A stretch of DNA of 64,000 nt, taken from the NCBI GenBank assembly GCA_965197475.1, contig CBDANF010000003.1, positions 64,001 to 128,000 of the forward strand. Reading direction: 5' to 3'. The notes under the pieces were generated by a model. That model ran no database searches and was not told where the DNA came from. It saw only the letters and a list, made by a program, of their open reading frames with translations. Both the position numbers and the translations under genes were made by a program. Each line of letters begins with the position of its first letter. The stretch's first letter is position 1. This DNA comes from Candidatus Poribacteria bacterium (GTDB lineage Bacteria; Poribacteria; WGA-4E; WGA-3G). Below, one piece after another: positions 1-64,000 of this stretch.

Positions 1-3000
1 CCTGTTGTCAAGGGAACAACGCATTTTAACGTAACAAATCTCCCCACTGAAGCAATAGATATCTACGTGTTGAATCAGGATAGTTTAACGGCAAAACTTG
101 TTGATGGGAAGGTAACGCGTAGCGGGAGCACTTACCAAATTCTGTTTGAGGATGAGGTGATGGGGTATACCAATTACTTCATCATTGCCAACAATGCCTA
201 TGGAAGTATTGGAACCCTTACTGAAGTGCCCCCAAGTAATTTACGTAACCCCACAACACAAGCGGATTACATTGTAATTACGCATAAGACTTTTTTAGAA
301 AGTATTAAACCCCTCGTTGAGTTTCGTCGCTCACAAGGCTTGACGGTCAAAGTCGTAGATATAGATGAAATCTACAATGAATTTAAAGCAGGACTTTTCA
401 ATCCAATTGCAATCCAGGATTTCTTGCGTTATGCTTATGAGGCATGGCAACCGCCAGCACCTACTTACGTTTTGCTCGTTGGTGATGCACATTTCGACTA
501 TAAAAGGGTTTTCAAACAACTCTACACAACATACAACCTCTACCCGATTTTTGTTCCCACGTACCACGGATGGGCACCAGCAAGCGGAGAAACCGCCATG
601 GACCAAAGGTTTGTCAATATCAGTGGTGCGGACGCTCTCCCAGATATGTTCATCGGTCGTTTACCAGTACAAACACCTGACGAACTTTCTGCAATAATAA
701 AAAAAATAAAAGACTATGAAGAAAACCCTAAAATTGGTCCGTGGCAAGGAACACTCGTCCAAGTAGCAGATAATCATACAGATAATCCCAACGATGTGAT
801 TTTTGAAGAGAGTCGTGACGAAATCATCAGTGAAATTATCCCTTTAGCCTATCACACAAAACAGATTTATTTGCGAAAGACCCGTAATTTAACTCGCTCA
901 CTTATCCGCAAGGCATTTAACGATGGCGCACTTGTGATTGAATATACTGGACACGGTGGCAGCCAAACCTGGGCAGATGAGTCCATCTTTCGGATCGAGG
1001 ATGTTACCGCTCTTCGGAACCGCGAACTACCGCTTGTTGTGACAACGACATGCTTGAATGGAAAATTTGATCAACCGCAACAATTTGGAGACCGCTGTCT
1101 CAGCGAAGAATTTTTGATCAGTCCGTATGGTGCGATTGCAAATCTTGCTGCAACACGGTTGACATACGCATCAGCAAACGTTGAATTTGATCGGGATCTG
1201 TTCACAGCAATGTTTGAAAGACCACCTGTCCAAACAGAAGGCGGACAACAGGCGCATACACCTCCTAACCCTACCATCGGTAAAATTATCACTGATGCTA
1301 AAATTAGTAACATCGCCCGCACCGTTAATATACGATGGATTCCAGGGACAGAACAGTACACACTTTTTGGGGATCCAGCAACACGACTCGCACTCCCCAC
1401 CCTTGATATACAGGTTAAATTGGAGGATATCGCGCTGAATTCCAACAAGCAGATTGTGATTCTGAACAATGAGGTAGGGACGTACGACGCAAACAATGTA
1501 TGGTGGAAAGCAGAAAATTTCAGCACAGAGAAACTCATCGCCTCAGCCATCTTCCACAATCATTTCGACGATGAACATGGAAATGAGATTCCCCAGCGCA
1601 CCCCACCACATAGAGTCTGGCAAGGTGAATATGGAACGATTCGGTTGGAGATTCCAAATGCGGCAGTACCCGGACGCGGTGTCGTTCAATTGCAGGCTTA
1701 TGATGATAAACGCGTAGCCATCGGGGGTGCTCCATTCTGGATAAAAACACCAATTATTGATCAAATTCTTGAACAAGTGGATGTTAAAACCGCACATACC
1801 TTTGACATTAAGGTTCTTATTTTAGACGATATCAACGGAGCACAAGGCATCAAGGAGATTTATGTGGAATGGATTAACACTTTTGAATATGATGACCATG
1901 AAACCCCGATGGTCAAAACTTCACCGCCTCCCGGTACTGCTGCCTCTCCTTATGGTGGTCAGTGGTACGAACTCCAAACACCCATCCCTTTGCCGAAAGG
2001 CGGACGCCAAATTCGGTACCGTATACACGTAACCGATAGCAGCGGTTTAGAAGTTCTGCACCCATCCGCAACAGAGCGGAGTATTTTTAAGGTGCCGGAG
2101 GGTCCCAACATAAAAATCGGCACTGATGGAAGCAGCCTCGCTCCAATCCGATACACTTTTAATGAGGAGACTGATAATTATTATCTCGTTGCAGAACTCG
2201 TTAATATCGGTGGACGAACGGTCAAAACCGATATAGAAGTCGTTTTTTCTGAAGGCAACCCAGATATTAATGGTGATTTGCAAATAGACGATGACGTTGC
2301 CATTTTAGTTAGAACAACTGTGCGTCCCTCAGAATGGGAGGAAGGCACCAACGTCTTACAACGTGTGACCTTAAGTGTTCCTTTAAAAGAAGCACTCTCC
2401 ACCGGTGCACATAAAATTTATGTTCTTGCTAATCCAGAAGTGGATACCACTGATGACATTACCGGTAGTGTCCAAGAACCACGTGTCTCTGATAACAAAA
2501 AATTTGTTTCATTCGTCGTTAATGAATTCTATTATGATCCATCGCAACCCTTAACAGCTTATAGTCTGGACAGAGTCTTTGACGTTGACATTCCCGATTC
2601 GGTGGCAGCACTTGAAGGTAAAAACATCCCACTCTCCATATCTTCAAGCGCACCGTTCACCTTAACTCAACCATCTCTCAGCTTCGCACCGATTCCACGT
2701 GTAGCCGCGCTGCGGCGAGGTCTGCTTCGCACAGGTGACGAACGTGCCCAACACTATGAAATGTCTTTTCGCACACCAAATGTCGCATTGAAAAAACCTG
2801 TCACCTTGAAGTTTCGGTTTGATGTCAGTGGCTTGGAGGACGCAGTTAGAGAGAACACCCCGTGGACTGAAGGCAGTAAGGACTTCAAGGCAGCGTTAAT
2901 TGAAGAAGCGGAAAAACTTAGCATTTATGCGTGGCAATCCGATTACAAAAAATGGAGACGACTTCCATCACAAGTGAGTTATGCCACTGGAAATGACAAA

Positions 3001-4770
3001 CCTCAACCTGATGAAGATGGACCAATATTCCAGCTCGAAAACTATGTTACACCTATCCAAACTGAAAACGCGAACAAACAACCTATCCCGATTGAAAACA
3101 TCAAAATTGATCAGTACGGGACACCTGCGGGGACATGGGTAATCGTTTTTTTCGATTCGACACAGTACGAGGTATACTTAAAACGGAATAATGAAGTCAC
3201 TGTTTATAAACTGAATCAACTCGGACAACTTGACATCCCCTATCGTGAAGAAAACTACGGACTTGAATTCATCATACATCAAGAATGGGATGTGCCACCA
3301 GAACTTGATGACGGAACACCTATTCTTCCCTTCGAATTTGGAGATATTCTCATCTTTGAAACTGATCGTTCTGAGGGCACTAACGCGGTCGTAGGAGTCC
3401 GTAATCAAAATATCGGGAACGGTACAGCTGTAATAACTGCAAAGCTCGGTCCCAAGCAAGAGTTTGTAGTAGGCGACTGGTTTCTCTTTTTCACATCTCC
3501 AATACAGTATGAAATTCGTGATAAAACAGGTGCCCCCATCTACCTACCGAATGATGCTCTCGTGCGCGGGACGGTCAATGAAGGCATGTTTGTCAGCCAT
3601 CTTGGTTTGGAAATATTCGTTAATAGTAGCACAGAATCTTTTCGATTTGGGGATAAGATTAAATTCAGCACCGCACAAGTTGCAAGTGTCACCGCACAAA
3701 CAACCGAACTTTCGCCGTTCACCCTTATTAGTGGTGATGACACAGAACCTCCCACTTTTAATCTATGGGTAGACGGTGTCCAGCCCCAAGTCGGTAGTGT
3801 TGTGGCACCGCGCCCACTTATCTCCATCTTGCTTGAGGATGTGAATGGCGTAGATTTGGATACGCTGATTATTCGGAGAGGAGATAACGGCAACCCGCTT
3901 AAACCTATCTCTGATTATATCTTCCGAAATCCCAAAAACGTTAACACAGTGCCGATTGACTACAAACCTATACTCTTTCCCGGTGAATATGCTTTTGAGA
4001 TTGAAGCGCGCGATTTTAATGGAAATGCAATTGGTGGGAAAACGAAAAAAAACCAGACGCGATTCATCGTGACCGACATGCCTGACATCACCCCGCCTGT
4101 CATCGAAATTTTTGTAAACGATGAAATTCTTATAGGAGAAGATTCAAACGTTAATACTCTTGGGGAAGTGAAGAATATTGGCAAAAACCGCATCACCCAA
4201 CAACCTCAATGTGAAATTCGGGTTACGGATGAAACAGCACTTGACGGTTCTCTCTTCAACATTACATTTAACCAAATATCTGATAGTGATCCTACACGAC
4301 GCTATCGCGAATTTGATGCGGCAAAATGGGAATTTGATGCTGATGATCCCGAAACTGCCAATTTTAGTTTTGCACCTGACCTCCCAAACGGCACCTATCG
4401 GCTACAAATAACAGCGACAGATACAAGTGAAAACACCGCCGAACTGGAAGCAACCTTCACCCTTGACGAGGAAGTCACCCTCAGCGAAGTTTTCAACGTA
4501 CCCAATCCCGTAGAAAATGGCAAAACCTTTTTCACCTATCAGTTGGCACAATCACCAGATAAGGTCACCATCAAAATTTACACGGTTAGCGGAAGGCTGA
4601 TTCGAACGATTGTAGATGAAAGTGCAAATCGAGGGAACAATGAGACCTATTGGGATGGAAAAGATGAGACAGGAGTGCGTTGTGCCAACGGTGTATACCT
4701 CTATCGTGTGATTGCCTACTCTGAGGGTGACAAGGCGGAAAAGATAGGAAAACTTGCTATCTTACGTTAA
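1..4770 (+). CDS. C25 (gingipain/PorU-like) cysteine peptidase with Ig-like domains and C-terminal FlgD-Ig/T9SS-type CTD; 5' end lies upstream of the window
   Basis: Frame is open from base 1. C25 motifs ADYIVITH, YVLLVGDA, IGRLPV, YTGHG (His) and TTTCL (Cys), LFGDP. C-terminus FNVPNPV...IYTVSGRLIRTI...WDGKDETG...ANGVYLY. Confidence 0.85.
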   Translation, partial: PVVKGTTHFNVTNLPTEAIDIYVLNQDSLTAKLVDGKVTRSGSTYQILFEDEVMGYTNYFIIANNAYGSIGTLTEVPPSNLRNPTTQADYIVITHKTFLESIKPLVEFRRSQGLTVKVVDIDEIYNEFKAGLFNPIAIQDFLRYAYEAWQPPAPTYVLLVGDAHFDYKRVFKQLYTTYNLYPIFVPTYHGWAPASGETAMDQRFVNISGADALPDMFIGRLPVQTPDELSAIIKKIKDYEENPKIGPWQGTLVQVADNHTDNPNDVIFEESRDEIISEIIPLAYHTKQIYLRKTRNLTRSLIRKAFNDGALVIEYTGHGGSQTWADESIFRIEDVTALRNRELPLVVTTTCLNGKFDQPQQFGDRCLSEEFLISPYGAIANLAATRLTYASANVEFDRDLFTAMFERPPVQTEGGQQAHTPPNPTIGKIITDAKISNIARTVNIRWIPGTEQYTLFGDPATRLALPTLDIQVKLEDIALNSNKQIVILNNEVGTYDANNVWWKAENFSTEKLIASAIFHNHFDDEHGNEIPQRTPPHRVWQGEYGTIRLEIPNAAVPGRGVVQLQAYDDKRVAIGGAPFWIKTPIIDQILEQVDVKTAHTFDIKVLILDDINGAQGIKEIYVEWINTFEYDDHETPMVKTSPPPGTAASPYGGQWYELQTPIPLPKGGRQIRYRIHVTDSSGLEVLHPSATERSIFKVPEGPNIKIGTDGSSLAPIRYTFNEETDNYYLVAELVNIGGRTVKTDIEVVFSEGNPDINGDLQIDDDVAILVRTTVRPSEWEEGTNVLQRVTLSVPLKEALSTGAHKIYVLANPEVDTTDDITGSVQEPRVSDNKKFVSFVVNEFYYDPSQPLTAYSLDRVFDVDIPDSVAALEGKNIPLSISSSAPFTLTQPSLSFAPIPRVAALRRGLLRTGDERAQHYEMSFRTPNVALKKPVTLKFRFDVSGLEDAVRENTPWTEGSKDFKAALIEEAEKLSIYAWQSDYKKWRRLPSQVSYATGNDKPQPDEDGPIFQLENYVTPIQTENANKQPIPIENIKIDQYGTPAGTWVIVFFDSTQYEVYLKRNNEVTVYKLNQLGQLDIPYREENYGLEFIIHQEWDVPPELDDGTPILPFEFGDILIFETDRSEGTNAVVGVRNQNIGNGTAVITAKLGPKQEFVVGDWFLFFTSPIQYEIRDKTGAPIYLPNDALVRGTVNEGMFVSHLGLEIFVNSSTESFRFGDKIKFSTAQVASVTAQTTELSPFTLISGDDTEPPTFNLWVDGVQPQVGSVVAPRPLISILLEDVNGVDLDTLIIRRGDNGNPLKPISDYIFRNPKNVNTVPIDYKPILFPGEYAFEIEARDFNGNAIGGKTKKNQTRFIVTDMPDITPPVIEIFVNDEILIGEDSNVNTLGEVKNIGKNRITQQPQCEIRVTDETALDGSLFNITFNQISDSDPTRRYREFDAAKWEFDADDPETANFSFAPDLPNGTYRLQITATDTSENTAELEATFTLDEEVTLSEVFNVPNPVENGKTFFTYQLAQSPDKVTIKIYTVSGRLIRTIVDESANRGNNETYWDGKDETGVRCANGVYLYRVIAYSEGDKAEKIGKLAILR

Positions 4771-5019
4771 ACTGAAAAGAATCCCACACAAATTCGAATC
4801 CTTAAGTGTTCCAAATATTCCATATCTAACGTTATATGTTGAAGTTAAGAAATAAAAAACGGTGCTGACTGCGTTTCCGTGCATAATCTTTTGCCTATCG
4901 TATTGTGAGTGTATGGTATAATATTTTTATAGAAATTGTACGGTTTAAGATTAAGTTTCACATGGGTGCCTCAGCTGATTCTTTGATGAAAAATTAAAGT
5001 TCAATGATTCCATTTTTTC

Positions 5020-5048
5020 TTGCCAAACTTTAATATTTTTGTTACAAT
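5020..5048 (+). promoter_or_regulatory. sigma70 promoter for nrdJ
   Basis: TTGCCA-17 bp-TACAAT with extended TG, followed by AGGAGG RBS before ATG 5073. Confidence 0.6.
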
Positions 5049-5072
5049 GGAAACTAAACAGGAGGAATAATT

Positions 5073-8000
5073 ATGGCTGCTAACAATATCAAAGAAATTG
5101 GTGATACAGCACAAAATCCGATGGAAGGGGATGGAACGGGACTTACTTTCGCGCGTCATTTTACGAAATCGGCGGTTCACCCGTTTGATGAAATTGAGTG
5201 GGAACGCCGTGATGCCGCTATCTACAACGAGAAAGGTAATGTCATTTTTAAACAGGAGCAGGTAGAAGTACCTACTTTCTGGACCCAACTCGCAACGGAT
5301 ATTGCTGCCTCAAAATATTTCCGAAAAGCCGGTGTTCCTGATGTAGAATCAGAGAGCAGTGCTCGCCAATTAGTTACCCGCGTCGCACGTACACTTCGCC
5401 GAGCTGGTGAAGAAATCGGTGGTTATTTTGCTACCCCCGACGACGCGGAAACGTTTGAAATGGAATTGACACATATCCTTGTTACACAGCGTGGTGCCTT
5501 TAATTCTCCCGTCTGGTTTAACTGCGGTTTATGGCATGAGTACGGGATCAAAGGCGGTGGTGGTAACTACCATTGGGATAGAGATGCACAGAAAGTTAAC
5601 GTCACCCAAAACGCGTATCAGTACCCACAAAACTCAGCATGTTTTATCCAAAGCGTTGATGATTCGTTAGACTCCATGCTTGATCTGCAAAAATCAGAGG
5701 TGCGGCTCTTTAAATATGGAAGCGGAACCGGTTCCAATTTCAGTAAGGTTCGCGCAAAAGGTGAACACCTCTCCAGTGGCGGTGAAAGTTCGGGTGTCCT
5801 ATCTTTTCTTGAAGGATTCGACCGGTGGGCAGGTAGTATTAAGTCTGGCGGCACAACACGACGCGCCGCAAAGATGGTCATTTTAGACATGGACCATCCG
5901 GAAATTGTTGACTACATCGACTGGAAGATGAAAGAGGAAAAGAAGGCGAAGACGCTCATCGCAGCTGGTTATCCCGCTGACTTTAATGGCGAAGCGTACG
6001 GGACTATCAGTGGGCAGAACAGTAACAATTCGGTCAGGATTTCAGACATCTTCATGGATGCCTATCTAAAGGCAGATTCCTGGAAAACAACCTATCGTAC
6101 CTCAGGTGAAGTTGCTGGCGAGTATGAAGCGAAGATGCTGATGGATAAAATCGCTGAAGCAGCATGGGCTTGTGCTGATCCAGGGGTTCAATTTGATGAT
6201 ACGATCCAGAAATGGCATACTTGTAAACAGAGTGATCGTATTTATGCAAGTAACCCATGCAGCGAATACCTTTTTTTAGACGACTCTGCATGTAACCTCG
6301 CGAGTATCAATCTCGTCAAATTTCTCAATGATGATGACACTTTTGATATTGACGGCTTCAGAGCAACTGTCCGTGTCTTTATCACGGCAATGGAAATTAT
6401 TGTTGATCTGTCTTCCTACCCGACCCCCAAGATTGCCAGACGATCTCACGAATATCGTCCGCTCGGACTTGGATTTGCTAACTTAGGCGCACTCTTGATG
6501 CGATTAGGCATCCCTTATGATAGTGCAGAAGCTTGCAGTTATGCTGGTGCTATTTCTGCTATCCTGAGTGGACATGGCTACCGAACAAGTGCAGAAATCG
6601 CGAAGAGTATCGGACCTTTTGCTGGATACGCTAAGAATAGCGATTCGATGTTAGGGGTTATCAACATGCACCGTGACGCTGCATACAAAATTGATGCGAC
6701 AACCTGTCCATCTAATCTATTGGAAGCAGCGCGCGAAGATTGGGATATCTGCCAACAAAAGGGAGAAAACTGGGGATATCGAAATTCGCAAATCAGTGTC
6801 ATTGCCCCAACTGGAACCATAGCACTCCTAATGGATTGCGATACAACAGGAATTGAACCCGAGTTTGCACTTGTCAAATTCAAAAAGTTAGCAGGTGGTG
6901 GTTATATCAAGATTGTGAACCAGAGTGTTCGCGATGCTTTGGAAAAACTCGGCTACATACCACAACACATTGAAGCGATTGTCACGCATATTGTCGGAAC
7001 AGGAACACTTGAAGGAACGCCATATGTCAATCCAGAATCCCTTAAATACAAAGGTTTCACTGAAGAAGATATCGCAAAAGTTGCGGAAATGTTGCCGAGC
7101 GCGTTTGACCTGAATCTCGCTTTCGCACCCGGATTCCTTGGAGAAGAATGTCTCGAAAGATTAGGGATAACTGCCGAAAAAGCTGCGTCTCCAGATTTTG
7201 ACCTACTCACTTATATGGGATTCAATCCGAGTGAAATTGCAACCGCTGAGGAAATCATCTGCGGCACAGGAACTGTTGAAGGTGCGCTACATCTGTCGTC
7301 TAAACATTATCCTGTTTTCGATTGTGCGGTTCAGTCAAGTAAGCACGGTACTCGCTTTATTCATCACATGGGACCACTGAAATTAATGGCGGCTGTGCAG
7401 CCCTTTATATCAGGTGCCATTTCAAAAACAGTCAACATCCCGCGCGAAGCAACTGTTGACGATATTAAAGAACTTTATGTTGAAGCGTGGCGTCTCGGTG
7501 TGAAATGTCTCGCTATTTATCGGGATGGGAGCAAAGGGAGTCAACCGCTTTCAACCAGCAGCCAACAGGATGTGCAGAATGAGGCAAGCGAACAACCTGT
7601 TAGAAGACGACTCTTAGACACACGGAAAGGTATTATACATAAATTCAGTGTCGGAGGTCACGAAGGTTACATGCATGTCGGGTTCTTTGAAGATGGCACT
7701 CCTGGTGAGGTTTTCCTTACCATGAGTAAACAGGGGTCTACCATCTCAGGACTCATGGATTCTATCGCCATCCTCATCTCTATGGCACTGCAGTACGGTG
7801 TGCCGTTAGAGTCACTCGTCAATAAATTCAGCCATGTTCGGTTTGAACCATCGGGATTCACCCAGGACCGTGATATTCCGATGGCAAGATCAATTGTTGA
7901 TTATGTTTTCCGTTGGCTCGGAAAAGAGTTCCTTCCGAAATATGCACAGGAAGATACTACAGATGTTCTTGAATTAGATGACCAACTGGCATTATCCGAT

Positions 8001-8180
8001 GAAACCGAGTTACATGGGCACGGAAATAACGGGGACACAAATCCATGGGCGGATCAAGAGCGGCTGATTACACTCCGATACGGAGACGCACCGCCTTGTC
8101 ACGAATGTGGCGCAATTATGATACGAAGCGGCATCTGCTACCGATGCACTAATTGCGGTGCAACCAGTGGATGTTCATAG
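5073..8180 (+). CDS. nrdJ: Vitamin B12-dependent (class II) ribonucleotide reductase with TSCPD domain and C-terminal Zn ribbon
   Basis: FNSPVWFN, SACFI, GGTTRRAAKM, ASNPCSEY, APTGTI, GAISKTVN, YRDGSK, terminal CxxC..CxxC.GATSGCS. Confidence 0.95.
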   Translation: MAANNIKEIGDTAQNPMEGDGTGLTFARHFTKSAVHPFDEIEWERRDAAIYNEKGNVIFKQEQVEVPTFWTQLATDIAASKYFRKAGVPDVESESSARQLVTRVARTLRRAGEEIGGYFATPDDAETFEMELTHILVTQRGAFNSPVWFNCGLWHEYGIKGGGGNYHWDRDAQKVNVTQNAYQYPQNSACFIQSVDDSLDSMLDLQKSEVRLFKYGSGTGSNFSKVRAKGEHLSSGGESSGVLSFLEGFDRWAGSIKSGGTTRRAAKMVILDMDHPEIVDYIDWKMKEEKKAKTLIAAGYPADFNGEAYGTISGQNSNNSVRISDIFMDAYLKADSWKTTYRTSGEVAGEYEAKMLMDKIAEAAWACADPGVQFDDTIQKWHTCKQSDRIYASNPCSEYLFLDDSACNLASINLVKFLNDDDTFDIDGFRATVRVFITAMEIIVDLSSYPTPKIARRSHEYRPLGLGFANLGALLMRLGIPYDSAEACSYAGAISAILSGHGYRTSAEIAKSIGPFAGYAKNSDSMLGVINMHRDAAYKIDATTCPSNLLEAAREDWDICQQKGENWGYRNSQISVIAPTGTIALLMDCDTTGIEPEFALVKFKKLAGGGYIKIVNQSVRDALEKLGYIPQHIEAIVTHIVGTGTLEGTPYVNPESLKYKGFTEEDIAKVAEMLPSAFDLNLAFAPGFLGEECLERLGITAEKAASPDFDLLTYMGFNPSEIATAEEIICGTGTVEGALHLSSKHYPVFDCAVQSSKHGTRFIHHMGPLKLMAAVQPFISGAISKTVNIPREATVDDIKELYVEAWRLGVKCLAIYRDGSKGSQPLSTSSQQDVQNEASEQPVRRRLLDTRKGIIHKFSVGGHEGYMHVGFFEDGTPGEVFLTMSKQGSTISGLMDSIAILISMALQYGVPLESLVNKFSHVRFEPSGFTQDRDIPMARSIVDYVFRWLGKEFLPKYAQEDTTDVLELDDQLALSDETELHGHGNNGDTNPWADQERLITLRYGDAPPCHECGAIMIRSGICYRCTNCGATSGCS

Positions 8181-8201
8181 ACTCGCCACTATAAATACGA
8201 A

Positions 8202-8243
8202 TAGGACTTACACAACCTAATACAAGGATTCGCGTAAGTCCTA
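8202..8243. mobile_element. 42-bp mini-MITE made of IS701-type ends
   Basis: TAGGACTTAC...GCGTAAGTCCTA matches the CAGGACTTACGCA / TGCGTAAGTCCTG ends of the IS at 10118-11209. Confidence 0.6.
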
Positions 8244-8374
8244 ATTACATAAAAAGGACCAACTAGCACAAGTCGTTACTATAGCATTTTTTGCGGAATT
8301 GTCCTGCTGATTTACGCATTTTTGGCGTTGAGTTATGCTAAATATGCTGATTCGGAGCCTAATTTATTTTTTTA

Positions 8375-8403
8375 TTGCACAAATTTTGTATAAATGCTAC
8401 AAT
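8375..8403 (+). promoter_or_regulatory. sigma70 promoter driving a structured leader
   Basis: TTGCAC-17 bp-TACAAT with extended TG. Confidence 0.55.
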
Positions 8404-9217
8404 ATATGTGACGTTAGAAATTCACGAAGAAAGCGTGGGTTACGTCAGGGCTGCTTCCTAATCTATTTAGGTGCGCCGCCGGTGCTGACACACCAAGCGA
8501 CGCTTAGCACTGCCATAGAGAAAGTATGACAGCGCTGGTTTCTATTATAGCAGAAAGTCACGCTTTCTGTTAGTTTAAAGTAGAAACCAGCTCCCTATAG
8601 GGACGAGTTGCCTGAAAAATTCTTCTCTTTCGTTGACAGATATGTCTGTCAATCCTCCCTGTAGACTGTCAAGTATACACAACCCTGGTGTTATTTTAAT
8701 TAACAGTCTAAATTTGAAATACACCCATAAATTATTTTATATCACAACGAGTAGTAACTTATGCGTTTACATAAGTTAACAGAACTTGTTGTTGCTGCAG
8801 ACAAAGCGATGTTCAATAAGTTTATAATACCTATGTAAACGACATATTTATCAATACAGATGTTGATCCGCTAGAAATATACCATCCAGATATTGATAAT
8901 CCTGACAGAGTCGTCTTCATGCTCTGGGTTTACGACTATTATTATGAAATAAATGAACAAGAACAAACTTTGGAGTTAGTAAGCACAACCCGGACATCGT
9001 ATTGGGTTGACAACCAAGGCGGATCAGGATCACATTTCGTTACCCATTAGAAGGAACTAACAAAATTATGTAAAAACCATCTTGTACGTGAGTTAAGAGG
9101 TATAAACGATATTAGCATTACGCGTTGTGCTAAAGAACTAATAGTATGTTTATATTTTACATGTGTCTCTTATTTGGGTTGAATTCCAACGTTTCTGATA
9201 CCTGACAACCTTGAAAG

Positions 9218-9275
9218 GTAGGAGGGATCTCCGATTCCCGACAATATAAGGTCGCGATTCGGAGATCGCTCCTAC
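9218..9275. repeat. REP-like inverted doublet (GTAG...CTAC)
   Basis: GTAGGAGGGATCTCCGATTCCCGAC / GTCGCGATTCGGAGATCGCTCCTAC. A related half copy occurs at ~55201. Confidence 0.7.
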
Positions 9276-9367
9276 AAAGTATAAACAAATGTGAAGGACA
9301 ACCAAACTATAACTTAACTAGTACAAGTCGTTAGTATTGTTAAATAGGCAGATGGAGGTATAACCCC

Positions 9368-9910
9368 ATGGCAAATAAGTCTAAAATTATTTTCGCTGTT
9401 TTAATCGTAAGTATTCTGATTCTGAATGTTGTGCTAATTGCTATGAGTATCCCAACCGGTCAAAAAGCGGAAAAACCACGTCAACTTAAGGTTCTTCTTC
9501 AGATTATGGCTGAAGAAGACATCAAATTTGCGTTACAAAAAAATCTGGTTGATGCATTCAAGAAGATTGAGAAAATAGATCTTATATTAGTGCCAGAAAA
9601 AAAGATGGATCATGCAATATTAATTGGATGCTTAGAACCACATGTAGGTAACCCACCACAAAAAATAGGTAACCCACCACAAAAAATAGGTAATGTAGCC
9701 GCTGGGGTTCAATATATCGATTATTTCAATGACACTGTGCTTAAAGAACATGTCTATAAGGAAAAGTGGGAAGAAGTGCAGAAACTTACGCGATACATGA
9801 TTAAACGTACTTATATGAGTATACATCTATTTTCGCGGAGGGAACAGGAAAAACCAATAAAGTCTATAGTAGATAAGGCATTGAGACTTTTCTTAGAGAA
9901 GGATAAATAA
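9368..9910 (+). CDS. Hypothetical membrane-anchored protein with a 7-aa (GNPPQKI) tandem duplication
   Basis: GGAGG RBS, N-terminal hydrophobic helix, 21-bp direct repeat. Confidence 0.65.
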   Translation: MANKSKIIFAVLIVSILILNVVLIAMSIPTGQKAEKPRQLKVLLQIMAEEDIKFALQKNLVDAFKKIEKIDLILVPEKKMDHAILIGCLEPHVGNPPQKIGNPPQKIGNVAAGVQYIDYFNDTVLKEHVYKEKWEEVQKLTRYMIKRTYMSIHLFSRREQEKPIKSIVDKALRLFLEKDK

Positions 9911-10117
9911 CTGAGGCGTGTTCATAATTGAATTCAGTTCGGATACTCCTTTCAATTAGATTGTGATTATATCACAATCTTGGTTTAGACAGTGGTCTAA
10001 ATTTCCGATGACACTACACTTCACAATCTGGAACTTACCGAGTAGAGAAGTTTCAAGAATGATTGCCTTATTTCGCTAAGAACAATATCTGAAAATATAC
10101 TATTTTGTTATCAATAA

Positions 10118-11209
10118 CAGGACTTACGCAGTTTTGAAGATTATTGAAGGATTAGAGAGTTGATGTCGTCCGTAATCATCCAATAAACTTTGTTTGAGTT
10201 CGTAAATCGTTTGAGTGATTTTCCGGGCAGCACGCTTCAAGCAGACCCAGACCTGGAAACAACACGCAATATGGTTTCGTTGGGCACGCAGTTTGCGGCA
10301 TTGACATTTGTCAATACCGGTTAATTGTTTGATTTCACGATGAAGTTGCTCAATCTTCCAGCGAACCCGACACTGTTGTTTTGTCGCTTTCGCATCCGAT
10401 TGAGATAAATCGTTTGTCACAATATATTCCGTGCGTCCTGTATCAGACACAATCCGGAACAACTTCACTTGATACCCTTTTGGAAACCTTTTGATATGCA
10501 CGCGTTTGCCTTGTGTCGTTTCTGATGGAGACCAAGATAAATCTTTTTACTTGCTGGTGCGGTTCAACACCATCCGTATCATTTACAAGCCTGTTTCGTT
10601 TCAGGGGCGCATAGTAGACCTTGGAAAGTGCCGCAATCGCTTTCATTACTTTCATGGATACATACCAAGCATCCATTAGCACTGTCCGAAACGAGAGTTG
10701 TTTCTTGAAGTAAGCATCGTGCAACATATCAAGTAAATGATCAATTTTGGATTTACCATCAGGGTCTTTGTCAAAAATGCGGTAATCAATGATCCAATAC
10801 TCGTGTGTCTTTGGGTTAACATAGACACACGTGACAATACCGATGCCTTCAATGACCTTTTTGTCGCTACCACTCCATTGAGGGTAGGCAGCTTCAATCA
10901 GTTTTGAATATATTTTTGACAGCACAACATCGTCAAAGATAAGGTATCCATCTTTATCAAACGCAATGTCGTCTTTGACAGATTCCCAGAGTTCGCTTGA
11001 AGGAATGTTTTCGTTTCTCAGGAAACGATTGAGTTGATCATGGCTCCACTTCTCCGTATGGTTTGCAAAATAGGTTTGTGTAAAATTAGTGAAACTCGCT
11101 AACAAAAATTGACAATAATCAGAAAATAAGTGGTGCTTCTTTTTAGAAAGTGTAAATGTAGTCATAATAGAACAGTATAACATAATTGTAGATTATTGCG
11201 TAAGTCCTG
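10118..11209 (-). mobile_element. IS701-family insertion sequence with frameshifted transposase
   Basis: 13-bp perfect TIRs CAGGACTTACGCA and AATAA target duplication on both sides. DDE transposase split into ORFs 10443-11183 and 10124-10501 (LIFDD, VLMDAWY, RWKIEQLHREIKQ). Confidence 0.9.
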
Positions 11210-11288
11210 AATAATTATGAACACGCCTGATTTACATTTAAAAACTTAGTGATTCACCCACTAATATCCCTAATAGCTGAATTTGATA

Positions 11289-11317
11289 TTGCCGACTCGG
11301 CATAAATATGGTATCCT
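11289..11317 (+). promoter_or_regulatory. sigma70 promoter of rnpB
   Basis: TTGCCG-17 bp-TATCCT with TG, ~10 nt upstream of the RNA 5' end. Confidence 0.55.
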
Positions 11318-11329
11318 TAAGAAACGCTT

Positions 11330-11820
11330 GAGTTGAGTAGATGGTCGCGTCCCATATTGGGATGAGGAAAGTCCGGACTCCGCAGGGCAGGGTGCTGGGT
11401 AATCCCCAGGAGCGGCAACGTTATGGAAAGTGCAACAGAAAGCAGACTACAACGTATTATAGTAGATTTTAGAATTACTTGGACATTGTTATCGGTCCAG
11501 TTGGGAAACAGTTCCTACCGCATATTTTGTAGCACAAACTTTTAGTTTGTGTCGTCCTTGCGCAAACTGAAAGTGGACGCTACAGCAGTGTCCAGATAAT
11601 TACAGATTTTACTATAAACGTTGTACAGGTGAAACGGTGCGGTAAAAGCGCACCAGTCCATAAGGCGACTTATGGAGCTTGTAAACCCCATCTGGAGCAA
11701 GGTAAAATTGGGGACATTTAAGGGTGCCCGCCTCGTCCCCGGGTAACCGCTTGAGGTTAATGGCAACATTGATCCCAGATGAATGATCATCATATACAGA
11801 ATCCGGCTTATTCTCAACTC
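11330..11820 (+). ncRNA. rnpB: RNase P RNA (type A) with greatly extended P12
   Basis: GAGGAAAGTCCGGACTCC, GGAAAGTGCAACAGAAA, AGGTGAAACGGTGCGGTAA, TAAACCCC..GGAGCAA, CAGAATCCGGCTTA. P1 pairs GAGTTGAG/CTCAACTC. Confidence 0.95.
11460..11614. mobile_element. IS630-type MITE inserted in the P12 loop of rnpB
   Basis: 26-bp imperfect TIRs TAGTAGATTTTAGAATTACTTGGACA / TGTCCAGATAATTACAGATTTTACTA with TA on both sides. They resemble the ends of the IS630 at 48445-49352. Confidence 0.8.
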
Positions 11821-11908
11821 AAGCTTATCTATGGATACGTAAATATAAGGTATTAGTGGATGATACGGTGCGGTTTCCTAACCACACCTAATAAAGAATT
11901 ATTCAATA

Positions 11909-14362
11909 TTGTTTATGATTCAACAAAAATTGAAATATGCCATTTTGCGTAAGAAATCAGTCATTTTTTACGGATATGCATCATTATTCCTTTTTCTGAT
12001 TTTGTTATTAGTGTTTGTTTCGTTGACACCCAGTATCGGTGAAAACGGTACTCCGGACTTTGCAAAAGAAGGTGTCCCATTCTTAGAACAGTACTGCTTC
12101 GGCTGCCATGCTGGTGATCAACCCAATGCGAACCTTGCCCTTGACGCATTTAAAGACAACTTATCGTTGATCAAAAATCATGATGTCTGGGAGAGAGTCT
12201 TAGACATGCTAACAACAAACCAAATGCCGCCAGTGGATAGTGATCAACCACCGCTTAAAGAATTAGAAGCTTTTATCCAGCACGTTGAAGCAATTTTTGA
12301 GGACGCAAGTCGAACGACTAAACCAGACCCAGGTCGCATAACTGTCCGCAGACTCAACAGAGTTGAATATAGAAACAGCGTTCGAGATTTACTGGATGTT
12401 GATTTTGATCCCACTGAAAATTTTCCCGCAGACGATGTCGGTCACGGGTTTGATAATATCGGTGATGTGTTAACGATGTCACCATTGCTGATGGAACGGT
12501 ATCTTGAAGCAGCTGAGGCGATCGCAACCCGTGTCATTATAGTGAATCCACCGTTCCCATCCAAGCACTACCAAAACGTTACACGACTTGATCCACGGCA
12601 CAAAAATGTCCCTGATAAACGTTTTCGTTTACTTGATCCAACCGCAACAGAAGCGTGGGTGTCTGGTCCCTTTACGACAGACGCATCGTCTCTCAAATTC
12701 CTTGCAGATGCGGAAACATATTTCCGTGCCACGCTTTATGCCGAAACTGAAAGTGAAACTCCTGTTCAGGTCGCACTATTCATTCAAGGCAAGAATCTGG
12801 AACATGTGTCACCGCAAGAAGAACTTGCAAGGTTAGTCGGTTATGATCCTACTACAAAGAACAGAATCCAGATTCTCCAGATCTTTGAAATTACTGCCCG
12901 TGATCCGAAGAAGTTTCAAACAATTAGACATCTCGTTAGTCGTGTAGCAAATATTGATAATGCAGGAATTGCAATGGTAAAACCTGAAGATGGCGAACTA
13001 CAAGCAAGACTTCAAATTCGTTCCATCACGTCGGTAGGACCGTTGGAGACCAGACCAAAATCGCAACTCAAAATATTAGCCTGCACACCGGACATCCCCC
13101 AAGCAGAACAGACTCGTGAAGTCTTGACGCGTCTGCTGCGCAAAGCGTATCGCCGGACACCAACTGTAGAAGAAATTGAACAACTTGCCCAGTTTGTTGA
13201 ATCTGTTCAAGCGGATGGTGCTAAATGGGAAGCAGGTATTCAGCAGGCAATTAAAGTTATCCTTTGCTCACCCAAATTCCTATTTCGACTGGAGTTAGAT
13301 GACCGCCCACAAACCGAAGATGTTCGTCCAATAGATGAGTTTCAACTCGCGTCAAGGCTTTCCTACTTCTTGTGGAGCAGCATCCCAGACGACGAACTCC
13401 TTGAGCTGGCAGAGAAAAACCAGTTGACCGCATCGCTTGAGGCACAAGTGCAGCGGATGCTCGCGCATCCAAAAGCAACGGAATTGGCAAGTAACTTTGG
13501 TGTGCAATGGTTGCAAATCCAACGGTTAGAAACCGTTACACCTGATCCAGAACGTTTCCCAACTTTCAATCCCAAACTGCGCGCTGCGATGTTGAAGGAA
13601 ACTGAAATGTTTCTGGAATCAATTTTTCGTGAAGATCGGAGCATCTTTGATTTACTGGATGCGGACTACACCTTTCTCAATCAACGTTTGGCAGGACATT
13701 ACGGTATTTGGAAAAATGCGCAAGGAAAGCCGATTAAAGGGGATGCTTTTCAGCGCGTCGCGTTGCAAAATCCCACACGCGGCGGTATCCTAACCCACGC
13801 GAGTGTGCTGACGGTAACTTCAAATCCTACCCGCACCTCACCTGTCAAAAGAGGACGTTGGGTTTTAGAGCAGATACTCGGTTCACCTCCTCCGCCACCT
13901 CCGCCAGATGTTCCTGAATTGGAAGAAGATCACGATGCAATTACCGGAACCACCCTGCGAGAACGGCTTGAACAACACCGAGAAGACCCTGCTTGTGCCA
14001 ACTGCCACGCCAAAATGGACCCTATCGGATTTGCACTTGAAAACTATAATGCAATCGGTGCGTTTCGGAAGAAAGATGGTGAGTTAGAGATTGATGCTAC
14101 AGGACAACTACCAGATGGAACTTCATTTAAGGGTATAGCGGATCTAAAACAGATCCTCAAGAACAGAAAAGAACAGTTTGCACGATGTATAGCAGAGAAA
14201 ATGCTGACCTTTGCTTTAGGTAGGGGGTTAGAATATTACGACAAATCAACCGTTGATCGAATTGTTTCTCAACTTGAAACTAATGATTACAGAAGTTCTG
14301 TGCTGATTACAGAAATTGTCAAAAGTGACCCTTTCCGATTACGACGCGGTAAAAAGGAGTAA
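11909..14362 (+). CDS. DUF1592/PSCyt-PSD domain c-type cytochrome-like protein
   Basis: CFGCH and CANCH heme motifs, RRLNRVEYRNSVRDLL, LASRLSYFLWSS.PD, TSPVKRG. Start may be slightly downstream. Confidence 0.9.
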   Translation: MFMIQQKLKYAILRKKSVIFYGYASLFLFLILLLVFVSLTPSIGENGTPDFAKEGVPFLEQYCFGCHAGDQPNANLALDAFKDNLSLIKNHDVWERVLDMLTTNQMPPVDSDQPPLKELEAFIQHVEAIFEDASRTTKPDPGRITVRRLNRVEYRNSVRDLLDVDFDPTENFPADDVGHGFDNIGDVLTMSPLLMERYLEAAEAIATRVIIVNPPFPSKHYQNVTRLDPRHKNVPDKRFRLLDPTATEAWVSGPFTTDASSLKFLADAETYFRATLYAETESETPVQVALFIQGKNLEHVSPQEELARLVGYDPTTKNRIQILQIFEITARDPKKFQTIRHLVSRVANIDNAGIAMVKPEDGELQARLQIRSITSVGPLETRPKSQLKILACTPDIPQAEQTREVLTRLLRKAYRRTPTVEEIEQLAQFVESVQADGAKWEAGIQQAIKVILCSPKFLFRLELDDRPQTEDVRPIDEFQLASRLSYFLWSSIPDDELLELAEKNQLTASLEAQVQRMLAHPKATELASNFGVQWLQIQRLETVTPDPERFPTFNPKLRAAMLKETEMFLESIFREDRSIFDLLDADYTFLNQRLAGHYGIWKNAQGKPIKGDAFQRVALQNPTRGGILTHASVLTVTSNPTRTSPVKRGRWVLEQILGSPPPPPPPDVPELEEDHDAITGTTLRERLEQHREDPACANCHAKMDPIGFALENYNAIGAFRKKDGELEIDATGQLPDGTSFKGIADLKQILKNRKEQFARCIAEKMLTFALGRGLEYYDKSTVDRIVSQLETNDYRSSVLITEIVKSDPFRLRRGKKE

Positions 14363-14365
14363 CTC

Positions 14366-15418
14366 ATGAAAAGAATTATTAAAATCGTTCTTTTTACCAT
14401 CACTGTTTTTCAAATAGGTTGTTATACACAATATTTTCAAACACATTTTAAAGCGCGAAAAGATGACCCTATTTTTCAACTTGAACAACAATATTCTATC
14501 AGTTTAGATTCTACGTGGACGACAAAATACACAAAGAAACTTCTAAAAATCCTTGAATCCATATCGCCAGAACTCAATGGGCAACCTTCTGTATGGAAAA
14601 TAAGTAATGAAGAGTTACAAAATGATATTAAGATTGAAACTCGAAATAGTTTGAGGTTTGTTACTATTAGTAGAGATGTATTTCCGATTGAGGGAGCTAA
14701 AGATATATCAGCACCAGACAAACGGTTTTTTCTTGCTGTTGTTCAATTTATCACAGAAGATGGAACAAATAGAGAGACAATAAAACAGATATTGCAAGAA
14801 AGGTATGGTATCAGTATAGATATAACTTCTGATGTATTAAATCATATTTTAAAACCCGCCTATGCTGCATACAAAAGAACACCAGTGAACCTATCTGATA
14901 TTGAAAACAAAAACCTAATGATTTTTATAGCAATACTTGAGGAATTCCCCCAAGCACTACATAAAATACCCCAATTAAAGTATATGGTTTGTAGATCCGA
15001 GATAGGAGACGGAGCAGCAGCGAAAGCATGGACCAGCTCTTCTTTTATTGAGTTTGAGGGGTCTTTTCTTGATGGTAATGGTTTCAAGAATATTTGTAAA
15101 ACGCTGGCACATGAAAAGTCACATTTTTTGTGGGCACATCTTTTTCCCGACCAACTTAAACAGGATTGGATAAAACTTGGAGGTTGGTATAAAAATCCAG
15201 AGAGTGAGTCAGGATGGTCAACAAATAAAAAGCGAAAAGAATTTGTAACAGATTACGCTTACAAAAAGAATCCGAATGAAGATATGGCGGAAAGTCTCGC
15301 ACATTATCTTGTGAAACCAGATAGACTTCGCGCCTGTTGCCTTGCTAAATACGACTTTATCCATGAGCGGATTATGCTTACGTACGGTGCACGCTATATG
15401 TCGCCAGATCGTATGTGA
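14366..15418 (+). CDS. Putative lipoprotein zinc metallopeptidase, copy 1
   Basis: Lipobox-like FQIGC, HEKSH zincin motif, YA..NPNEDMAES. Confidence 0.75.
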   Translation: MKRIIKIVLFTITVFQIGCYTQYFQTHFKARKDDPIFQLEQQYSISLDSTWTTKYTKKLLKILESISPELNGQPSVWKISNEELQNDIKIETRNSLRFVTISRDVFPIEGAKDISAPDKRFFLAVVQFITEDGTNRETIKQILQERYGISIDITSDVLNHILKPAYAAYKRTPVNLSDIENKNLMIFIAILEEFPQALHKIPQLKYMVCRSEIGDGAAAKAWTSSSFIEFEGSFLDGNGFKNICKTLAHEKSHFLWAHLFPDQLKQDWIKLGGWYKNPESESGWSTNKKRKEFVTDYAYKKNPNEDMAESLAHYLVKPDRLRACCLAKYDFIHERIMLTYGARYMSPDRM

Positions 15419-15441
15419 ATTAACTTGACAAACACCGGCGT

Positions 15442-15651
15442 ATTCTCAAGAACAAAAAAGAACAGTTTGCACGATGCATAACAGAGAAAATGCTGACCTT
15501 TGCTTTAGGTAGGGGGTTAGAATATTACGACAAATCAACCGTTAATCGGATTGTTTCTCAACTTGAAGCGAATGATTATAGAAGTTCTGTGCTGATTACA
15601 GAAATTGTCAAAAGTGACCCCTTCAGGTTACGACGCGGTAAAAAGGAGTAA
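15442..15651 (+). repeat. Duplicated 3' end of the DUF1592 gene (copy of 14153-14362)
   Basis: Near-identical DNA at offset 1289 bp, ending CGACGCGGTAAAAAGGAGTAA. Confidence 0.9.
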
Positions 15652-15654
15652 CTC

Positions 15655-16692
15655 ATGAAAAGAATTATTAAAATCGTTCTTTTTACCATCACTGTTTTTC
15701 AAATAGGTTGTTATACACAATATTTTCAAACACATTTTAAAGCGCGAAAAGATGACCCTATTTTTCAACTTGAACAACAATATTCTATCAGTTTAGATTC
15801 TACGTGGACGACAAAACACACAAAGAAACTTCTAAAAATCCTTGGGTCCATATCTCAAGAACTCAATGGACAAGCCTCTGTATGGAAAATAAGTAATGAA
15901 GAGTTACAAAATGATATTAAGATTGAATCTCGAAATAGTTTGAAGTTTGTTACTATCAGTAGAGATGTTTTTCCAATTGAGGGAGCTAAAGGGATAGCTG
16001 CACCGGACAAACGTCTATATTATGCGATTGTTGAATTTATAACTGAGAACGGCACGAATAGATCGGTAATAAAACTGATATTGCAAGAACGGTACGGCAT
16101 TAGCGTAGATATACCGTCTTATGGTACACTAACCCAAAATACCGCAAAAGAATCAGCATCCCACTATTCGGATTTTGAAAACGAAGATCTGATGATTTTT
16201 ATATCAATATTTGAGGAATTCCCGCAAGCACTACATAAAGTCCCCCACTTAAAATATATCATACGTAGAATTGATGATAAGATTAGGGCACCGGGCGTAG
16301 CATGGACGACCAACGGTTATATTGAGTTCGCTGAATTTCTTTTTGGTCGTAAGAATGTAGATGATACGCGTCGTTTAATTGCGCACGAAAAAGCACATTT
16401 TTTATGGTCTCATCTTTTTCCCAATCAGCTTAAACAGGATTGGATGGCACTTGGCGGATGGTATGAGGATCCGAAGAATGCGGAGGGATGGTCAACAAAA
16501 AAAGACCGAAAAGAATTTATAACAGATTACGCATACCAAAAGAATCCAAACGAGGATATGGCGGAAAGTCTCGCATATTATCTTGTGTATCCAGATAAAC
16601 TTCGTTCCCAGTGTCCTGCCAAATACGACTTTATTCATGAGCGGATTATGCTTACGTACGGTGCACGCTATATGTCGCCAGATCGTATGTGA
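15655..16692 (+). CDS. Putative lipoprotein zinc metallopeptidase, copy 2
   Basis: Paralog of 14366-15418. HEKAH motif, YAYQKNPNEDMAES. Confidence 0.75.
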   Translation: MKRIIKIVLFTITVFQIGCYTQYFQTHFKARKDDPIFQLEQQYSISLDSTWTTKHTKKLLKILGSISQELNGQASVWKISNEELQNDIKIESRNSLKFVTISRDVFPIEGAKGIAAPDKRLYYAIVEFITENGTNRSVIKLILQERYGISVDIPSYGTLTQNTAKESASHYSDFENEDLMIFISIFEEFPQALHKVPHLKYIIRRIDDKIRAPGVAWTTNGYIEFAEFLFGRKNVDDTRRLIAHEKAHFLWSHLFPNQLKQDWMALGGWYEDPKNAEGWSTKKDRKEFITDYAYQKNPNEDMAESLAYYLVYPDKLRSQCPAKYDFIHERIMLTYGARYMSPDRM

Positions 16693-16698
16693 ATTAAC

Positions 16699-16727
16699 TT
16701 GACAAAAACACTGAGGTGCGGTATACT
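16699..16727 (+). promoter_or_regulatory. sigma70 promoter
   Basis: TTGACA-17 bp-TATACT upstream of ATG 16752. Confidence 0.65.
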
Positions 16728-16751
16728 AAACATCAACAATGGGAGATGGTC

Positions 16752-17774
16752 ATGAGTACTTCAAAACAACTTTCACGTCGAACGTTTTACGTAGTCTGAG
16801 TCTTCGTGCTGCCCTGCCATAGTTAGGTGCTATGGGTTCTTTGACAAGTTGGGCAGACACATCCGCAGACGACAAAACCATTAAACGTTACCCTGATCCA
16901 GCGATTGAAGTCGTTGACCCGCGTTTCGCAAAATACAAAATTGGAAATGCTGTTGTGGAACGGTTGTGGATAGGCGCGCGTTGGTCAGAGGGACCTGTTT
17001 GGTTCGACGATGGTGGTTATCTCCTCTGGAGTGATATTCCGAACAACCGTATGCTGAAATGGCAGGAAGCCACCGTCTAACTATACCAACGGTCATACCC
17101 GTGACAGGCAAGGTAGGCTTATCAGTTGCGAACACGGCACACGGCGCGTCACACGAACCGAATATGACGGAACGATTACTGTGTTGATAGATAACTTTGA
17201 GGGAAAACGGTTCAACGCCCCGAACGATGTAGTAGTTCATCCCGATGGACATATTTGGTTTACCGATCCTGGATACGGTATCATGTTCAATTACGAAGGA
17301 CATAAAGCTGAATTTGAATTGCCTACTTCCGTCTATCGTCTCAATCCAGATACAGGGAAAGCCACAGTCGTAACGAGTGAACCGGAAAAACCGAACGGGC
17401 TATGCTTTTCGCCTAACTACGATAAACTTTATGTTGCTGACACAGGAACACCAAAAAACATCGTTGTCTTTGATGTCGTAGACGGTGAGCGGTTAGGCAA
17501 AAAACAGGTGTTCCATAAGACAGCACCCGGCAACGCTGATGGACTTCGGTGTGATATTGATGGGAATCTGTGGGCTGGTGCAGGTTGGGTCGGTGAAGGC
17601 TACGATGGCGTGCATATCTTCGCACCGGACGGCACGCTTATCGGGAAGATTCATCTCCCAGAAATTTGTGCCAATATCTGCTTCGGCGGCGTTAAAAGAA
17701 ATAGGCTCTTTATGACAGCGAGCCAATCTCTCTACTCGGTTTATGTTGAAGCACAAGGGGCACTGCTTTTTTAA
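16752..17774 (+). pseudogene. SMP-30/gluconolactonase pseudogene with a Tat signal homologous to the DUF1552 N-terminus
   Basis: WSEGPVW, WSDIPNNR, NAPNDVVV, KPNGLCFSP, ADGLRCD. There is a frameshift near 16787, an in-frame TAG near 16819 and a deletion/frameshift near 17070. Confidence 0.85.
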
Positions 17775-17906
17775 ATCAAAGTAAGTTCTGTATTAAATTA
17801 CTATAATTTTATTATGTAGTACCAAAAATTGGGTAATTCCTTAAGAAAGAGAATTCCTCTAAAGCACAACCGATGGTTTAGGGGGATATCTCTATCAATA
17901 TAATAT

Positions 17907-18905
17907 ATGCAAATGGACAAAAAACGTGCTAATGGATGCTACTACACCCGTGGCAATCCTTTTCTTTTAGAACCCTTCCTGAGATGGGCAAAAGAATTAA
18001 ATTTAGAACAACAGATCATATTAGAACCTTTTGCGGGGGCCAAAGACATTCCCCAATTGATTGACTCAACGCATTTGAAGTGTCAAGATTGGGCATTTTG
18101 CGACATTGAGCCAGGAGCAAAAGGAATTGTGCAGCGCGACACGCTCGCGGACTTTCCAAAAGGATATGATGTTTGCATTACCAATCCGCCGTGGTTAGCC
18201 CGAAACTCCGCAACGCGCCGAGGTTTGCCATTTCCAGAAGCGACTCACTACGATGATCTTTACAAATATGCACTTGAGCAATGCTTGACAAATTGTAAAT
18301 GGGTCGCAGCAATCATCCCTGAGGCGTTTATTCGGAGTGGATTATTTCTGCAACGGTTATGTGATTTTATCTCTTTAGTTCCGCAAACACAAAATGAGAC
18401 AACAAAGCAAGATAATAAAACTATGAACACAAGTTATATGTTTGAAGACACTGAACATCCAGTAGGTCTTGCCCTGTTTGCTCCGAACGCGACATCAGAT
18501 GTTAAAGTGTGGCGTAACAACCAATCCCTCGGTAAATTTAGTGAACTACAGAGACATCTGCCGCCCCTGTCTCGTAATCGTAGTATTGTTTTTAATGACC
18601 CGAAAGGGAATTTAGGACTTATCGCTATTGATAACACCGTTTCTGCCTCTATCCGTTTCTGTCCACCAACAGAATTAGGTGAGTATAGCGTGCATAATCA
18701 ATGCCGTTCGATTACGAAAATCGGAGTACCATGGGATGTGGATATAGATACACTCAATGCAAATCTAATGGATATTCGTAAGAATACACATGATGTTTTT
18801 TTGACTGCGTTCAAGGGATTACGCCGCGATGGATACTATCGACGCCGATTGGATTGGGCATTGGCAAGATCAATCGTTGATGTAGAAAATTTACTATTCA
18901 AATGA
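17907..18905 (+). CDS. Putative amino (N6-adenine) DNA methyltransferase
   Basis: Motif I LEPFAG followed by motif IV ITNPPW (gamma-class order). Confidence 0.75.
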   Translation: MQMDKKRANGCYYTRGNPFLLEPFLRWAKELNLEQQIILEPFAGAKDIPQLIDSTHLKCQDWAFCDIEPGAKGIVQRDTLADFPKGYDVCITNPPWLARNSATRRGLPFPEATHYDDLYKYALEQCLTNCKWVAAIIPEAFIRSGLFLQRLCDFISLVPQTQNETTKQDNKTMNTSYMFEDTEHPVGLALFAPNATSDVKVWRNNQSLGKFSELQRHLPPLSRNRSIVFNDPKGNLGLIAIDNTVSASIRFCPPTELGEYSVHNQCRSITKIGVPWDVDIDTLNANLMDIRKNTHDVFLTAFKGLRRDGYYRRRLDWALARSIVDVENLLFK

Positions 18906-18919
18906 AAATGGAGTAGAAG

Positions 18920-19597
18920 ATGGACATTCCTCCGCCAGACTATGACAGAGTAGAAAGAGAATTATGGAAGAAACACGGAACTGAAGTTAGAGATCTATTG
19001 AAAAATAAAGACTCTGGTCTATTACGTCGTATTCGCACATTCTGCAAGCGATTCGACTTTGATGAAATAGAAGTTTGCGATAAAATAATAGATGATTTTA
19101 TGTTTGCTTGTTGTTTTGCAAAAGACGCGAAAAAAACTGGTTTTGAAGAGAAAGAAGCAGAAAAATACTTGCGAATGTTCCCTGATTTAATTCGATTTTT
19201 CAAAACGTTGCCAAAAAGTGGAAAGAATGCTAAATATATTGACGAAAAAGGCAACATAATTACTGGGAAAAAACCGACAGGAATTAAGTCACTAGACTTT
19301 ACGTGGATGGTAGGTAATACTCACATTAAGTGCTTTGCTGCTCACAAGGTTACACGTGAGCCAGGAGGGGCTCAAGACCATCAACGCGACGAACTTATCA
19401 GACTCTTACAAAGGTTTCAACACTGCAATAACAAAAAAATAGTTTTCTTTGCAATATGTGATGGGCCGTATTATGATGAGCGGACTTTATCAATGTTGCG
19501 AGTGCATGTACGAAATGAACATCCGTACAGTTTTGCTTGTTCTATTGGTGATGTTACTAAAAATGTTGAGAAACTTCTAAAGGATTCGGAAAAGTGA
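18920..19597 (+). CDS. Putative restriction endonuclease (PD-(D/E)xK-like)
   Basis: Lies 14 bp after the MTase and is AT-rich. KSLDF...AAHKVT..GGAQDHQRDE and ICDG pattern. Confidence 0.5.
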   Translation: MDIPPPDYDRVERELWKKHGTEVRDLLKNKDSGLLRRIRTFCKRFDFDEIEVCDKIIDDFMFACCFAKDAKKTGFEEKEAEKYLRMFPDLIRFFKTLPKSGKNAKYIDEKGNIITGKKPTGIKSLDFTWMVGNTHIKCFAAHKVTREPGGAQDHQRDELIRLLQRFQHCNNKKIVFFAICDGPYYDERTLSMLRVHVRNEHPYSFACSIGDVTKNVEKLLKDSEK

Positions 19598-19718
19598 GAA
19601 ACAGAATTTAAAGTCTTTGTGGTTAGACAGTCAAATCATCAGGAAAAAGAGGCGGTTAGTGGACAAGAAAGTCCACATAGTCTGTTTCCATGATTCAAAG
19701 GAGTAATAAAAAACAGTT

Positions 19719-21068
19719 ATGAAAATATCAAAACAACTTTCACGTCGAACATTTTTACGTGGCTTAGGTGTAACAATTTCCCTGCCGTGGTTAGAAGCGA
19801 TGGGGCCGCTAACAAGTTGGGCAACCGCAGCCACAAAAGGGGTAACAGGACAAATAACACCGAATCGGATGGCATTCCTTTATGCGCCCAACGGGAAAAT
19901 TATGGAGGATTGGACACCGAAACAGGTGGGAGCAAGCTTTGAGCTGACGGGCCTCTTAAAACCGCTTGAAAACGTAAAAGAGAAAATGTTGGTTCTCAGT
20001 GGGCTAACAGCTGATAAAGCACGTGCAAATGGTGATGGCGGTGGTGATCACGCAAGGGCAATGGCAGCCTTCCTTACAGGTGCGCAACCTCGGAAGACAA
20101 GCGGCACAGATATTCATGCAGGAATTTCTGTTGACCAGGCAGCAGCTTCACATATCGGCAATCAAACACGGTTGCCTTCTCTTGAACTTGGCATTGAACC
20201 CGGTTGGAGAGCAGGAAATTGCGACTCCGGTTATAGTTGTGTGTATTCATCAACGCTGTCATGGAAGTCTGCAACGCAACCACTCCCGAAAGAGGTTAAT
20301 CCGAAACTTGCTTTTGAACGCCTATTCACCACCGCACCTAACGCGCAAAAATTACAGCGCGATGAAGATCGAAAAAGCATTCTCGATTTTGTGAGACAGG
20401 ATTCAAAAGACCTAATCCGCCAAGTCAGTGGAAACGATGCTCGGAAACTTGATGAATACTTCTCTGCTATCCGAGAAATTGAAGTGAGAATTGAATCGGC
20501 TGAAAAGTTTCCGCCAATCGAAAACCTTGATTATGCTGCTCCGGAGAAAATTCCGGTGAATTTCCAAGAACATGTTCGTCTCATGTTAGATCTGATCACT
20601 CTTGCATTCCAGACAGATTCGACCCGAATTGTGACCTTTGTCCTATCAAATGAGGGTAGCAACAAGACATATCCGTCTATCAAAATTTCTGAAGGACACC
20701 ATAATCTGTCACATCATGGTGGTGATGAAACGAAAAAGGCAAAAATTCGCAAGATTAACGTTTTCCATACGCAGCAGCTCGCATACCTGCTGGAGAAACT
20801 TGATGCTATACCTGAAGGGGACGGTACGCTGCTTGACCATTCTATGATTTTATACGGTAGTGGAAACTCAGACGGTAATAGACACAGTCACCACGACCTT
20901 CCAATTCTATTAGCAGGCAACGGTTGTGGGACAATTAAAAGTGGACGACATATCCAGTATCCGAAGGAAACGCCGCTCAATAACCTTTGGCTTTCCATGC
21001 TCAACCGAATGGATGTTAATTTGGGACAAATAGGGGATAGCACAGGCAGTTTAGAAGGATTATCTTAA
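19719..21068 (+). CDS. DUF1552 (HXXSHH) Tat-exported protein
   Basis: SRRTFLRG Tat motif, SLELG, CDSGYSCVYS, HHNLSHH, TLLDHS. Confidence 0.9.
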   Translation: MKISKQLSRRTFLRGLGVTISLPWLEAMGPLTSWATAATKGVTGQITPNRMAFLYAPNGKIMEDWTPKQVGASFELTGLLKPLENVKEKMLVLSGLTADKARANGDGGGDHARAMAAFLTGAQPRKTSGTDIHAGISVDQAAASHIGNQTRLPSLELGIEPGWRAGNCDSGYSCVYSSTLSWKSATQPLPKEVNPKLAFERLFTTAPNAQKLQRDEDRKSILDFVRQDSKDLIRQVSGNDARKLDEYFSAIREIEVRIESAEKFPPIENLDYAAPEKIPVNFQEHVRLMLDLITLAFQTDSTRIVTFVLSNEGSNKTYPSIKISEGHHNLSHHGGDETKKAKIRKINVFHTQQLAYLLEKLDAIPEGDGTLLDHSMILYGSGNSDGNRHSHHDLPILLAGNGCGTIKSGRHIQYPKETPLNNLWLSMLNRMDVNLGQIGDSTGSLEGLS

Positions 21069-21120
21069 ATCCCAAGCATGTGTGTCAATTAAGAACAGAT
21101 TTACACGCTCAATCCCAGAT

Positions 21121-21147
21121 CGGTAGGTGCGGTTTCTAACCGCACCG
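21121..21147. repeat. REP-like hairpin GTAGGTGCGGTTTC(C)TAACCGCACC
   Basis: Related copies at ~11866, 40772, 43693, 60624 and 61075, and inside rnpB (11494-11520). Confidence 0.75.
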
Positions 21148-21216
21148 ATCATTCCAAAATCCGAAGCATACACACCTATTAACAAAGCAAATAAATTTTA
21201 TCTGAAGTCTTACAAG

Positions 21217-22812
21217 TTAATGGTCGCTCGTTTTTGCTTTGCCGTAACCTCCACCGCCTGGGGTTTCAATCTGAATAATATCGCCTTCGCGCGCAGGAAC
21301 GGTGGCTTTGCCAGCAAGGGAATGTTCCTCCCCATCACGGATGAGGACGTTACGTCCACACTGTCCACCTTCACCGCCTTGTAAGCCGTAAGGACTAAAC
21401 ACTCGGCGTTCCGATAGAATTGTAACCTCTGCATCTGTCAGGATACGTAACGCACGTACAACCCCAGCCCCACCTCGGAATTCACCTGCCCCACCAGTCC
21501 CATGACGGATCGCATACTGTTCCACTTGCATCGGGTAATTCGTCTCAATTGCTTCTATAGGTGTATTCATTGTGTTGGTCATGTGGGTATGGATAGCATC
21601 AATCCCGTCACAAGTAGGACGCGCGCCCATACCGCCAGCGATGGTTTCATAATAGGTAAAATCTTTTCCCCGCGAAACATCATGTCCACCTATTGTGATG
21701 TTACTCATTGACCCGCAACTTGCAGCAGGAATTCGGTCCGAGCAAGCTTCCGCTAATGCACCGAAAAGCACATCAACGATTCGCTGTGAGGTTTCAACGT
21801 TTCCACCGGCGACCGCAGCAGGGAATTTCGCGTTGATAACGGTTCCTTCAGGCGCGATAATTTGGATCGGTTCTAAACACCCCGCATTGGAAGGCACATC
21901 AACACCTGCAACACATCGGAAAGTGTAAAAAACTGCAGACACCGTGATGGCGTAAATGGCATTAACAGAGCCTTTCACCTGCTTGGAAGTGCCGGTAAAA
22001 TCAACGATAGCCGTATCGTCTTTTATTTCAATGGCAACCTTGATTTCAATCGGTTCATCCGTAATTCCATCATTGTCTAAAAAATCTAAATATGTATAGA
22101 TACCATCAGGAATCTCGCGAAGTAGCGCACGCACCATTCGACTGGAATAGGTACAAAGTTCCTGCATATACAACTCAATTTCCGAAATACCGTATTTGGC
22201 TACTATCTCCTGTAATCGGCGTTCGCCGATGCGGTTTGCGGCAAGTTGTGCTTCCAGGTCACCACGACGTTCAGTTGGCGTGCGTACGTTTGCAAGGATA
22301 AGCTCCCACAGATCGGTGTCTAATTGTCCGCCTCGGATAAGTTTAACAGGTGGAATGCGGATACCTTCCTGAATTACACTCGTAGCTAAAGGCATGGAGC
22401 CGGGGGTCATCCCGCCGACATCAGCATGATGTGCACGGTTCGCAACAAAAAAGTTAGGGTTACTTGCAGACGCTTCTCCGAATACGGGGGCAACCAAAGT
22501 GATATCAGGAAGATGTGTTCCTCCACGATACGGATCATTAAGCACGATCACATCACCCTGTTTCATTTTGGTATGTTCAATTGCTGCTAACACAGAAAGC
22601 GGCATGGAACCGAGATGGACTGGAATATGTGCAGCTTGTGCTACCATCTGCCCGGCTGCATCAAATACTGCGCATGAAAAATCAAGTCGTTCTTTGATGT
22701 TCGGTGAAAAGGCAGTACGTTGTAGCGTAACACCCATCTCTTCTGCCACTGAGGTGAGTATATTCTTGTAAAGTTCTAATTTGATAGGATCAAAGTTCAT
22801 TGGATGTGGCAT
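21217..22812 (-). CDS. Hydantoinase B/oxoprolinase family protein
   Basis: DPIKLEL, AFSPNIKERLDFSCA, HIPVHLGSM, GGTHLPD, ETPGGGGYG. Start placed at ATG 22812 after a GAAGG RBS. Confidence 0.9.
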   Translation of the reverse strand: MPHPMNFDPIKLELYKNILTSVAEEMGVTLQRTAFSPNIKERLDFSCAVFDAAGQMVAQAAHIPVHLGSMPLSVLAAIEHTKMKQGDVIVLNDPYRGGTHLPDITLVAPVFGEASASNPNFFVANRAHHADVGGMTPGSMPLATSVIQEGIRIPPVKLIRGGQLDTDLWELILANVRTPTERRGDLEAQLAANRIGERRLQEIVAKYGISEIELYMQELCTYSSRMVRALLREIPDGIYTYLDFLDNDGITDEPIEIKVAIEIKDDTAIVDFTGTSKQVKGSVNAIYAITVSAVFYTFRCVAGVDVPSNAGCLEPIQIIAPEGTVINAKFPAAVAGGNVETSQRIVDVLFGALAEACSDRIPAASCGSMSNITIGGHDVSRGKDFTYYETIAGGMGARPTCDGIDAIHTHMTNTMNTPIEAIETNYPMQVEQYAIRHGTGGAGEFRGGAGVVRALRILTDAEVTILSERRVFSPYGLQGGEGGQCGRNVLIRDGEEHSLAGKATVPAREGDIIQIETPGGGGYGKAKTSDH

Positions 22813-23662
22813 TGCACCTTCGGTGTTCAATTTTCTGAATTTTCTATCTTCTGACAGATGTTTGACATCAAAGACCAATTGTTCTTCATAAGTTCTACCA
22901 TTTCTGAATGATCGTTTTTCATTAATAAAAACGCGTTTGTAGTCGCGCAATTCACGCGCCTCTTACACTCACCTTCGTCCGAGTTTCAAAATCTCATAAT
23001 ATCTCATAGATGCGATTTTATTTTCAGAATTGGTATTAGTTGCATTTTAACATTTTTTTTTGTAACATACAAGAAAAATCAATATAATGTCTATTGAATT
23101 TCTATATGTGATATGGTATACTTCTCTTGGGACAATTTCATTCTGTCAGGACTTACGACCATGTGTTAAATATGGTTTGTCCGCCCTCTTGCATTTCTAA
23201 ATTCTGTTGGAAATCACTTTATTTTAGAAATTATTTTAAAATAATCGTAAAAAAGATGTAAATTTGATCAGTTTCAGGTAGAGTCTTCAAGTATTTTCCG
23301 ATTTTTCTTTGAGTATTGTCTCGGATCGTAACTTGCAGAAAAATATTCTTGAAAGTGCGAAAAGGTTGAAATTGTTATGCTTGAAGAGAGATTTAAAATC
23401 TGATAACATATCTTCTAAGTGGAAAAGAAGATCCATTTCTAAATATCCTTTCATAGGTTATAGTTTCTGAAAGGAGAACCTCTTTTCTACTTTTTGTCTC
23501 TAAAAAAATGAAAATTGTCCAAACTATAGTATAGTCACGTTATAAGGGAATAAGTTTAAAGTCTGCAAAAATTATGAGGTTTTGGTTAGGGGATTACTTC
23601 TACCGAATGTTTTTAGAAAAAACTATTTTGAGATAGGTTTTATTAAAAGGGGAGTAAAAAAA

Positions 23663-26600
23663 GTGAAAGTATTGAAAAGTTTTATAACAATCAGTTTTCT
23701 ATTAATATTGATTTTGGGTTTTCAAAATGTTAATGCACAAGAGGATATCGCGCAACAGGCATACACGTTATTTGAGCAATACTGCTCGGGCTGTCATGGA
23801 GAATCTGGTGATTATAAGGATAGTCTCCTGCTTGATCGCACCGCGCTTGTTGATACTATGGTCGTTATTCCGGATGATCCAGAAAACTCAGAATTCTATA
23901 AGCGTCTACTTGGATCTACCGACAATGGTGCGCAAATGCCGTTCAATGCAGACCCGCTGTCACCTGATGCAATTGCCACAATTCGAAGCTGGATTGAAGC
24001 GGGGGCACCGGATTGGGTGTCCCAAGATGAGCCTGACCTCAACTTCATTACAACCGATACGATATTTGATACAATCAATACACATCTGGAAACGCTTGCA
24101 CTGTCTCAACGTCCCTATGCGCGATATTTTACATTGACACATCTTTACAATGCGGGTGAAAATCCAGAGACACTCAGGGACTATCGGATTGCGCTCTCAA
24201 AACTGGTAAATAGTCTCTCCTGGGGAGGTTTAGTTACCAATCCGAAACCGATTGACATGGAAGAGACAATCTTTTACATTGATCTGCAGCATTATAATTG
24301 GGATGTCGGAACTGACCGGTGGACGCAAATTGAGCAGGTATATCCGTATAATATTGAGTTTAATCCCGATACACAAGCAAGTTTGCTTGAAAAACTGACA
24401 AGTTTACGTACAAAAATGGAATGTCAAGTGCCGTTTGTCCATGTGGATTGGTTCCTTGCGACTGCGTCCTTACCACCACTTTACAACGACATCCTTGATC
24501 TTCCTGAGACAGCCCGTGAGTTGGAGGACAAACTTGGTGTAGATGTTGCCGGAAATATCCAAAATGCGGCAGGGACTCGTGTCTGGCGTGCGGGGTTCAA
24601 CGACTCTGGCGTGTCAAACCACAATCGGGTTGTTGAACGGCACACATCAAATAATGGTGCGTATTGGAAAAGCTACGACTTTGCAGGAAGTGCAGGAACA
24701 AAGAATATCTTTACATATCCGCTTTCATTCACACACGATGGTGGGGAGATTATCTTCAACCTACCGAACGGATTGCAGGCATATTATCTTGTAGATGCCG
24801 CAGGCAACAGGCTTGATGTGGCACCGACAGATATTGTTTCCAATCCTGCTGCGAATGATCCCGCTGTGTACAATGGTCTTTCATGCATCGGGTGCCATAC
24901 AAAAGGGATGAGGACATTTGAAGATCAGGTGCGTGCTGTTATTGAAAAGACTGAAAACCCGCCTTTTGACAAAGTGAAGGCGTTACGTCTCTATCCGGAA
25001 CAATCGATACTTGATGCACTGCTGCAAAAAGATACCGACAAATTCCAGCAGGCACTTGTAGAAATAGGCGGTCCGTTTGAAGATGATGAATCAAGAGATC
25101 AATTTCTTGAGGAATTTGAATATGAACCGGTCCAGCGGTTCCATGAAGCGTTTCATGGTACGGTTGACGCAGCACACGCTGCAGCCGCTGTTGGCTTAGA
25201 AACAGAGGAATTCCTTGACAAGATACTTGATAATACGCGTTTACAGGACTTAGGCTTATTAGTGCTGATAGGTGAAGACGGGAGCATAAAACGGGATGCG
25301 TGGACTTCTAACTTTGACGAAGTGATTTCTGTGCTATATCCCGATAAAGACGATCCTGAAATAGACCGTCCTCTGGATCCTCTCACCGGGGATGTTTATA
25401 TCCCTGATGTTAGTCTTCGAGCTGCAATTGAAGAGATACTCAATAAAGCACCCGGTGACACAATTACAGCAGCGGATATGGAGAAGGTGACGCGTATTGA
25501 AGCGGACAACAGAGGGATTAGCGACTTGACCGGACTTCAGTATGCAACAAAGCTGGAACGGATAGAATTTCGCCACAACTCAATATCAGACTTATCCCCG
25601 TTGGCGGGTTTAACCCAACTGAATAACATCAAGCTGCGCGGTAACCAGATAACAGACATTACCCCATTGGAAAACTTAAACCGAGTGGATTGGCTCGGGC
25701 TTGAAGGGAATCAGATAATCGATCTATCCCCACTGAAGAGCTTGACAAGATTGGAGGGCATAGGTATTTCTGGCAATCCGGTGGAGGACGTGTCACCTCT
25801 TTCGGAATTAAAGAGCTTAGAGCGGATAGACGCTTGGCGCACCCCCACAAAGGATTTCTCCGCGTTACATTCTTTACGGAGACTGTCCTGGATAGAATAT
25901 GGCAACGATAAATTGATAACTGAGCTACCATCTCTGGAAGGATTAGAATCTTTGACGCGGTTGGTAATTCACGGCTGTAGTATTTCAGATCTTTCCGCAC
26001 TGTCGGAATTAATGCAGTTGGAATGGTTAGAATTAGTAAACAACTCTATAGAAGGTGAAGCTCTCTCAGATCTGAAAAATCTAAAGAATTTGACAACGCT
26101 GAATCTCGATGCCAATCTCATATCGGATGTATCAGGGCTCTCAGAGTTAACCAATTTGGAGGTGTTGTATCTTGAAAACAATCTTATACAAGACGTATCC
26201 GCGCTCAGCAAGTTAAGCAACTTGGAACGGTTGGACCTTCGCAACAATGCGATATCCGACTTTTCACCTTTAGACAGTTTATCCGAGAATACTTTTGTGC
26301 GAATGGTCGGAAATCCGGGTTTTCCCGCTGGTGGTCCGAAAATAACGGGACCGTGGTTATGGGTGATCGTTCCAGGGGATAAATTGGCGGATGGCACAGA
26401 TTTTCTGGCTAAAGCAACTTCAGGTGCAGCTACAGAAATTAAGGTTGCTACCAACGGTGCCGCAGCCGGAAAAGCTGTTGGAGACAACACATGGACATGG
26501 CACACCCTTTCCGCTTTCGGTGGGAACAACATCAATGAAATGACAGAATCACTCGGTTGGGGAACAGGTCGAGAAATATATGATCATATCGTCTACGGCT

Positions 26601-27913
26601 CAGTCGTCCTGGATTCTCCGAGCGAACAGCAGACAAGGATGCTCGTCGGGAGCGATGATGCTGTCAAGGTTTGGCTCAACGGTGAGTTGGTTCATGAAGC
26701 CTACGGTACACGTGGAGCAGCTGACTACGCATATTTCTTTGATGTTACACTGAAACAAGGAAAAAATGTCTTGTTAGTTGCTGTTGACAACCATGGACAT
26801 GGGGGTTTTGCTGGTCATTTTGGTTTTGCAAGTGACGCGAAATATACGGTATTTCGTCCAGGTACCAGATTCTTATTTGCCACAGAGGCTACAAGTTTTG
26901 AGATTGATGATACGTTTACGCTGCATCTAAATACAGAAAATGTGAAAAATTTAGCTGGGTGGCAAGCCGACCTTGTGTTTAATCCTGATGTACTTGAGGC
27001 TATTGAGGTGAGCGAGGGTGATTTCCTGATGTCAGAGGACGAGGAAACCCGCTTTAATGGTGGCACAATTGATAACGAAACCGGTAGAATCACTGGTATA
27101 AATGCCTTACGATTCGACAGTGGGGTCAGTGGAAAAGGCACATTGTGTTCAGTGAGTTTCACTGTTAAGGGACCTGGCGAGTGCCGATTGACACTGGAAA
27201 ATTTTGAGGCAGGTTCCCGCGGCAGTCAGCCAATTCCTGCTACTCCACCAGAGTATGTCATCATTGTGGAAGGAGAGGAACCTACCAGACCGGCATGGGA
27301 TGTAGATCAGGATGGAGAAGTGGACATTTTTGATCTGCTTCAAGTGGCACAGTCCTTAGACACCGATGTATCTGTTAACCCGCAAGCTGACGTAAACGGC
27401 GATGGGTCTATTGATATCTTTGACCTCATCACTGTAGCACAGAATTTCGGTGAATCAACCGCATCCGCTCCTATCTCTGTCGCAATGGACACCGAAGAAC
27501 TCACGCCTGCGATGATACGGGCATGGATAAAACAGGCACAGGTTGAAGATGACGGTTCTATCGCTTTCCGACAAGGTATAGCAAATCTCCAGAAACTTTT
27601 GGAGAGTGTGACGGTGCCAAAGAAAACGGTGTTGCTTGCCAACTATCCGAATCCGTTCAATCCGGAGACGTGGATACCGTATCACCTTGCGAAACCTACG
27701 GCGGTCAATTTGACTATCTACGCTGCCAACGGAACAGTGATTAGGACATTGGTGTTAGGACATCAGGCTGCTGGCATTTATCAGAGTCGTGGTCGTGCAG
27801 CATATTGGGATGGGAAAAATGAGGTAGGCGAATCTGTCGCGAGCGGTGTCTATTTTTATACGTTCACTACAGGAGATTTCGCTGCTACCCGCAAAATGTT
27901 GTTGATGAAATAA
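23663..27913 (+). CDS. Exported multidomain protein: 2 c-type heme motifs + internalin-like LRR + cohesin + dockerin + FlgD-Ig/CTD
   Basis: Signal peptide ending VNA-Q, CSGCH and CIGCH, ~14 LRRs (NxIxDLSPL), LAGWQADLVFNP cohesin, paired DVN/DxDG dockerin repeats, NYPNPFNPETW...TRKMLLMK. GTG start after GGGAG. Confidence 0.85.
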   Translation: MKVLKSFITISFLLILILGFQNVNAQEDIAQQAYTLFEQYCSGCHGESGDYKDSLLLDRTALVDTMVVIPDDPENSEFYKRLLGSTDNGAQMPFNADPLSPDAIATIRSWIEAGAPDWVSQDEPDLNFITTDTIFDTINTHLETLALSQRPYARYFTLTHLYNAGENPETLRDYRIALSKLVNSLSWGGLVTNPKPIDMEETIFYIDLQHYNWDVGTDRWTQIEQVYPYNIEFNPDTQASLLEKLTSLRTKMECQVPFVHVDWFLATASLPPLYNDILDLPETARELEDKLGVDVAGNIQNAAGTRVWRAGFNDSGVSNHNRVVERHTSNNGAYWKSYDFAGSAGTKNIFTYPLSFTHDGGEIIFNLPNGLQAYYLVDAAGNRLDVAPTDIVSNPAANDPAVYNGLSCIGCHTKGMRTFEDQVRAVIEKTENPPFDKVKALRLYPEQSILDALLQKDTDKFQQALVEIGGPFEDDESRDQFLEEFEYEPVQRFHEAFHGTVDAAHAAAAVGLETEEFLDKILDNTRLQDLGLLVLIGEDGSIKRDAWTSNFDEVISVLYPDKDDPEIDRPLDPLTGDVYIPDVSLRAAIEEILNKAPGDTITAADMEKVTRIEADNRGISDLTGLQYATKLERIEFRHNSISDLSPLAGLTQLNNIKLRGNQITDITPLENLNRVDWLGLEGNQIIDLSPLKSLTRLEGIGISGNPVEDVSPLSELKSLERIDAWRTPTKDFSALHSLRRLSWIEYGNDKLITELPSLEGLESLTRLVIHGCSISDLSALSELMQLEWLELVNNSIEGEALSDLKNLKNLTTLNLDANLISDVSGLSELTNLEVLYLENNLIQDVSALSKLSNLERLDLRNNAISDFSPLDSLSENTFVRMVGNPGFPAGGPKITGPWLWVIVPGDKLADGTDFLAKATSGAATEIKVATNGAAAGKAVGDNTWTWHTLSAFGGNNINEMTESLGWGTGREIYDHIVYGSVVLDSPSEQQTRMLVGSDDAVKVWLNGELVHEAYGTRGAADYAYFFDVTLKQGKNVLLVAVDNHGHGGFAGHFGFASDAKYTVFRPGTRFLFATEATSFEIDDTFTLHLNTENVKNLAGWQADLVFNPDVLEAIEVSEGDFLMSEDEETRFNGGTIDNETGRITGINALRFDSGVSGKGTLCSVSFTVKGPGECRLTLENFEAGSRGSQPIPATPPEYVIIVEGEEPTRPAWDVDQDGEVDIFDLLQVAQSLDTDVSVNPQADVNGDGSIDIFDLITVAQNFGESTASAPISVAMDTEELTPAMIRAWIKQAQVEDDGSIAFRQGIANLQKLLESVTVPKKTVLLANYPNPFNPETWIPYHLAKPTAVNLTIYAANGTVIRTLVLGHQAAGIYQSRGRAAYWDGKNEVGESVASGVYFYTFTTGDFAATRKMLLMK

Positions 27914-27967
27914 TTTTATGGCGCGCTGACAAAGCGCGCCTAATCTTAAGATCAGGAGATAGAACGA

Positions 27968-30120
27968 ATGCTACGAACGAAATTATTCATATCTATATTT
28001 ACGCTTTTAACACTACTTTTCATCATTCCGTTGGGGCATTGGCACAAGGTGTTAACATTCCCGACCCGAACCTGCGGGCTACTATTGAAGAAGCACTCGG
28101 TAAAACACCGGGTGTCCTGATTACAGAAAATGAGATGGCAACGCTGGTAGACCTTGCAGCGCGTGACAAAGAGATTAAAGATTTAACAGGACTCGCGTTG
28201 GCAATAAATCTACAAGACCTCAACCTTCGCAACAACCTGATAGATGACATATCCGAACTGACAGGATTGGAGCGACTCAATAGTGTTGACTTGGGTGCAA
28301 ACGTTATAGAGGATATTTCACCGCTCAAGGGTAAAATCATCATGAGATCTCTAGTAATTGACAATACTTTCGTATCCAATCTTGAATCTTTGGAAGGATT
28401 AATCAACTTGGCATATCTAGATATTTCGCATAATGACTTGATTGAAGACCTATCCCCCCTTGGGAATTTAAAAAGGCTGAGGGAATTAGTGATGCATAAC
28501 CTGAAGGGATTGGCGATATCTAATAATAAAGCAGCTGACCTATCCCCCCTTGCAGGATTAATTAGTCTGATAAATTTTCACTCATTTGGCACCTCTATAT
28601 CAGACCTCACCCCCTTGGCAAGCCTACCTAAACTCAGGTTGATTAATATCCATAGCGCGGGAATAAGCGATCTTTCTCCGCTGGAGGGATTAACAGGTTT
28701 GAGAGAGCTATATCTCTTCAACAACAAAATAGAGAACATATCTCCGCTGGCAAGTTTAACAGGCTTGACCCGTTTGAGTCTAAGACATAACAAGGTCTCG
28801 GATGTATCTGCCCTTGCCGCGCTGCGTAATTTGAGATTTATAGATCTTGAAGACAATAAGATATCGGATTTTTCCAAATTGAATGTATTGCGTCTCGGCG
28901 GTACAACTATCCTTGGGAACAACAATCCTGGATTCATAATTGATGCCCCGAAAATCAAGGGTCCGTGGTTGTGGGTAATAGTACCAACTGAAGGAATGTC
29001 CGGGTCGGAAGCGGCAAAATCAAGCACAGATTTTTTGGCACAGGCAAGCGGTGGTACTATTACAGAAGAGATAGTTGCGACTCAAGGTGCTGTTGAAGGT
29101 GCTTCCGTTGGGAATAAGAAGTGGAAAGTTGGTGAACTTTCTCGAAGAGGTGGCAATAACATCAATGAACTTGTAAACGAGGTAGGACTCGGAATAGATG
29201 ATATAAATCATCATGTAGCATACGGTTCAATTATCTTGTCTTCTCCGCAGGAACAGCAGTCAAAGATGTTTGTCGGTAGTGGTGACGCTGTAAAGGTATG
29301 GCTCAACGGTGAATTAGTGCATAATAAAGCCGTAGATCGGGATGCCGACGATTATCAAGATACTGTTGGTGTTGTGCTGAAAAAGGGTGAAAATTTCTTG
29401 TTAGTTGCTGTCTATGAGGGCAAAGGGTGGTGGTCAGGTTTTTTTGGTCTTGACCCTGCCACGCAATTTACAGTCTCTCTACCGAATCCCAGGCTTCCGG
29501 TAGACCATCCAGCGGATGTGAATGGAGACGGAAAAGTGAGTATTCTTGATATGATTCAGGTAGCAAGGTCTTTTGGATTACTCAAACCTGGCGGTTCAAC
29601 TGCAGATGTAAACGGTGATGAAGTTGTTGACATCGACGACCTCATCTTTGTAGCACAACATATAGGCGATCTAACGGATAGTGATGCATCTGCCGCGTTC
29701 TCTCCCGCAATGATACAAGGTTGGATATCACTCGCCTGGGAGAGATACGATGGTTCAATCGAATTCCAGAAAGGAATAACGAACTTAGAAAATATCTTAA
29801 TATCTTTGAAGTCAAAGAAAACAGCAAAGAAAACAGTCCTATTTGCGAATTACCCTAACCCGTTTAATCCGGAGACATGGATACCTTACCAATTGGCAGC
29901 ACCTACTAAAGTAGTTTTGACTATCCATTCTGCAACGGGGTCAGTCGTGCGAACCTTGGCATTAGGATATCAGGCTGCGGGGGTATATAAAACTCGGAAC
30001 CGCGCTGCACACTGGGATGGGAAAAATGAGACCGGTGAATCTGTGGCGAGTGGAATCTATTTTTATACGCTAACAGCAGGAGATTTCACAGCAACGCGGA
30101 AGATGCTAATTCTTAAATAG
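27968..30120 (+). CDS. LRR + dockerin + FlgD-Ig/CTD protein; signal-peptide region is out of frame by 1 nt
   Basis: AGGAG + ATG 27968 encodes MLRTKLFISIFTLLTLLF. The main ORF 28039-30120 is in a different frame and has LRRs, DVNGDG x2 and NYPNPFNPETW. Confidence 0.8.
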
Positions 30121-30122
30121 TA

Positions 30123-30457
30123 TCAAATGACCATAGGATAGCTGGAAGGTTGATGTTTATTGGCTTCCCAGCGATCATTAATGAGTGGGTTGCGTTGGGA
30201 TCGCGAGCATCCTCTTTGAGAAATGATGCGTTTAGCGATAAACGTGTCTAAAGTATAGCAAAACCGGTAGTAGCAGATTTGTCCTGATGTCAGTCGCACA
30301 TCGGCGTGTTGATCAAAATAACTCGAAATCTGTTGATAGTAGGCTTCGGCAACGAGAGGCATCAGATTAAAGTCTGATGAAATCTTCTGAATAATAGCGG
30401 CTCTTGGATTCGGGTTCTCCGTTTGATACCGTAGGCGGTATCCATCTTGCGGTTCAT
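30123..30457 (-). pseudogene. Truncated, frameshifted gene fragment (DUF1670-like N-terminus, tentative)
   Basis: GGAGG RBS + ATG at 30457, then a frame change into AAIIQKISSDFNLMPLVAEAYYQQISSYF. Family assignment is from memory only. Confidence 0.3.
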
Positions 30458-30790
30458 ATTGACCTCCATGAATAGAGTATCAGGGATCCGAGGACATCTA
30501 CTCGTTAGTTTAACCCATACTATTAGTTTGACTCATGGGGTCATTTGATACAAACTATGAAGTCATATTGAGTAAAACATAAGGATGTGTTAAAATAGGG
30601 AAAGAGAAGGGTGGACTTTATGTCCCATTCTTTCTACTTCAGACACCTATTTGCTTTGAGTTCTTAGCTCTTACTCGCTATAAGTTCAATATTAAACAGC
30701 AGCGATGAATGGAGGTTGAAGAGAATTCCGATGACTGATACGAAACAGAACGCAACATCAGAAAAAGCTAATCGGTTCAACGGGCTGAGT

Positions 30791-32959
30791 ATGAAAATCA
30801 GAGCCATTTTTTTTATACTTGTAGTGTGTTATTGCTTTACGATAAACAAAACACATGCACACAAAACACCGCAACTTGTGAAAAATGCATTTGCCGCGAC
30901 TGTTTACTTGGAGTTGCGTGATGCACAGGGGCATCCAGTTTCTTACGGGAACGGTTTCTTTGTTTCTCCGACACTTGTCGTAACGACATTCCAGGTTGTG
31001 ACAGGGGCATCTCAAGGCACAGCGCGATTAGTTGGTAACCCAAAAACTTATCCGATAGAAGGCGTTATTCTAACAGATGAGAAAGATAATCTCGCACTTT
31101 TGCAAGTCAAGATTCCGAATATTAGACCGCTTGATCTCGGTGGTGTCAATGACACGTTTTTGCATGATGTAGATAGTAACAACCACCAGGTTTATGTGGT
31201 TGGCAACTATCAGGGCACTGAAAACACTTTCTCTGAGGGAGAAGCAAGAGGTATTAGTATCGGTAAATGGATAAGCGAAGGTGATACGTTTGAGAGAGTG
31301 TGGGAAAGAGATAGGTTTTCCCTCACTACAACGATTTCACCTGGCTGTAATGGCGGCCCTGTGTTGAACATCAGAGGTGCTGTCATCGGTGTGGCATCTA
31401 TGGTGATCAGAGAGGGTAAAACCTATAATTATGCGATACCGATGAAATATATCAAAGCATTTACTGCGGTTTTCTACAATAATCGTGGTCTGGCAAAGCT
31501 TGAAATTGGTCGTAAAAATGCTGCGGATCGGCTTGCGCGCGACCCTGATTCGATAAACATAGTCAACGAGAAGGGCATTTACATTTTTGAGATTGGACTA
31601 CAAGCAGCAGCAACCGATGCGATTGCTGATTTTGATACGGCTATCCGTTTGGACCCAAATGCTGCGGTTTTCTACAATAATCGTGGATTGGCGAAAATGG
31701 AACTCAAATTTTATGGCACGCCGACTCAGAGAGATGCTGCGATTTCAGATTTTGATACGGCTATCCGTCTGGACCCGGATTACGCCCAAGCGTTCTTGAA
31801 TCGCGGGAATGTAAAAGTCTCATCTAACATGATTTCTTCAATAAATGATTATGACGTTGCAATACGCCTCGACCCTAATTATGTAGAGGCATACTTCAAA
31901 CGGGCAGCAGCAAAGCGAAAAAGCAACTTCGGTTTTGATCCGATGCCAGATTATAATACCATCATAAAACGAGACCCCGGTAATGTGTCAGTTTACTACT
32001 TTCGGGGAACGCTACACGCTGATAGAGGTCAACACGAAGCCGCACTTGCTGACCTCGATACCTTCCTAAAAAATAAAACGGATTCGACAGAGGGCTACTA
32101 TCATCGCGGGATACTGAAAATGTCTCTTGGTCAATATAGAACGGCTATCGCAGACTTTACGGCTGTGATACATCTTGATGTTGATAAGTATGTGGACAGC
32201 TGTTACTTTCGGGGACGTGCAAAGCGTGAACTTGGTGAGCACGCTGCTGCGGTTTTGGATTATAAGACCTTTATCAAACGTAATCCGACGGCATTGCATT
32301 TCTTTAGCGAACAAGCGTACAAAAAAGGAAAACGTGGTGGATTTGACGCTGCGGTAGCGGATGGTGATATTTACATACAACTCAAACCAAATGAACCTGA
32401 TGGCTACCACTACCGGGGACAGATGAAAATGAATCTTAAGCAATACGAAGCAGCAATATCAGATTTTGATACTGCAATCCGGCTACAACCTGATGGAAGT
32501 TATTTTTACTACCATAGAGGCCAGGCAAAGGTCGCCCTCGGTAAATACGCTGCTGCGGTTTTGGACTATGATACCGCGATCCGGATAAAACCAAATACTG
32601 AGTGGTTTCATTATGATCGAGGTAAAGCAAAATTAGAAATCGATCAAAACGAATCTGCGATTGCTGATTTTGATAAGACGTTAGCACTTGAACCATTTTT
32701 TACAGCGGTGTATTACTACCGGGGCATGGCAAAAGCAAATCTTGGTCGCTACACAGAGGCAATTGCGGACTACGATATCGCTATTGAAAAAAATCCACGT
32801 TATACGGAAGCTATCTTCGGTAAAGCATTAGTGATAAAACAACTCGGTCAGGTTGAAGAAGCGAAGAAAGATTTAGAAACTGCATTAGAATGGGCGAAAC
32901 AGAGGAAAAATGTTGAACTTCAAAACAACATTAAACAAGAATTGAAACAGTTCAAATAG
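30791..32959 (+). CDS. Trypsin-like (S1) domain + TPR repeat protein, catalytic triad degenerate
   Basis: Signal peptide, YGNGFFV, ISPGCNGGPVLN..G.VIGV, more than 10 TPRs (YNNRGLAK, AIADFDTAIRLDP). Confidence 0.85.
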   Translation: MKIRAIFFILVVCYCFTINKTHAHKTPQLVKNAFAATVYLELRDAQGHPVSYGNGFFVSPTLVVTTFQVVTGASQGTARLVGNPKTYPIEGVILTDEKDNLALLQVKIPNIRPLDLGGVNDTFLHDVDSNNHQVYVVGNYQGTENTFSEGEARGISIGKWISEGDTFERVWERDRFSLTTTISPGCNGGPVLNIRGAVIGVASMVIREGKTYNYAIPMKYIKAFTAVFYNNRGLAKLEIGRKNAADRLARDPDSINIVNEKGIYIFEIGLQAAATDAIADFDTAIRLDPNAAVFYNNRGLAKMELKFYGTPTQRDAAISDFDTAIRLDPDYAQAFLNRGNVKVSSNMISSINDYDVAIRLDPNYVEAYFKRAAAKRKSNFGFDPMPDYNTIIKRDPGNVSVYYFRGTLHADRGQHEAALADLDTFLKNKTDSTEGYYHRGILKMSLGQYRTAIADFTAVIHLDVDKYVDSCYFRGRAKRELGEHAAAVLDYKTFIKRNPTALHFFSEQAYKKGKRGGFDAAVADGDIYIQLKPNEPDGYHYRGQMKMNLKQYEAAISDFDTAIRLQPDGSYFYYHRGQAKVALGKYAAAVLDYDTAIRIKPNTEWFHYDRGKAKLEIDQNESAIADFDKTLALEPFFTAVYYYRGMAKANLGRYTEAIADYDIAIEKNPRYTEAIFGKALVIKQLGQVEEAKKDLETALEWAKQRKNVELQNNIKQELKQFK

Positions 32960-33089
32960 TGTGTCCAAACTTTTGTTGATATAAATTTAGCCAGGACTTA
33001 CGCACTTCATCTTAAAGTCCCCTTATCAGGGGATTGCGTTCCAAGTCCCTTGATAAGAGGTTGTGTTCCAGTCCCGCTTGCGGGATTTA

Positions 33090-33177
33090 TACCATATTAA
33101 CTCGATTATTCTTGTAGGCGCGCTTTGTCCGCGCGCTGTCTGCTCAGAAAAATAAGACAAATCCCGTTAATTTGGTA
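33090..33177. mobile_element. IS630-type MITE (family A) carrying a GTAGGCGCG REP
   Basis: TA|TACCATATTAAC...GTTAATTTGGTA|TA. Near copy at 36282-36370. Confidence 0.75.
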
Positions 33178-33180
33178 TAA

Positions 33181-34322
33181 TACCATATCTAATTGACAAT
33201 ATAACATAAAGCGTATATATTCTATTGCAACCTTTTGAAATAAAGTGAGGAAGCAATGAATAAAAAAGTTCCCAAAATTACCGAGAGTGTTGAAGAAATC
33301 AAATCCCTTATGAAGTGCTCTGCCCAAAGCTATCAAAAGCAAAGGCTCTTCATGTTGTATCATTTACAAAGTGGTCAAGCAAAAAATCGTAAGCAAGTTG
33401 CCGATTTGTTAGGTGTGCATCGCACGACGATTGGAAACTGGTTGTCGTCATACGAAACAGGTGGTCTTGAAAAACTCTTAGAGCGTCGGTATCCTCCAGG
33501 GGCTGTCCCAGCTCTTACTGAAGAACAGCGCGACATTCTACGTTCTGAGTTGCAGAAACCCCATGGTTTCATCAGTTATGGAGAGATCCAGCAGTATATT
33601 GCCGATACCTTTGGTGTCACCATGAAATATAAGGCAGTTTATGCGCTTGTTCATAACAAATGGAAAGCAAAACTCAAAGTGCCGCGTCCAAGCCATATAA
33701 AAAAAACGCGGAAGAGAGTAAAGCGTTTATATCCAACTTCCAACAAGAAGTTGCCGATGCGATTGACAAGAAACGATCGGATTACCAAAGCATTCGTCTT
33801 TTCAGTGAAGATGAAACGAGATATGGTCTTTTGCCTGTTGCTAATAGGCGTATCACCTTACCAGGCATCAAACCTGTAGCGGAAATAGATTATAGTTTTA
33901 CTCAATATATCTTTATGGTGCGGTTGAACCACTGACAGGTGAACGATTTTTTCTTGAGTTCCCGTATCTGAACGCAGATTGTTTTCAAATCTTTATAGAT
34001 CAGTTTTCTGCCACATTTTCTGATAGTCTGAATCTGATAGTGCTTGATAATGGTCGTTTTCATCAGGCAAAAAAGTTGGAAATACCAGACAATGTTGTTT
34101 TGCTGTTTCTACCTCCTTATAGTCCGGAGTTGAACCCGATTGAAAGACTTTGGCAAGACATCAAAGCAAAGTTGTTTTGCCAAGTATACCAAACCATTGA
34201 AGACATGCAGACAAAAGTGACGGAGATACTGAACATTTATTCAACATTGATGATCGCGAAAATCACAGGTTTCGAATATTTTATACAAACCGCTAATGCT
34301 ATATAATCAATTAGAAATGGTA
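33181..34322 (+). mobile_element. IS630-family IS with inactivated transposase
   Basis: TIRs TACCATATCTAATTGA / TCAATTAGAAATGGTA. HTH ORF, A8 slippery site ~33700, FSEDETR, LDNGRFH, LPPYSPELNPIE. An additional frameshift lies near 33900. Confidence 0.88.
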
Positions 34323-34463
34323 TTAGAGGTTAAATACAGTAAAATAATCCGTATCTCAGTTCAATTTGCGTCCGTCCTAAAAGCAAAAGGAGAAACATCA
34401 TAATGAAAAAATTTATTGATTTCTATTTTATAGTGAACTCATAGCGAGTACGGGCTATATAAA

Positions 34464-34659
34464 TAACGTGAGTTTGATAATAATATTGGATGGACGTAGT
34501 CCGATCAAAAGTCCCCTGATAAGGGGATTTAGGGGGTTAAAAGTGCCTCAAAAATTGCTTTTCGCGCCCAAAAATACCCTTTTTTGCCAAATTTGCGTCC
34601 GTCTTGAATATTATTAAAGTCCATTTGACTCAATGAATCCTTTTATCAAGCTCACGTTA
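34464..34659. mobile_element. MITE with TAACGTGAG ends (family C)
   Basis: TAACGTGAGTTTGATAA / TTATCAAGCTCACGTTA, with an internal AAGTCCCCTGATAAGGGGATTT hairpin. Confidence 0.6.
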
Positions 34660-34787
34660 AGTAAAACTTTCGTGTGAAAATCGGGCTTGTAAAATCCTCT
34701 CACAAGAATATTCGGTGATAAGGAACCGTTTCTGCAAACCAGTCTAATTGCCTCGTTTTACGTGATCAGTTCATGGTATAATAACTC

Positions 34788-35666
34788 ATGCTAACCCCAG
34801 AATTTCGTACACAACTTGAGCAGCTCCGCATTCATTGCCAACAACCGTTTCGTGGGAAATTTCGGGGAGACCGTCGAAGCCTCAACCGTGGTACCGGTGT
34901 TGAATTTGCCGATTATCGCCTCTATGAACATGGGGATGACCTGCGTTATCTTGACTGGAATGTTTATGCGCGTTTGGAAAAGTTGTTTATCAAATTGTTC
35001 CAAGCAGACGAAGAACTGGCGATCTCCATCTTGATAGATACAAGCCGTTCTATGGATTTTGGTGAACCTGCAAAGTTAGACTATGCGAAACAGATTGCTG
35101 CTGCGTTAGGTTATATCGCATTAGCCAATTCTGATCGAGTGGCACTTTATACGTTAGCGGAGCGTTTATTTTCAACCTTGCCACCCACTTATGGTAAATT
35201 CCAATACTCGCGTCTTCAGAAAGCACTTGCAACAGTTGAAGCAGGCGGGACAACCCATTTGACAGAGTGTCTCAAACACCTGTCAGCGTACCAACCTCAC
35301 GCGGGGGTTGCGATCATTCTAAGCGATTTTTTGGATTCTGCAGGTTATGCGGAGGGCATCAATTCGTTGTTAGGCAGGGGGTACATGTTGACATTAATCC
35401 ACGTTCAATGCCTTGAAGAAATTGAGCCACCCCCTCCGGGTGAGTGGCGATTAGAAGACTCTGAAACCGGTGAGACAAGAGAGATTACAATCAACGAAGA
35501 GACAATCACACACTACCGAAATCGTCAAAAAGAATTCTGTGATAACTTACACCGGTTTTGCACAAAACGAGGTATCGGTTATATCCGAATAAGCACGGAT
35601 GTTCCCATTGAGTCTGTTATGTTGCAGGAACTGCAACGCGCAGGCTTTATTCGGCGAAGACATTAA
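34788..35666 (+). CDS. DUF58 domain protein (vWA-like, MoxR-associated)
   Basis: GVEFADYRLYEHGDDLRYLDWNVYAR, IDTSRSM, ILSDFLD. Confidence 0.9.
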   Translation: MLTPEFRTQLEQLRIHCQQPFRGKFRGDRRSLNRGTGVEFADYRLYEHGDDLRYLDWNVYARLEKLFIKLFQADEELAISILIDTSRSMDFGEPAKLDYAKQIAAALGYIALANSDRVALYTLAERLFSTLPPTYGKFQYSRLQKALATVEAGGTTHLTECLKHLSAYQPHAGVAIILSDFLDSAGYAEGINSLLGRGYMLTLIHVQCLEEIEPPPPGEWRLEDSETGETREITINEETITHYRNRQKEFCDNLHRFCTKRGIGYIRISTDVPIESVMLQELQRAGFIRRRH

Positions 35667-35699
35667 AGTTCATTACACATTTAGCGAGGAGGAAGCCGC

Positions 35700-36242
35700 A
35701 TGAAAAAACAGTTTGCAAAAACTACATTAGAACTGATCCAAGGGGATATTACGAAAGCGGAAGTTGATGCGATTGTGAACGCCGCGAACGAAAAACTCAT
35801 CGGCGGTGGCGGTGTAGACGGTGCGATTCGTCGGGCAGGTGGTGATGAGGTTGTAAAGGCATGCGATGATATCCGGATAAGCGAAGGCAGTTGCCCAACA
35901 GGGAAAGCGGTTATTACCACTGGCGGCAACCTGTCTGCTCAATATATCATTCATACCGTCGGTCCAATGTGGCAAGGAGGCGACGCAGATGAGCCCGTCC
36001 TTCTCGCGAGTTGTTATCGGAAAAGCCTTGCATTGGCTGTAGATAATGATGTAAATTCTATTGCTTTTCCATCAATTAGTACGGGTGTCTACGGGTATCC
36101 AATAGAAAAAGCAGCGACTGTGGCACTTCAGACAATTCGTGATTTGGCAAAAAGTAATGCTCTGATCCCACGGTTAATCCAGTTTGTTTTATTTGATGAC
36201 GCTACTTATAGTTGTTATTCAGACGCACTTTCAGGTCTTTGA
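35700..36242 (+). CDS. Macrodomain O-acetyl-ADP-ribose deacetylase (YmdB-like)
   Basis: GDIT, DAIVNAAN, GGGGVDGAI, IHTVGP, AFPSISTGVYGYP. Confidence 0.92.
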   Translation: MKKQFAKTTLELIQGDITKAEVDAIVNAANEKLIGGGGVDGAIRRAGGDEVVKACDDIRISEGSCPTGKAVITTGGNLSAQYIIHTVGPMWQGGDADEPVLLASCYRKSLALAVDNDVNSIAFPSISTGVYGYPIEKAATVALQTIRDLAKSNALIPRLIQFVLFDDATYSCYSDALSGL

Positions 36243-36281
36243 ATAATGTGAACTCTATCGTGTTGCATGAGATACAACTTA

Positions 36282-36370
36282 TACCAAATTAACTTGATCC
36301 CACTCGGTAGGCGCGCTTTGTAAACGCGCAGTCCGCCCAGAAAAATAAGACTAATCCCGTTAATTTGGTA
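36282..36370. mobile_element. IS630-type MITE (family A)
   Basis: TACCAAATTAAC...GTTAATTTGGTA with GTAGGCGCGCTTTG core. Confidence 0.75.
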
Positions 36371-36455
36371 TTACCTCTCGCTAGAATTTATGAGCTACCT
36401 ATTTTTTGGAATTAAAGAGATTCAAGAAAATCCAATTGGCAGTAGATATTAACCA

Positions 36456-37937
36456 ATGACTGTCGACAACACGGAGGGTATAAATATGATTACGAAAATG
36501 GAGAAAGGAAATCAAACAAAGTGGCAGCAGAGACAAGCGTTACTTTTGTCTCTTGCCATTCACGGTATTGCAATTATTGTGTTAGGTATCTGGTTGCTGA
36601 AACCGATCATCCAACCTACTGATGATCCGATGTACGTGGAATTAATGGATCCGCTTACCAACCAGATGAAGATTCGAGAGGATATACCTAAGCCTAAACC
36701 TAACCTTATACCTAAGGTGGTCCGCAAAGTTGAAACAAGTGGTGTGAAAGGAGCTACAAGCGCGAAGCGTATGCCCGTATCTATTAACCCTATTGAGCCT
36801 GTTCAAGGAGAAACAGAGTTTGATGCACCAGCAATGATAGAAAACGTAACGAGACTCGCACCGTCGCCCGAAAGCATTTTAGACCAATCGAAACTTGACG
36901 GTCCGGAGTTATCTGGCGGTGGCGGTCCTGCTGATGGTGTAACAACTGCCAGAGGCAAAGGTGGCACGAATACAACAGGACTTGCTGAGCGCGGCAAGGG
37001 AAGTTCAGGATTTGGTAATTTTTCTAAAGGGACTGGCACAGGATCTGGATATGCTGATTTAGGTGAAGGATACGATAAGTTACGAACCATACGGGATGAT
37101 ATCGGTGATAAGTTAGGTGCAATCTTGGAAGGTAGTGGACCTGATCTAAAGGGACATATCCGCATAATCCGAATGAAACATGCGCTCAGTGATTGGTGGC
37201 AAGATCCTACTGCGATCCCTTCTCTTATTAAGTGGTTACAGGATAACACCCCTATACGTGCGGATATGAGTTTCGCTGGCGGAGCGTTACCATTGACTGA
37301 TCCAAGGATTTTGGACGCGCCGCTTATAATTATGACAGGACACGAGCGGGAAATGACTAACAACCGTAATATGATGCGTGGTGATCCAATGAAACCTGGT
37401 TTTTCGGAGGAAGAACGTGCCGCATTACGGAAATATGTACTTGAAAGAGGTGGCACGTTATTCTTTGATGACTGTGGTTTAAAGGCGACGTTTTCCAATC
37501 TTATTGAGGATGAACTGCGCCGGATATTTCCTGAGTATGCTTTAGAAAAACTACCACATGACCACGAAATCTATCAAATATACTACGGTCTTAGTAAACC
37601 ACCTGAAGGTGGTGAGGTCTTTTGGCAAAGTGAAAATAATGCGCGACCAACAAAATATAAGTTTCATCGCGGAATATATGTGCCACGGACACCTGGTGCA
37701 AGGAAACAACCGAATCTAACTTATAAAGATACAAAAGGAATTCTCCGCACTACAAATAGGCTGGGTGTTATTTTCAATAGAAAAGATTACCTCTGTGCTA
37801 TGGAGACAGCAGAGATAGAATCCAGAACAGCACTTCGGATGCGGCGTTCTACTGATGTTTACCGTTTCATGACGAATCTGATGATTTATGCAATGAAGTA
37901 TGGTGGTAACACTGACCGTTCTAAGTATAAAGATTAG
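36456..37937 (+). CDS. DUF4159 domain protein with TonB-like N-terminal anchor and Pro/Gly-rich linker
   Basis: LLSLAIH TM, PLIIMTGH, LRKYVLERGGTLFFDDCG, HEIY. Start may be ATG 36486. Confidence 0.8.
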   Translation: MTVDNTEGINMITKMEKGNQTKWQQRQALLLSLAIHGIAIIVLGIWLLKPIIQPTDDPMYVELMDPLTNQMKIREDIPKPKPNLIPKVVRKVETSGVKGATSAKRMPVSINPIEPVQGETEFDAPAMIENVTRLAPSPESILDQSKLDGPELSGGGGPADGVTTARGKGGTNTTGLAERGKGSSGFGNFSKGTGTGSGYADLGEGYDKLRTIRDDIGDKLGAILEGSGPDLKGHIRIIRMKHALSDWWQDPTAIPSLIKWLQDNTPIRADMSFAGGALPLTDPRILDAPLIIMTGHEREMTNNRNMMRGDPMKPGFSEEERAALRKYVLERGGTLFFDDCGLKATFSNLIEDELRRIFPEYALEKLPHDHEIYQIYYGLSKPPEGGEVFWQSENNARPTKYKFHRGIYVPRTPGARKQPNLTYKDTKGILRTTNRLGVIFNRKDYLCAMETAEIESRTALRMRRSTDVYRFMTNLMIYAMKYGGNTDRSKYKD

Positions 37938-38131
37938 TCAATGCGCTATCCGATGTCGGTATTTGCTGGTTGTCAGAGCATTTTGGTAGATGCGCCACGT
38001 TTCGTCAAAGGTAGGTTTCCGATTCAACCCCGAATTATAAAACATTATCAAACCTATTCCTGTGTCGATTATACTTACAAAGCACAGAGGCTGCGGAAAA
38101 TATCTCGCGCTCCCAAGGGAGTCATCTTTAA

Positions 38132-39310
38132 TTGGCATCTAGCAATTTTAGCCGAGCTACATTAATTCTGCCCATCTATCTTCCCGCGTTGCTTCTTTCA
38201 ACAGGCGCGGGCATCATCTCACCGACACTCTCTATTTATATCAAATCGTTTGAGTTGTCTTATACCTTGACGACATTCGTAATTGCGGTCGGCGTTGTAG
38301 GGAATATACCTGCAGGGATTTTGGTGGAACGGATAGGTAGAAAGCCATCAATGTTGCTGGGATTGGTGGTGATAGGTGTTTCAGCCATTGCGATGGGAAC
38401 TGCGCAGCATCTTTTTCAGCTTATCGGTGCGCAGCTGATTGGAGGTATCGGTAATGCATTATGGATGCTCTCTCGACATGCCTATATGACAGATGTAATT
38501 CCACTGGCGAAGCGGGGAAGGTCTATCGCTCTATTTGGCGGTGTCAACCGGATGGGGACCTTCGCTGGAAAGTTCGGTGCAATTTTCCTTGGGGTGAACT
38601 TACGCCTTCCGTTCTTCGTGTATACCGTAATTGCGTTGTTGACGCTAATTATCTGTTTCTTCTCTATACCCGAAACAAAACAGGAGCCAAAGGTTCAACC
38701 GCAAAAGACACAACCCTATCTAACACAACTTATCCAAGTATCTAAACGTCATTTTAAGCTCTTAGCAACAGCAGGTGTTGGGCAGGTCTGTGTCCAAACA
38801 CTGCGGCGCGGATGCCATATTATCATCCCGCTCTATGGTAAAGATGTCCTGGGATTAACCACTCGAAATGTACGCTTGGTGGAGATGATTTCTTCGGCTG
38901 TTGATATGTCAATGTTTCCAGTTGCAGGGTTTATGATGGACCGTTTCGGCAGGCGATACGCCACAGTGCCAGGTATTTGTATCTTTGCTACAGGTATGGT
39001 TTTGATGCCGTTTACACATACATTTACACCACTGCTACTGGCAGCAATTTTAATGCGATTTGGTAACGGAATCGCATCAGGGACAATGATGACACTCGGT
39101 GCAGATTTGGCACCGAAAGAAGGGACCGGAGAGTTCCTTGGATTGTGGCGACTTACCGGAGATTTTGGAGGTTCTGCGGGTCCTGTCGTTGTTGGAAATA
39201 TCGCAGATGTGCTTGGACTGGGTTTTTCTGGATTCGCCTTAGGTGGGATTGGTTACCTTGCTGTCGGTATCTTTCTCTGGTTAGTTCCAGAGACGCTGCA
39301 AAGAGAATGA
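38132..39310 (+). CDS. MFS transporter
   Basis: About 12 TM helices, ERIGRK and DRFGRR motif A. Confidence 0.9.
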   Translation: MASSNFSRATLILPIYLPALLLSTGAGIISPTLSIYIKSFELSYTLTTFVIAVGVVGNIPAGILVERIGRKPSMLLGLVVIGVSAIAMGTAQHLFQLIGAQLIGGIGNALWMLSRHAYMTDVIPLAKRGRSIALFGGVNRMGTFAGKFGAIFLGVNLRLPFFVYTVIALLTLIICFFSIPETKQEPKVQPQKTQPYLTQLIQVSKRHFKLLATAGVGQVCVQTLRRGCHIIIPLYGKDVLGLTTRNVRLVEMISSAVDMSMFPVAGFMMDRFGRRYATVPGICIFATGMVLMPFTHTFTPLLLAAILMRFGNGIASGTMMTLGADLAPKEGTGEFLGLWRLTGDFGGSAGPVVVGNIADVLGLGFSGFALGGIGYLAVGIFLWLVPETLQRE

Positions 39311-39312
39311 GA

Positions 39313-39398
39313 TGCCGGGAAAGGGACTCGAACCCTTACGCGCGAACTGCACACTAGAACCTGAATCTAGCCTGTCTACCAAATTCCAGCACCCCGGC
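39313..39398 (-). tRNA. tRNA-Leu(CAG)
   Basis: Reverse strand GCCGGGGTGCTGGAATTTGGTAGACAGGCTAGATTCAGGTTCTAG...GGGTTCGAGTCCCTTTCCCGGCA. Long variable arm, CCA not encoded. TTGACT-17-TATACT promoter at 39413-39441. Confidence 0.95.
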
Positions 39399-39577
39399 AT
39401 AGAGAATACTACAGTATACACAGATTCCGATGAAAAGTCAAATTAAATGAGGAAATATGGTATAATATTAATTCAACGCAAGAATGGTGGAACGGTGCCA
39501 CAAACGGCATTAGGTAAACCTTCTGTTCAAGAATTGAGGTATACGGATTTGTATCAATTTGTATCAAAGGACAAAAA

Positions 39578-40642
39578 ATGAAACGTTTGATTTTTGAAGA
39601 TATATATAGTTGGTCAGTATTTAGTGAAGCACGACAGATTGACTTTAACGGACATCTATGGGTTAGGGACGAGGGAAATATCCTGATTGATCCAGTTCCA
39701 ATATGTGATGCTGACCGCGCCCAATTTGAACAACTTGGCGGTGCGAAGTGGATTGTTATTACAAATCGCGATCATGAACGGGAAGCAGCTGAGTTTCAGG
39801 AATGGACTGGCGCAGAAGTAATAGTGCATGAAGCAGATGCGGATTTGCTGGATATTAAACCCTCACGAACGATTCGTGAGGGCGAAACCATTGTGTCTGG
39901 ATTAAAGGCAGTCCATCTTCCGTTTGGAAAAAGTCCTGGAGAAATCGCACTCTATTTTTCTCAGAAACAGGTAATCCTCTTCGGTGACCTTGTTGCTGGC
40001 GAACCGATGGGACGTTTAACACTCCTCGCTGATGAAAAATTAGAAGATGCTCCGAAAGCAGCGATGCAACTTCGCAAGCTGTTACCACTGGATTTCAAAG
40101 CAGTTCTCGTTGGAGACGGACATTCTCTCTTTAGAGAGGGTCGGCAAGAATTGATAGAATGTCTGCAGGAGCGCAGCGACATATATATCAATCGCATCAA
40201 TATTGATGAAATGGAATGGTTGTATAGGCAGGGGGCACCACACCCTTACGACTTTGAGGAAAAAAATATTGATCCGCTTATCGGTGCCAAAAATATAGGA
40301 TATTGTGCTTACCGTCTGCATCCGGGTAAGGCGAGTTTCCCGATGCACTTTCACCACTTCAGCGAGGAGATGTGCTACGTAATGGAAGGAACGTGCACTC
40401 TCAAAACGCCTCAAGGCGATGTTGAAGTGCGGCAAGGCGATTTTATTGCGTTTCCCACCGGTCCGGTCGGCACGCATAAGTTCGTAAATGATGGTGAAAT
40501 GCCTGTTACGTTACTCATATTCGGTGCTACCACGCCACATGATGTGTGTGAATATCCAGATTCCAACAAGGTCCTACCGTTTGCTGTTCGGGAAATTTAC
40601 CGTAAAGGTAAGAGTCTTAGTTATTGGGATGGTGAGGTTTAA
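39578..40642 (+). CDS. MBL-fold hydrolase fused to cupin domain
   Basis: ILIDP, ITNRDHER, GKSPGE, LVGDG. Cupin HFHHFSEEMCYV..G, GDFIAFP..H.F.N. Confidence 0.85.
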   Translation: MKRLIFEDIYSWSVFSEARQIDFNGHLWVRDEGNILIDPVPICDADRAQFEQLGGAKWIVITNRDHEREAAEFQEWTGAEVIVHEADADLLDIKPSRTIREGETIVSGLKAVHLPFGKSPGEIALYFSQKQVILFGDLVAGEPMGRLTLLADEKLEDAPKAAMQLRKLLPLDFKAVLVGDGHSLFREGRQELIECLQERSDIYINRINIDEMEWLYRQGAPHPYDFEEKNIDPLIGAKNIGYCAYRLHPGKASFPMHFHHFSEEMCYVMEGTCTLKTPQGDVEVRQGDFIAFPTGPVGTHKFVNDGEMPVTLLIFGATTPHDVCEYPDSNKVLPFAVREIYRKGKSLSYWDGEV

Positions 40643-40838
40643 TACCCAATTACCCCGATTTGTAGCGCGAGGTCTCCGGGTCCTCCTCACAATGCTGACT
40701 TTATCCGAAAACTCCGAATCAAGTTAATGTGGTATTATACCCAATTAACGGGATTTGTCCTATTTTCCGGACGGTAGGTACTGTTTCCTAACCGCACCTA
40801 ATACCAAGAAAAATGAGATAAATCAAGTTAATGTGGTA
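40643..40838. mobile_element. Two tandem family-A MITEs (40643-40734, 40738-40838) with different REP cores
   Basis: Both run TACCCAATTA...AATCAAGTTAATGTGGTA. The cores are GTAGCGCGAGGTC and GTAGGTACTGTTTCCTAACCGCACC. Confidence 0.75.
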
Positions 40839-41509
40839 TTACAACAACACACCAACAAAAATCTGTTATCTTCTATTTTTTCTATCTCCTTGAAAATGAG
40901 ATGTTTCTCAATGATGTGTTTAGCAAAGGCGACTGTCCAAAAATAGGTGGGGTATGCATACGAACCTTTTTCAGGAATTGTGATGTGCCCTCCCATTGTA
41001 CCGGTCAGCGCATCGTAGCGTTCAAGAATACTATCCTCTCCCGCACTCTTAATGAATTCATCGTGCATAGTAATTACGAAAAGACCTTTATCTGATAGAA
41101 TTCGTTTAAGTTGACCTGACAAACTCGCCAGTTCTTGGTATGATAAGTAAAGATGATTATGAGGGAGTATCGCAAAATCGAAAGAATTCTCTTTGTATGG
41201 CAGAGAAGTTATATTCCCGATATTAAATTGGCATTGACTTTTTCTTTTTTGTGCGACCTCTCTGGCATGGAGGATTGGGATTTCTGCAATGTCAATACCG
41301 GTTGCAATTGCTCCCATGTCTTCCATGGCAAAAGTAAACCGTCCTGCATTACAGCCTAAGTCTAATGCATGCATACCGGGTTGTATCAACTTACGCAAGT
41401 GTTTTTCGTACCTATCAACAGCAAATTGTGACTTTGGATTATCAGGGTCGGTTGTTGGGTGAACACCAGAAGCGTTATACATTTTCCGAATCGTATCAAT
41501 TTTATTCAA
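40823..41509 (-). CDS. Class I SAM-dependent methyltransferase
   Basis: ALDLGCNAGR, GIDIA, LPYKENSFD. Confidence 0.85.
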   Translation of the reverse strand: MNKIDTIRKMYNASGVHPTTDPDNPKSQFAVDRYEKHLRKLIQPGMHALDLGCNAGRFTFAMEDMGAIATGIDIAEIPILHAREVAQKRKSQCQFNIGNITSLPYKENSFDFAILPHNHLYLSYQELASLSGQLKRILSDKGLFVITMHDEFIKSAGEDSILERYDALTGTMGGHITIPEKGSYAYPTYFWTVAFAKHIIEKHLIFKEIEKIEDNRFLLVCCCNTTLT

Positions 41510-41573
41510 TTCTTTATTTCCTTAGAATCATGAATTTCGTTCAGATAGAAAGGTATCTGTATTTTCCTACCAT

Positions 41574-42143
41574 CTAAAACTGAAGCAGAATTAATGGTTG
41601 AACCTTTATCTGTTGATAGGTTCCCTCTGTAACATGCTCTGAAAAGAACGGATTGAAAAACATGTCTGCGGTTTTCAAAAATTCAGGTAAATTTATACCC
41701 ATATAGTTGTTCCTTGCATCACCACATTCATCAACAACTTGCCGTAATTTATCACGTCCAGCCGTAGAGAGTGTGCGCAACGGTCGCAGCATTCGCATGT
41801 GATACTTAATTAGTGAGGCAGATACTTGTATTAGTCCTTGCAGGAAGAGGCGATACGTATCTTCCGCTTGATGCCACAACCCTTCCCAGGCTTCGTGTGC
41901 CTCCCACCAATACGCAAAATTGTATAGGTCAACGCCATATAAATATGCCTCGTTCTGTTTCCACATATTTGGTGGAAGCGGCGTTTCATCATGTTCTTCT
42001 TTCACGCCGTAACTGTGTCCGAGTAGGTCGTGAATCGGATGGGGTGTTGTGCCAGGGATATGTCGATATGGTGGAAACGGCACTTGTTGACAATATCGAT
42101 GCCAATTTGGATTGAAGGGTTGGGGTTGTTTGTGATTGTCCAT
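41574..42143 (-). CDS. DUF309 domain protein
   Basis: GVDLYNFAYWWEAHEAWEGLW, LQGLIQ. Confidence 0.85.
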   Translation of the reverse strand: MDNHKQPQPFNPNWHRYCQQVPFPPYRHIPGTTPHPIHDLLGHSYGVKEEHDETPLPPNMWKQNEAYLYGVDLYNFAYWWEAHEAWEGLWHQAEDTYRLFLQGLIQVSASLIKYHMRMLRPLRTLSTAGRDKLRQVVDECGDARNNYMGINLPEFLKTADMFFNPFFSEHVTEGTYQQIKVQPLILLQF

Positions 42144-42161
42144 ATTCTATTGAAGTTTGGA

Positions 42162-43553
42162 TTATCTACCCACGCCGATGTAATGGAAGCCAGCATTCAT
42201 CGCTTCTTGTGGTGAAAAAACGTTCCGTCCATCTATGAGGATTGGTGTCTTCATTTGTTTGGCAAGTTTGCGCAGTTCCAGTTTATGATAAAGTTCCCAT
42301 TCAGTAACAAGCACTAACGCATCTGCGTTGTGAGAGAGTAGGTACACATCTTCAATGAAGTCAACAGAGATATCGCACACGGCTTGCTGCGCGTTTGGAA
42401 TGGCAATTGGGTCGTGTGCGCGGACGTTCACACCTTCAGCAACGAGTTGGCGGATAATATCAAGCGCGGGAGCTTCTCGAATATCGTCTGTATTCGGTTT
42501 AAAAGCGAGTCCAAGGATACCGATAGTTTTCCCGTTGAGTGATTTCAAAGCAGATCGTAACTTCTCCACAATTCGTTTGCGCTGTTCAAAGTTAACAGTA
42601 CGTGCTGCCTCTGTAATTGGCATTTCGTATCCAGCTTGTGTCGCTACGCCTAATAAGGCAGCAGTATCTTTCGGATAGCAGCTACCACCCCAACCCAAGC
42701 CAGCACGGAGGAATCTATGTCCGATACGCGAGTCAAGACCAATGCCGCGCGCAACTTCTGTAACATCTGCCCCGACATCCTCACAGAGTCCAGCAATTTC
42801 ATTAATAAAACTAATTTTCAGGGCAAGAAAAGTGTTGGCAGCGTATTTGATCATCTCTGCACTGTTCGGATCTGTCGTCATCATCGGGGGTAGGTGGTAA
42901 GCGGCAGGACGTGGTAGCGAAATTGGTGGATCAAATGTCTGCTCCAATATCGGTTGATACAGGCGACGTAATGCGTCTAAAGCATCATCGCTGTTCGCAC
43001 CGACCACAATCCGATCTGGATAGAATGCACCTTGCAATGCTAAACCTTCTTGCAAAAACTCTGGATTGGAAGCCACCGAAACATGACCTTGAATCTTGCG
43101 ATCAGAAAAGACATTTTCGACTACTTCAGCAACGCGCCTATTCGTGCCAATCGGAACAGTTGATTTGATAACAAGAGTGTAGTGCCTATCTGGATGGCAC
43201 ACTTCTGCGACCTCTCGTGCAGCTTCTTCAACGTGTCGTGTATCCGCCTCTCCATTCTTTTTTGGTGGTGTGCCAACAGCAATCATGATGAGTTCTGCAT
43301 TTGGAACCACTTCAGCGACCGTTGGTATGAAACGGATAGCGTGGCATACTTCGTCAAGAAGAGATTGAATTCCGGGTTCATGGATAGGGCTTTTTCCTTC
43401 TTGCAAAAGGCTAAGTTTACTGTTGTCTTTATCCACTGCGGCAACATCGTGGTTAAGGTAAGCAAGTACCACAGCTGTGGTCAACCCAACATATCCTGTT
43501 CCTATAATTGTTATTTTCATGTTCTCCCTCAAGCGAAATGCATTCCTTGCCAA
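42162..43553 (-). CDS. ugd: UDP-glucose 6-dehydrogenase
   Basis: GTGYVGL, KSTVPIGT, SNPEFLQEG, GWGGSCYPKD, GLAFKPNTDD. Probable start ATG 43520. Confidence 0.92.
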   Translation of the reverse strand: MARNAFRLRENMKITIIGTGYVGLTTAVVLAYLNHDVAAVDKDNSKLSLLQEGKSPIHEPGIQSLLDEVCHAIRFIPTVAEVVPNAELIMIAVGTPPKKNGEADTRHVEEAAREVAEVCHPDRHYTLVIKSTVPIGTNRRVAEVVENVFSDRKIQGHVSVASNPEFLQEGLALQGAFYPDRIVVGANSDDALDALRRLYQPILEQTFDPPISLPRPAAYHLPPMMTTDPNSAEMIKYAANTFLALKISFINEIAGLCEDVGADVTEVARGIGLDSRIGHRFLRAGLGWGGSCYPKDTAALLGVATQAGYEMPITEAARTVNFEQRKRIVEKLRSALKSLNGKTIGILGLAFKPNTDDIREAPALDIIRQLVAEGVNVRAHDPIAIPNAQQAVCDISVDFIEDVYLLSHNADALVLVTEWELYHKLELRKLAKQMKTPILIDGRNVFSPQEAMNAGFHYIGVGR

Positions 43554-43659
43554 ATGAGTCGGGTTTTTGGCAGGAATTAACTAAACACGGTTGAAGTTGT
43601 CCAATTTTTAAGATTACATATAGATTATAGCATATCTACCATCTTTGCGTAAGTTATAA

Positions 43660-43738
43660 TAACGTGAGCTCGGCATAAGCAATTTTTAGGAATCGGTGCG
43701 GTTTCTAACCGAAAATTGCTTATACCGAGCTCACGTTA
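43660..43738. mobile_element. Family-C mini-MITE, near-perfect hairpin enclosing a REP fragment
   Basis: TAACGTGAGCTCGGCATAAGCAATTTT...AAAATTGCTTATACCGAGCTCACGTTA around CGGTGCGGTTTCTAACCG. Confidence 0.7.
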
Positions 43739-43778
43739 TGTTACGATCTGAGCCATTCAATTCTCCAGTAATTGCTAA

Positions 43779-44842
43779 TACCATATTAACGTAATTATTC
43801 TTGTATATATTTTTAGATATGTTATTGTGAACACATCAAAAACACTAAGCAACGGGTTTTCCCTCATTTTACGACAGAAGTTCTTAAACAAAGGCATCTT
43901 GAATGTCAATGTTCTCGGGAACGGACGCACTAGCATATCATTTGACTTCTTGCTGACACCACACATCCGAGGACACCCCGTGAAGTAGCTGATATTGTAG
44001 GTTGCACTGCGGACTGGGTTCACAAACTTCTCAAACGCTATAACGCTGCGGGTGAAGAAACCCTGCGAGACAAACGCAAAAACAATGGAAGGCATCGTTT
44101 CCTGGATGAGACGCAGCACTTGCGGCTGCACTTTCTGAGCGACCTACTGATGGCGGACTTTGGACAGGTCCTAAAGTTACTGCTTGGATATCATACCATA
44201 TCTAATTGACAAAATATCATAATAGCTTGTTTTATACCATACACCTTTCGCACCGCTGGTGCTGAGATACGATTAACTATAGCCTCGGAGAGGCGATAGG
44301 TGTTGTATAGCAGCTGATGCCTGTGTTTACCAAGCCCCAGAGGGGCGATAGGTGTCCATTTTTTCCACCGCATAACACTAAAATTGACGCATAAGGGTAT
44401 CGCAAGCTACCCGACGGACGAAATAATGCAATACAATTTCTTAGAAATGGTATCAGAGAGGCTTCAGCGTCCTGTGAGTGCTGTGTGATGAACCTTGCGT
44501 TGGCAGAGTTTGCTCGGGATGTTAATCCGGACGCGAAGAAACAAATAGTGCTATTCTTGGATTGTGCGGGTTTTCGCACAGGTAAGGATTTGGAAGTGCC
44601 TGAGGGGATTGAGCTATTTTATTTACCGCCGTATACGCCGGAACTACAGCCTGCCGAACGATATGGCCTTTGTTACGGGAAAGTGGTTGCGAATAAAGTT
44701 TTTAGAACACTTACAGCACTTGAAGAAGTGATTGTGAATCGGTGTCAAGGGTTCTCCGAAAACCAAAAGATTGTGCAGCCACATGTCGGTTTTCAGTGGA
44801 TTTGCGAAATGGAAAAACAATACCAATCACGTTAATTTGGTA
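43779..44842 (+). mobile_element. Degenerate IS630 (probable parent of family-A MITEs) interrupted by a MITE at 44194-44452
   Basis: Ends TACCATATTAACG / CGTTAATTTGGTA. + strand remnants EVADIVGCTADWV, GGLWTGPKV and LPPYTPELQPAE. The inner element ends match the IS630 at 33181. Confidence 0.8.
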
Positions 44843-45076
44843 TAACTTTAGAAATGCCGTTTTTCAGATACGTAAGTGATTTGTCCGGATGCAGTGGTAT
44901 ATGCACAGCGCATCCACATTAATAGCTGCAAACCTTATGAATCCGTCGGTTATGGAGATAAGTCCAAGGTTCAGAGCCTCAATGAGATAAATATCTTCAG
45001 AAAGTTCTTTATTTTTCTGTTTCCAAAATTAAATCTCCCTTGTTTGCGATATTCCTTAACGGCTAAAATCTGTCTG

Positions 45077-46342
45077 CTATTCAATATACCCCAAATCCCG
45101 TAACCTACCCTCCAATATCTTTTTTTCCTCAGGTGTAGAGGCTTGCGCTTGTAAGTGTTGATAATTAGAACTCATCAAAATTTCGTCGTAAGCATCACGG
45201 AACCTGTCTGGATCTTCGCAGATCACATCTTCACCGCGCATGATATGCCGATAGACATATTCACCTGTCTGCTCATCTTCACGATAAAGAAATTCACCGT
45301 CCGTTAGCGACCAGAGACGCACTCCCTCTGTATACCTGCTAATCTCCTCGTTGTCAACAGTCGTCCGCGAAGTCACACGGTGATGTGGCATCTCCAAGTT
45401 TTTCCGACTGAGGAATCCGATACCATAAAAACTATCCAACTCCGATAATACCAAACGGTTGTCATCAATTTCTGATGCGGATAGTAAGTCTTGCCCATAT
45501 CCGTTGTAGTCGGTTTTAATTCCAGCAAGGTTTGTAATCGTTGGAAACAGATCAATAGCCGAAATCGGTGCTTTTGGAAATTCTAACGCATCCACACCAG
45601 GGATATGTGTTAACAGCGGCACATGCAGAACGTTCTGATTTAGTGTATTTCCGTGTTCAATAATTTCCTCACAAATCCCTTCACCGTGGTCTCCGAAGAT
45701 AAAAACGGCCCATTCTGGAAGTTCAAGCTGCTTTAGAATCTCAACCAACTTAAACTCAAGAATGTGTGTAGCGGCGGCGTAGTAAAATCTTAATGCTTCG
45801 TCTGTCCTACCGCTGTTTACAAGTGAACTGAGACTCGGTGCGCCTGGAATGCCACTCATGCCATAACCCCCGTGTGTATACCAAAAGTGTAGAAAACAGA
45901 AGTGTGGTGTTTCCGAAGGTTGTTTGAGATGTCGCATAAGGTCTTCAAGCGAACCAAGTTGCTGTTCTTTCGCTATAGGGTCCATAGGTGTGATGAACGA
46001 CTCATAATCAAGGAAGCGAAACACTTCAGCGCGTTCCGAACGCGCTGTTATGTGATACCCTTCATCAGCAAATATCTGAAATAGGTTCGGGATATCCTCA
46101 AACATCTTGAGGTAGGTTTGCCCATAAACGCCGTGCTCAAATGGATAGAGACCTGTAAAGTAGGAGGTATGAGAAGGACGTGTTGCAGGTGCAGCCACAA
46201 AAAACTTTTCAGCAAGCGAGAAATCTTTGGTCAGTAGATCAAACTTTGGTGTATTGAAGAAATTGTTAGTTCGACTGAGTGCGTCATAACGCCAGCAATC
46301 AATTGAGATGAGTAGAAATTTATTGACAGACTTTGTTTCCAT
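45077..46342 (-). CDS. Sulfatase-like alkaline phosphatase superfamily protein
   Basis: LISIDCWRYD, ATRPSHTSYFTGLYP..HG, FGDHGE, HVPL, RLRDLGYI. Confidence 0.85.
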   Translation of the reverse strand: METKSVNKFLLISIDCWRYDALSRTNNFFNTPKFDLLTKDFSLAEKFFVAAPATRPSHTSYFTGLYPFEHGVYGQTYLKMFEDIPNLFQIFADEGYHITARSERAEVFRFLDYESFITPMDPIAKEQQLGSLEDLMRHLKQPSETPHFCFLHFWYTHGGYGMSGIPGAPSLSSLVNSGRTDEALRFYYAAATHILEFKLVEILKQLELPEWAVFIFGDHGEGICEEIIEHGNTLNQNVLHVPLLTHIPGVDALEFPKAPISAIDLFPTITNLAGIKTDYNGYGQDLLSASEIDDNRLVLSELDSFYGIGFLSRKNLEMPHHRVTSRTTVDNEEISRYTEGVRLWSLTDGEFLYREDEQTGEYVYRHIMRGEDVICEDPDRFRDAYDEILMSSNYQHLQAQASTPEEKKILEGRLRDLGYIE

Positions 46343-46348
46343 ATATTA

Positions 46349-47707
46349 TTAATCCATTAATCGGGCATTGTATTGCCGTGCTGTGTGTTGATAACCTTCA
46401 AATTGGTCAGGATGAAAAGGATGGGGGGTGTAGATATAGACAGCATCACTATACGGGTCATATAGGATAACCTCTTCGCGTGCATCACCGCAGACATTAG
46501 CAGGAAAGCAATGATACCATCCCATTTTACCACCAGTCGGCGGTGGCAGGTCAGGGAACGTTACCACCTTATTTCCTGCACCATCATAGAGCGCAGCGGG
46601 ACTATAAATCAATTTGGGGTTGCCTAAACCATGCCAGCGGATAACCTCTAATCCTGTATTGTTCGGCGTTTCATCAACGCGGAATCGACTCCGAATTTGT
46701 CCGTTGTTGTCTACTACCATCAAGTCTGGATGATGCCCGTTATAGCGGATAACTAAGCTTGGAGACGAATCTGGCAGCAAGTTTCCACATCGGATCTCTT
46801 GCCCATGCGGAACAACGTCAAATCCGAGTGAAAGTACTGGATTACCCGCTGCGTCAATTACCTGTCCACTACCAGAGAGGATAGCCCGCATTTCACCATC
46901 CCATTCCTGAACTAAAACCGAGTCCATGTTCTCACCAAGGTATTTATCCCAAAGGACCGTTCCATCAGCAGCAAGCCCAAAATTGCCTCCGTTGACTTCA
47001 TCAAAACCATCTCCGTTGAAATCGCCAACTGCGGGGATATATGCGGAATGTTTTGGATACTGAAACCATCTATCGGTATATTGCCAAAGCAGTCCAAGCT
47101 TATGGTTAAAAGCGAGGATATTAACGCCGACCTTGACCACAAAATCTTGTGGTTGTGCGTTTCCACAGAGATTGGCAATCATCAAACGTTGATGGACATA
47201 ATTGGGGATATGACGTTCGCCATCTGCGTAGGCATTGCACTGCCGAAGTTCCTCAGATTCGACAGCGTGTTTAACAGCACCCGTTGCACCATCTAAAATC
47301 ATCAGATGGATTGCAGACAAATCCCATTTGCTCGCTTGTGCGACATCTGAATCTATCCAGAAGCAGATGACCTCTGCCTTTCCATCCGCATCAATATCGT
47401 AAATTGCAACGGGACCAGGACGGTCAGGTGAAAGTGTCGTTAGAACGGTATCTTTCGCATCTGCGTCTGTTATTTCAAGATGCCTATCCCCAATGGACCA
47501 GATCGGTTCACTTTCAAGCGTAAAAGCCCCAATGAAACACGGATGAATTCCTCCGAGAGACTTGTAGACTAAAAAATCAACTGTCCCATCACCTGTCAGG
47601 TCGCCGATACGGATATCACCACCCCACGAACGTCCTACTGTCCCATTAAGAAATGCGTCTGGAATTGCAACCCGTTTATAGAGATGTGCTGTTTGTGGCA
47701 TATTCAT
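46349..47707 (-). CDS. FG-GAP/rhamnogalacturonan-lyase-like beta-propeller protein
   Basis: Repeated GDLTGDG, DIDADGKAE, GDFNGDGFDE, NVCGDAREE Ca-binding loops. Confidence 0.65.
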   Translation of the reverse strand: MNMPQTAHLYKRVAIPDAFLNGTVGRSWGGDIRIGDLTGDGTVDFLVYKSLGGIHPCFIGAFTLESEPIWSIGDRHLEITDADAKDTVLTTLSPDRPGPVAIYDIDADGKAEVICFWIDSDVAQASKWDLSAIHLMILDGATGAVKHAVESEELRQCNAYADGERHIPNYVHQRLMIANLCGNAQPQDFVVKVGVNILAFNHKLGLLWQYTDRWFQYPKHSAYIPAVGDFNGDGFDEVNGGNFGLAADGTVLWDKYLGENMDSVLVQEWDGEMRAILSGSGQVIDAAGNPVLSLGFDVVPHGQEIRCGNLLPDSSPSLVIRYNGHHPDLMVVDNNGQIRSRFRVDETPNNTGLEVIRWHGLGNPKLIYSPAALYDGAGNKVVTFPDLPPPTGGKMGWYHCFPANVCGDAREEVILYDPYSDAVYIYTPHPFHPDQFEGYQHTARQYNARLMD

Positions 47708-47720
47708 GTTTAACCAAGGT

Positions 47721-49632
47721 TTACTTTGTGTTCTCTGTTTTCAGTTCTCCCCAAAGCGTAGTCAGTCTATTTTCAGGGTCAACAGCATACGCTCTACTCG
47801 ACCAATCATAAATGAGTAAGAATTTAGACACACCATCCAATATTTTTTCATGCACACCCCCACTTAATGGAACTGCAATGTTGCTTTCAAGACCTCTATT
47901 GCCGCTGTCAATAACTTGGTAAATGATATACTTTCCATTAGGCGACCATTTAAGTCCTAAAAACCACGTGTGCTCTTGAAGTCCTTTGATGGTATGCCAG
48001 ATACGCAGGTTATGAAGTGAGACAATACGAATTTCATCTGCAATCTGTACGAAGTCATGCAGACGATCTGAAGAAAAAGCAAGTTTTTTGCCATCCGGTG
48101 AGAAAACAGGCATGCTACCTACTTTGCTGATATGTATAGTTTTTTCAGTTTTGATATTAAATACAAACACACCTTCAGCGGTGTCGTAAGCGATCTGCGT
48201 TCCATCCGGTGACCAAACGATATTGGTCGCATTTACTTCTTTTAGCAGTGTGATTTTTGGCGACGCTTTTTTCAATTCACGATGGGGTATGAAATAGATT
48301 CCTTTCCTCGGAGGTAGGTTTCCATCGTCAATCAGGCTGTTCACGAAAACGATATCTCCGTTTGATGAGATGGCGATATCGGAAACCTCATCAAATCGAT
48401 TCTGTGTTAACTTGAGTGCTTTTAGTGGAACCTGATTTGTATTATAGTAGATCCTGAAAATAAGTTTACATTTTCTGTGATTTATGTTAGCCTTTATGAT
48501 TATGGCATATTCAACAGATGGACGCAAACGCGTGCTTGATTTCATCAATAATGGTGGCAGTAAAGCCGCCGCAGAACGCACTTTTCGTGTCTCAAGAAGA
48601 ACGATCTATAACTGGTTGGAAGCAGAAGACCCCTTCGCCTGTGAAAAACCGGGACCCAAAGGTCCCCGAGATATTGATTATGACGCACTTCAGCAACATG
48701 TTGCCGATTTCCCAGATTCCACACTCGCCGAACGTGCCAAACACTTCGGTGTTTCAACAAACGGCATCTTTTATGCCTTCTCAAAACTCAATATTACGCG
48801 AAAAAAAAGACAACGACCTACAAAGAACAGTGTCCGATAAAACGCCAAGAGTATCTTTCGGCACTTCAACAAGAGACACAGGAGCATGGCAAAAAACCGG
48901 TTTATCTTGACGAAAGTGGTTTCACTGAAACCACTTTCCGTCGGTATGCTTATGCCCCGAAAGGTGTCCGTGTTGAAGATAAAGTGCCAAGCCATCGGTA
49001 TACCACCACGACGCTGATTGCGGCACGGCTTGATGGATGTTTCACAGCACCTGTGCTTTTCAAGGGCAGTTGCGATGCGGTCGCCTTCAACAGTTGGCTT
49101 TCGGAAATGTTGTGTCCATTGCTTGACGATAGCCATGTTGTGATTATGGATAATGCGTCTTTCCACAAAGGTTCACAGACAGCAGCATTGATCCGGGATT
49201 GCGGTGCAAGTTTGTTGTTTTTACCACCGTATTCACCGGAGTTGAATCCGATTGAGAAGGATTTCGCCAACATCAAGCGGATACGTCAATACAATGCTCA
49301 GACTTCTATTGATGATATTATAAAAGTGTATAAGTAATTACGGGATTTACTATAATAAGGTAAACTTCGGTTTCAAAAAACTTTTCATCGCTGGTATCAA
49401 TGATGGTGATAAGAGGGCCATTTTTTTGTGCGGATATGCCCAAGATACCACCAAAACGTATTTCATGTCTAAAAAGCAGGCGTGTCTTGTCAGCGTTGTT
49501 GATGTTGGCGATCCATAATTCGCTCCAATGAGATGGGTGTCCCAAGATTACTTCCCCAGTGATCTTGGCATGTGTTGTGAGTGGCAGGAAGAAAATCAGA
49601 CATAGACAAAGACATTTGAGAAAGTATTTCAT
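47721..49632 (-). pseudogene. TolB-like/PD40 beta-propeller exported protein disrupted by IS630
   Basis: Removing the IS plus one TA rejoins EVYLI-NTNQVP in frame. WSPDG/FSPDG repeats, C-terminal AVDPENRLTTLWGELK. Confidence 0.85.
48445..49352 (+). mobile_element. IS630-family IS, apparently intact (programmed -1 frameshift)
   Basis: TA duplication, TIRs TAGTAGATCCTGAAAATAAG / TAATTACGGGATTTACTA. OrfA HTH, A-tract at ~48800. The -1 frame is open through YLDESG, MDNASFH and LPPYSPELNPIE. Confidence 0.92.
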
Positions 49633-49780
49633 GGTAACTCCTATTGTTCTGCGGGGATTTTAGTAGAGTTTTCCATTTTCATCGGGAATTCGCCCAAGTC
49701 AATAATTTCTTCAGTGCCTCCGGGTGAAAAAGCAGGCGGTTTTTCGAAACTATAACGCTCTATTATCTGGGGTTCTTCAT

Positions 49781-50545
49781 TTACACAAACGCTTTGAAAA
49801 GTCCAACGTAGAGGGCGAGCACCTTTTCGGGATCAGGTCCCGTATAAGCGCATTCATTAGATATATAGCCTGAGAAGCCGATGCGATTGAGCCATTCAAA
49901 CATTTGTCGGTAGAGTTCAAATGTTTCTGGCATTTCCACTTTGTGTGTATGCACCGCAGTAATATGAGGTGCCACGCGTGAAAAGAGAGATTCAATATTT
50001 CCACCTTCGCAACCGATGAATTGTGAATTGAAAACAAAACCGACGTTCGGAAGATTTACACCTTCAATCACCTCCATAGCAGAATTCGGGTCCGTGAAAG
50101 AGCCATGCATCTCAATTGAGACAGTAATATCCTTCTCGCCAGCATAGGTGCCAAGTGCTTTCAGCCCCTCAATCACGTAATTGACAACAGCGTCACGGTT
50201 TTCATCGGAATACCGATCCCCAAGCACTCGAACATGGTCACAATCCATAAATTCAGCCATGTCAATTACACGTGTAACGCGGCGGACGGTCTCTTCGCGA
50301 TCGGAAGCGTTTTCTGAGTGAAAATTTTGGCAACTCGTTAGCGAAGAAATAACAATACCACTTGCGTCAACTTGAGATTTCAATTCATTCCATGCCTCTT
50401 TGGGGGTATCCCACTCAAAACCGTGTTTCTGCTTGTAATCCATCAGCAGTTCAACACCGTGATAGCCTGTCGCCTCAGCGGTATCAAGAATTCGCTTGAG
50501 TTCCCAATCTTGACAAGTCTGATATGTATTTAATGCCCACTTCAT
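49781..50545 (-). CDS. Sugar phosphate isomerase/epimerase (TIM barrel)
   Basis: GYHGVEL, SIEMHG, GFSGYISNE. Confidence 0.85.
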   Translation of the reverse strand: MKWALNTYQTCQDWELKRILDTAEATGYHGVELLMDYKQKHGFEWDTPKEAWNELKSQVDASGIVISSLTSCQNFHSENASDREETVRRVTRVIDMAEFMDCDHVRVLGDRYSDENRDAVVNYVIEGLKALGTYAGEKDITVSIEMHGSFTDPNSAMEVIEGVNLPNVGFVFNSQFIGCEGGNIESLFSRVAPHITAVHTHKVEMPETFELYRQMFEWLNRIGFSGYISNECAYTGPDPEKVLALYVGLFKAFV

Positions 50546-50551
50546 ATAATG

Positions 50552-51622
50552 CTACTCCTGAATTGGAATCGGGTACCAGAGTCCGCCAGTTTTAGATGAT
50601 AAAGCCCTGTGCGTAGTATGATTAATGCCAATGACATCAACTATGATCTGGTTCTGTTGACACTGACGTAGAACATCTAATAGCTTGTAAGAGCCTTTGC
50701 TTGCCTCGTCGGTTACGAGGACAAAACGTCGGTTTGCCCCTTCCCGAAAAGTGACACGACGGATCGCTTTTACGATCGCATTGTGCGCGCGTTCATCCCC
50801 TGCCGCAGCAACAACATGGGAGGTTAATAGCTGTTTGTATTTTCCTACATCCCGCGTCAATTCATGAAAGATAGTATCATCTTCAAGGTATCTAAAGATT
50901 ACAATACCGAGCATAAAATCAACATCTTTTTTTTCAAATACCGTTACCATCTGATTAAGTTGTCTGCCGACAGCGCGGATATTATCTATCATGCTCCCGC
51001 TTATGTCAAGCAGAAAAACGATGTCAACGATATGCTCGCCTTTACCATCAGCAACGCTTTCAGCGATGCCTTCTAACGCTTCGCCCATCTCTCCATCGCG
51101 GTCAACAGGTTGTGCAACCTTTTCCGGTAACTGCTGCGTTGCTCCCAATTGTTCTTGTAATTTTTCAGCAATAGGCGTTATCGTAGGTGACTGAGCGTTC
51201 GCTACCGATATTGATTTCAATTCCGGGGATTCAGTTTCATTCTCGCTCAGCGATGTCTCTGCTATTGATAAATTTGCATCTGTTCCTAACCCTATCATGG
51301 ACGTATCAGTCGTGATAGGACGCGCCGAATTCATCGGTTGGGCAGCTTTTTGATCAGCAACCTGTACCTTAGCTGAAGAAACCTGACGACGCGCTGGCAT
51401 TGAACGTTTGCGTGCACTGCTTACATGGAAACGTTTAACTGTTAACACAACGATTACATCCTCAACCAAGGGTTGCGAAGAAAGCATCGGGCGATACCAG
51501 CTGATGTAACTCAAACCTGTAAGTGCTATGAAAACACCGTGCAAAACCACCGACAGTAGGAACGCACGCCGAGTTTTTCTGCGTTTTTGCTGAATTTTCT
51601 CTGAATAGACATCAAAAAGCAT
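50552..51622 (-). CDS. vWA domain protein with TonB-like N-terminal anchor
   Basis: LLSVVLH TM, DIVFLLDISGSM MIDAS, LVTDE. Confidence 0.85.
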   Translation of the reverse strand: MLFDVYSEKIQQKRRKTRRAFLLSVVLHGVFIALTGLSYISWYRPMLSSQPLVEDVIVVLTVKRFHVSSARKRSMPARRQVSSAKVQVADQKAAQPMNSARPITTDTSMIGLGTDANLSIAETSLSENETESPELKSISVANAQSPTITPIAEKLQEQLGATQQLPEKVAQPVDRDGEMGEALEGIAESVADGKGEHIVDIVFLLDISGSMIDNIRAVGRQLNQMVTVFEKKDVDFMLGIVIFRYLEDDTIFHELTRDVGKYKQLLTSHVVAAAGDERAHNAIVKAIRRVTFREGANRRFVLVTDEASKGSYKLLDVLRQCQQNQIIVDVIGINHTTHRALSSKTGGLWYPIPIQE

Positions 51623-51712
51623 GTCTTGTTTCTCCGGTTTAGGTGGAACCTCTATCAGATTAACGCTAATAATCCAAGAAAAGCAACGCTATTATTTTTT
51701 CAAACTATTCTT

Positions 51713-54232
51713 TTAAGAGGATATGATTGAAACCGTTCCCTGATTTCCATCCACTTGAAGCATTTGCCCGTCAGTGATATTTTGGGTTGCATTCGGAATG
51801 TTCGCCACTGCAGGAACACCATACTCCCTCGCGACAACTGCCCCATGCGACAACACCCCACCGCGTTCCATCACTAACCCCGCTGCATGTAGAAAAAGCG
51901 GTGTCCAAGCTGGATCCGTTGACGGGCAGACAAGAATATAATCCCGCTCAGATGGTTGAATATCGGTAGGTGTCAATAGCACACGCGCCTGTCCCTTCGC
52001 AATACCAGCGGAAATCCCTACCCCTGCGTATGTTTCCGCCTTTTCGATTGCTTGAGACATCCCAATGCTCTCAAGTGAATCGCTGAAGATAACATCCGGC
52101 ACCTCAATTTGTAGCAAAAGGTCGCGTTGAGTCTTGCGCTCATAAATAACATCTTTGACATCTTCCCCATTAATTAGTTTAAATAATTCATCAGGTACCA
52201 GATAGAAAATGCCGCCATCAAGTTCATAACGGCTATCCAACTCAACCAAAGCACGTCGAATCTGCTCATAGCCGAGCATCAGATAAAATTTCGCTGTCTC
52301 TCTGAAAGGCATATATCGCCTTGTAAAATCCAGTTCACTTTCGACCTGTTTTCGCAATCCCGCCTTATTTTCGATGATCTCAGTAAGTTCCTTTTCTGCT
52401 GCATCACGCTGCTCAATTTGTCTATCAGTTTCTTTAGATTCTTGAGAAAAAGATGCAATTATATGTTCAATGTATGAAGTATCTTCCCGCCACCGTGGAT
52501 GCGCCAATTCAAATTCACCCACAGTACGATGTCCATAGTCTTTTAGAAAATCGGTAAGCGAAATTTGCCCGATTGCTACCTGCCGCAACTTTTCGTTTGT
52601 TTCAACGGTCAGATTACCAGATTGCCCACTGATGAGTCTACTTGCTAATCCCTTAGCCTCCTTTTCGTTCAAACATTTCTGAAGTGCAGCTTCCAAGCGT
52701 TGAAGTGAAAACGCAGCAAGAAGTGTGGCAGTTAGTGCTTTTGGCGCGAAATCATCTAACGTTTTCTCACACCATTTCTTGAACTTTTCGATCAATTCCG
52801 CATCTGAAAGCTCTGAATAAGACAGATTTCGTTCACCCGCAACATCTTCCTGAAACTGCGGAAAGACATGATCTGTCAACACTTGATCAAAGTCTGATCG
52901 GTACTGCCGCAATCGCAACTCTGCCTTGGTCATGCGGATTATGTGAAGTGGCAGTTTAAGCCAAAACGATGAGGTGCTATGCTTAATATTTGGCTTTGCC
53001 TGTGCATACATCGCCCGCTGTGGATTCTGCTTCAGTTCCGAGAAATCATGAGCGAACGGGAAACCATTAAAGAAAAGTTCCGCCTCACGATTCAAATTAA
53101 CATAAATTCTCCCACAAATAAGGTTCAGAATGCCCGTGTCATCCACTCGCTTGCTTGGATAAAACCCCAACCCTCGATACGCCTTGCCTAAACCGCTAGC
53201 ACCCGACATAAATTTTTTGATAATTGCCCAGGTCATCGGCAACGGGACAGGCAACACTTCCGCAAGGTTGTGATGGCTCCAGACTGTACCATGCGTATCA
53301 GTTATTGTCTTAAGAATTTGAATTTCAGTCTCGCGGAGTTTAGCTATCTCTCCGTCTTTTCGATCAATTGGAACATGTGTTTGCGGCTGCGTTGTAATCG
53401 GTCTCGCCTGCAATAAAACAAACTTTCTGTCTGCAAGTGCCCATTCAATATCCATCGGTTGTCCATACAAAGTCTCAACCTGAATTCCGAGTTGACAGAG
53501 TTGTTTTAACTGGTCGTCTGTGAGACTTGGTGCATTCTGTTGATCAGCAGATACCTCACTTATGCCGGATTCGGTTATCATTTCGCATTTTGTAACAACG
53601 GTTTTCTTCAGCACCTCACCTGTTTCCCGCAACACTTGGAAGTTATCTGGTGTAATTGAACCAGAGACAACCGATTCTCCTAATCCCCAATTCGACTCAA
53701 CAATACAGAGGTTCTCATCAAATGGACTGACAGTAAAAAGCACGCCAGAGACATCTGCCGTGCACATTTCCTGAACAACAACTGCCATCGCCAACCCCTC
53801 ATCGGGGATGTCTTGTGTGCGACGGTAAGCAATCGCCCGATCTGACCAAAGAGATGCCCAACACCCTTTTATTGCATCTAAAATATAATCTGTCTTTACA
53901 TTCAAAAAAGTGTCTTGTTGCCCCGCAAAACTCGCTTCTTCTAAGTCTTCAGCTGTCGCACTGGAACGCACAGCAACAATGTCACCCTGCAACTCTTCTC
54001 GTGCTTTTAGGACGGCTTCAATCAACTCAGGTACCAACGCCACGCTGTTAACACTACTTTCGTTCTGTTCAGATAAATTTTTAACATAAAATCGGTAGGC
54101 ATCTGTAGTGACACAGAAACCTTGCGGTACTGAGAACCCTGCCCTCGTCAATTTCCCAAGATTCAGCCCTTTTCCACCGACACGCGGAAGGTCATCTTCG
54201 TCAATCTCTGAAAAGCGTTTGATAAATTGCAT
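51713..54232 (-). CDS. PEP synthase/PPDK-N + PEP-utilising mobile domain enzyme (rifampin phosphotransferase/PigC-like architecture)
   Basis: VGGKG.NL, AVRSSATAED...SFAGQQDT, DIEWA, LQARPIT, TDPAWTPLF, GGVLSHGAVVAREYG. Confidence 0.88.
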   Translation of the reverse strand: MQFIKRFSEIDEDDLPRVGGKGLNLGKLTRAGFSVPQGFCVTTDAYRFYVKNLSEQNESSVNSVALVPELIEAVLKAREELQGDIVAVRSSATAEDLEEASFAGQQDTFLNVKTDYILDAIKGCWASLWSDRAIAYRRTQDIPDEGLAMAVVVQEMCTADVSGVLFTVSPFDENLCIVESNWGLGESVVSGSITPDNFQVLRETGEVLKKTVVTKCEMITESGISEVSADQQNAPSLTDDQLKQLCQLGIQVETLYGQPMDIEWALADRKFVLLQARPITTQPQTHVPIDRKDGEIAKLRETEIQILKTITDTHGTVWSHHNLAEVLPVPLPMTWAIIKKFMSGASGLGKAYRGLGFYPSKRVDDTGILNLICGRIYVNLNREAELFFNGFPFAHDFSELKQNPQRAMYAQAKPNIKHSTSSFWLKLPLHIIRMTKAELRLRQYRSDFDQVLTDHVFPQFQEDVAGERNLSYSELSDAELIEKFKKWCEKTLDDFAPKALTATLLAAFSLQRLEAALQKCLNEKEAKGLASRLISGQSGNLTVETNEKLRQVAIGQISLTDFLKDYGHRTVGEFELAHPRWREDTSYIEHIIASFSQESKETDRQIEQRDAAEKELTEIIENKAGLRKQVESELDFTRRYMPFRETAKFYLMLGYEQIRRALVELDSRYELDGGIFYLVPDELFKLINGEDVKDVIYERKTQRDLLLQIEVPDVIFSDSLESIGMSQAIEKAETYAGVGISAGIAKGQARVLLTPTDIQPSERDYILVCPSTDPAWTPLFLHAAGLVMERGGVLSHGAVVAREYGVPAVANIPNATQNITDGQMLQVDGNQGTVSIISS

Positions 54233-54459
54233 AAACTTAGATAGGTCTGCAAAGGATGGAACAAGTGGAAATAGTATAGCAGAATCTATCTGCCAAATGC
54301 AAGTGGGATTTGAGAATATCAGGAATAGTATTACTACAGTGATATACCAGTCGTGGTCAATATAAGGATAAGCTATACACGGCAAGGGAACGCGGAAAGA
54401 GACTGGTGGAAAACCAGCCTCTATGATGCTTTGGATAAAAATGGTATTAGAATTGATGC

Positions 54460-55041
54460 TTAATCGCCATCGTCGTGATCATCATCGTCATCATCGTCAT
54501 CATCGTCGTGATCATCATCGTCATCATCGTCATCATCGTCGTGATCATCATCGTCATCATCGTCATCATCGTCGTGATCATCATCGTCATAATTCTGATA
54601 ATCAAAATCCGATGGGTCTTGTTGATTAATCCAGTCTTTGAAGAGTTGAATTTCTTCCGCAGGCAACGGAGGACCGCCAAGCGGCATTGCTTCTGAAACA
54701 ATTTCTTCAACAACCTCACTCTCCGCAGCATTTCCTGGAATGAATATAGGACCTTGATCGCTACCCGCCTTGAAACTTTCATAAGTTCTCAAATCCAGAC
54801 CTTCGGGTCCATCAGCAACGTGGCAGCCAGCAAGGGCACACTTTGCTGTAAGAATCGGCAAAAGGTTCATTTCAAAGGAAGCCTTGGGATCCATAGGTTC
54901 ATGAGAATCCATAACTGAGGAAACTTCATTCGGCATTACCACATTTGCACGATCTCGAGTACATCCGAGTATACAAAACAGTAATCCGAAGGTCAGTAAG
55001 AAAAATCTTTGCATTTTTATAAACATAACGGTTCCTTTCAT
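54460..55041 (-). CDS. Lipoprotein with planctomycete-type cytochrome c domain and Asp/His-repeat tail
   Basis: ILGC lipobox, CALAGCH, MPLGG, WINQ, (HD10)n tail. Confidence 0.8.
   Translation of the reverse strand: MKGTVMFIKMQRFFLLTFGLLFCILGCTRDRANVVMPNEVSSVMDSHEPMDPKASFEMNLLPILTAKCALAGCHVADGPEGLDLRTYESFKAGSDQGPIFIPGNAAESEVVEEIVSEAMPLGGPPLPAEEIQLFKDWINQQDPSDFDYQNYDDDDHDDDDDDDDDDHDDDDDDDDDDHDDDDDDDDDDHDDGD
54468..54590. repeat. 33-bp coding tandem repeat, ~3.7 copies
   Basis: CATCGTCGTGATCATCATCGTCATCATCGTCAT repeated perfectly. Confidence 0.95.
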
Positions 55042-55269
55042 CTAATGAGATAAAATAGATAATTGTAAACAGCCAAAGAACAAATGAGAATCACTTACCT
55101 GCTTAGCAATAACTTTGACAGATTTTACACTTAAAATGTTATCATATTTGAAGAAAACAATCAAGGAGTAATGGATATGTAAATATTTTGTCAAAAAAGA
55201 AATCGCGCATCGGAGATCGCTTCTATAAAATCGGAGAAATAAATAACCCTTTGAAATGCCTAAAACTTC

Positions 55270-56421
55270 TTGACAATTTTATCTGAATTAGGTAAACTAA
55301 AAAAGATGTTTCAGAATGCAATCGAAAGTCTTACTTTAATTGCTTCTGCTACCGTGCAGTGGCTTTTTTATAGAAAACGTTTGCCAAAGGACTTCACCCC
55401 CGAACGTATTCTCGTTGTTAAACTTGACCACCTCGGGGATGTATTGTTGGCAACTCCAGTGTTTTCCAATCTTCGGCAGGCTTACCCAAACACCGAACTG
55501 CACGCGCTCACTGGGACATGGAGCCGTGTTATTTTGGAAAACCACCCTGATGTAGACAAAGTGTTAGAATACAATTCACATGCATTTTGCAGGTCTGAAC
55601 AACCAACATCTATTAAGAACACCTTTCAACTCTTTCGGCAATTACGTAGTCAAAAATACGACCTGTTAGTGGAACTTCGTGGTGATTGGCGTATCGTTTG
55701 GTTTTCCCTTTTCCGAGTTACTCGGAAAAGGATCAATCGTGCATCCCTACAAATTGCGAACAAGTTAGGATTCCCACAATTCAACGGAACACACGAAACA
55801 ATTCGAAATCTTGATGTCTTAAAGCGAGCAGGCATCCCAACACCGATACAAACCACAACCTTTGTTGTAACGAGAAAAGATGAAAATTGGGCATCTAATT
55901 TTCTCAAAACGCATCAGAGACACAGCGAATACCTGCTTATCGCTATCCATCCAGGGTCTCCAATCCCATTAAAAAGATGGAAACCTGAACGCTACGCAGA
56001 ACTAGCTGATTGGTTAATTGCACAGAAACGTGCAAAAATTCTGTTTGTCGGTGTAAAAGATGAAATCCCAATAATTACCCAAATCCAAGACCTGATGAAA
56101 GGCAAGTCAACCAACATTGCAGGCAAAACGACAATAATACAGCTAGCATCAATTTTACATAGATGTAAAGTGTTTATCGGAAATGATAGCGGTCCGATGC
56201 ATATCGCTGCAGCCGTAGGCACTCAGACAATCGGACTTTACGGCCCTGGAGATCCGGAACGATTTGGACCTATCGGCGACAAATGCCAGATTATTCGGAA
56301 GAAACCTGATTGTCCTCCATGCTTAGGCAATACTTGTCGATTTGGAACAGAAGGGTGTATGTCTAAAATTCAGGTTACCGATGTGATGCAGACCCTCGAA
56401 AATTCTGAATATTTGCATTGA
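55270..56421 (+). CDS. Glycosyltransferase family 9 (LPS heptosyltransferase-like)
   Basis: LDHLGDVLLATP, IHPGS..KRW, GNDSGPMHIAAAVG. Start may be ATG 55306. Confidence 0.9.
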   Translation: MTILSELGKLKKMFQNAIESLTLIASATVQWLFYRKRLPKDFTPERILVVKLDHLGDVLLATPVFSNLRQAYPNTELHALTGTWSRVILENHPDVDKVLEYNSHAFCRSEQPTSIKNTFQLFRQLRSQKYDLLVELRGDWRIVWFSLFRVTRKRINRASLQIANKLGFPQFNGTHETIRNLDVLKRAGIPTPIQTTTFVVTRKDENWASNFLKTHQRHSEYLLIAIHPGSPIPLKRWKPERYAELADWLIAQKRAKILFVGVKDEIPIITQIQDLMKGKSTNIAGKTTIIQLASILHRCKVFIGNDSGPMHIAAAVGTQTIGLYGPGDPERFGPIGDKCQIIRKKPDCPPCLGNTCRFGTEGCMSKIQVTDVMQTLENSEYLH

Positions 56422-56560
56422 CATACAGATACATTCAATAGGATTGAGCTTAAATCTGAATTTCTGCTACATATTAAGCACGCAAAAAACTTAAAACTGA
56501 ATGCTTCTACAAATGAATTGAGAGGTCATTTATCTATGCACATTCCGCAGCTAAATAAGC

Positions 56561-56674
56561 TGCCCTATTTTGTGCAGCTTTATATTCAAATTGCCCTATT
56601 TTGTGCAGCTTTCCACGCTCAATATAGAGTTTACCCACATATACCGCTATTATCCTAATGGCACATAAATTGCA
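56561..56674 (+). promoter_or_regulatory. sigma54 promoter with tandem upstream activator sites
   Basis: TGGCAC-ATAAA-TTGCA at 56659-56674. The 21-bp repeat TGCCCTATTTTGTGCAGCTTT occurs at 56561 and 56592. Confidence 0.8.
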
Positions 56675-56753
56675 TAGGGTAGTATAGGTTTAGTCTTATA
56701 ATTTTAAATTTGTATCAAGAACCAATTTTGTAAAACTTTTATGAGGTGAAATA

Positions 56754-58241
56754 ATGAGTGTTAAAAGAACGTCTGGTGCCTTAATGACTTCGCTTTTGCT
56801 TCACTTAGCTTTAGTCCTTCTGGCTGGACTTTATTTTGTCACGCAAACACAGACATTCAAGGATATAGTTGGGTTCGAAACTTTAGATCCTCCGGATCCT
56901 CCGAAACCTAAGGTACGCAAACCCATTGTAAAACAGGTTCTCAAACCGATTCCACCAGTGGAAAGTACGGTTGTCGTAGAAGAAGTTCAAGTTCAACCGC
57001 GTCTAACAACCGCTTTTGCTCCGAGGACACCTGATGTCCAAGCCCAAACGGTGTTAGAATTTTCTAATCAAGCCATCAAGGTAGATGCTCCGATTAATCC
57101 AAATGTGCCGAAAGTGGTTAAACCGAATACTCCCATTCCAGAGGTGGTTACTCACGCTGATTTACCGGTGTCAACTTCACCGAATGCTTTAGCTTTTTCC
57201 GGTCCTGCAGCGACCGCGCCTGCCGCGGGTCCCGCTAACATCGCACGCGGTGTCGCAGGAAGTCCGGTTCAGGTGAAAATGACAATTCAACGACCACCAG
57301 GTCTAGCTATGGTTGATAACGTCGGCGTAGTTCGCGACGCACTTAGTGATGTTGTTGAAAGTATCACCCTTGGTAACGTTGAGGTCCCACCTTTGCCCAG
57401 AGGCGAACCCGGCGGACGCGTCATCGGTAAAGGGCGTGATATTCGTGGTGTCCTCCGTTTTACACGAATTCGCCACTCCCTTTCTGACTGGTGGGCTGAT
57501 TCTTCTTCGCTGAATGCTCTCACCAAATGGATCAATGAGAAAACCAAAATCAAAGCAGACATGAACGTTGAAGGTGGCGCAATAAAACTGACGGATGCAA
57601 ATCTATACAAAACGCCACTCGCCTTTATGACAGGACACGAGCCTAGACTTGTGAGGCAGCGGAACCTGCTCGGAAAACAGCATGGTGGTGGTAAATTGGA
57701 TAATAATTTATCCAAATCCGAAGCTGCAGGCCTCCGGAAATACCTTGTTGAAAAAGGAGGATTTCTTGTTTTTGATGACTGCGGTGTAAGTTCTCCCAAC
57801 CAAGTCCCAACAATGTCTCGTTTATTCCTCGCTCAAATGCGACGGGTCATGCCTGAATACCAAATTGAACGAATTGATAACACCCACGAGATTTATGACA
57901 ATTACTATGAAATGGGTGGTCCTCCCGTTGGATTTGATATTTTCTGGTGGGGCACACGGCCACCGAAACGGAATTACCTTGAAGGATTCTCTGTCGGTGA
58001 TAAATTATCCGTTATTGCCGTCCGGCGTGACTACATGTGCGCAATGGAATCTGTCAGTCTGCCAACACGGAATGTACACTATTCCCCTGGTGTCTATCGT
58101 TTTATGACAAACGTTGTCGTCTATGCTTTGACACACGGTGGAATTTCCGATCATTCCGGTTATGTACCCGAAGACACTTTAGCGAAGAAAGAACTTCCGA
58201 CCCGCGCACCTGAAGCAGCAAAAGTTGGAGCTACTGAATAA
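56754..58241 (+). CDS. DUF4159 domain protein with TonB-like anchor (paralog of 36456-37937)
   Basis: SLLLH TM, Pro-rich linker, SDWW.D, FMTGHE, GGFLVFDDCG, DYMCAME, VYRFMTN. Confidence 0.8.
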   Translation: MSVKRTSGALMTSLLLHLALVLLAGLYFVTQTQTFKDIVGFETLDPPDPPKPKVRKPIVKQVLKPIPPVESTVVVEEVQVQPRLTTAFAPRTPDVQAQTVLEFSNQAIKVDAPINPNVPKVVKPNTPIPEVVTHADLPVSTSPNALAFSGPAATAPAAGPANIARGVAGSPVQVKMTIQRPPGLAMVDNVGVVRDALSDVVESITLGNVEVPPLPRGEPGGRVIGKGRDIRGVLRFTRIRHSLSDWWADSSSLNALTKWINEKTKIKADMNVEGGAIKLTDANLYKTPLAFMTGHEPRLVRQRNLLGKQHGGGKLDNNLSKSEAAGLRKYLVEKGGFLVFDDCGVSSPNQVPTMSRLFLAQMRRVMPEYQIERIDNTHEIYDNYYEMGGPPVGFDIFWWGTRPPKRNYLEGFSVGDKLSVIAVRRDYMCAMESVSLPTRNVHYSPGVYRFMTNVVVYALTHGGISDHSGYVPEDTLAKKELPTRAPEAAKVGATE

Positions 58242-58287
58242 CAACCTATTTTAGGACTATTCAGTCTTTATCTCCATCTTATGAACG

Positions 58288-58332
58288 ATCTCCCGATGAT
58301 GGCAAATTTTAGCCATCATCGGGAGATTTTTT
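58288..58332 (+). terminator. Intrinsic terminator
   Basis: ATCTCCCGATGATGGC / GCCATCATCGGGAGAT stem followed by a T-run. Confidence 0.75.
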
Positions 58333-58513
58333 GTTAGCAATTCTTTCTCGCGTACGGGATTCTGTACGCCTCTATCTACATAAATCGGGCTTAGAAAGCC
58401 CTCCCACAAGAGTCTTTTGTGACAATTGAATGGCTCTGCCTATACCGAAAAAATATAGACTTCCAGAGGAAATTGTGTTATCATAGAACATATAATCTTT
58501 TAGAGGTGATAAA

Positions 58514-59338
58514 TTGAAACTTGGCGTATCCACTTACTCCTATTGGCATTTCAAACCTGAAAAAGTGTCAATTGAGCACGTCATTGAAGAAGCCGCACGG
58601 CTTGAACTTGATGGCATTGAAATCTTACATCAACAGATGGCATCCGAAGCCACCCCCTATCTTCAGAAACTGAAACGACTCGCTTTTATTCACGGACTTG
58701 ATTTATACGCGCTTTCCATCCATCAAGGCTTCGTTTTTCCAGACACAGACACGCGGCAAAAAAACATCAATCATACCATACACTGCATCCGGTTAGCACA
58801 TGAACTCGGAATCCCTGCCATCCGACTCAACTCAGGACGATGGGGTACCATCAAATCGTTTGACGAATTAATGAAAACTGAAGGACAAGAGCCAACCCTT
58901 CCAGACCATACCGAAGATGAAGCATTTGATTGGGTAATCGCTTCAATTGAAAAGTGTCTTCCTGATGCTGAGAAATACGGGGTGCTGCTTGGGCTCGAAA
59001 ATCACTGGGGGTTGACATGTACAGTAGAGGGTGTCAATCGCATCGTTTCTGCAATTAACTCGGAATGGTTGAAGGTAACGATGGATTGTGGCAATTTCCT
59101 TTCCGATCCGTATGAAAAACTTGCACAGATTGCTCCGGAAGCGGTGCTTGTCCATGCAAAAACCTATTACGGCGGCGGAGAATGGTACACCTTAGACCTT
59201 GATTATGCTAAAATCGGTAAGATTCTGCGGAGTGTCGGATTTCAGGGATATATCTCCATTGAATTTGAAGGCAAAGAGGATGCTCACATCGGAGTACCAC
59301 AGAGCGTGGAGATGCTGCGCAATTCCCTCAACACCTAA
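58514..59338 (+). CDS. Sugar phosphate isomerase/epimerase (xylose isomerase-like TIM barrel)
   Basis: LDGIEIL, LGLENHWG, MDCGNF, VHAK, GYISIEFEG. Confidence 0.88.
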   Translation: MKLGVSTYSYWHFKPEKVSIEHVIEEAARLELDGIEILHQQMASEATPYLQKLKRLAFIHGLDLYALSIHQGFVFPDTDTRQKNINHTIHCIRLAHELGIPAIRLNSGRWGTIKSFDELMKTEGQEPTLPDHTEDEAFDWVIASIEKCLPDAEKYGVLLGLENHWGLTCTVEGVNRIVSAINSEWLKVTMDCGNFLSDPYEKLAQIAPEAVLVHAKTYYGGGEWYTLDLDYAKIGKILRSVGFQGYISIEFEGKEDAHIGVPQSVEMLRNSLNT

Positions 59339-59360
59339 AACGACGCATGTTAACCATGAG

Positions 59361-59389
59361 AGGTGGGTTTTGCCCCACCTTTTTCTTTT
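59361..59389 (+). terminator. Intrinsic terminator between convergent genes
   Basis: AGGTGGG-TTTTGC-CCCACCT followed by TTTTCTTTT. Confidence 0.65.
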
Positions 59390-60511
59390 CTACATCCCCG
59401 AGTTTGCTTCCCACGGTGCCACTTCACCAACAGCTTGTGGTGTTGGGAATCGACTTGATACATCAACAGGTTTTCCCAAATCCGACGATTCAATCACACG
59501 TTCACAAACCTCTAAAACATGCCGTGCTTGCGCACCATTACACCTTGGGATACGGTCATTTCTAATGGCATCGGCAAAATCAGTCACGCCTTTTCCCCAA
59601 TCCAAACCTGTAAAAGCCTTTGGTGGAGAAGGTTCGTCTTTCCACCCAGATTGAGGTGCGAATTTCTTGATCCCCCGTCCGTCATCATGAGCCTGAATTG
59701 AAAATCCACCTTTTGTGCCATGGATCTCATAAGGCGGAATTTGTGAGGATACGGTAAAACTGTGATAAATAAAACCTTGTGCTCCATCAGCTTGCGGCAC
59801 CTCAAACTCAAGTACAGCAAACCCATGATCCTTTTCAGTCACCTCAAACTCCGTGCCTTGACGCGGTCCTTGGTTCAAAACACGTTTAGGAACAGCCACT
59901 CTCGCAAATCCGTGAACTGTTTTGACAGGACCAATCATTGTTGTCATTGCAGTCAAAGGATAAGGCGCGACATCTCGAAAAGGACCCGCATGCATCAAAA
60001 ACGCATCCGCATTCGGATGCCAATGTTCCAACGGACCGCCGAAGTTACCAAGAGTAGAAATTACATCCCCAATTTCTCCATCGCGAATCCGCTGCCAGAC
60101 GTTTTGTTGTACATAACCGAGTATCGCCGATGGAGCACATGCCAGTTTTAAGCCCATAGTCTCTGCTGTTTCTACAAGCTCGTTTGCTTCATCGGTCTTG
60201 ATAGAAATCGGTTTCTCTGAATAGACATGCTTTCCGGCTTTCAGTGCCACTAACGATACAGGATAGTGTGAAATATGGATAGTTAGATTCACAACCGCTT
60301 CCACATTTGGATCATTCAATACGTCTTCAAGCGATTGATAAACCTTCCCACCGCCTCTCTCTGCCAGTGCAGATGCGCGCGCTTCGTTCTGATCGTAGTA
60401 GCCAACCAATTCAATTTGATCCGGGTACGCTTGACATCGCGGCTGATAGCCGCCTGCTGCAATCATACCACATCCAACAATCACAGTTCGCAACGGGGTT
60501 ATGTTTGACAT
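59390..60511 (-). CDS. Gfo/Idh/MocA oxidoreductase
   Basis: IVGCGMIA, ALKAGKHVYSEKP. Confidence 0.9.
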   Translation of the reverse strand: MSNITPLRTVIVGCGMIAAGGYQPRCQAYPDQIELVGYYDQNEARASALAERGGGKVYQSLEDVLNDPNVEAVVNLTIHISHYPVSLVALKAGKHVYSEKPISIKTDEANELVETAETMGLKLACAPSAILGYVQQNVWQRIRDGEIGDVISTLGNFGGPLEHWHPNADAFLMHAGPFRDVAPYPLTAMTTMIGPVKTVHGFARVAVPKRVLNQGPRQGTEFEVTEKDHGFAVLEFEVPQADGAQGFIYHSFTVSSQIPPYEIHGTKGGFSIQAHDDGRGIKKFAPQSGWKDEPSPPKAFTGLDWGKGVTDFADAIRNDRIPRCNGAQARHVLEVCERVIESSDLGKPVDVSSRFPTPQAVGEVAPWEANSGM

Positions 60512-60562
60512 TACAATTCTCCTTACTTTAACTATAGTGAAGTATAAAAATACATAGACATT

Positions 60563-61165
60563 CCGTAGTAGGCGCGTTTTAATGAAGTTTAAGAATTTAA
60601 TTCGGTAAAGCCGGTTTCTCCCAGGGGCGGTTTCCTAACCGCACCATAAGCGTCAATTTAAGATGATGAATCTGTTTTATGTTAGTTTGTATAGCCCCGT
60701 AGGGGCGGAATGTTTATAGTAACGCGCCACTACCTCACACTTAGCCCTGTAGGGGTGGTATGTGAGGGAACGGATGGGTTAAAAATTATACACATACCGC
60801 TCCTACGGAGCTCAAGAGGATGGGAACGTCTTTCTATAAACATATCGTCCGTACGGGACTAAATATGGGACAGTTTCAATCATCATACGCATTGAGCAAT
60901 GTTCCGTATTTTGTGGATTGCATAGCCATAGAGGGGCGACAGGTGTCCCGTGTCTTGAATGAAGGGACAGTAGTGTGATTACACCTTTCGCACCGCTGGT
61001 GCTGCCTATAATCCTAATCCTTGTTCAGACAATAATCCACCGCAACCCGACGGACACACTAAATTGACGCTTATGGTAGGTTTCCTAACCGCACCTACCC
61101 GGGTTTGGGGTTCAAGTCCGAATTACCTAATTTATTTTTATCGTCATAAGCGCGCTAACGGTAGT
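60563..61165. repeat. Nested MITE/REP cluster
   Basis: 18-bp perfect inverted repeat ACCATAAGCGTCAATTTA (60643 / 61077), flanked by CCTAACCGCACC REPs and enclosing AGCCCCGTAGGGGCG-type hairpins. Confidence 0.75.
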
Positions 61166-61312
61166 GTCTCAATAATTACAAGTTTACTATAAATTCCATA
61201 AATTTCTTTAAGCATATCAGATTCTTAGTTAATTGCCAATCTAAAACTATTTCATTTCCAGTTTTTCCTTGACATCACGCACCAATTCGTTGTAAAATTG
61301 AGGTGAATAAGG

Positions 61313-61723
61313 ATGGATAACAACATGCAACAAACATATACCAGAATCCTGTTAGTCTCTGTTTTCATACTCCTAACCTTGATAGGATGTGCTTCACACG
61401 ACGCGATAAATATAGAAGCATATAATCAGTTTGCCATAAAAGCTGCACAAATTGGTCTTTGGAATGAGGCAATTTTTCGCTGGAAACAGGTTGTATCTAT
61501 TGACCCCGATAACGCCGCTGCACATAACAACCTTGGAGTAGGTTATGAGGCTATAGGAAAAATCGCGGAAGCAGAATCAGCATATCAACGCGCAACCGAA
61601 CTTGATCCCGGTAGCAAATATTATCGCATCAATTACCGGCGGTGCCGCCTACATATTCGGCGGAGTGGAACTGACAGTGAAGAAACATTATCTAAATCCT
61701 TGGAAGAACCTGAAGAAGATTAA
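61313..61723 (+). CDS. TPR lipoprotein
   Basis: LIGC lipobox, GLWNEAIFRW, AHNNLGVGYEAIG. Confidence 0.85.
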   Translation: MDNNMQQTYTRILLVSVFILLTLIGCASHDAINIEAYNQFAIKAAQIGLWNEAIFRWKQVVSIDPDNAAAHNNLGVGYEAIGKIAEAESAYQRATELDPGSKYYRINYRRCRLHIRRSGTDSEETLSKSLEEPEED

Positions 61724-61739
61724 CCATGGAACTCTCCTA

Positions 61740-62495
61740 ATGCAAAAGAAAATAAAATCACCCATTTGGCAGTCCTATAAACAACATATTATAACCTGCG
61801 TATTAGTAATGGTAGCTTTAACCTTTTCTGCTTGCGGTAAAAAGGTCGCGCGCGTTTCCATTCCAATTAAAGTGCAATCCGAAATTGACATTAATACGTA
61901 TTCAAACTTTGCCGTTCTGCCTTTTGTCAGTGAAAAAAGTTCTACAAAATTAAACGAAATACCCGCTGAAATAGGAAGCGAAATTGCTGATATCCTGAGA
62001 AGCGGTTTAACACGTCGAAAACATTTTGAGGTTGTTGATAAACAAGAAACAGCACGATTAATGACCGGAGAAGATGTAACCGAAGAATGGCTTACCGATA
62101 CAGAACACTTGAGTGAGTTAGGTCAATACTTTGAAGTAAAAGGTATCATTGTCGGAAGTTACCGATTCTACACAGATACCCGACCAAGACGTTACTATGG
62201 TGAACGATACTCAGTCCGTCAACAACGTTATATCATGGACTATCAGGACTATATGCAGAAAACCTATCTGCTTTCACTCAGAGTGATGATAATAGACATT
62301 GATACCGAAAAAATAATCTGGGATGAAACATATCAGCAAAGCACCGCAGAAGCACATTCTATCGGTTCCTTCGTCTTTTCGCAGATGGTACCGAAAGAAA
62401 CAACGCTAAGAGAACTCAGCAAACGAGCACTCTCCCAATTTACACGCGATATCTCACCCCACTATGAACAAGAGGACCGATTCCTGATGAGGTAG
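61740..62495 (+). CDS. CsgG/LpoB-like lipoprotein
   Basis: FSAC lipobox, FAVLPF, FEVVDK, IIVGS, IDIDTEKIIW. ATG 61740 is in frame with the listed ORF. Confidence 0.7.
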   Translation: MQKKIKSPIWQSYKQHIITCVLVMVALTFSACGKKVARVSIPIKVQSEIDINTYSNFAVLPFVSEKSSTKLNEIPAEIGSEIADILRSGLTRRKHFEVVDKQETARLMTGEDVTEEWLTDTEHLSELGQYFEVKGIIVGSYRFYTDTRPRRYYGERYSVRQQRYIMDYQDYMQKTYLLSLRVMIIDIDTEKIIWDETYQQSTAEAHSIGSFVFSQMVPKETTLRELSKRALSQFTRDISPHYEQEDRFLMR

Positions 62496-62607
62496 TCACC
62501 CTCCAAGAATGACAGTTTAGATTTTTACGCTGACATCTTCCTGAAAACCTACAATCCTAAAGTTGAAATTTGCGATGAAAACGATCACATCACATAAAAG
62601 GAAACCG

Positions 62608-64000
62608 ATGCAAACTCTAAAAAAAATCGCAGCAAAAAATATCTTCACCAATGTCAAAATCATGTGCTTTTTCCTCTGTTTTGGTCTAACAATGCTTATT
62701 TCGTCAAGCGTTTTGGCACAAGGTTTCGGGAAAAACAAGATTACCGCGCAACGTTTTGATTGGCACGTTCATCGCACCGAACACTTCGATATCCACTACT
62801 ACCCAAGCGAAGCAAAACTTGTTCCCGTGATGGCAGCCATCGCCGAAGAAGCTTATGAGAAACATAGTGAAGATTTCGAACACGAAATTAAAGGAAGAAC
62901 CCCACTTATTCTTTACAAATCACATAAGGATTTTCAAGAAACTAATATCATCCTTCAGGAGCTGCATGAAGGTATTGGAGGCTTCGCAGAACTCTTCAAA
63001 CATCGCGTTGTTATTCCCTTTACTGGATCACTTGAAGCTTTTCGCGAGGTCATTTTTCATGAACTCATCCACATCTTTCAATATGATATTCTCTATCAAA
63101 AACCCCATGCAAGTATCTATAGCGGAGAGTTTCTCTATTCTCCACCTATATGGTTTATGGAAGGAATGGCGGATTACTTCGCTGAGGATAATGACGCTAT
63201 CGGTGAAATGGTGTTGAGAGATGCAAGCATCAACAACAACATCGTACCTTTAACAGAATTACAAAACTTTAATCGTCTGAGTTCACCTTACATCGGATAT
63301 AAAATGGGACAGTTGGCTGTTGGTTATCTCGTCCAGACGTATGGACAGGAAAAAATCGCTGAGATTCTACGAGGTTTACGCCAAAGCAGAACTAAAAATT
63401 TAGACTTAGTCTTTCAGAACGTCTTGGGAGTCAGTCTCAAAGAATTCGATACAGACTATCAGCAGATGATGCGGAAACGTTACTGGCCCCTGATAGAGGA
63501 CAAGGAATTGCCCAACATCGCTGCAAGGAAACTTACCGAAAAAGCCAGATTTTCACACAATATCAAACCTATATGGTCACCGAGCGGCGATATTATCGCC
63601 TATATTACCGGCAATGACGGGTTTTTAGAAATTATCCTCATGTCTGCCAAAACCGGTGAACATCTGGACCGGATAACAAAACGTTTTTTCCGTAATAAGT
63701 ACGAAGAAATCCGCACCGATTCCAGTGGGTTCGACAGAAGCCTTGCTTGGGCACCTGATGGCGACCATATCGCCTTCATCGGCAAATACCACCACACAAA
63801 TTATCTCTTTGAAGTCAATATCCTTACGCATAAATTGACACATTACGTTAAGCTTGATTTTGATACTGCGACTTCACCTAATTATGATGGTTCCGGTAAA
63901 CGCATCGTTTTTTCTGCCTTACAGGAAGGGCAAACAGACCTTTACATTATTGAACTTGAGTCAGAGACGATCAACCAATTAACCCGAGACCCCTTTAATG
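62608..64000 (+). CDS. Exported peptidase-MA-like + PD40/TolB-like protein (runs off the window)
   Basis: Hand-translated: AQGFGKNKI, TEHFDIHYY, VIFHELIHIFQ (HExxH), PIWFMEGMADY, WSPSG, WAPDG. Confidence 0.85.
   Translation, partial: MQTLKKIAAKNIFTNVKIMCFFLCFGLTMLISSSVLAQGFGKNKITAQRFDWHVHRTEHFDIHYYPSEAKLVPVMAAIAEEAYEKHSEDFEHEIKGRTPLILYKSHKDFQETNIILQELHEGIGGFAELFKHRVVIPFTGSLEAFREVIFHELIHIFQYDILYQKPHASIYSGEFLYSPPIWFMEGMADYFAEDNDAIGEMVLRDASINNNIVPLTELQNFNRLSSPYIGYKMGQLAVGYLVQTYGQEKIAEILRGLRQSRTKNLDLVFQNVLGVSLKEFDTDYQQMMRKRYWPLIEDKELPNIAARKLTEKARFSHNIKPIWSPSGDIIAYITGNDGFLEIILMSAKTGEHLDRITKRFFRNKYEEIRTDSSGFDRSLAWAPDGDHIAFIGKYHHTNYLFEVNILTHKLTHYVKLDFDTATSPNYDGSGKRIVFSALQEGQTDLYIIELESETINQLTRDPFN

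Follow-up and report, generated by a model that had tools for sequence, protein, structure and literature searches.

The window, a 64,000-nucleotide stretch of a Candidatus Poribacteria genome, yields a single match above gathering score when it is scanned as a whole with cmscan, and this match is to RF00010. It places rnpB, the gene for a bacterial class A RNase P RNA, at positions 11329–11825 of the forward strand with a score of 277.4 bits (E = 1.6e-89; gathering score 100), and it is full, running from model position 1 to 367. The gene is 497 nt long, of which 340 nt remain when its insert is taken out, and the cmscan alignment puts all of the extra bases between model positions 136 and 137, that is, in the apical loop of P12. 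An insert in P12 of an RNase P RNA had been proposed in the initial annotation, with an Infernal run named as a check, and the run bears the proposal out. Both strands of the native P12 stem are recognizable on the plus strand: the 5′ strand at 11448–11455 pairs with the 3′ strand at 11618–11625 in the cmscan structure line and in the minimum-free-energy (MFE) pair list of the full RNA. The sequence across the site runs in the order ACAGAAAGCAGAC TACAACGT AT TA / 11460–11614 / TA A ACGTTGTA CAGGTGAAACGG. The left copy of the duplicated TA lies at 11458–11459, in a TTAA target context that is matched by empty-site-like loops in congeners, and the right copy lies at 11615–11616, as read from the sequence and from the flanks of 13 of 13 copies of the element. 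This layout had been read in the same way before and was reproduced from the sequence. The earlier observation that removal of the element with one TA restores a short hairpin also holds: the in silico product is TACAACGT-ATTAA-ACGTTGTA, and two congeners, G002 and G012, have nearly the same loop, with a P12 that reads TACAACGT-ATTAAA-ACGTTGTA. P12 is short in all 16 rnpB genes that were aligned. Upstream of rnpB, a promoter-like site (TTGATA-18-TATGGT; 11283–11312, plus strand) agrees with the consensus at 9 of 12 positions, which is weak evidence for a promoter, and no terminator-like site was found within 11150–12000.

The insert itself (11460–11614, plus strand; 155 bp) is a non-autonomous IS630-type element, a MITE. 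The window's own genome (G000) is a metagenome-assembled genome (MAG) of 5.70 Mb in three contigs, and a DNA search of it recovered 13 full-length copies of the element, of which 12, including the rnpB copy, are 100% identical and one is 99% identical, along with one truncated copy; the initial annotation had suggested such a genome-wide search of the 155-bp insert. The ends of the element are imperfect terminal inverted repeats (TIRs) of 26 bp, as first described, with the left TIR at 11460–11485 and the right TIR at 11589–11614 (both listed on the plus strand) matching one another at 19 of 26 positions. All 13 full-length copies sit in the same context, TTA / TAGTAG...TACTA / TAA, which indicates duplication of a TA within a TTAA-like target. 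An element of 155 bp has no room for a transposase, as the coding need of its IS630 partner is about 850 bp. Small size, TIRs, a target-site duplication (TSD), dispersed copies, an empty site (for the rnpB copy only) and a matching candidate autonomous element are thus all found here, and the identification as an IS630-type MITE, resting on the 13 full-length copies, the TIRs and the TA duplication in the P12 loop, stands. A site survey based on an exact-core search covered 12 full-length copies and the truncated one but overlooked the 99% copy. After in silico excision of the element with one TA, few of these sites prove to interrupt a long open reading frame more than nine codons from its end, so that the family is mostly intergenic. 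Related full-length copies occur in other species of the genus at 74–90% identity, with the same TIRs and TA flanks, and a contig database search for the exact left TIR returned 12 loci in 10 records, all of them Poribacteria MAGs labelled Candidatus or uncultured. The diverged copies in congeners, set beside the near-identical copies in G000, indicate that the MITE family is old in the genus and has undergone a very recent burst in this genome.

Two repeat modules lie inside the element. The first (11494–11520, minus strand) is related to a dispersed hairpin repeat of consensus CGGTAGGTGCGGTTTCCTAACCGCACC and matches the reverse complement of the reference copy cited in the initial annotation (40772–40798, plus strand) at 23 of 27 positions, as had been stated. 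A family search that allowed up to five mismatches located 71 genomic copies of that repeat, compared with none for each of five shuffled queries, and comparison with the family consensus identifies another copy at 11866–11892 (plus strand), about 40 nt downstream of rnpB. The second module (11529–11583, plus strand) is a GTAG...CTAC unit that forms the distal 15-bp hairpin of the predicted rod and that also occurs outside the MITE copies and across the genus. This unit had been noted earlier and is present; its halves are dispersed, with 47 and 28 genome copies at up to four mismatches, 14 of each lying in MITE copies. The description of the MITE as carrying REP hairpins therefore stands insofar as both modules are related to dispersed hairpin repeats, and needs qualification for 11494–11520, whose hairpin we read as degenerate: several stem positions are mismatched when paired by eye, and the MFE fold keeps only a 5-bp hairpin there. 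The GTAG module was also considered as a RAYT-associated REP and this was rejected, as no copy of either module lies within 1.5 kb of the two Y1_Tnp genes of the genome.

The candidate autonomous partner of the MITE is a 908-bp insertion sequence (IS) of the IS630 family at 48445–49352 (plus strand), flanked by TA at 48443–48444 and 49353–49354. G000 holds 16 full-length copies of this family (907–922 bp, 91–100% identity) as well as truncated ones, and all 16 share with the MITE the terminal TAGTA...TACTA and the TTA/..../TAA flanks. Across the TIRs, MITE and IS agree at 17–21 of 26 positions overall. The left end of the MITE matches the right end of the window IS at 18 of 26 (17–18 of 26 for IS ends generally), and its right end matches the same IS end at 19 of 26 and the right end of a second IS subfamily at 21 of 26. 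The values of 18 and 19 had been obtained before by hand alignment and were reproduced. The initial annotation had accepted that a likeness no better than chance would speak against its reading; among about 200,000 random genomic 26-mers the mean is 6.9 matches and a fraction of about 4e-5 reach 17 or more, so that the TIR likeness lies far above chance. The window IS encodes a helix-turn-helix (HTH) domain in ORF A (48484–48840, plus strand; PF01710 HTH_Tnp_IS630, E = 4.1e-29) and a DDE catalytic domain in ORF B (stop-to-stop frame 48684–49337, plus strand; PF13358 DDE_3, E = 1.4e-31), and ORF B scores 110.4 bits against the IS630 family transposase model NF033545 (cut-off 100). The two frames (0 and −1) overlap, and a single product would require a −1 shift at the A8 run in the overlap (48801–48808, plus strand), a candidate slippage site from frame analysis of the 16 copies. 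The run is A6, A7 or A8 long across the 16 copies, none of which holds the HTH and DDE frames as one ORF; A7 copies open a 278-aa frame whose N-terminal part differs from the HTH frame. We infer that the transposase is made by slippage at the A-run, and the window copy may be functional. The earlier label of an intact IS630 needs qualification, since the transposase is split at the A8 run. The identical copies of the MITE suggest mobilization by this transposase. As its TIRs and TSD are intact and the 16 IS copies carry HTH_Tnp_IS630 and DDE_3 ORFs, the MITE may still be mobilizable in trans, in agreement with the earlier suggestion. A tblastn search with both IS ORFs for a better autonomous parent returned only the 907–922-bp family and a distant 667-bp repeat. 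The latter, which is DDE-related, was ruled out as parent because its ends are unrelated, and three sites with near-identical left TIRs proved to be solo ends or other small elements.

The age of the rnpB insertion can be judged from relatives. An RF00010 search of 151 Poribacteria genomes, one per species, gave matches in 142. Within the genus, 36 of the 38 other genomes have a match, the two exceptions being drafts of 320 and 140 contigs, and all 36 genes are 339–350 nt long and lack the insert. The nearest rnpB, that of G024, is 94% identical; the alignment extends into the flanking DNA to either side of the gene and, apart from the element, contains no large gap. The initial annotation had called for a search of relatives for empty sites, and the uniform lack of an insert in the 36 congener genes indicates that the insertion is recent and lineage-specific. 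Absence from these 36 congeners, taken with 100% identity to 11 other genome copies, argues for a young passenger and against co-option.

Evidence that the interrupted gene still serves the cell comes from its uniqueness, its partners and its fold. An RF00010 search of G000 found no second rnpB, and the genome has an estimated completeness of 92.7%, on par with single-contig congeners at 92–95%. The protein partner gene rnpA is present (PF00825, 115 bits; G000:C3:3501382-3501693, a 121-aa open frame). PIN_5 (PF08745), which we take to be the family of the protein-only HARP RNase P, has no match in G000, and no HARP was thus found. When the 37 rnpB sequences of the genus are aligned, that of G000 has two private changes at otherwise invariant columns, compared with 0–6 in the 36 congeners, and so, as judged from sequence, the core, with the P4 strands and J11/12, bears no sign of decay and no excess of private changes. 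With the insert in place, the predicted folding energy of the P12 region is −70.6 kcal/mol (z = −9.3; none of 200 shuffles is as good), and that of its opposite strand is −50.5 kcal/mol (z = −5.1). For the 497-nt RNA, the partition function predicts 57.1 pairs inside the element, while the expected number linking it to the remaining RNA is 0.00. In the predicted full RNA, the native P12 pairs 11448–11455/11618–11625 are kept and the two TA copies pair together. The element is almost perfectly self-complementary, so that the insert would be expected to fold on itself, and thermodynamic folding agrees with the coaxial extension of P12 proposed in the initial annotation. P12 has been described as a peripheral element that undergoes large spatial motions in solution (PMC11779636).

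We consider it likely that a MITE inserted recently into the sole rnpB of this sponge-symbiont genome and is tolerated there as a self-folding rod on P12. In the mechanism that we propose, an IS630-family MITE would have jumped recently into the TTAA of the P12 apical loop, duplicating the central TA. P12 belongs to the periphery of the specificity domain and varies in length. The transcribed insert is predicted to form a rod of about 45 bp with a branched tip, stacked coaxially on P12, and in this model neither the catalytic core nor the surface that binds tRNA would be disturbed. The RNA would then be made full-length, stay uncut and be active, and the insert would be a tolerated passenger, neutral or mildly costly and not co-opted. 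Because the insertion is very young, purifying selection may not yet have acted on it, and it could be a mildly deleterious allele that persists in a bottlenecked symbiont population.

A sceptical reading denies that any viable cell line uses the insert-bearing rnpB as its working gene and takes it for an artefact of assembly, a minor allele in a mixed population or a crippled ribozyme. Its attraction lies in the sequencing data: estimated contamination of the MAG is 6.97%, and the source sample, with the same public runs, also holds more abundant relatives whose rnpB has a short P12. The best public runs contain 0.53 of the sampled words. Two of them (X1 and X2) carry the own-strain flanks with 0 differences, at depths of about 14 and about 95, and the MITE also with 0 differences; MITE contig depth in two runs is about 10–17 times that of the own-strain flank, which is consistent with the assembled copy number. 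Among the reads and contigs listed, no piece bridges the rnpB–MITE junction with at least 31 letters on each side, the Logan contigs breaking at the repeat, and the junction appears in no independent assembly; its physical continuity accordingly rests on the assembly, the perfect TSD and the restored hairpin. The T that the window has at 11421 is in none of the contigs of all four runs, by which the own-strain rnpB body is absent from those contigs, probably because a more abundant relative is present. Joints such as 11455 to 11616 with GCAA between were considered as own-strain empty alleles and proved to be the short P12 loops of relatives. The MITE is also found, unchanged (0 differences) and at low depth, in two metatranscriptomes from sponges (X4 and X5), which say nothing on rnpB, since the letters flanking the MITE are common to most copies or come from another copy. 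When JGI metagenome contigs were scanned for exact matches, the left flank and the right junction each gave 0, which is evidence neither way. Against the sceptical reading, a mis-join would not create a perfect TA duplication together with a restored hairpin like that of G002 and G012. The own-strain flanks recovered without differences in two runs, the lack of another rnpB or of HARP in a three-contig genome of this completeness and the undecayed rnpB core likewise weigh against a non-working gene, and we regard this reading as very unlikely.

Two further readings accept the insertion and differ on what has become of it. The initial annotation held that the transposon had been domesticated, in which case it would be a selected P12 extension that serves folding, localization or protein binding. 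Nine other genomes of the family have rnpB genes of 440–537 nt, and long P12 extensions are indeed conserved in the sister genus g9, six species of which have in common a branched P12 insertion of about 150 nt unlike the one described here. A search with the G146 version found this extension to be single-copy in all five genomes covered and 85–94% identical to that query in the four besides G146, and its predicted fold is a rod with three hairpins, in which 2 of 63 predicted pairs show compensatory changes. As it has been kept in six species, long P12 rods appear compatible with life in the family. A beneficial P12 expansion has also been suggested for Thermodesulfatator indicus (PMC9945441), where replacement of the expansion by a short P12 impaired complementation. 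The rnpB copy of the MITE, however, is 100% identical to 11 others that are scattered mostly outside long ORFs, it has no copy-specific changes that could mark adaptation, and none of the 36 congeners with an rnpB match has it; domestication is close to refuted. The remaining reading is that the insert is transcribed and then cut out, leaving a two-piece RNase P RNA held together by the P12 stem and tertiary contacts. A P12 expansion of about 70 nt in T. indicus is excised in the native host and in E. coli (PMC9945441), and the MITE is predicted to form a long rod whose duplex is almost unbroken and rich in AU close to its base. Excision is nonetheless unlikely, given that RNase III, the usual duplex-cutting enzyme and the one searched for, has no catalytic-domain match in G000 and gave no full-length hit among the 139 other genomes of its order.

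The distribution of RNase III was surveyed with several models. In G000, TIGR02191 gives only a 21.5-bit match to the dsRBD, in a frame that encodes a 175-aa protein, and PF00636 has no match. PF14622 has none in 31 genomes (G000 and 30 relatives), with controls positive in 8 of 14 well-known genomes. A signature scan had two matches, one in what is read, with no family scan, as a ribose-phosphate pyrophosphokinase-like protein and one in a 19-aa frame, and it thus left no credible candidate. Of the 151 genomes, 11 belong to families f5–f9, and 9 of these have a full-length TIGR02191 match (156–259 bits). The window's order (f1–f4) supplies 139 genomes besides G000, and no full-length match turned up in any of them: 31 have partial matches to the dsRBD end of at most 38.5 bits and 108 have nothing. 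Because TIGR02191 is able to find RNase III in Poribacteria, the enzyme is probably truly absent across the window's order, although a very divergent form may exist. Its absence would remove the usual enzyme that cuts such a rod.

Insertions in structural RNAs have precedents against which the MITE in rnpB can be set. STRR repeats are reported (reportedly by Vioque in 1997) to lie inside rnpB of heterocyst-forming cyanobacteria, at a site said to be P12. They are short tandem heptamer repeats that are not known to have TIRs, a TSD or a transposase partner, whereas the insertion here is one MITE that ends in TIRs, is flanked by a duplicated TA and has an IS630 element as partner. Intervening sequences in helices of bacterial 23S rRNA are excised by RNase III, which leaves the rRNA fragmented. 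The likeness lies in an insert that caps a peripheral helix with a long stem in an essential structural RNA; the difference is that those inserts are excised by RNase III, whereas the window's lineage has no detectable RNase III. Nezha elements of Anabaena and Nostoc are small and bounded by TIRs, duplicate a TA, are present in many copies and share their genome with an IS630-family partner. Nezha and other IS630-derived MITEs thus resemble the present element in build, and we found none reported inside rnpB or another ribozyme gene. The P12 expansion of T. indicus is similar in being a large, lineage-specific expansion in a class A RNA that is missing from the closest relative; it differs in that the segment is excised after transcription and is not described as mobile (PMC9945441), while the insert here has a MITE origin. 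The 11529–11583 module resembles the GTAG-tagged REPs (PMC3733652) in its GTAG start, CTAC end, hairpin and dispersal, and differs from them in travelling within a TIR element with no nearby Y1_Tnp. No report of a MITE inside rnpB was found in the open-access full-text literature, and the same literature yielded no paper on a Rickettsia RPE in rnpB, which the initial annotation had named as a precedent. A 2024 review of MITEs (PMC10969869) makes no mention of RNase P, tmRNA, rRNA, ribozyme or IS630.

The locus can be viewed as a natural experiment in which a transposon has been caught, probably very recently, in the sole gene of an essential ribozyme, at the one helix for which structural studies report a peripheral position and mobility. 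The insert-bearing rnpB and its congener or insert-less counterpart form an allele pair with which tolerance of a foreign duplex can be tested, and the apparent order-wide absence of RNase III offers a testable reason for such permissiveness. Taken with the older, fixed P12 extensions of sister lineages, the insertion suggests that expansion segments of structural RNAs may be born from mobile DNA. Absence of RNase III would also bear on rRNA processing and on the spread of hairpin repeats in these genomes. More speculatively, mobile and repetitive DNA could have landed in rnpB time and again in this sponge-associated order, with loss of RNase III making inserts harmless, the MITE-bearing RNA full-length and fully active, and the g9 extension a fossil of an earlier event. 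We hold this broader picture tentatively and think it may well be wrong; the cases that it would join are the IS630-type MITE described here, taken as active, the G080 repeat, the g9 extension and a group II intron in G113. If it is true, long double-stranded inserts in stable RNAs are no longer cut where RNase III is missing.

Other Poribacteria genomes have rnpB genes of unusual build. G080, G093 and G119 carry extra sequence in both P3 and P12, and the P12 extra of G080 contains a hairpin-repeat unit of about 31 nt that the G080 genome matches at no fewer than 39 other places. In G113, a group II intron lies between the 5′ part and the 3′ part of rnpB; it has a weak D1–D4 match, ORFs of 201 and 451 aa and a D5/D6 match of 67 bits.

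Several rnpB genes elsewhere in the phylum also carry additional sequence. The rnpB of G113, a genome of the same order, appears to be interrupted by a group II intron of ~2.5 kb. The split gene occupies region 201-3054 of locus L118 (G113:C5:5970311-5973564): its 5' part runs from 201 to ~418, and the 3' part (~2904 to 3054) follows directly after intron domains D5/D6 at 2827-2903, which match RF00029 at 67 bits. The intron contains ORFs of 201 aa and 451 aa. Six species of the sister genus g9 (G146, G127, G061, G136, G109, and G150; L109-L114) share a conserved P12 extension of ~150 nt (e.g., L109:304-480), which is unrelated in sequence to the MITE in rnpB of the window. It is single-copy in the five species included in the copy-number search (all but G150), with 85-94% identity to the G146 query in the other four, and its predicted fold is a rod that bears three hairpins. 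This g9 extension is possibly a relic left by an older insertion. In three further genomes (G080, G093, and G119; L115, L116, and L117, respectively), additional sequence occurs in the P3 loop as well as in the P12 loop. For G080 (region 305-384 of L115, G080:C1:333292-333937), the additional P12 sequence contains a hairpin unit of ~31 nt that has at least 39 further matches elsewhere in that genome.

The predicted fold of the MITE and its immediate flanks (window 11447-11628) depends on the strand. RNA of the + strand, which is the strand transcribed in rnpB, folds at -70.6 kcal/mol compared to -50.5 kcal/mol for its complement; this advantage of ~20 kcal/mol is presumably due to G-U pairs. 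Among the 151 genomes of the phylum that were searched for RNase III, no full-length match was found in the window's own genome (G000) or in any of the 139 other genomes of its order (families f1-f4). Full-length matches, scoring 156-259 bits, are present in 9 of the 11 genomes that represent the deeper families f5-f9. PF14622, PF00636, and the RNase III signature motif were likewise all without a match in G000.

The IS630 element that is the candidate autonomous partner of the MITE has an A-run between its HTH and DDE frames (window 48801-48808), as do the 15 other copies in the genome (L072-L087). The run is A6, A7, or A8 depending on the copy, and in none of the 16 copies are the HTH and DDE frames fused into a single continuous open frame. 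This pattern suggests that the transposase is expressed by slippage or that many copies are defective. G000 also contains small elements of 78-127 bp with TAGTA-type TIRs and, in most cases, TTA/TAA-like flanks (e.g., C3:1964091-1964212, C3:885757-885883, and C2:212301-212379, among others), along with ~200 unpaired TIR-like ends. Together, these sequences suggest that several MITE families are served by the same transposase. A 667-bp repeat is present in 12 copies with 92-99% identity (e.g., C2:238560-238754, and 11 other loci). Its 214-aa frame has distant similarity to the DDE part of IS630 ORF B (33-38% over 68-93 residues), and its ends are unrelated to those of the MITE. Part of the MITE inner module (element positions 100-126) recurs outside the window in a tandem array at G000:C3:3466046-3466261, with at least four repeats at a spacing of 36 bp.
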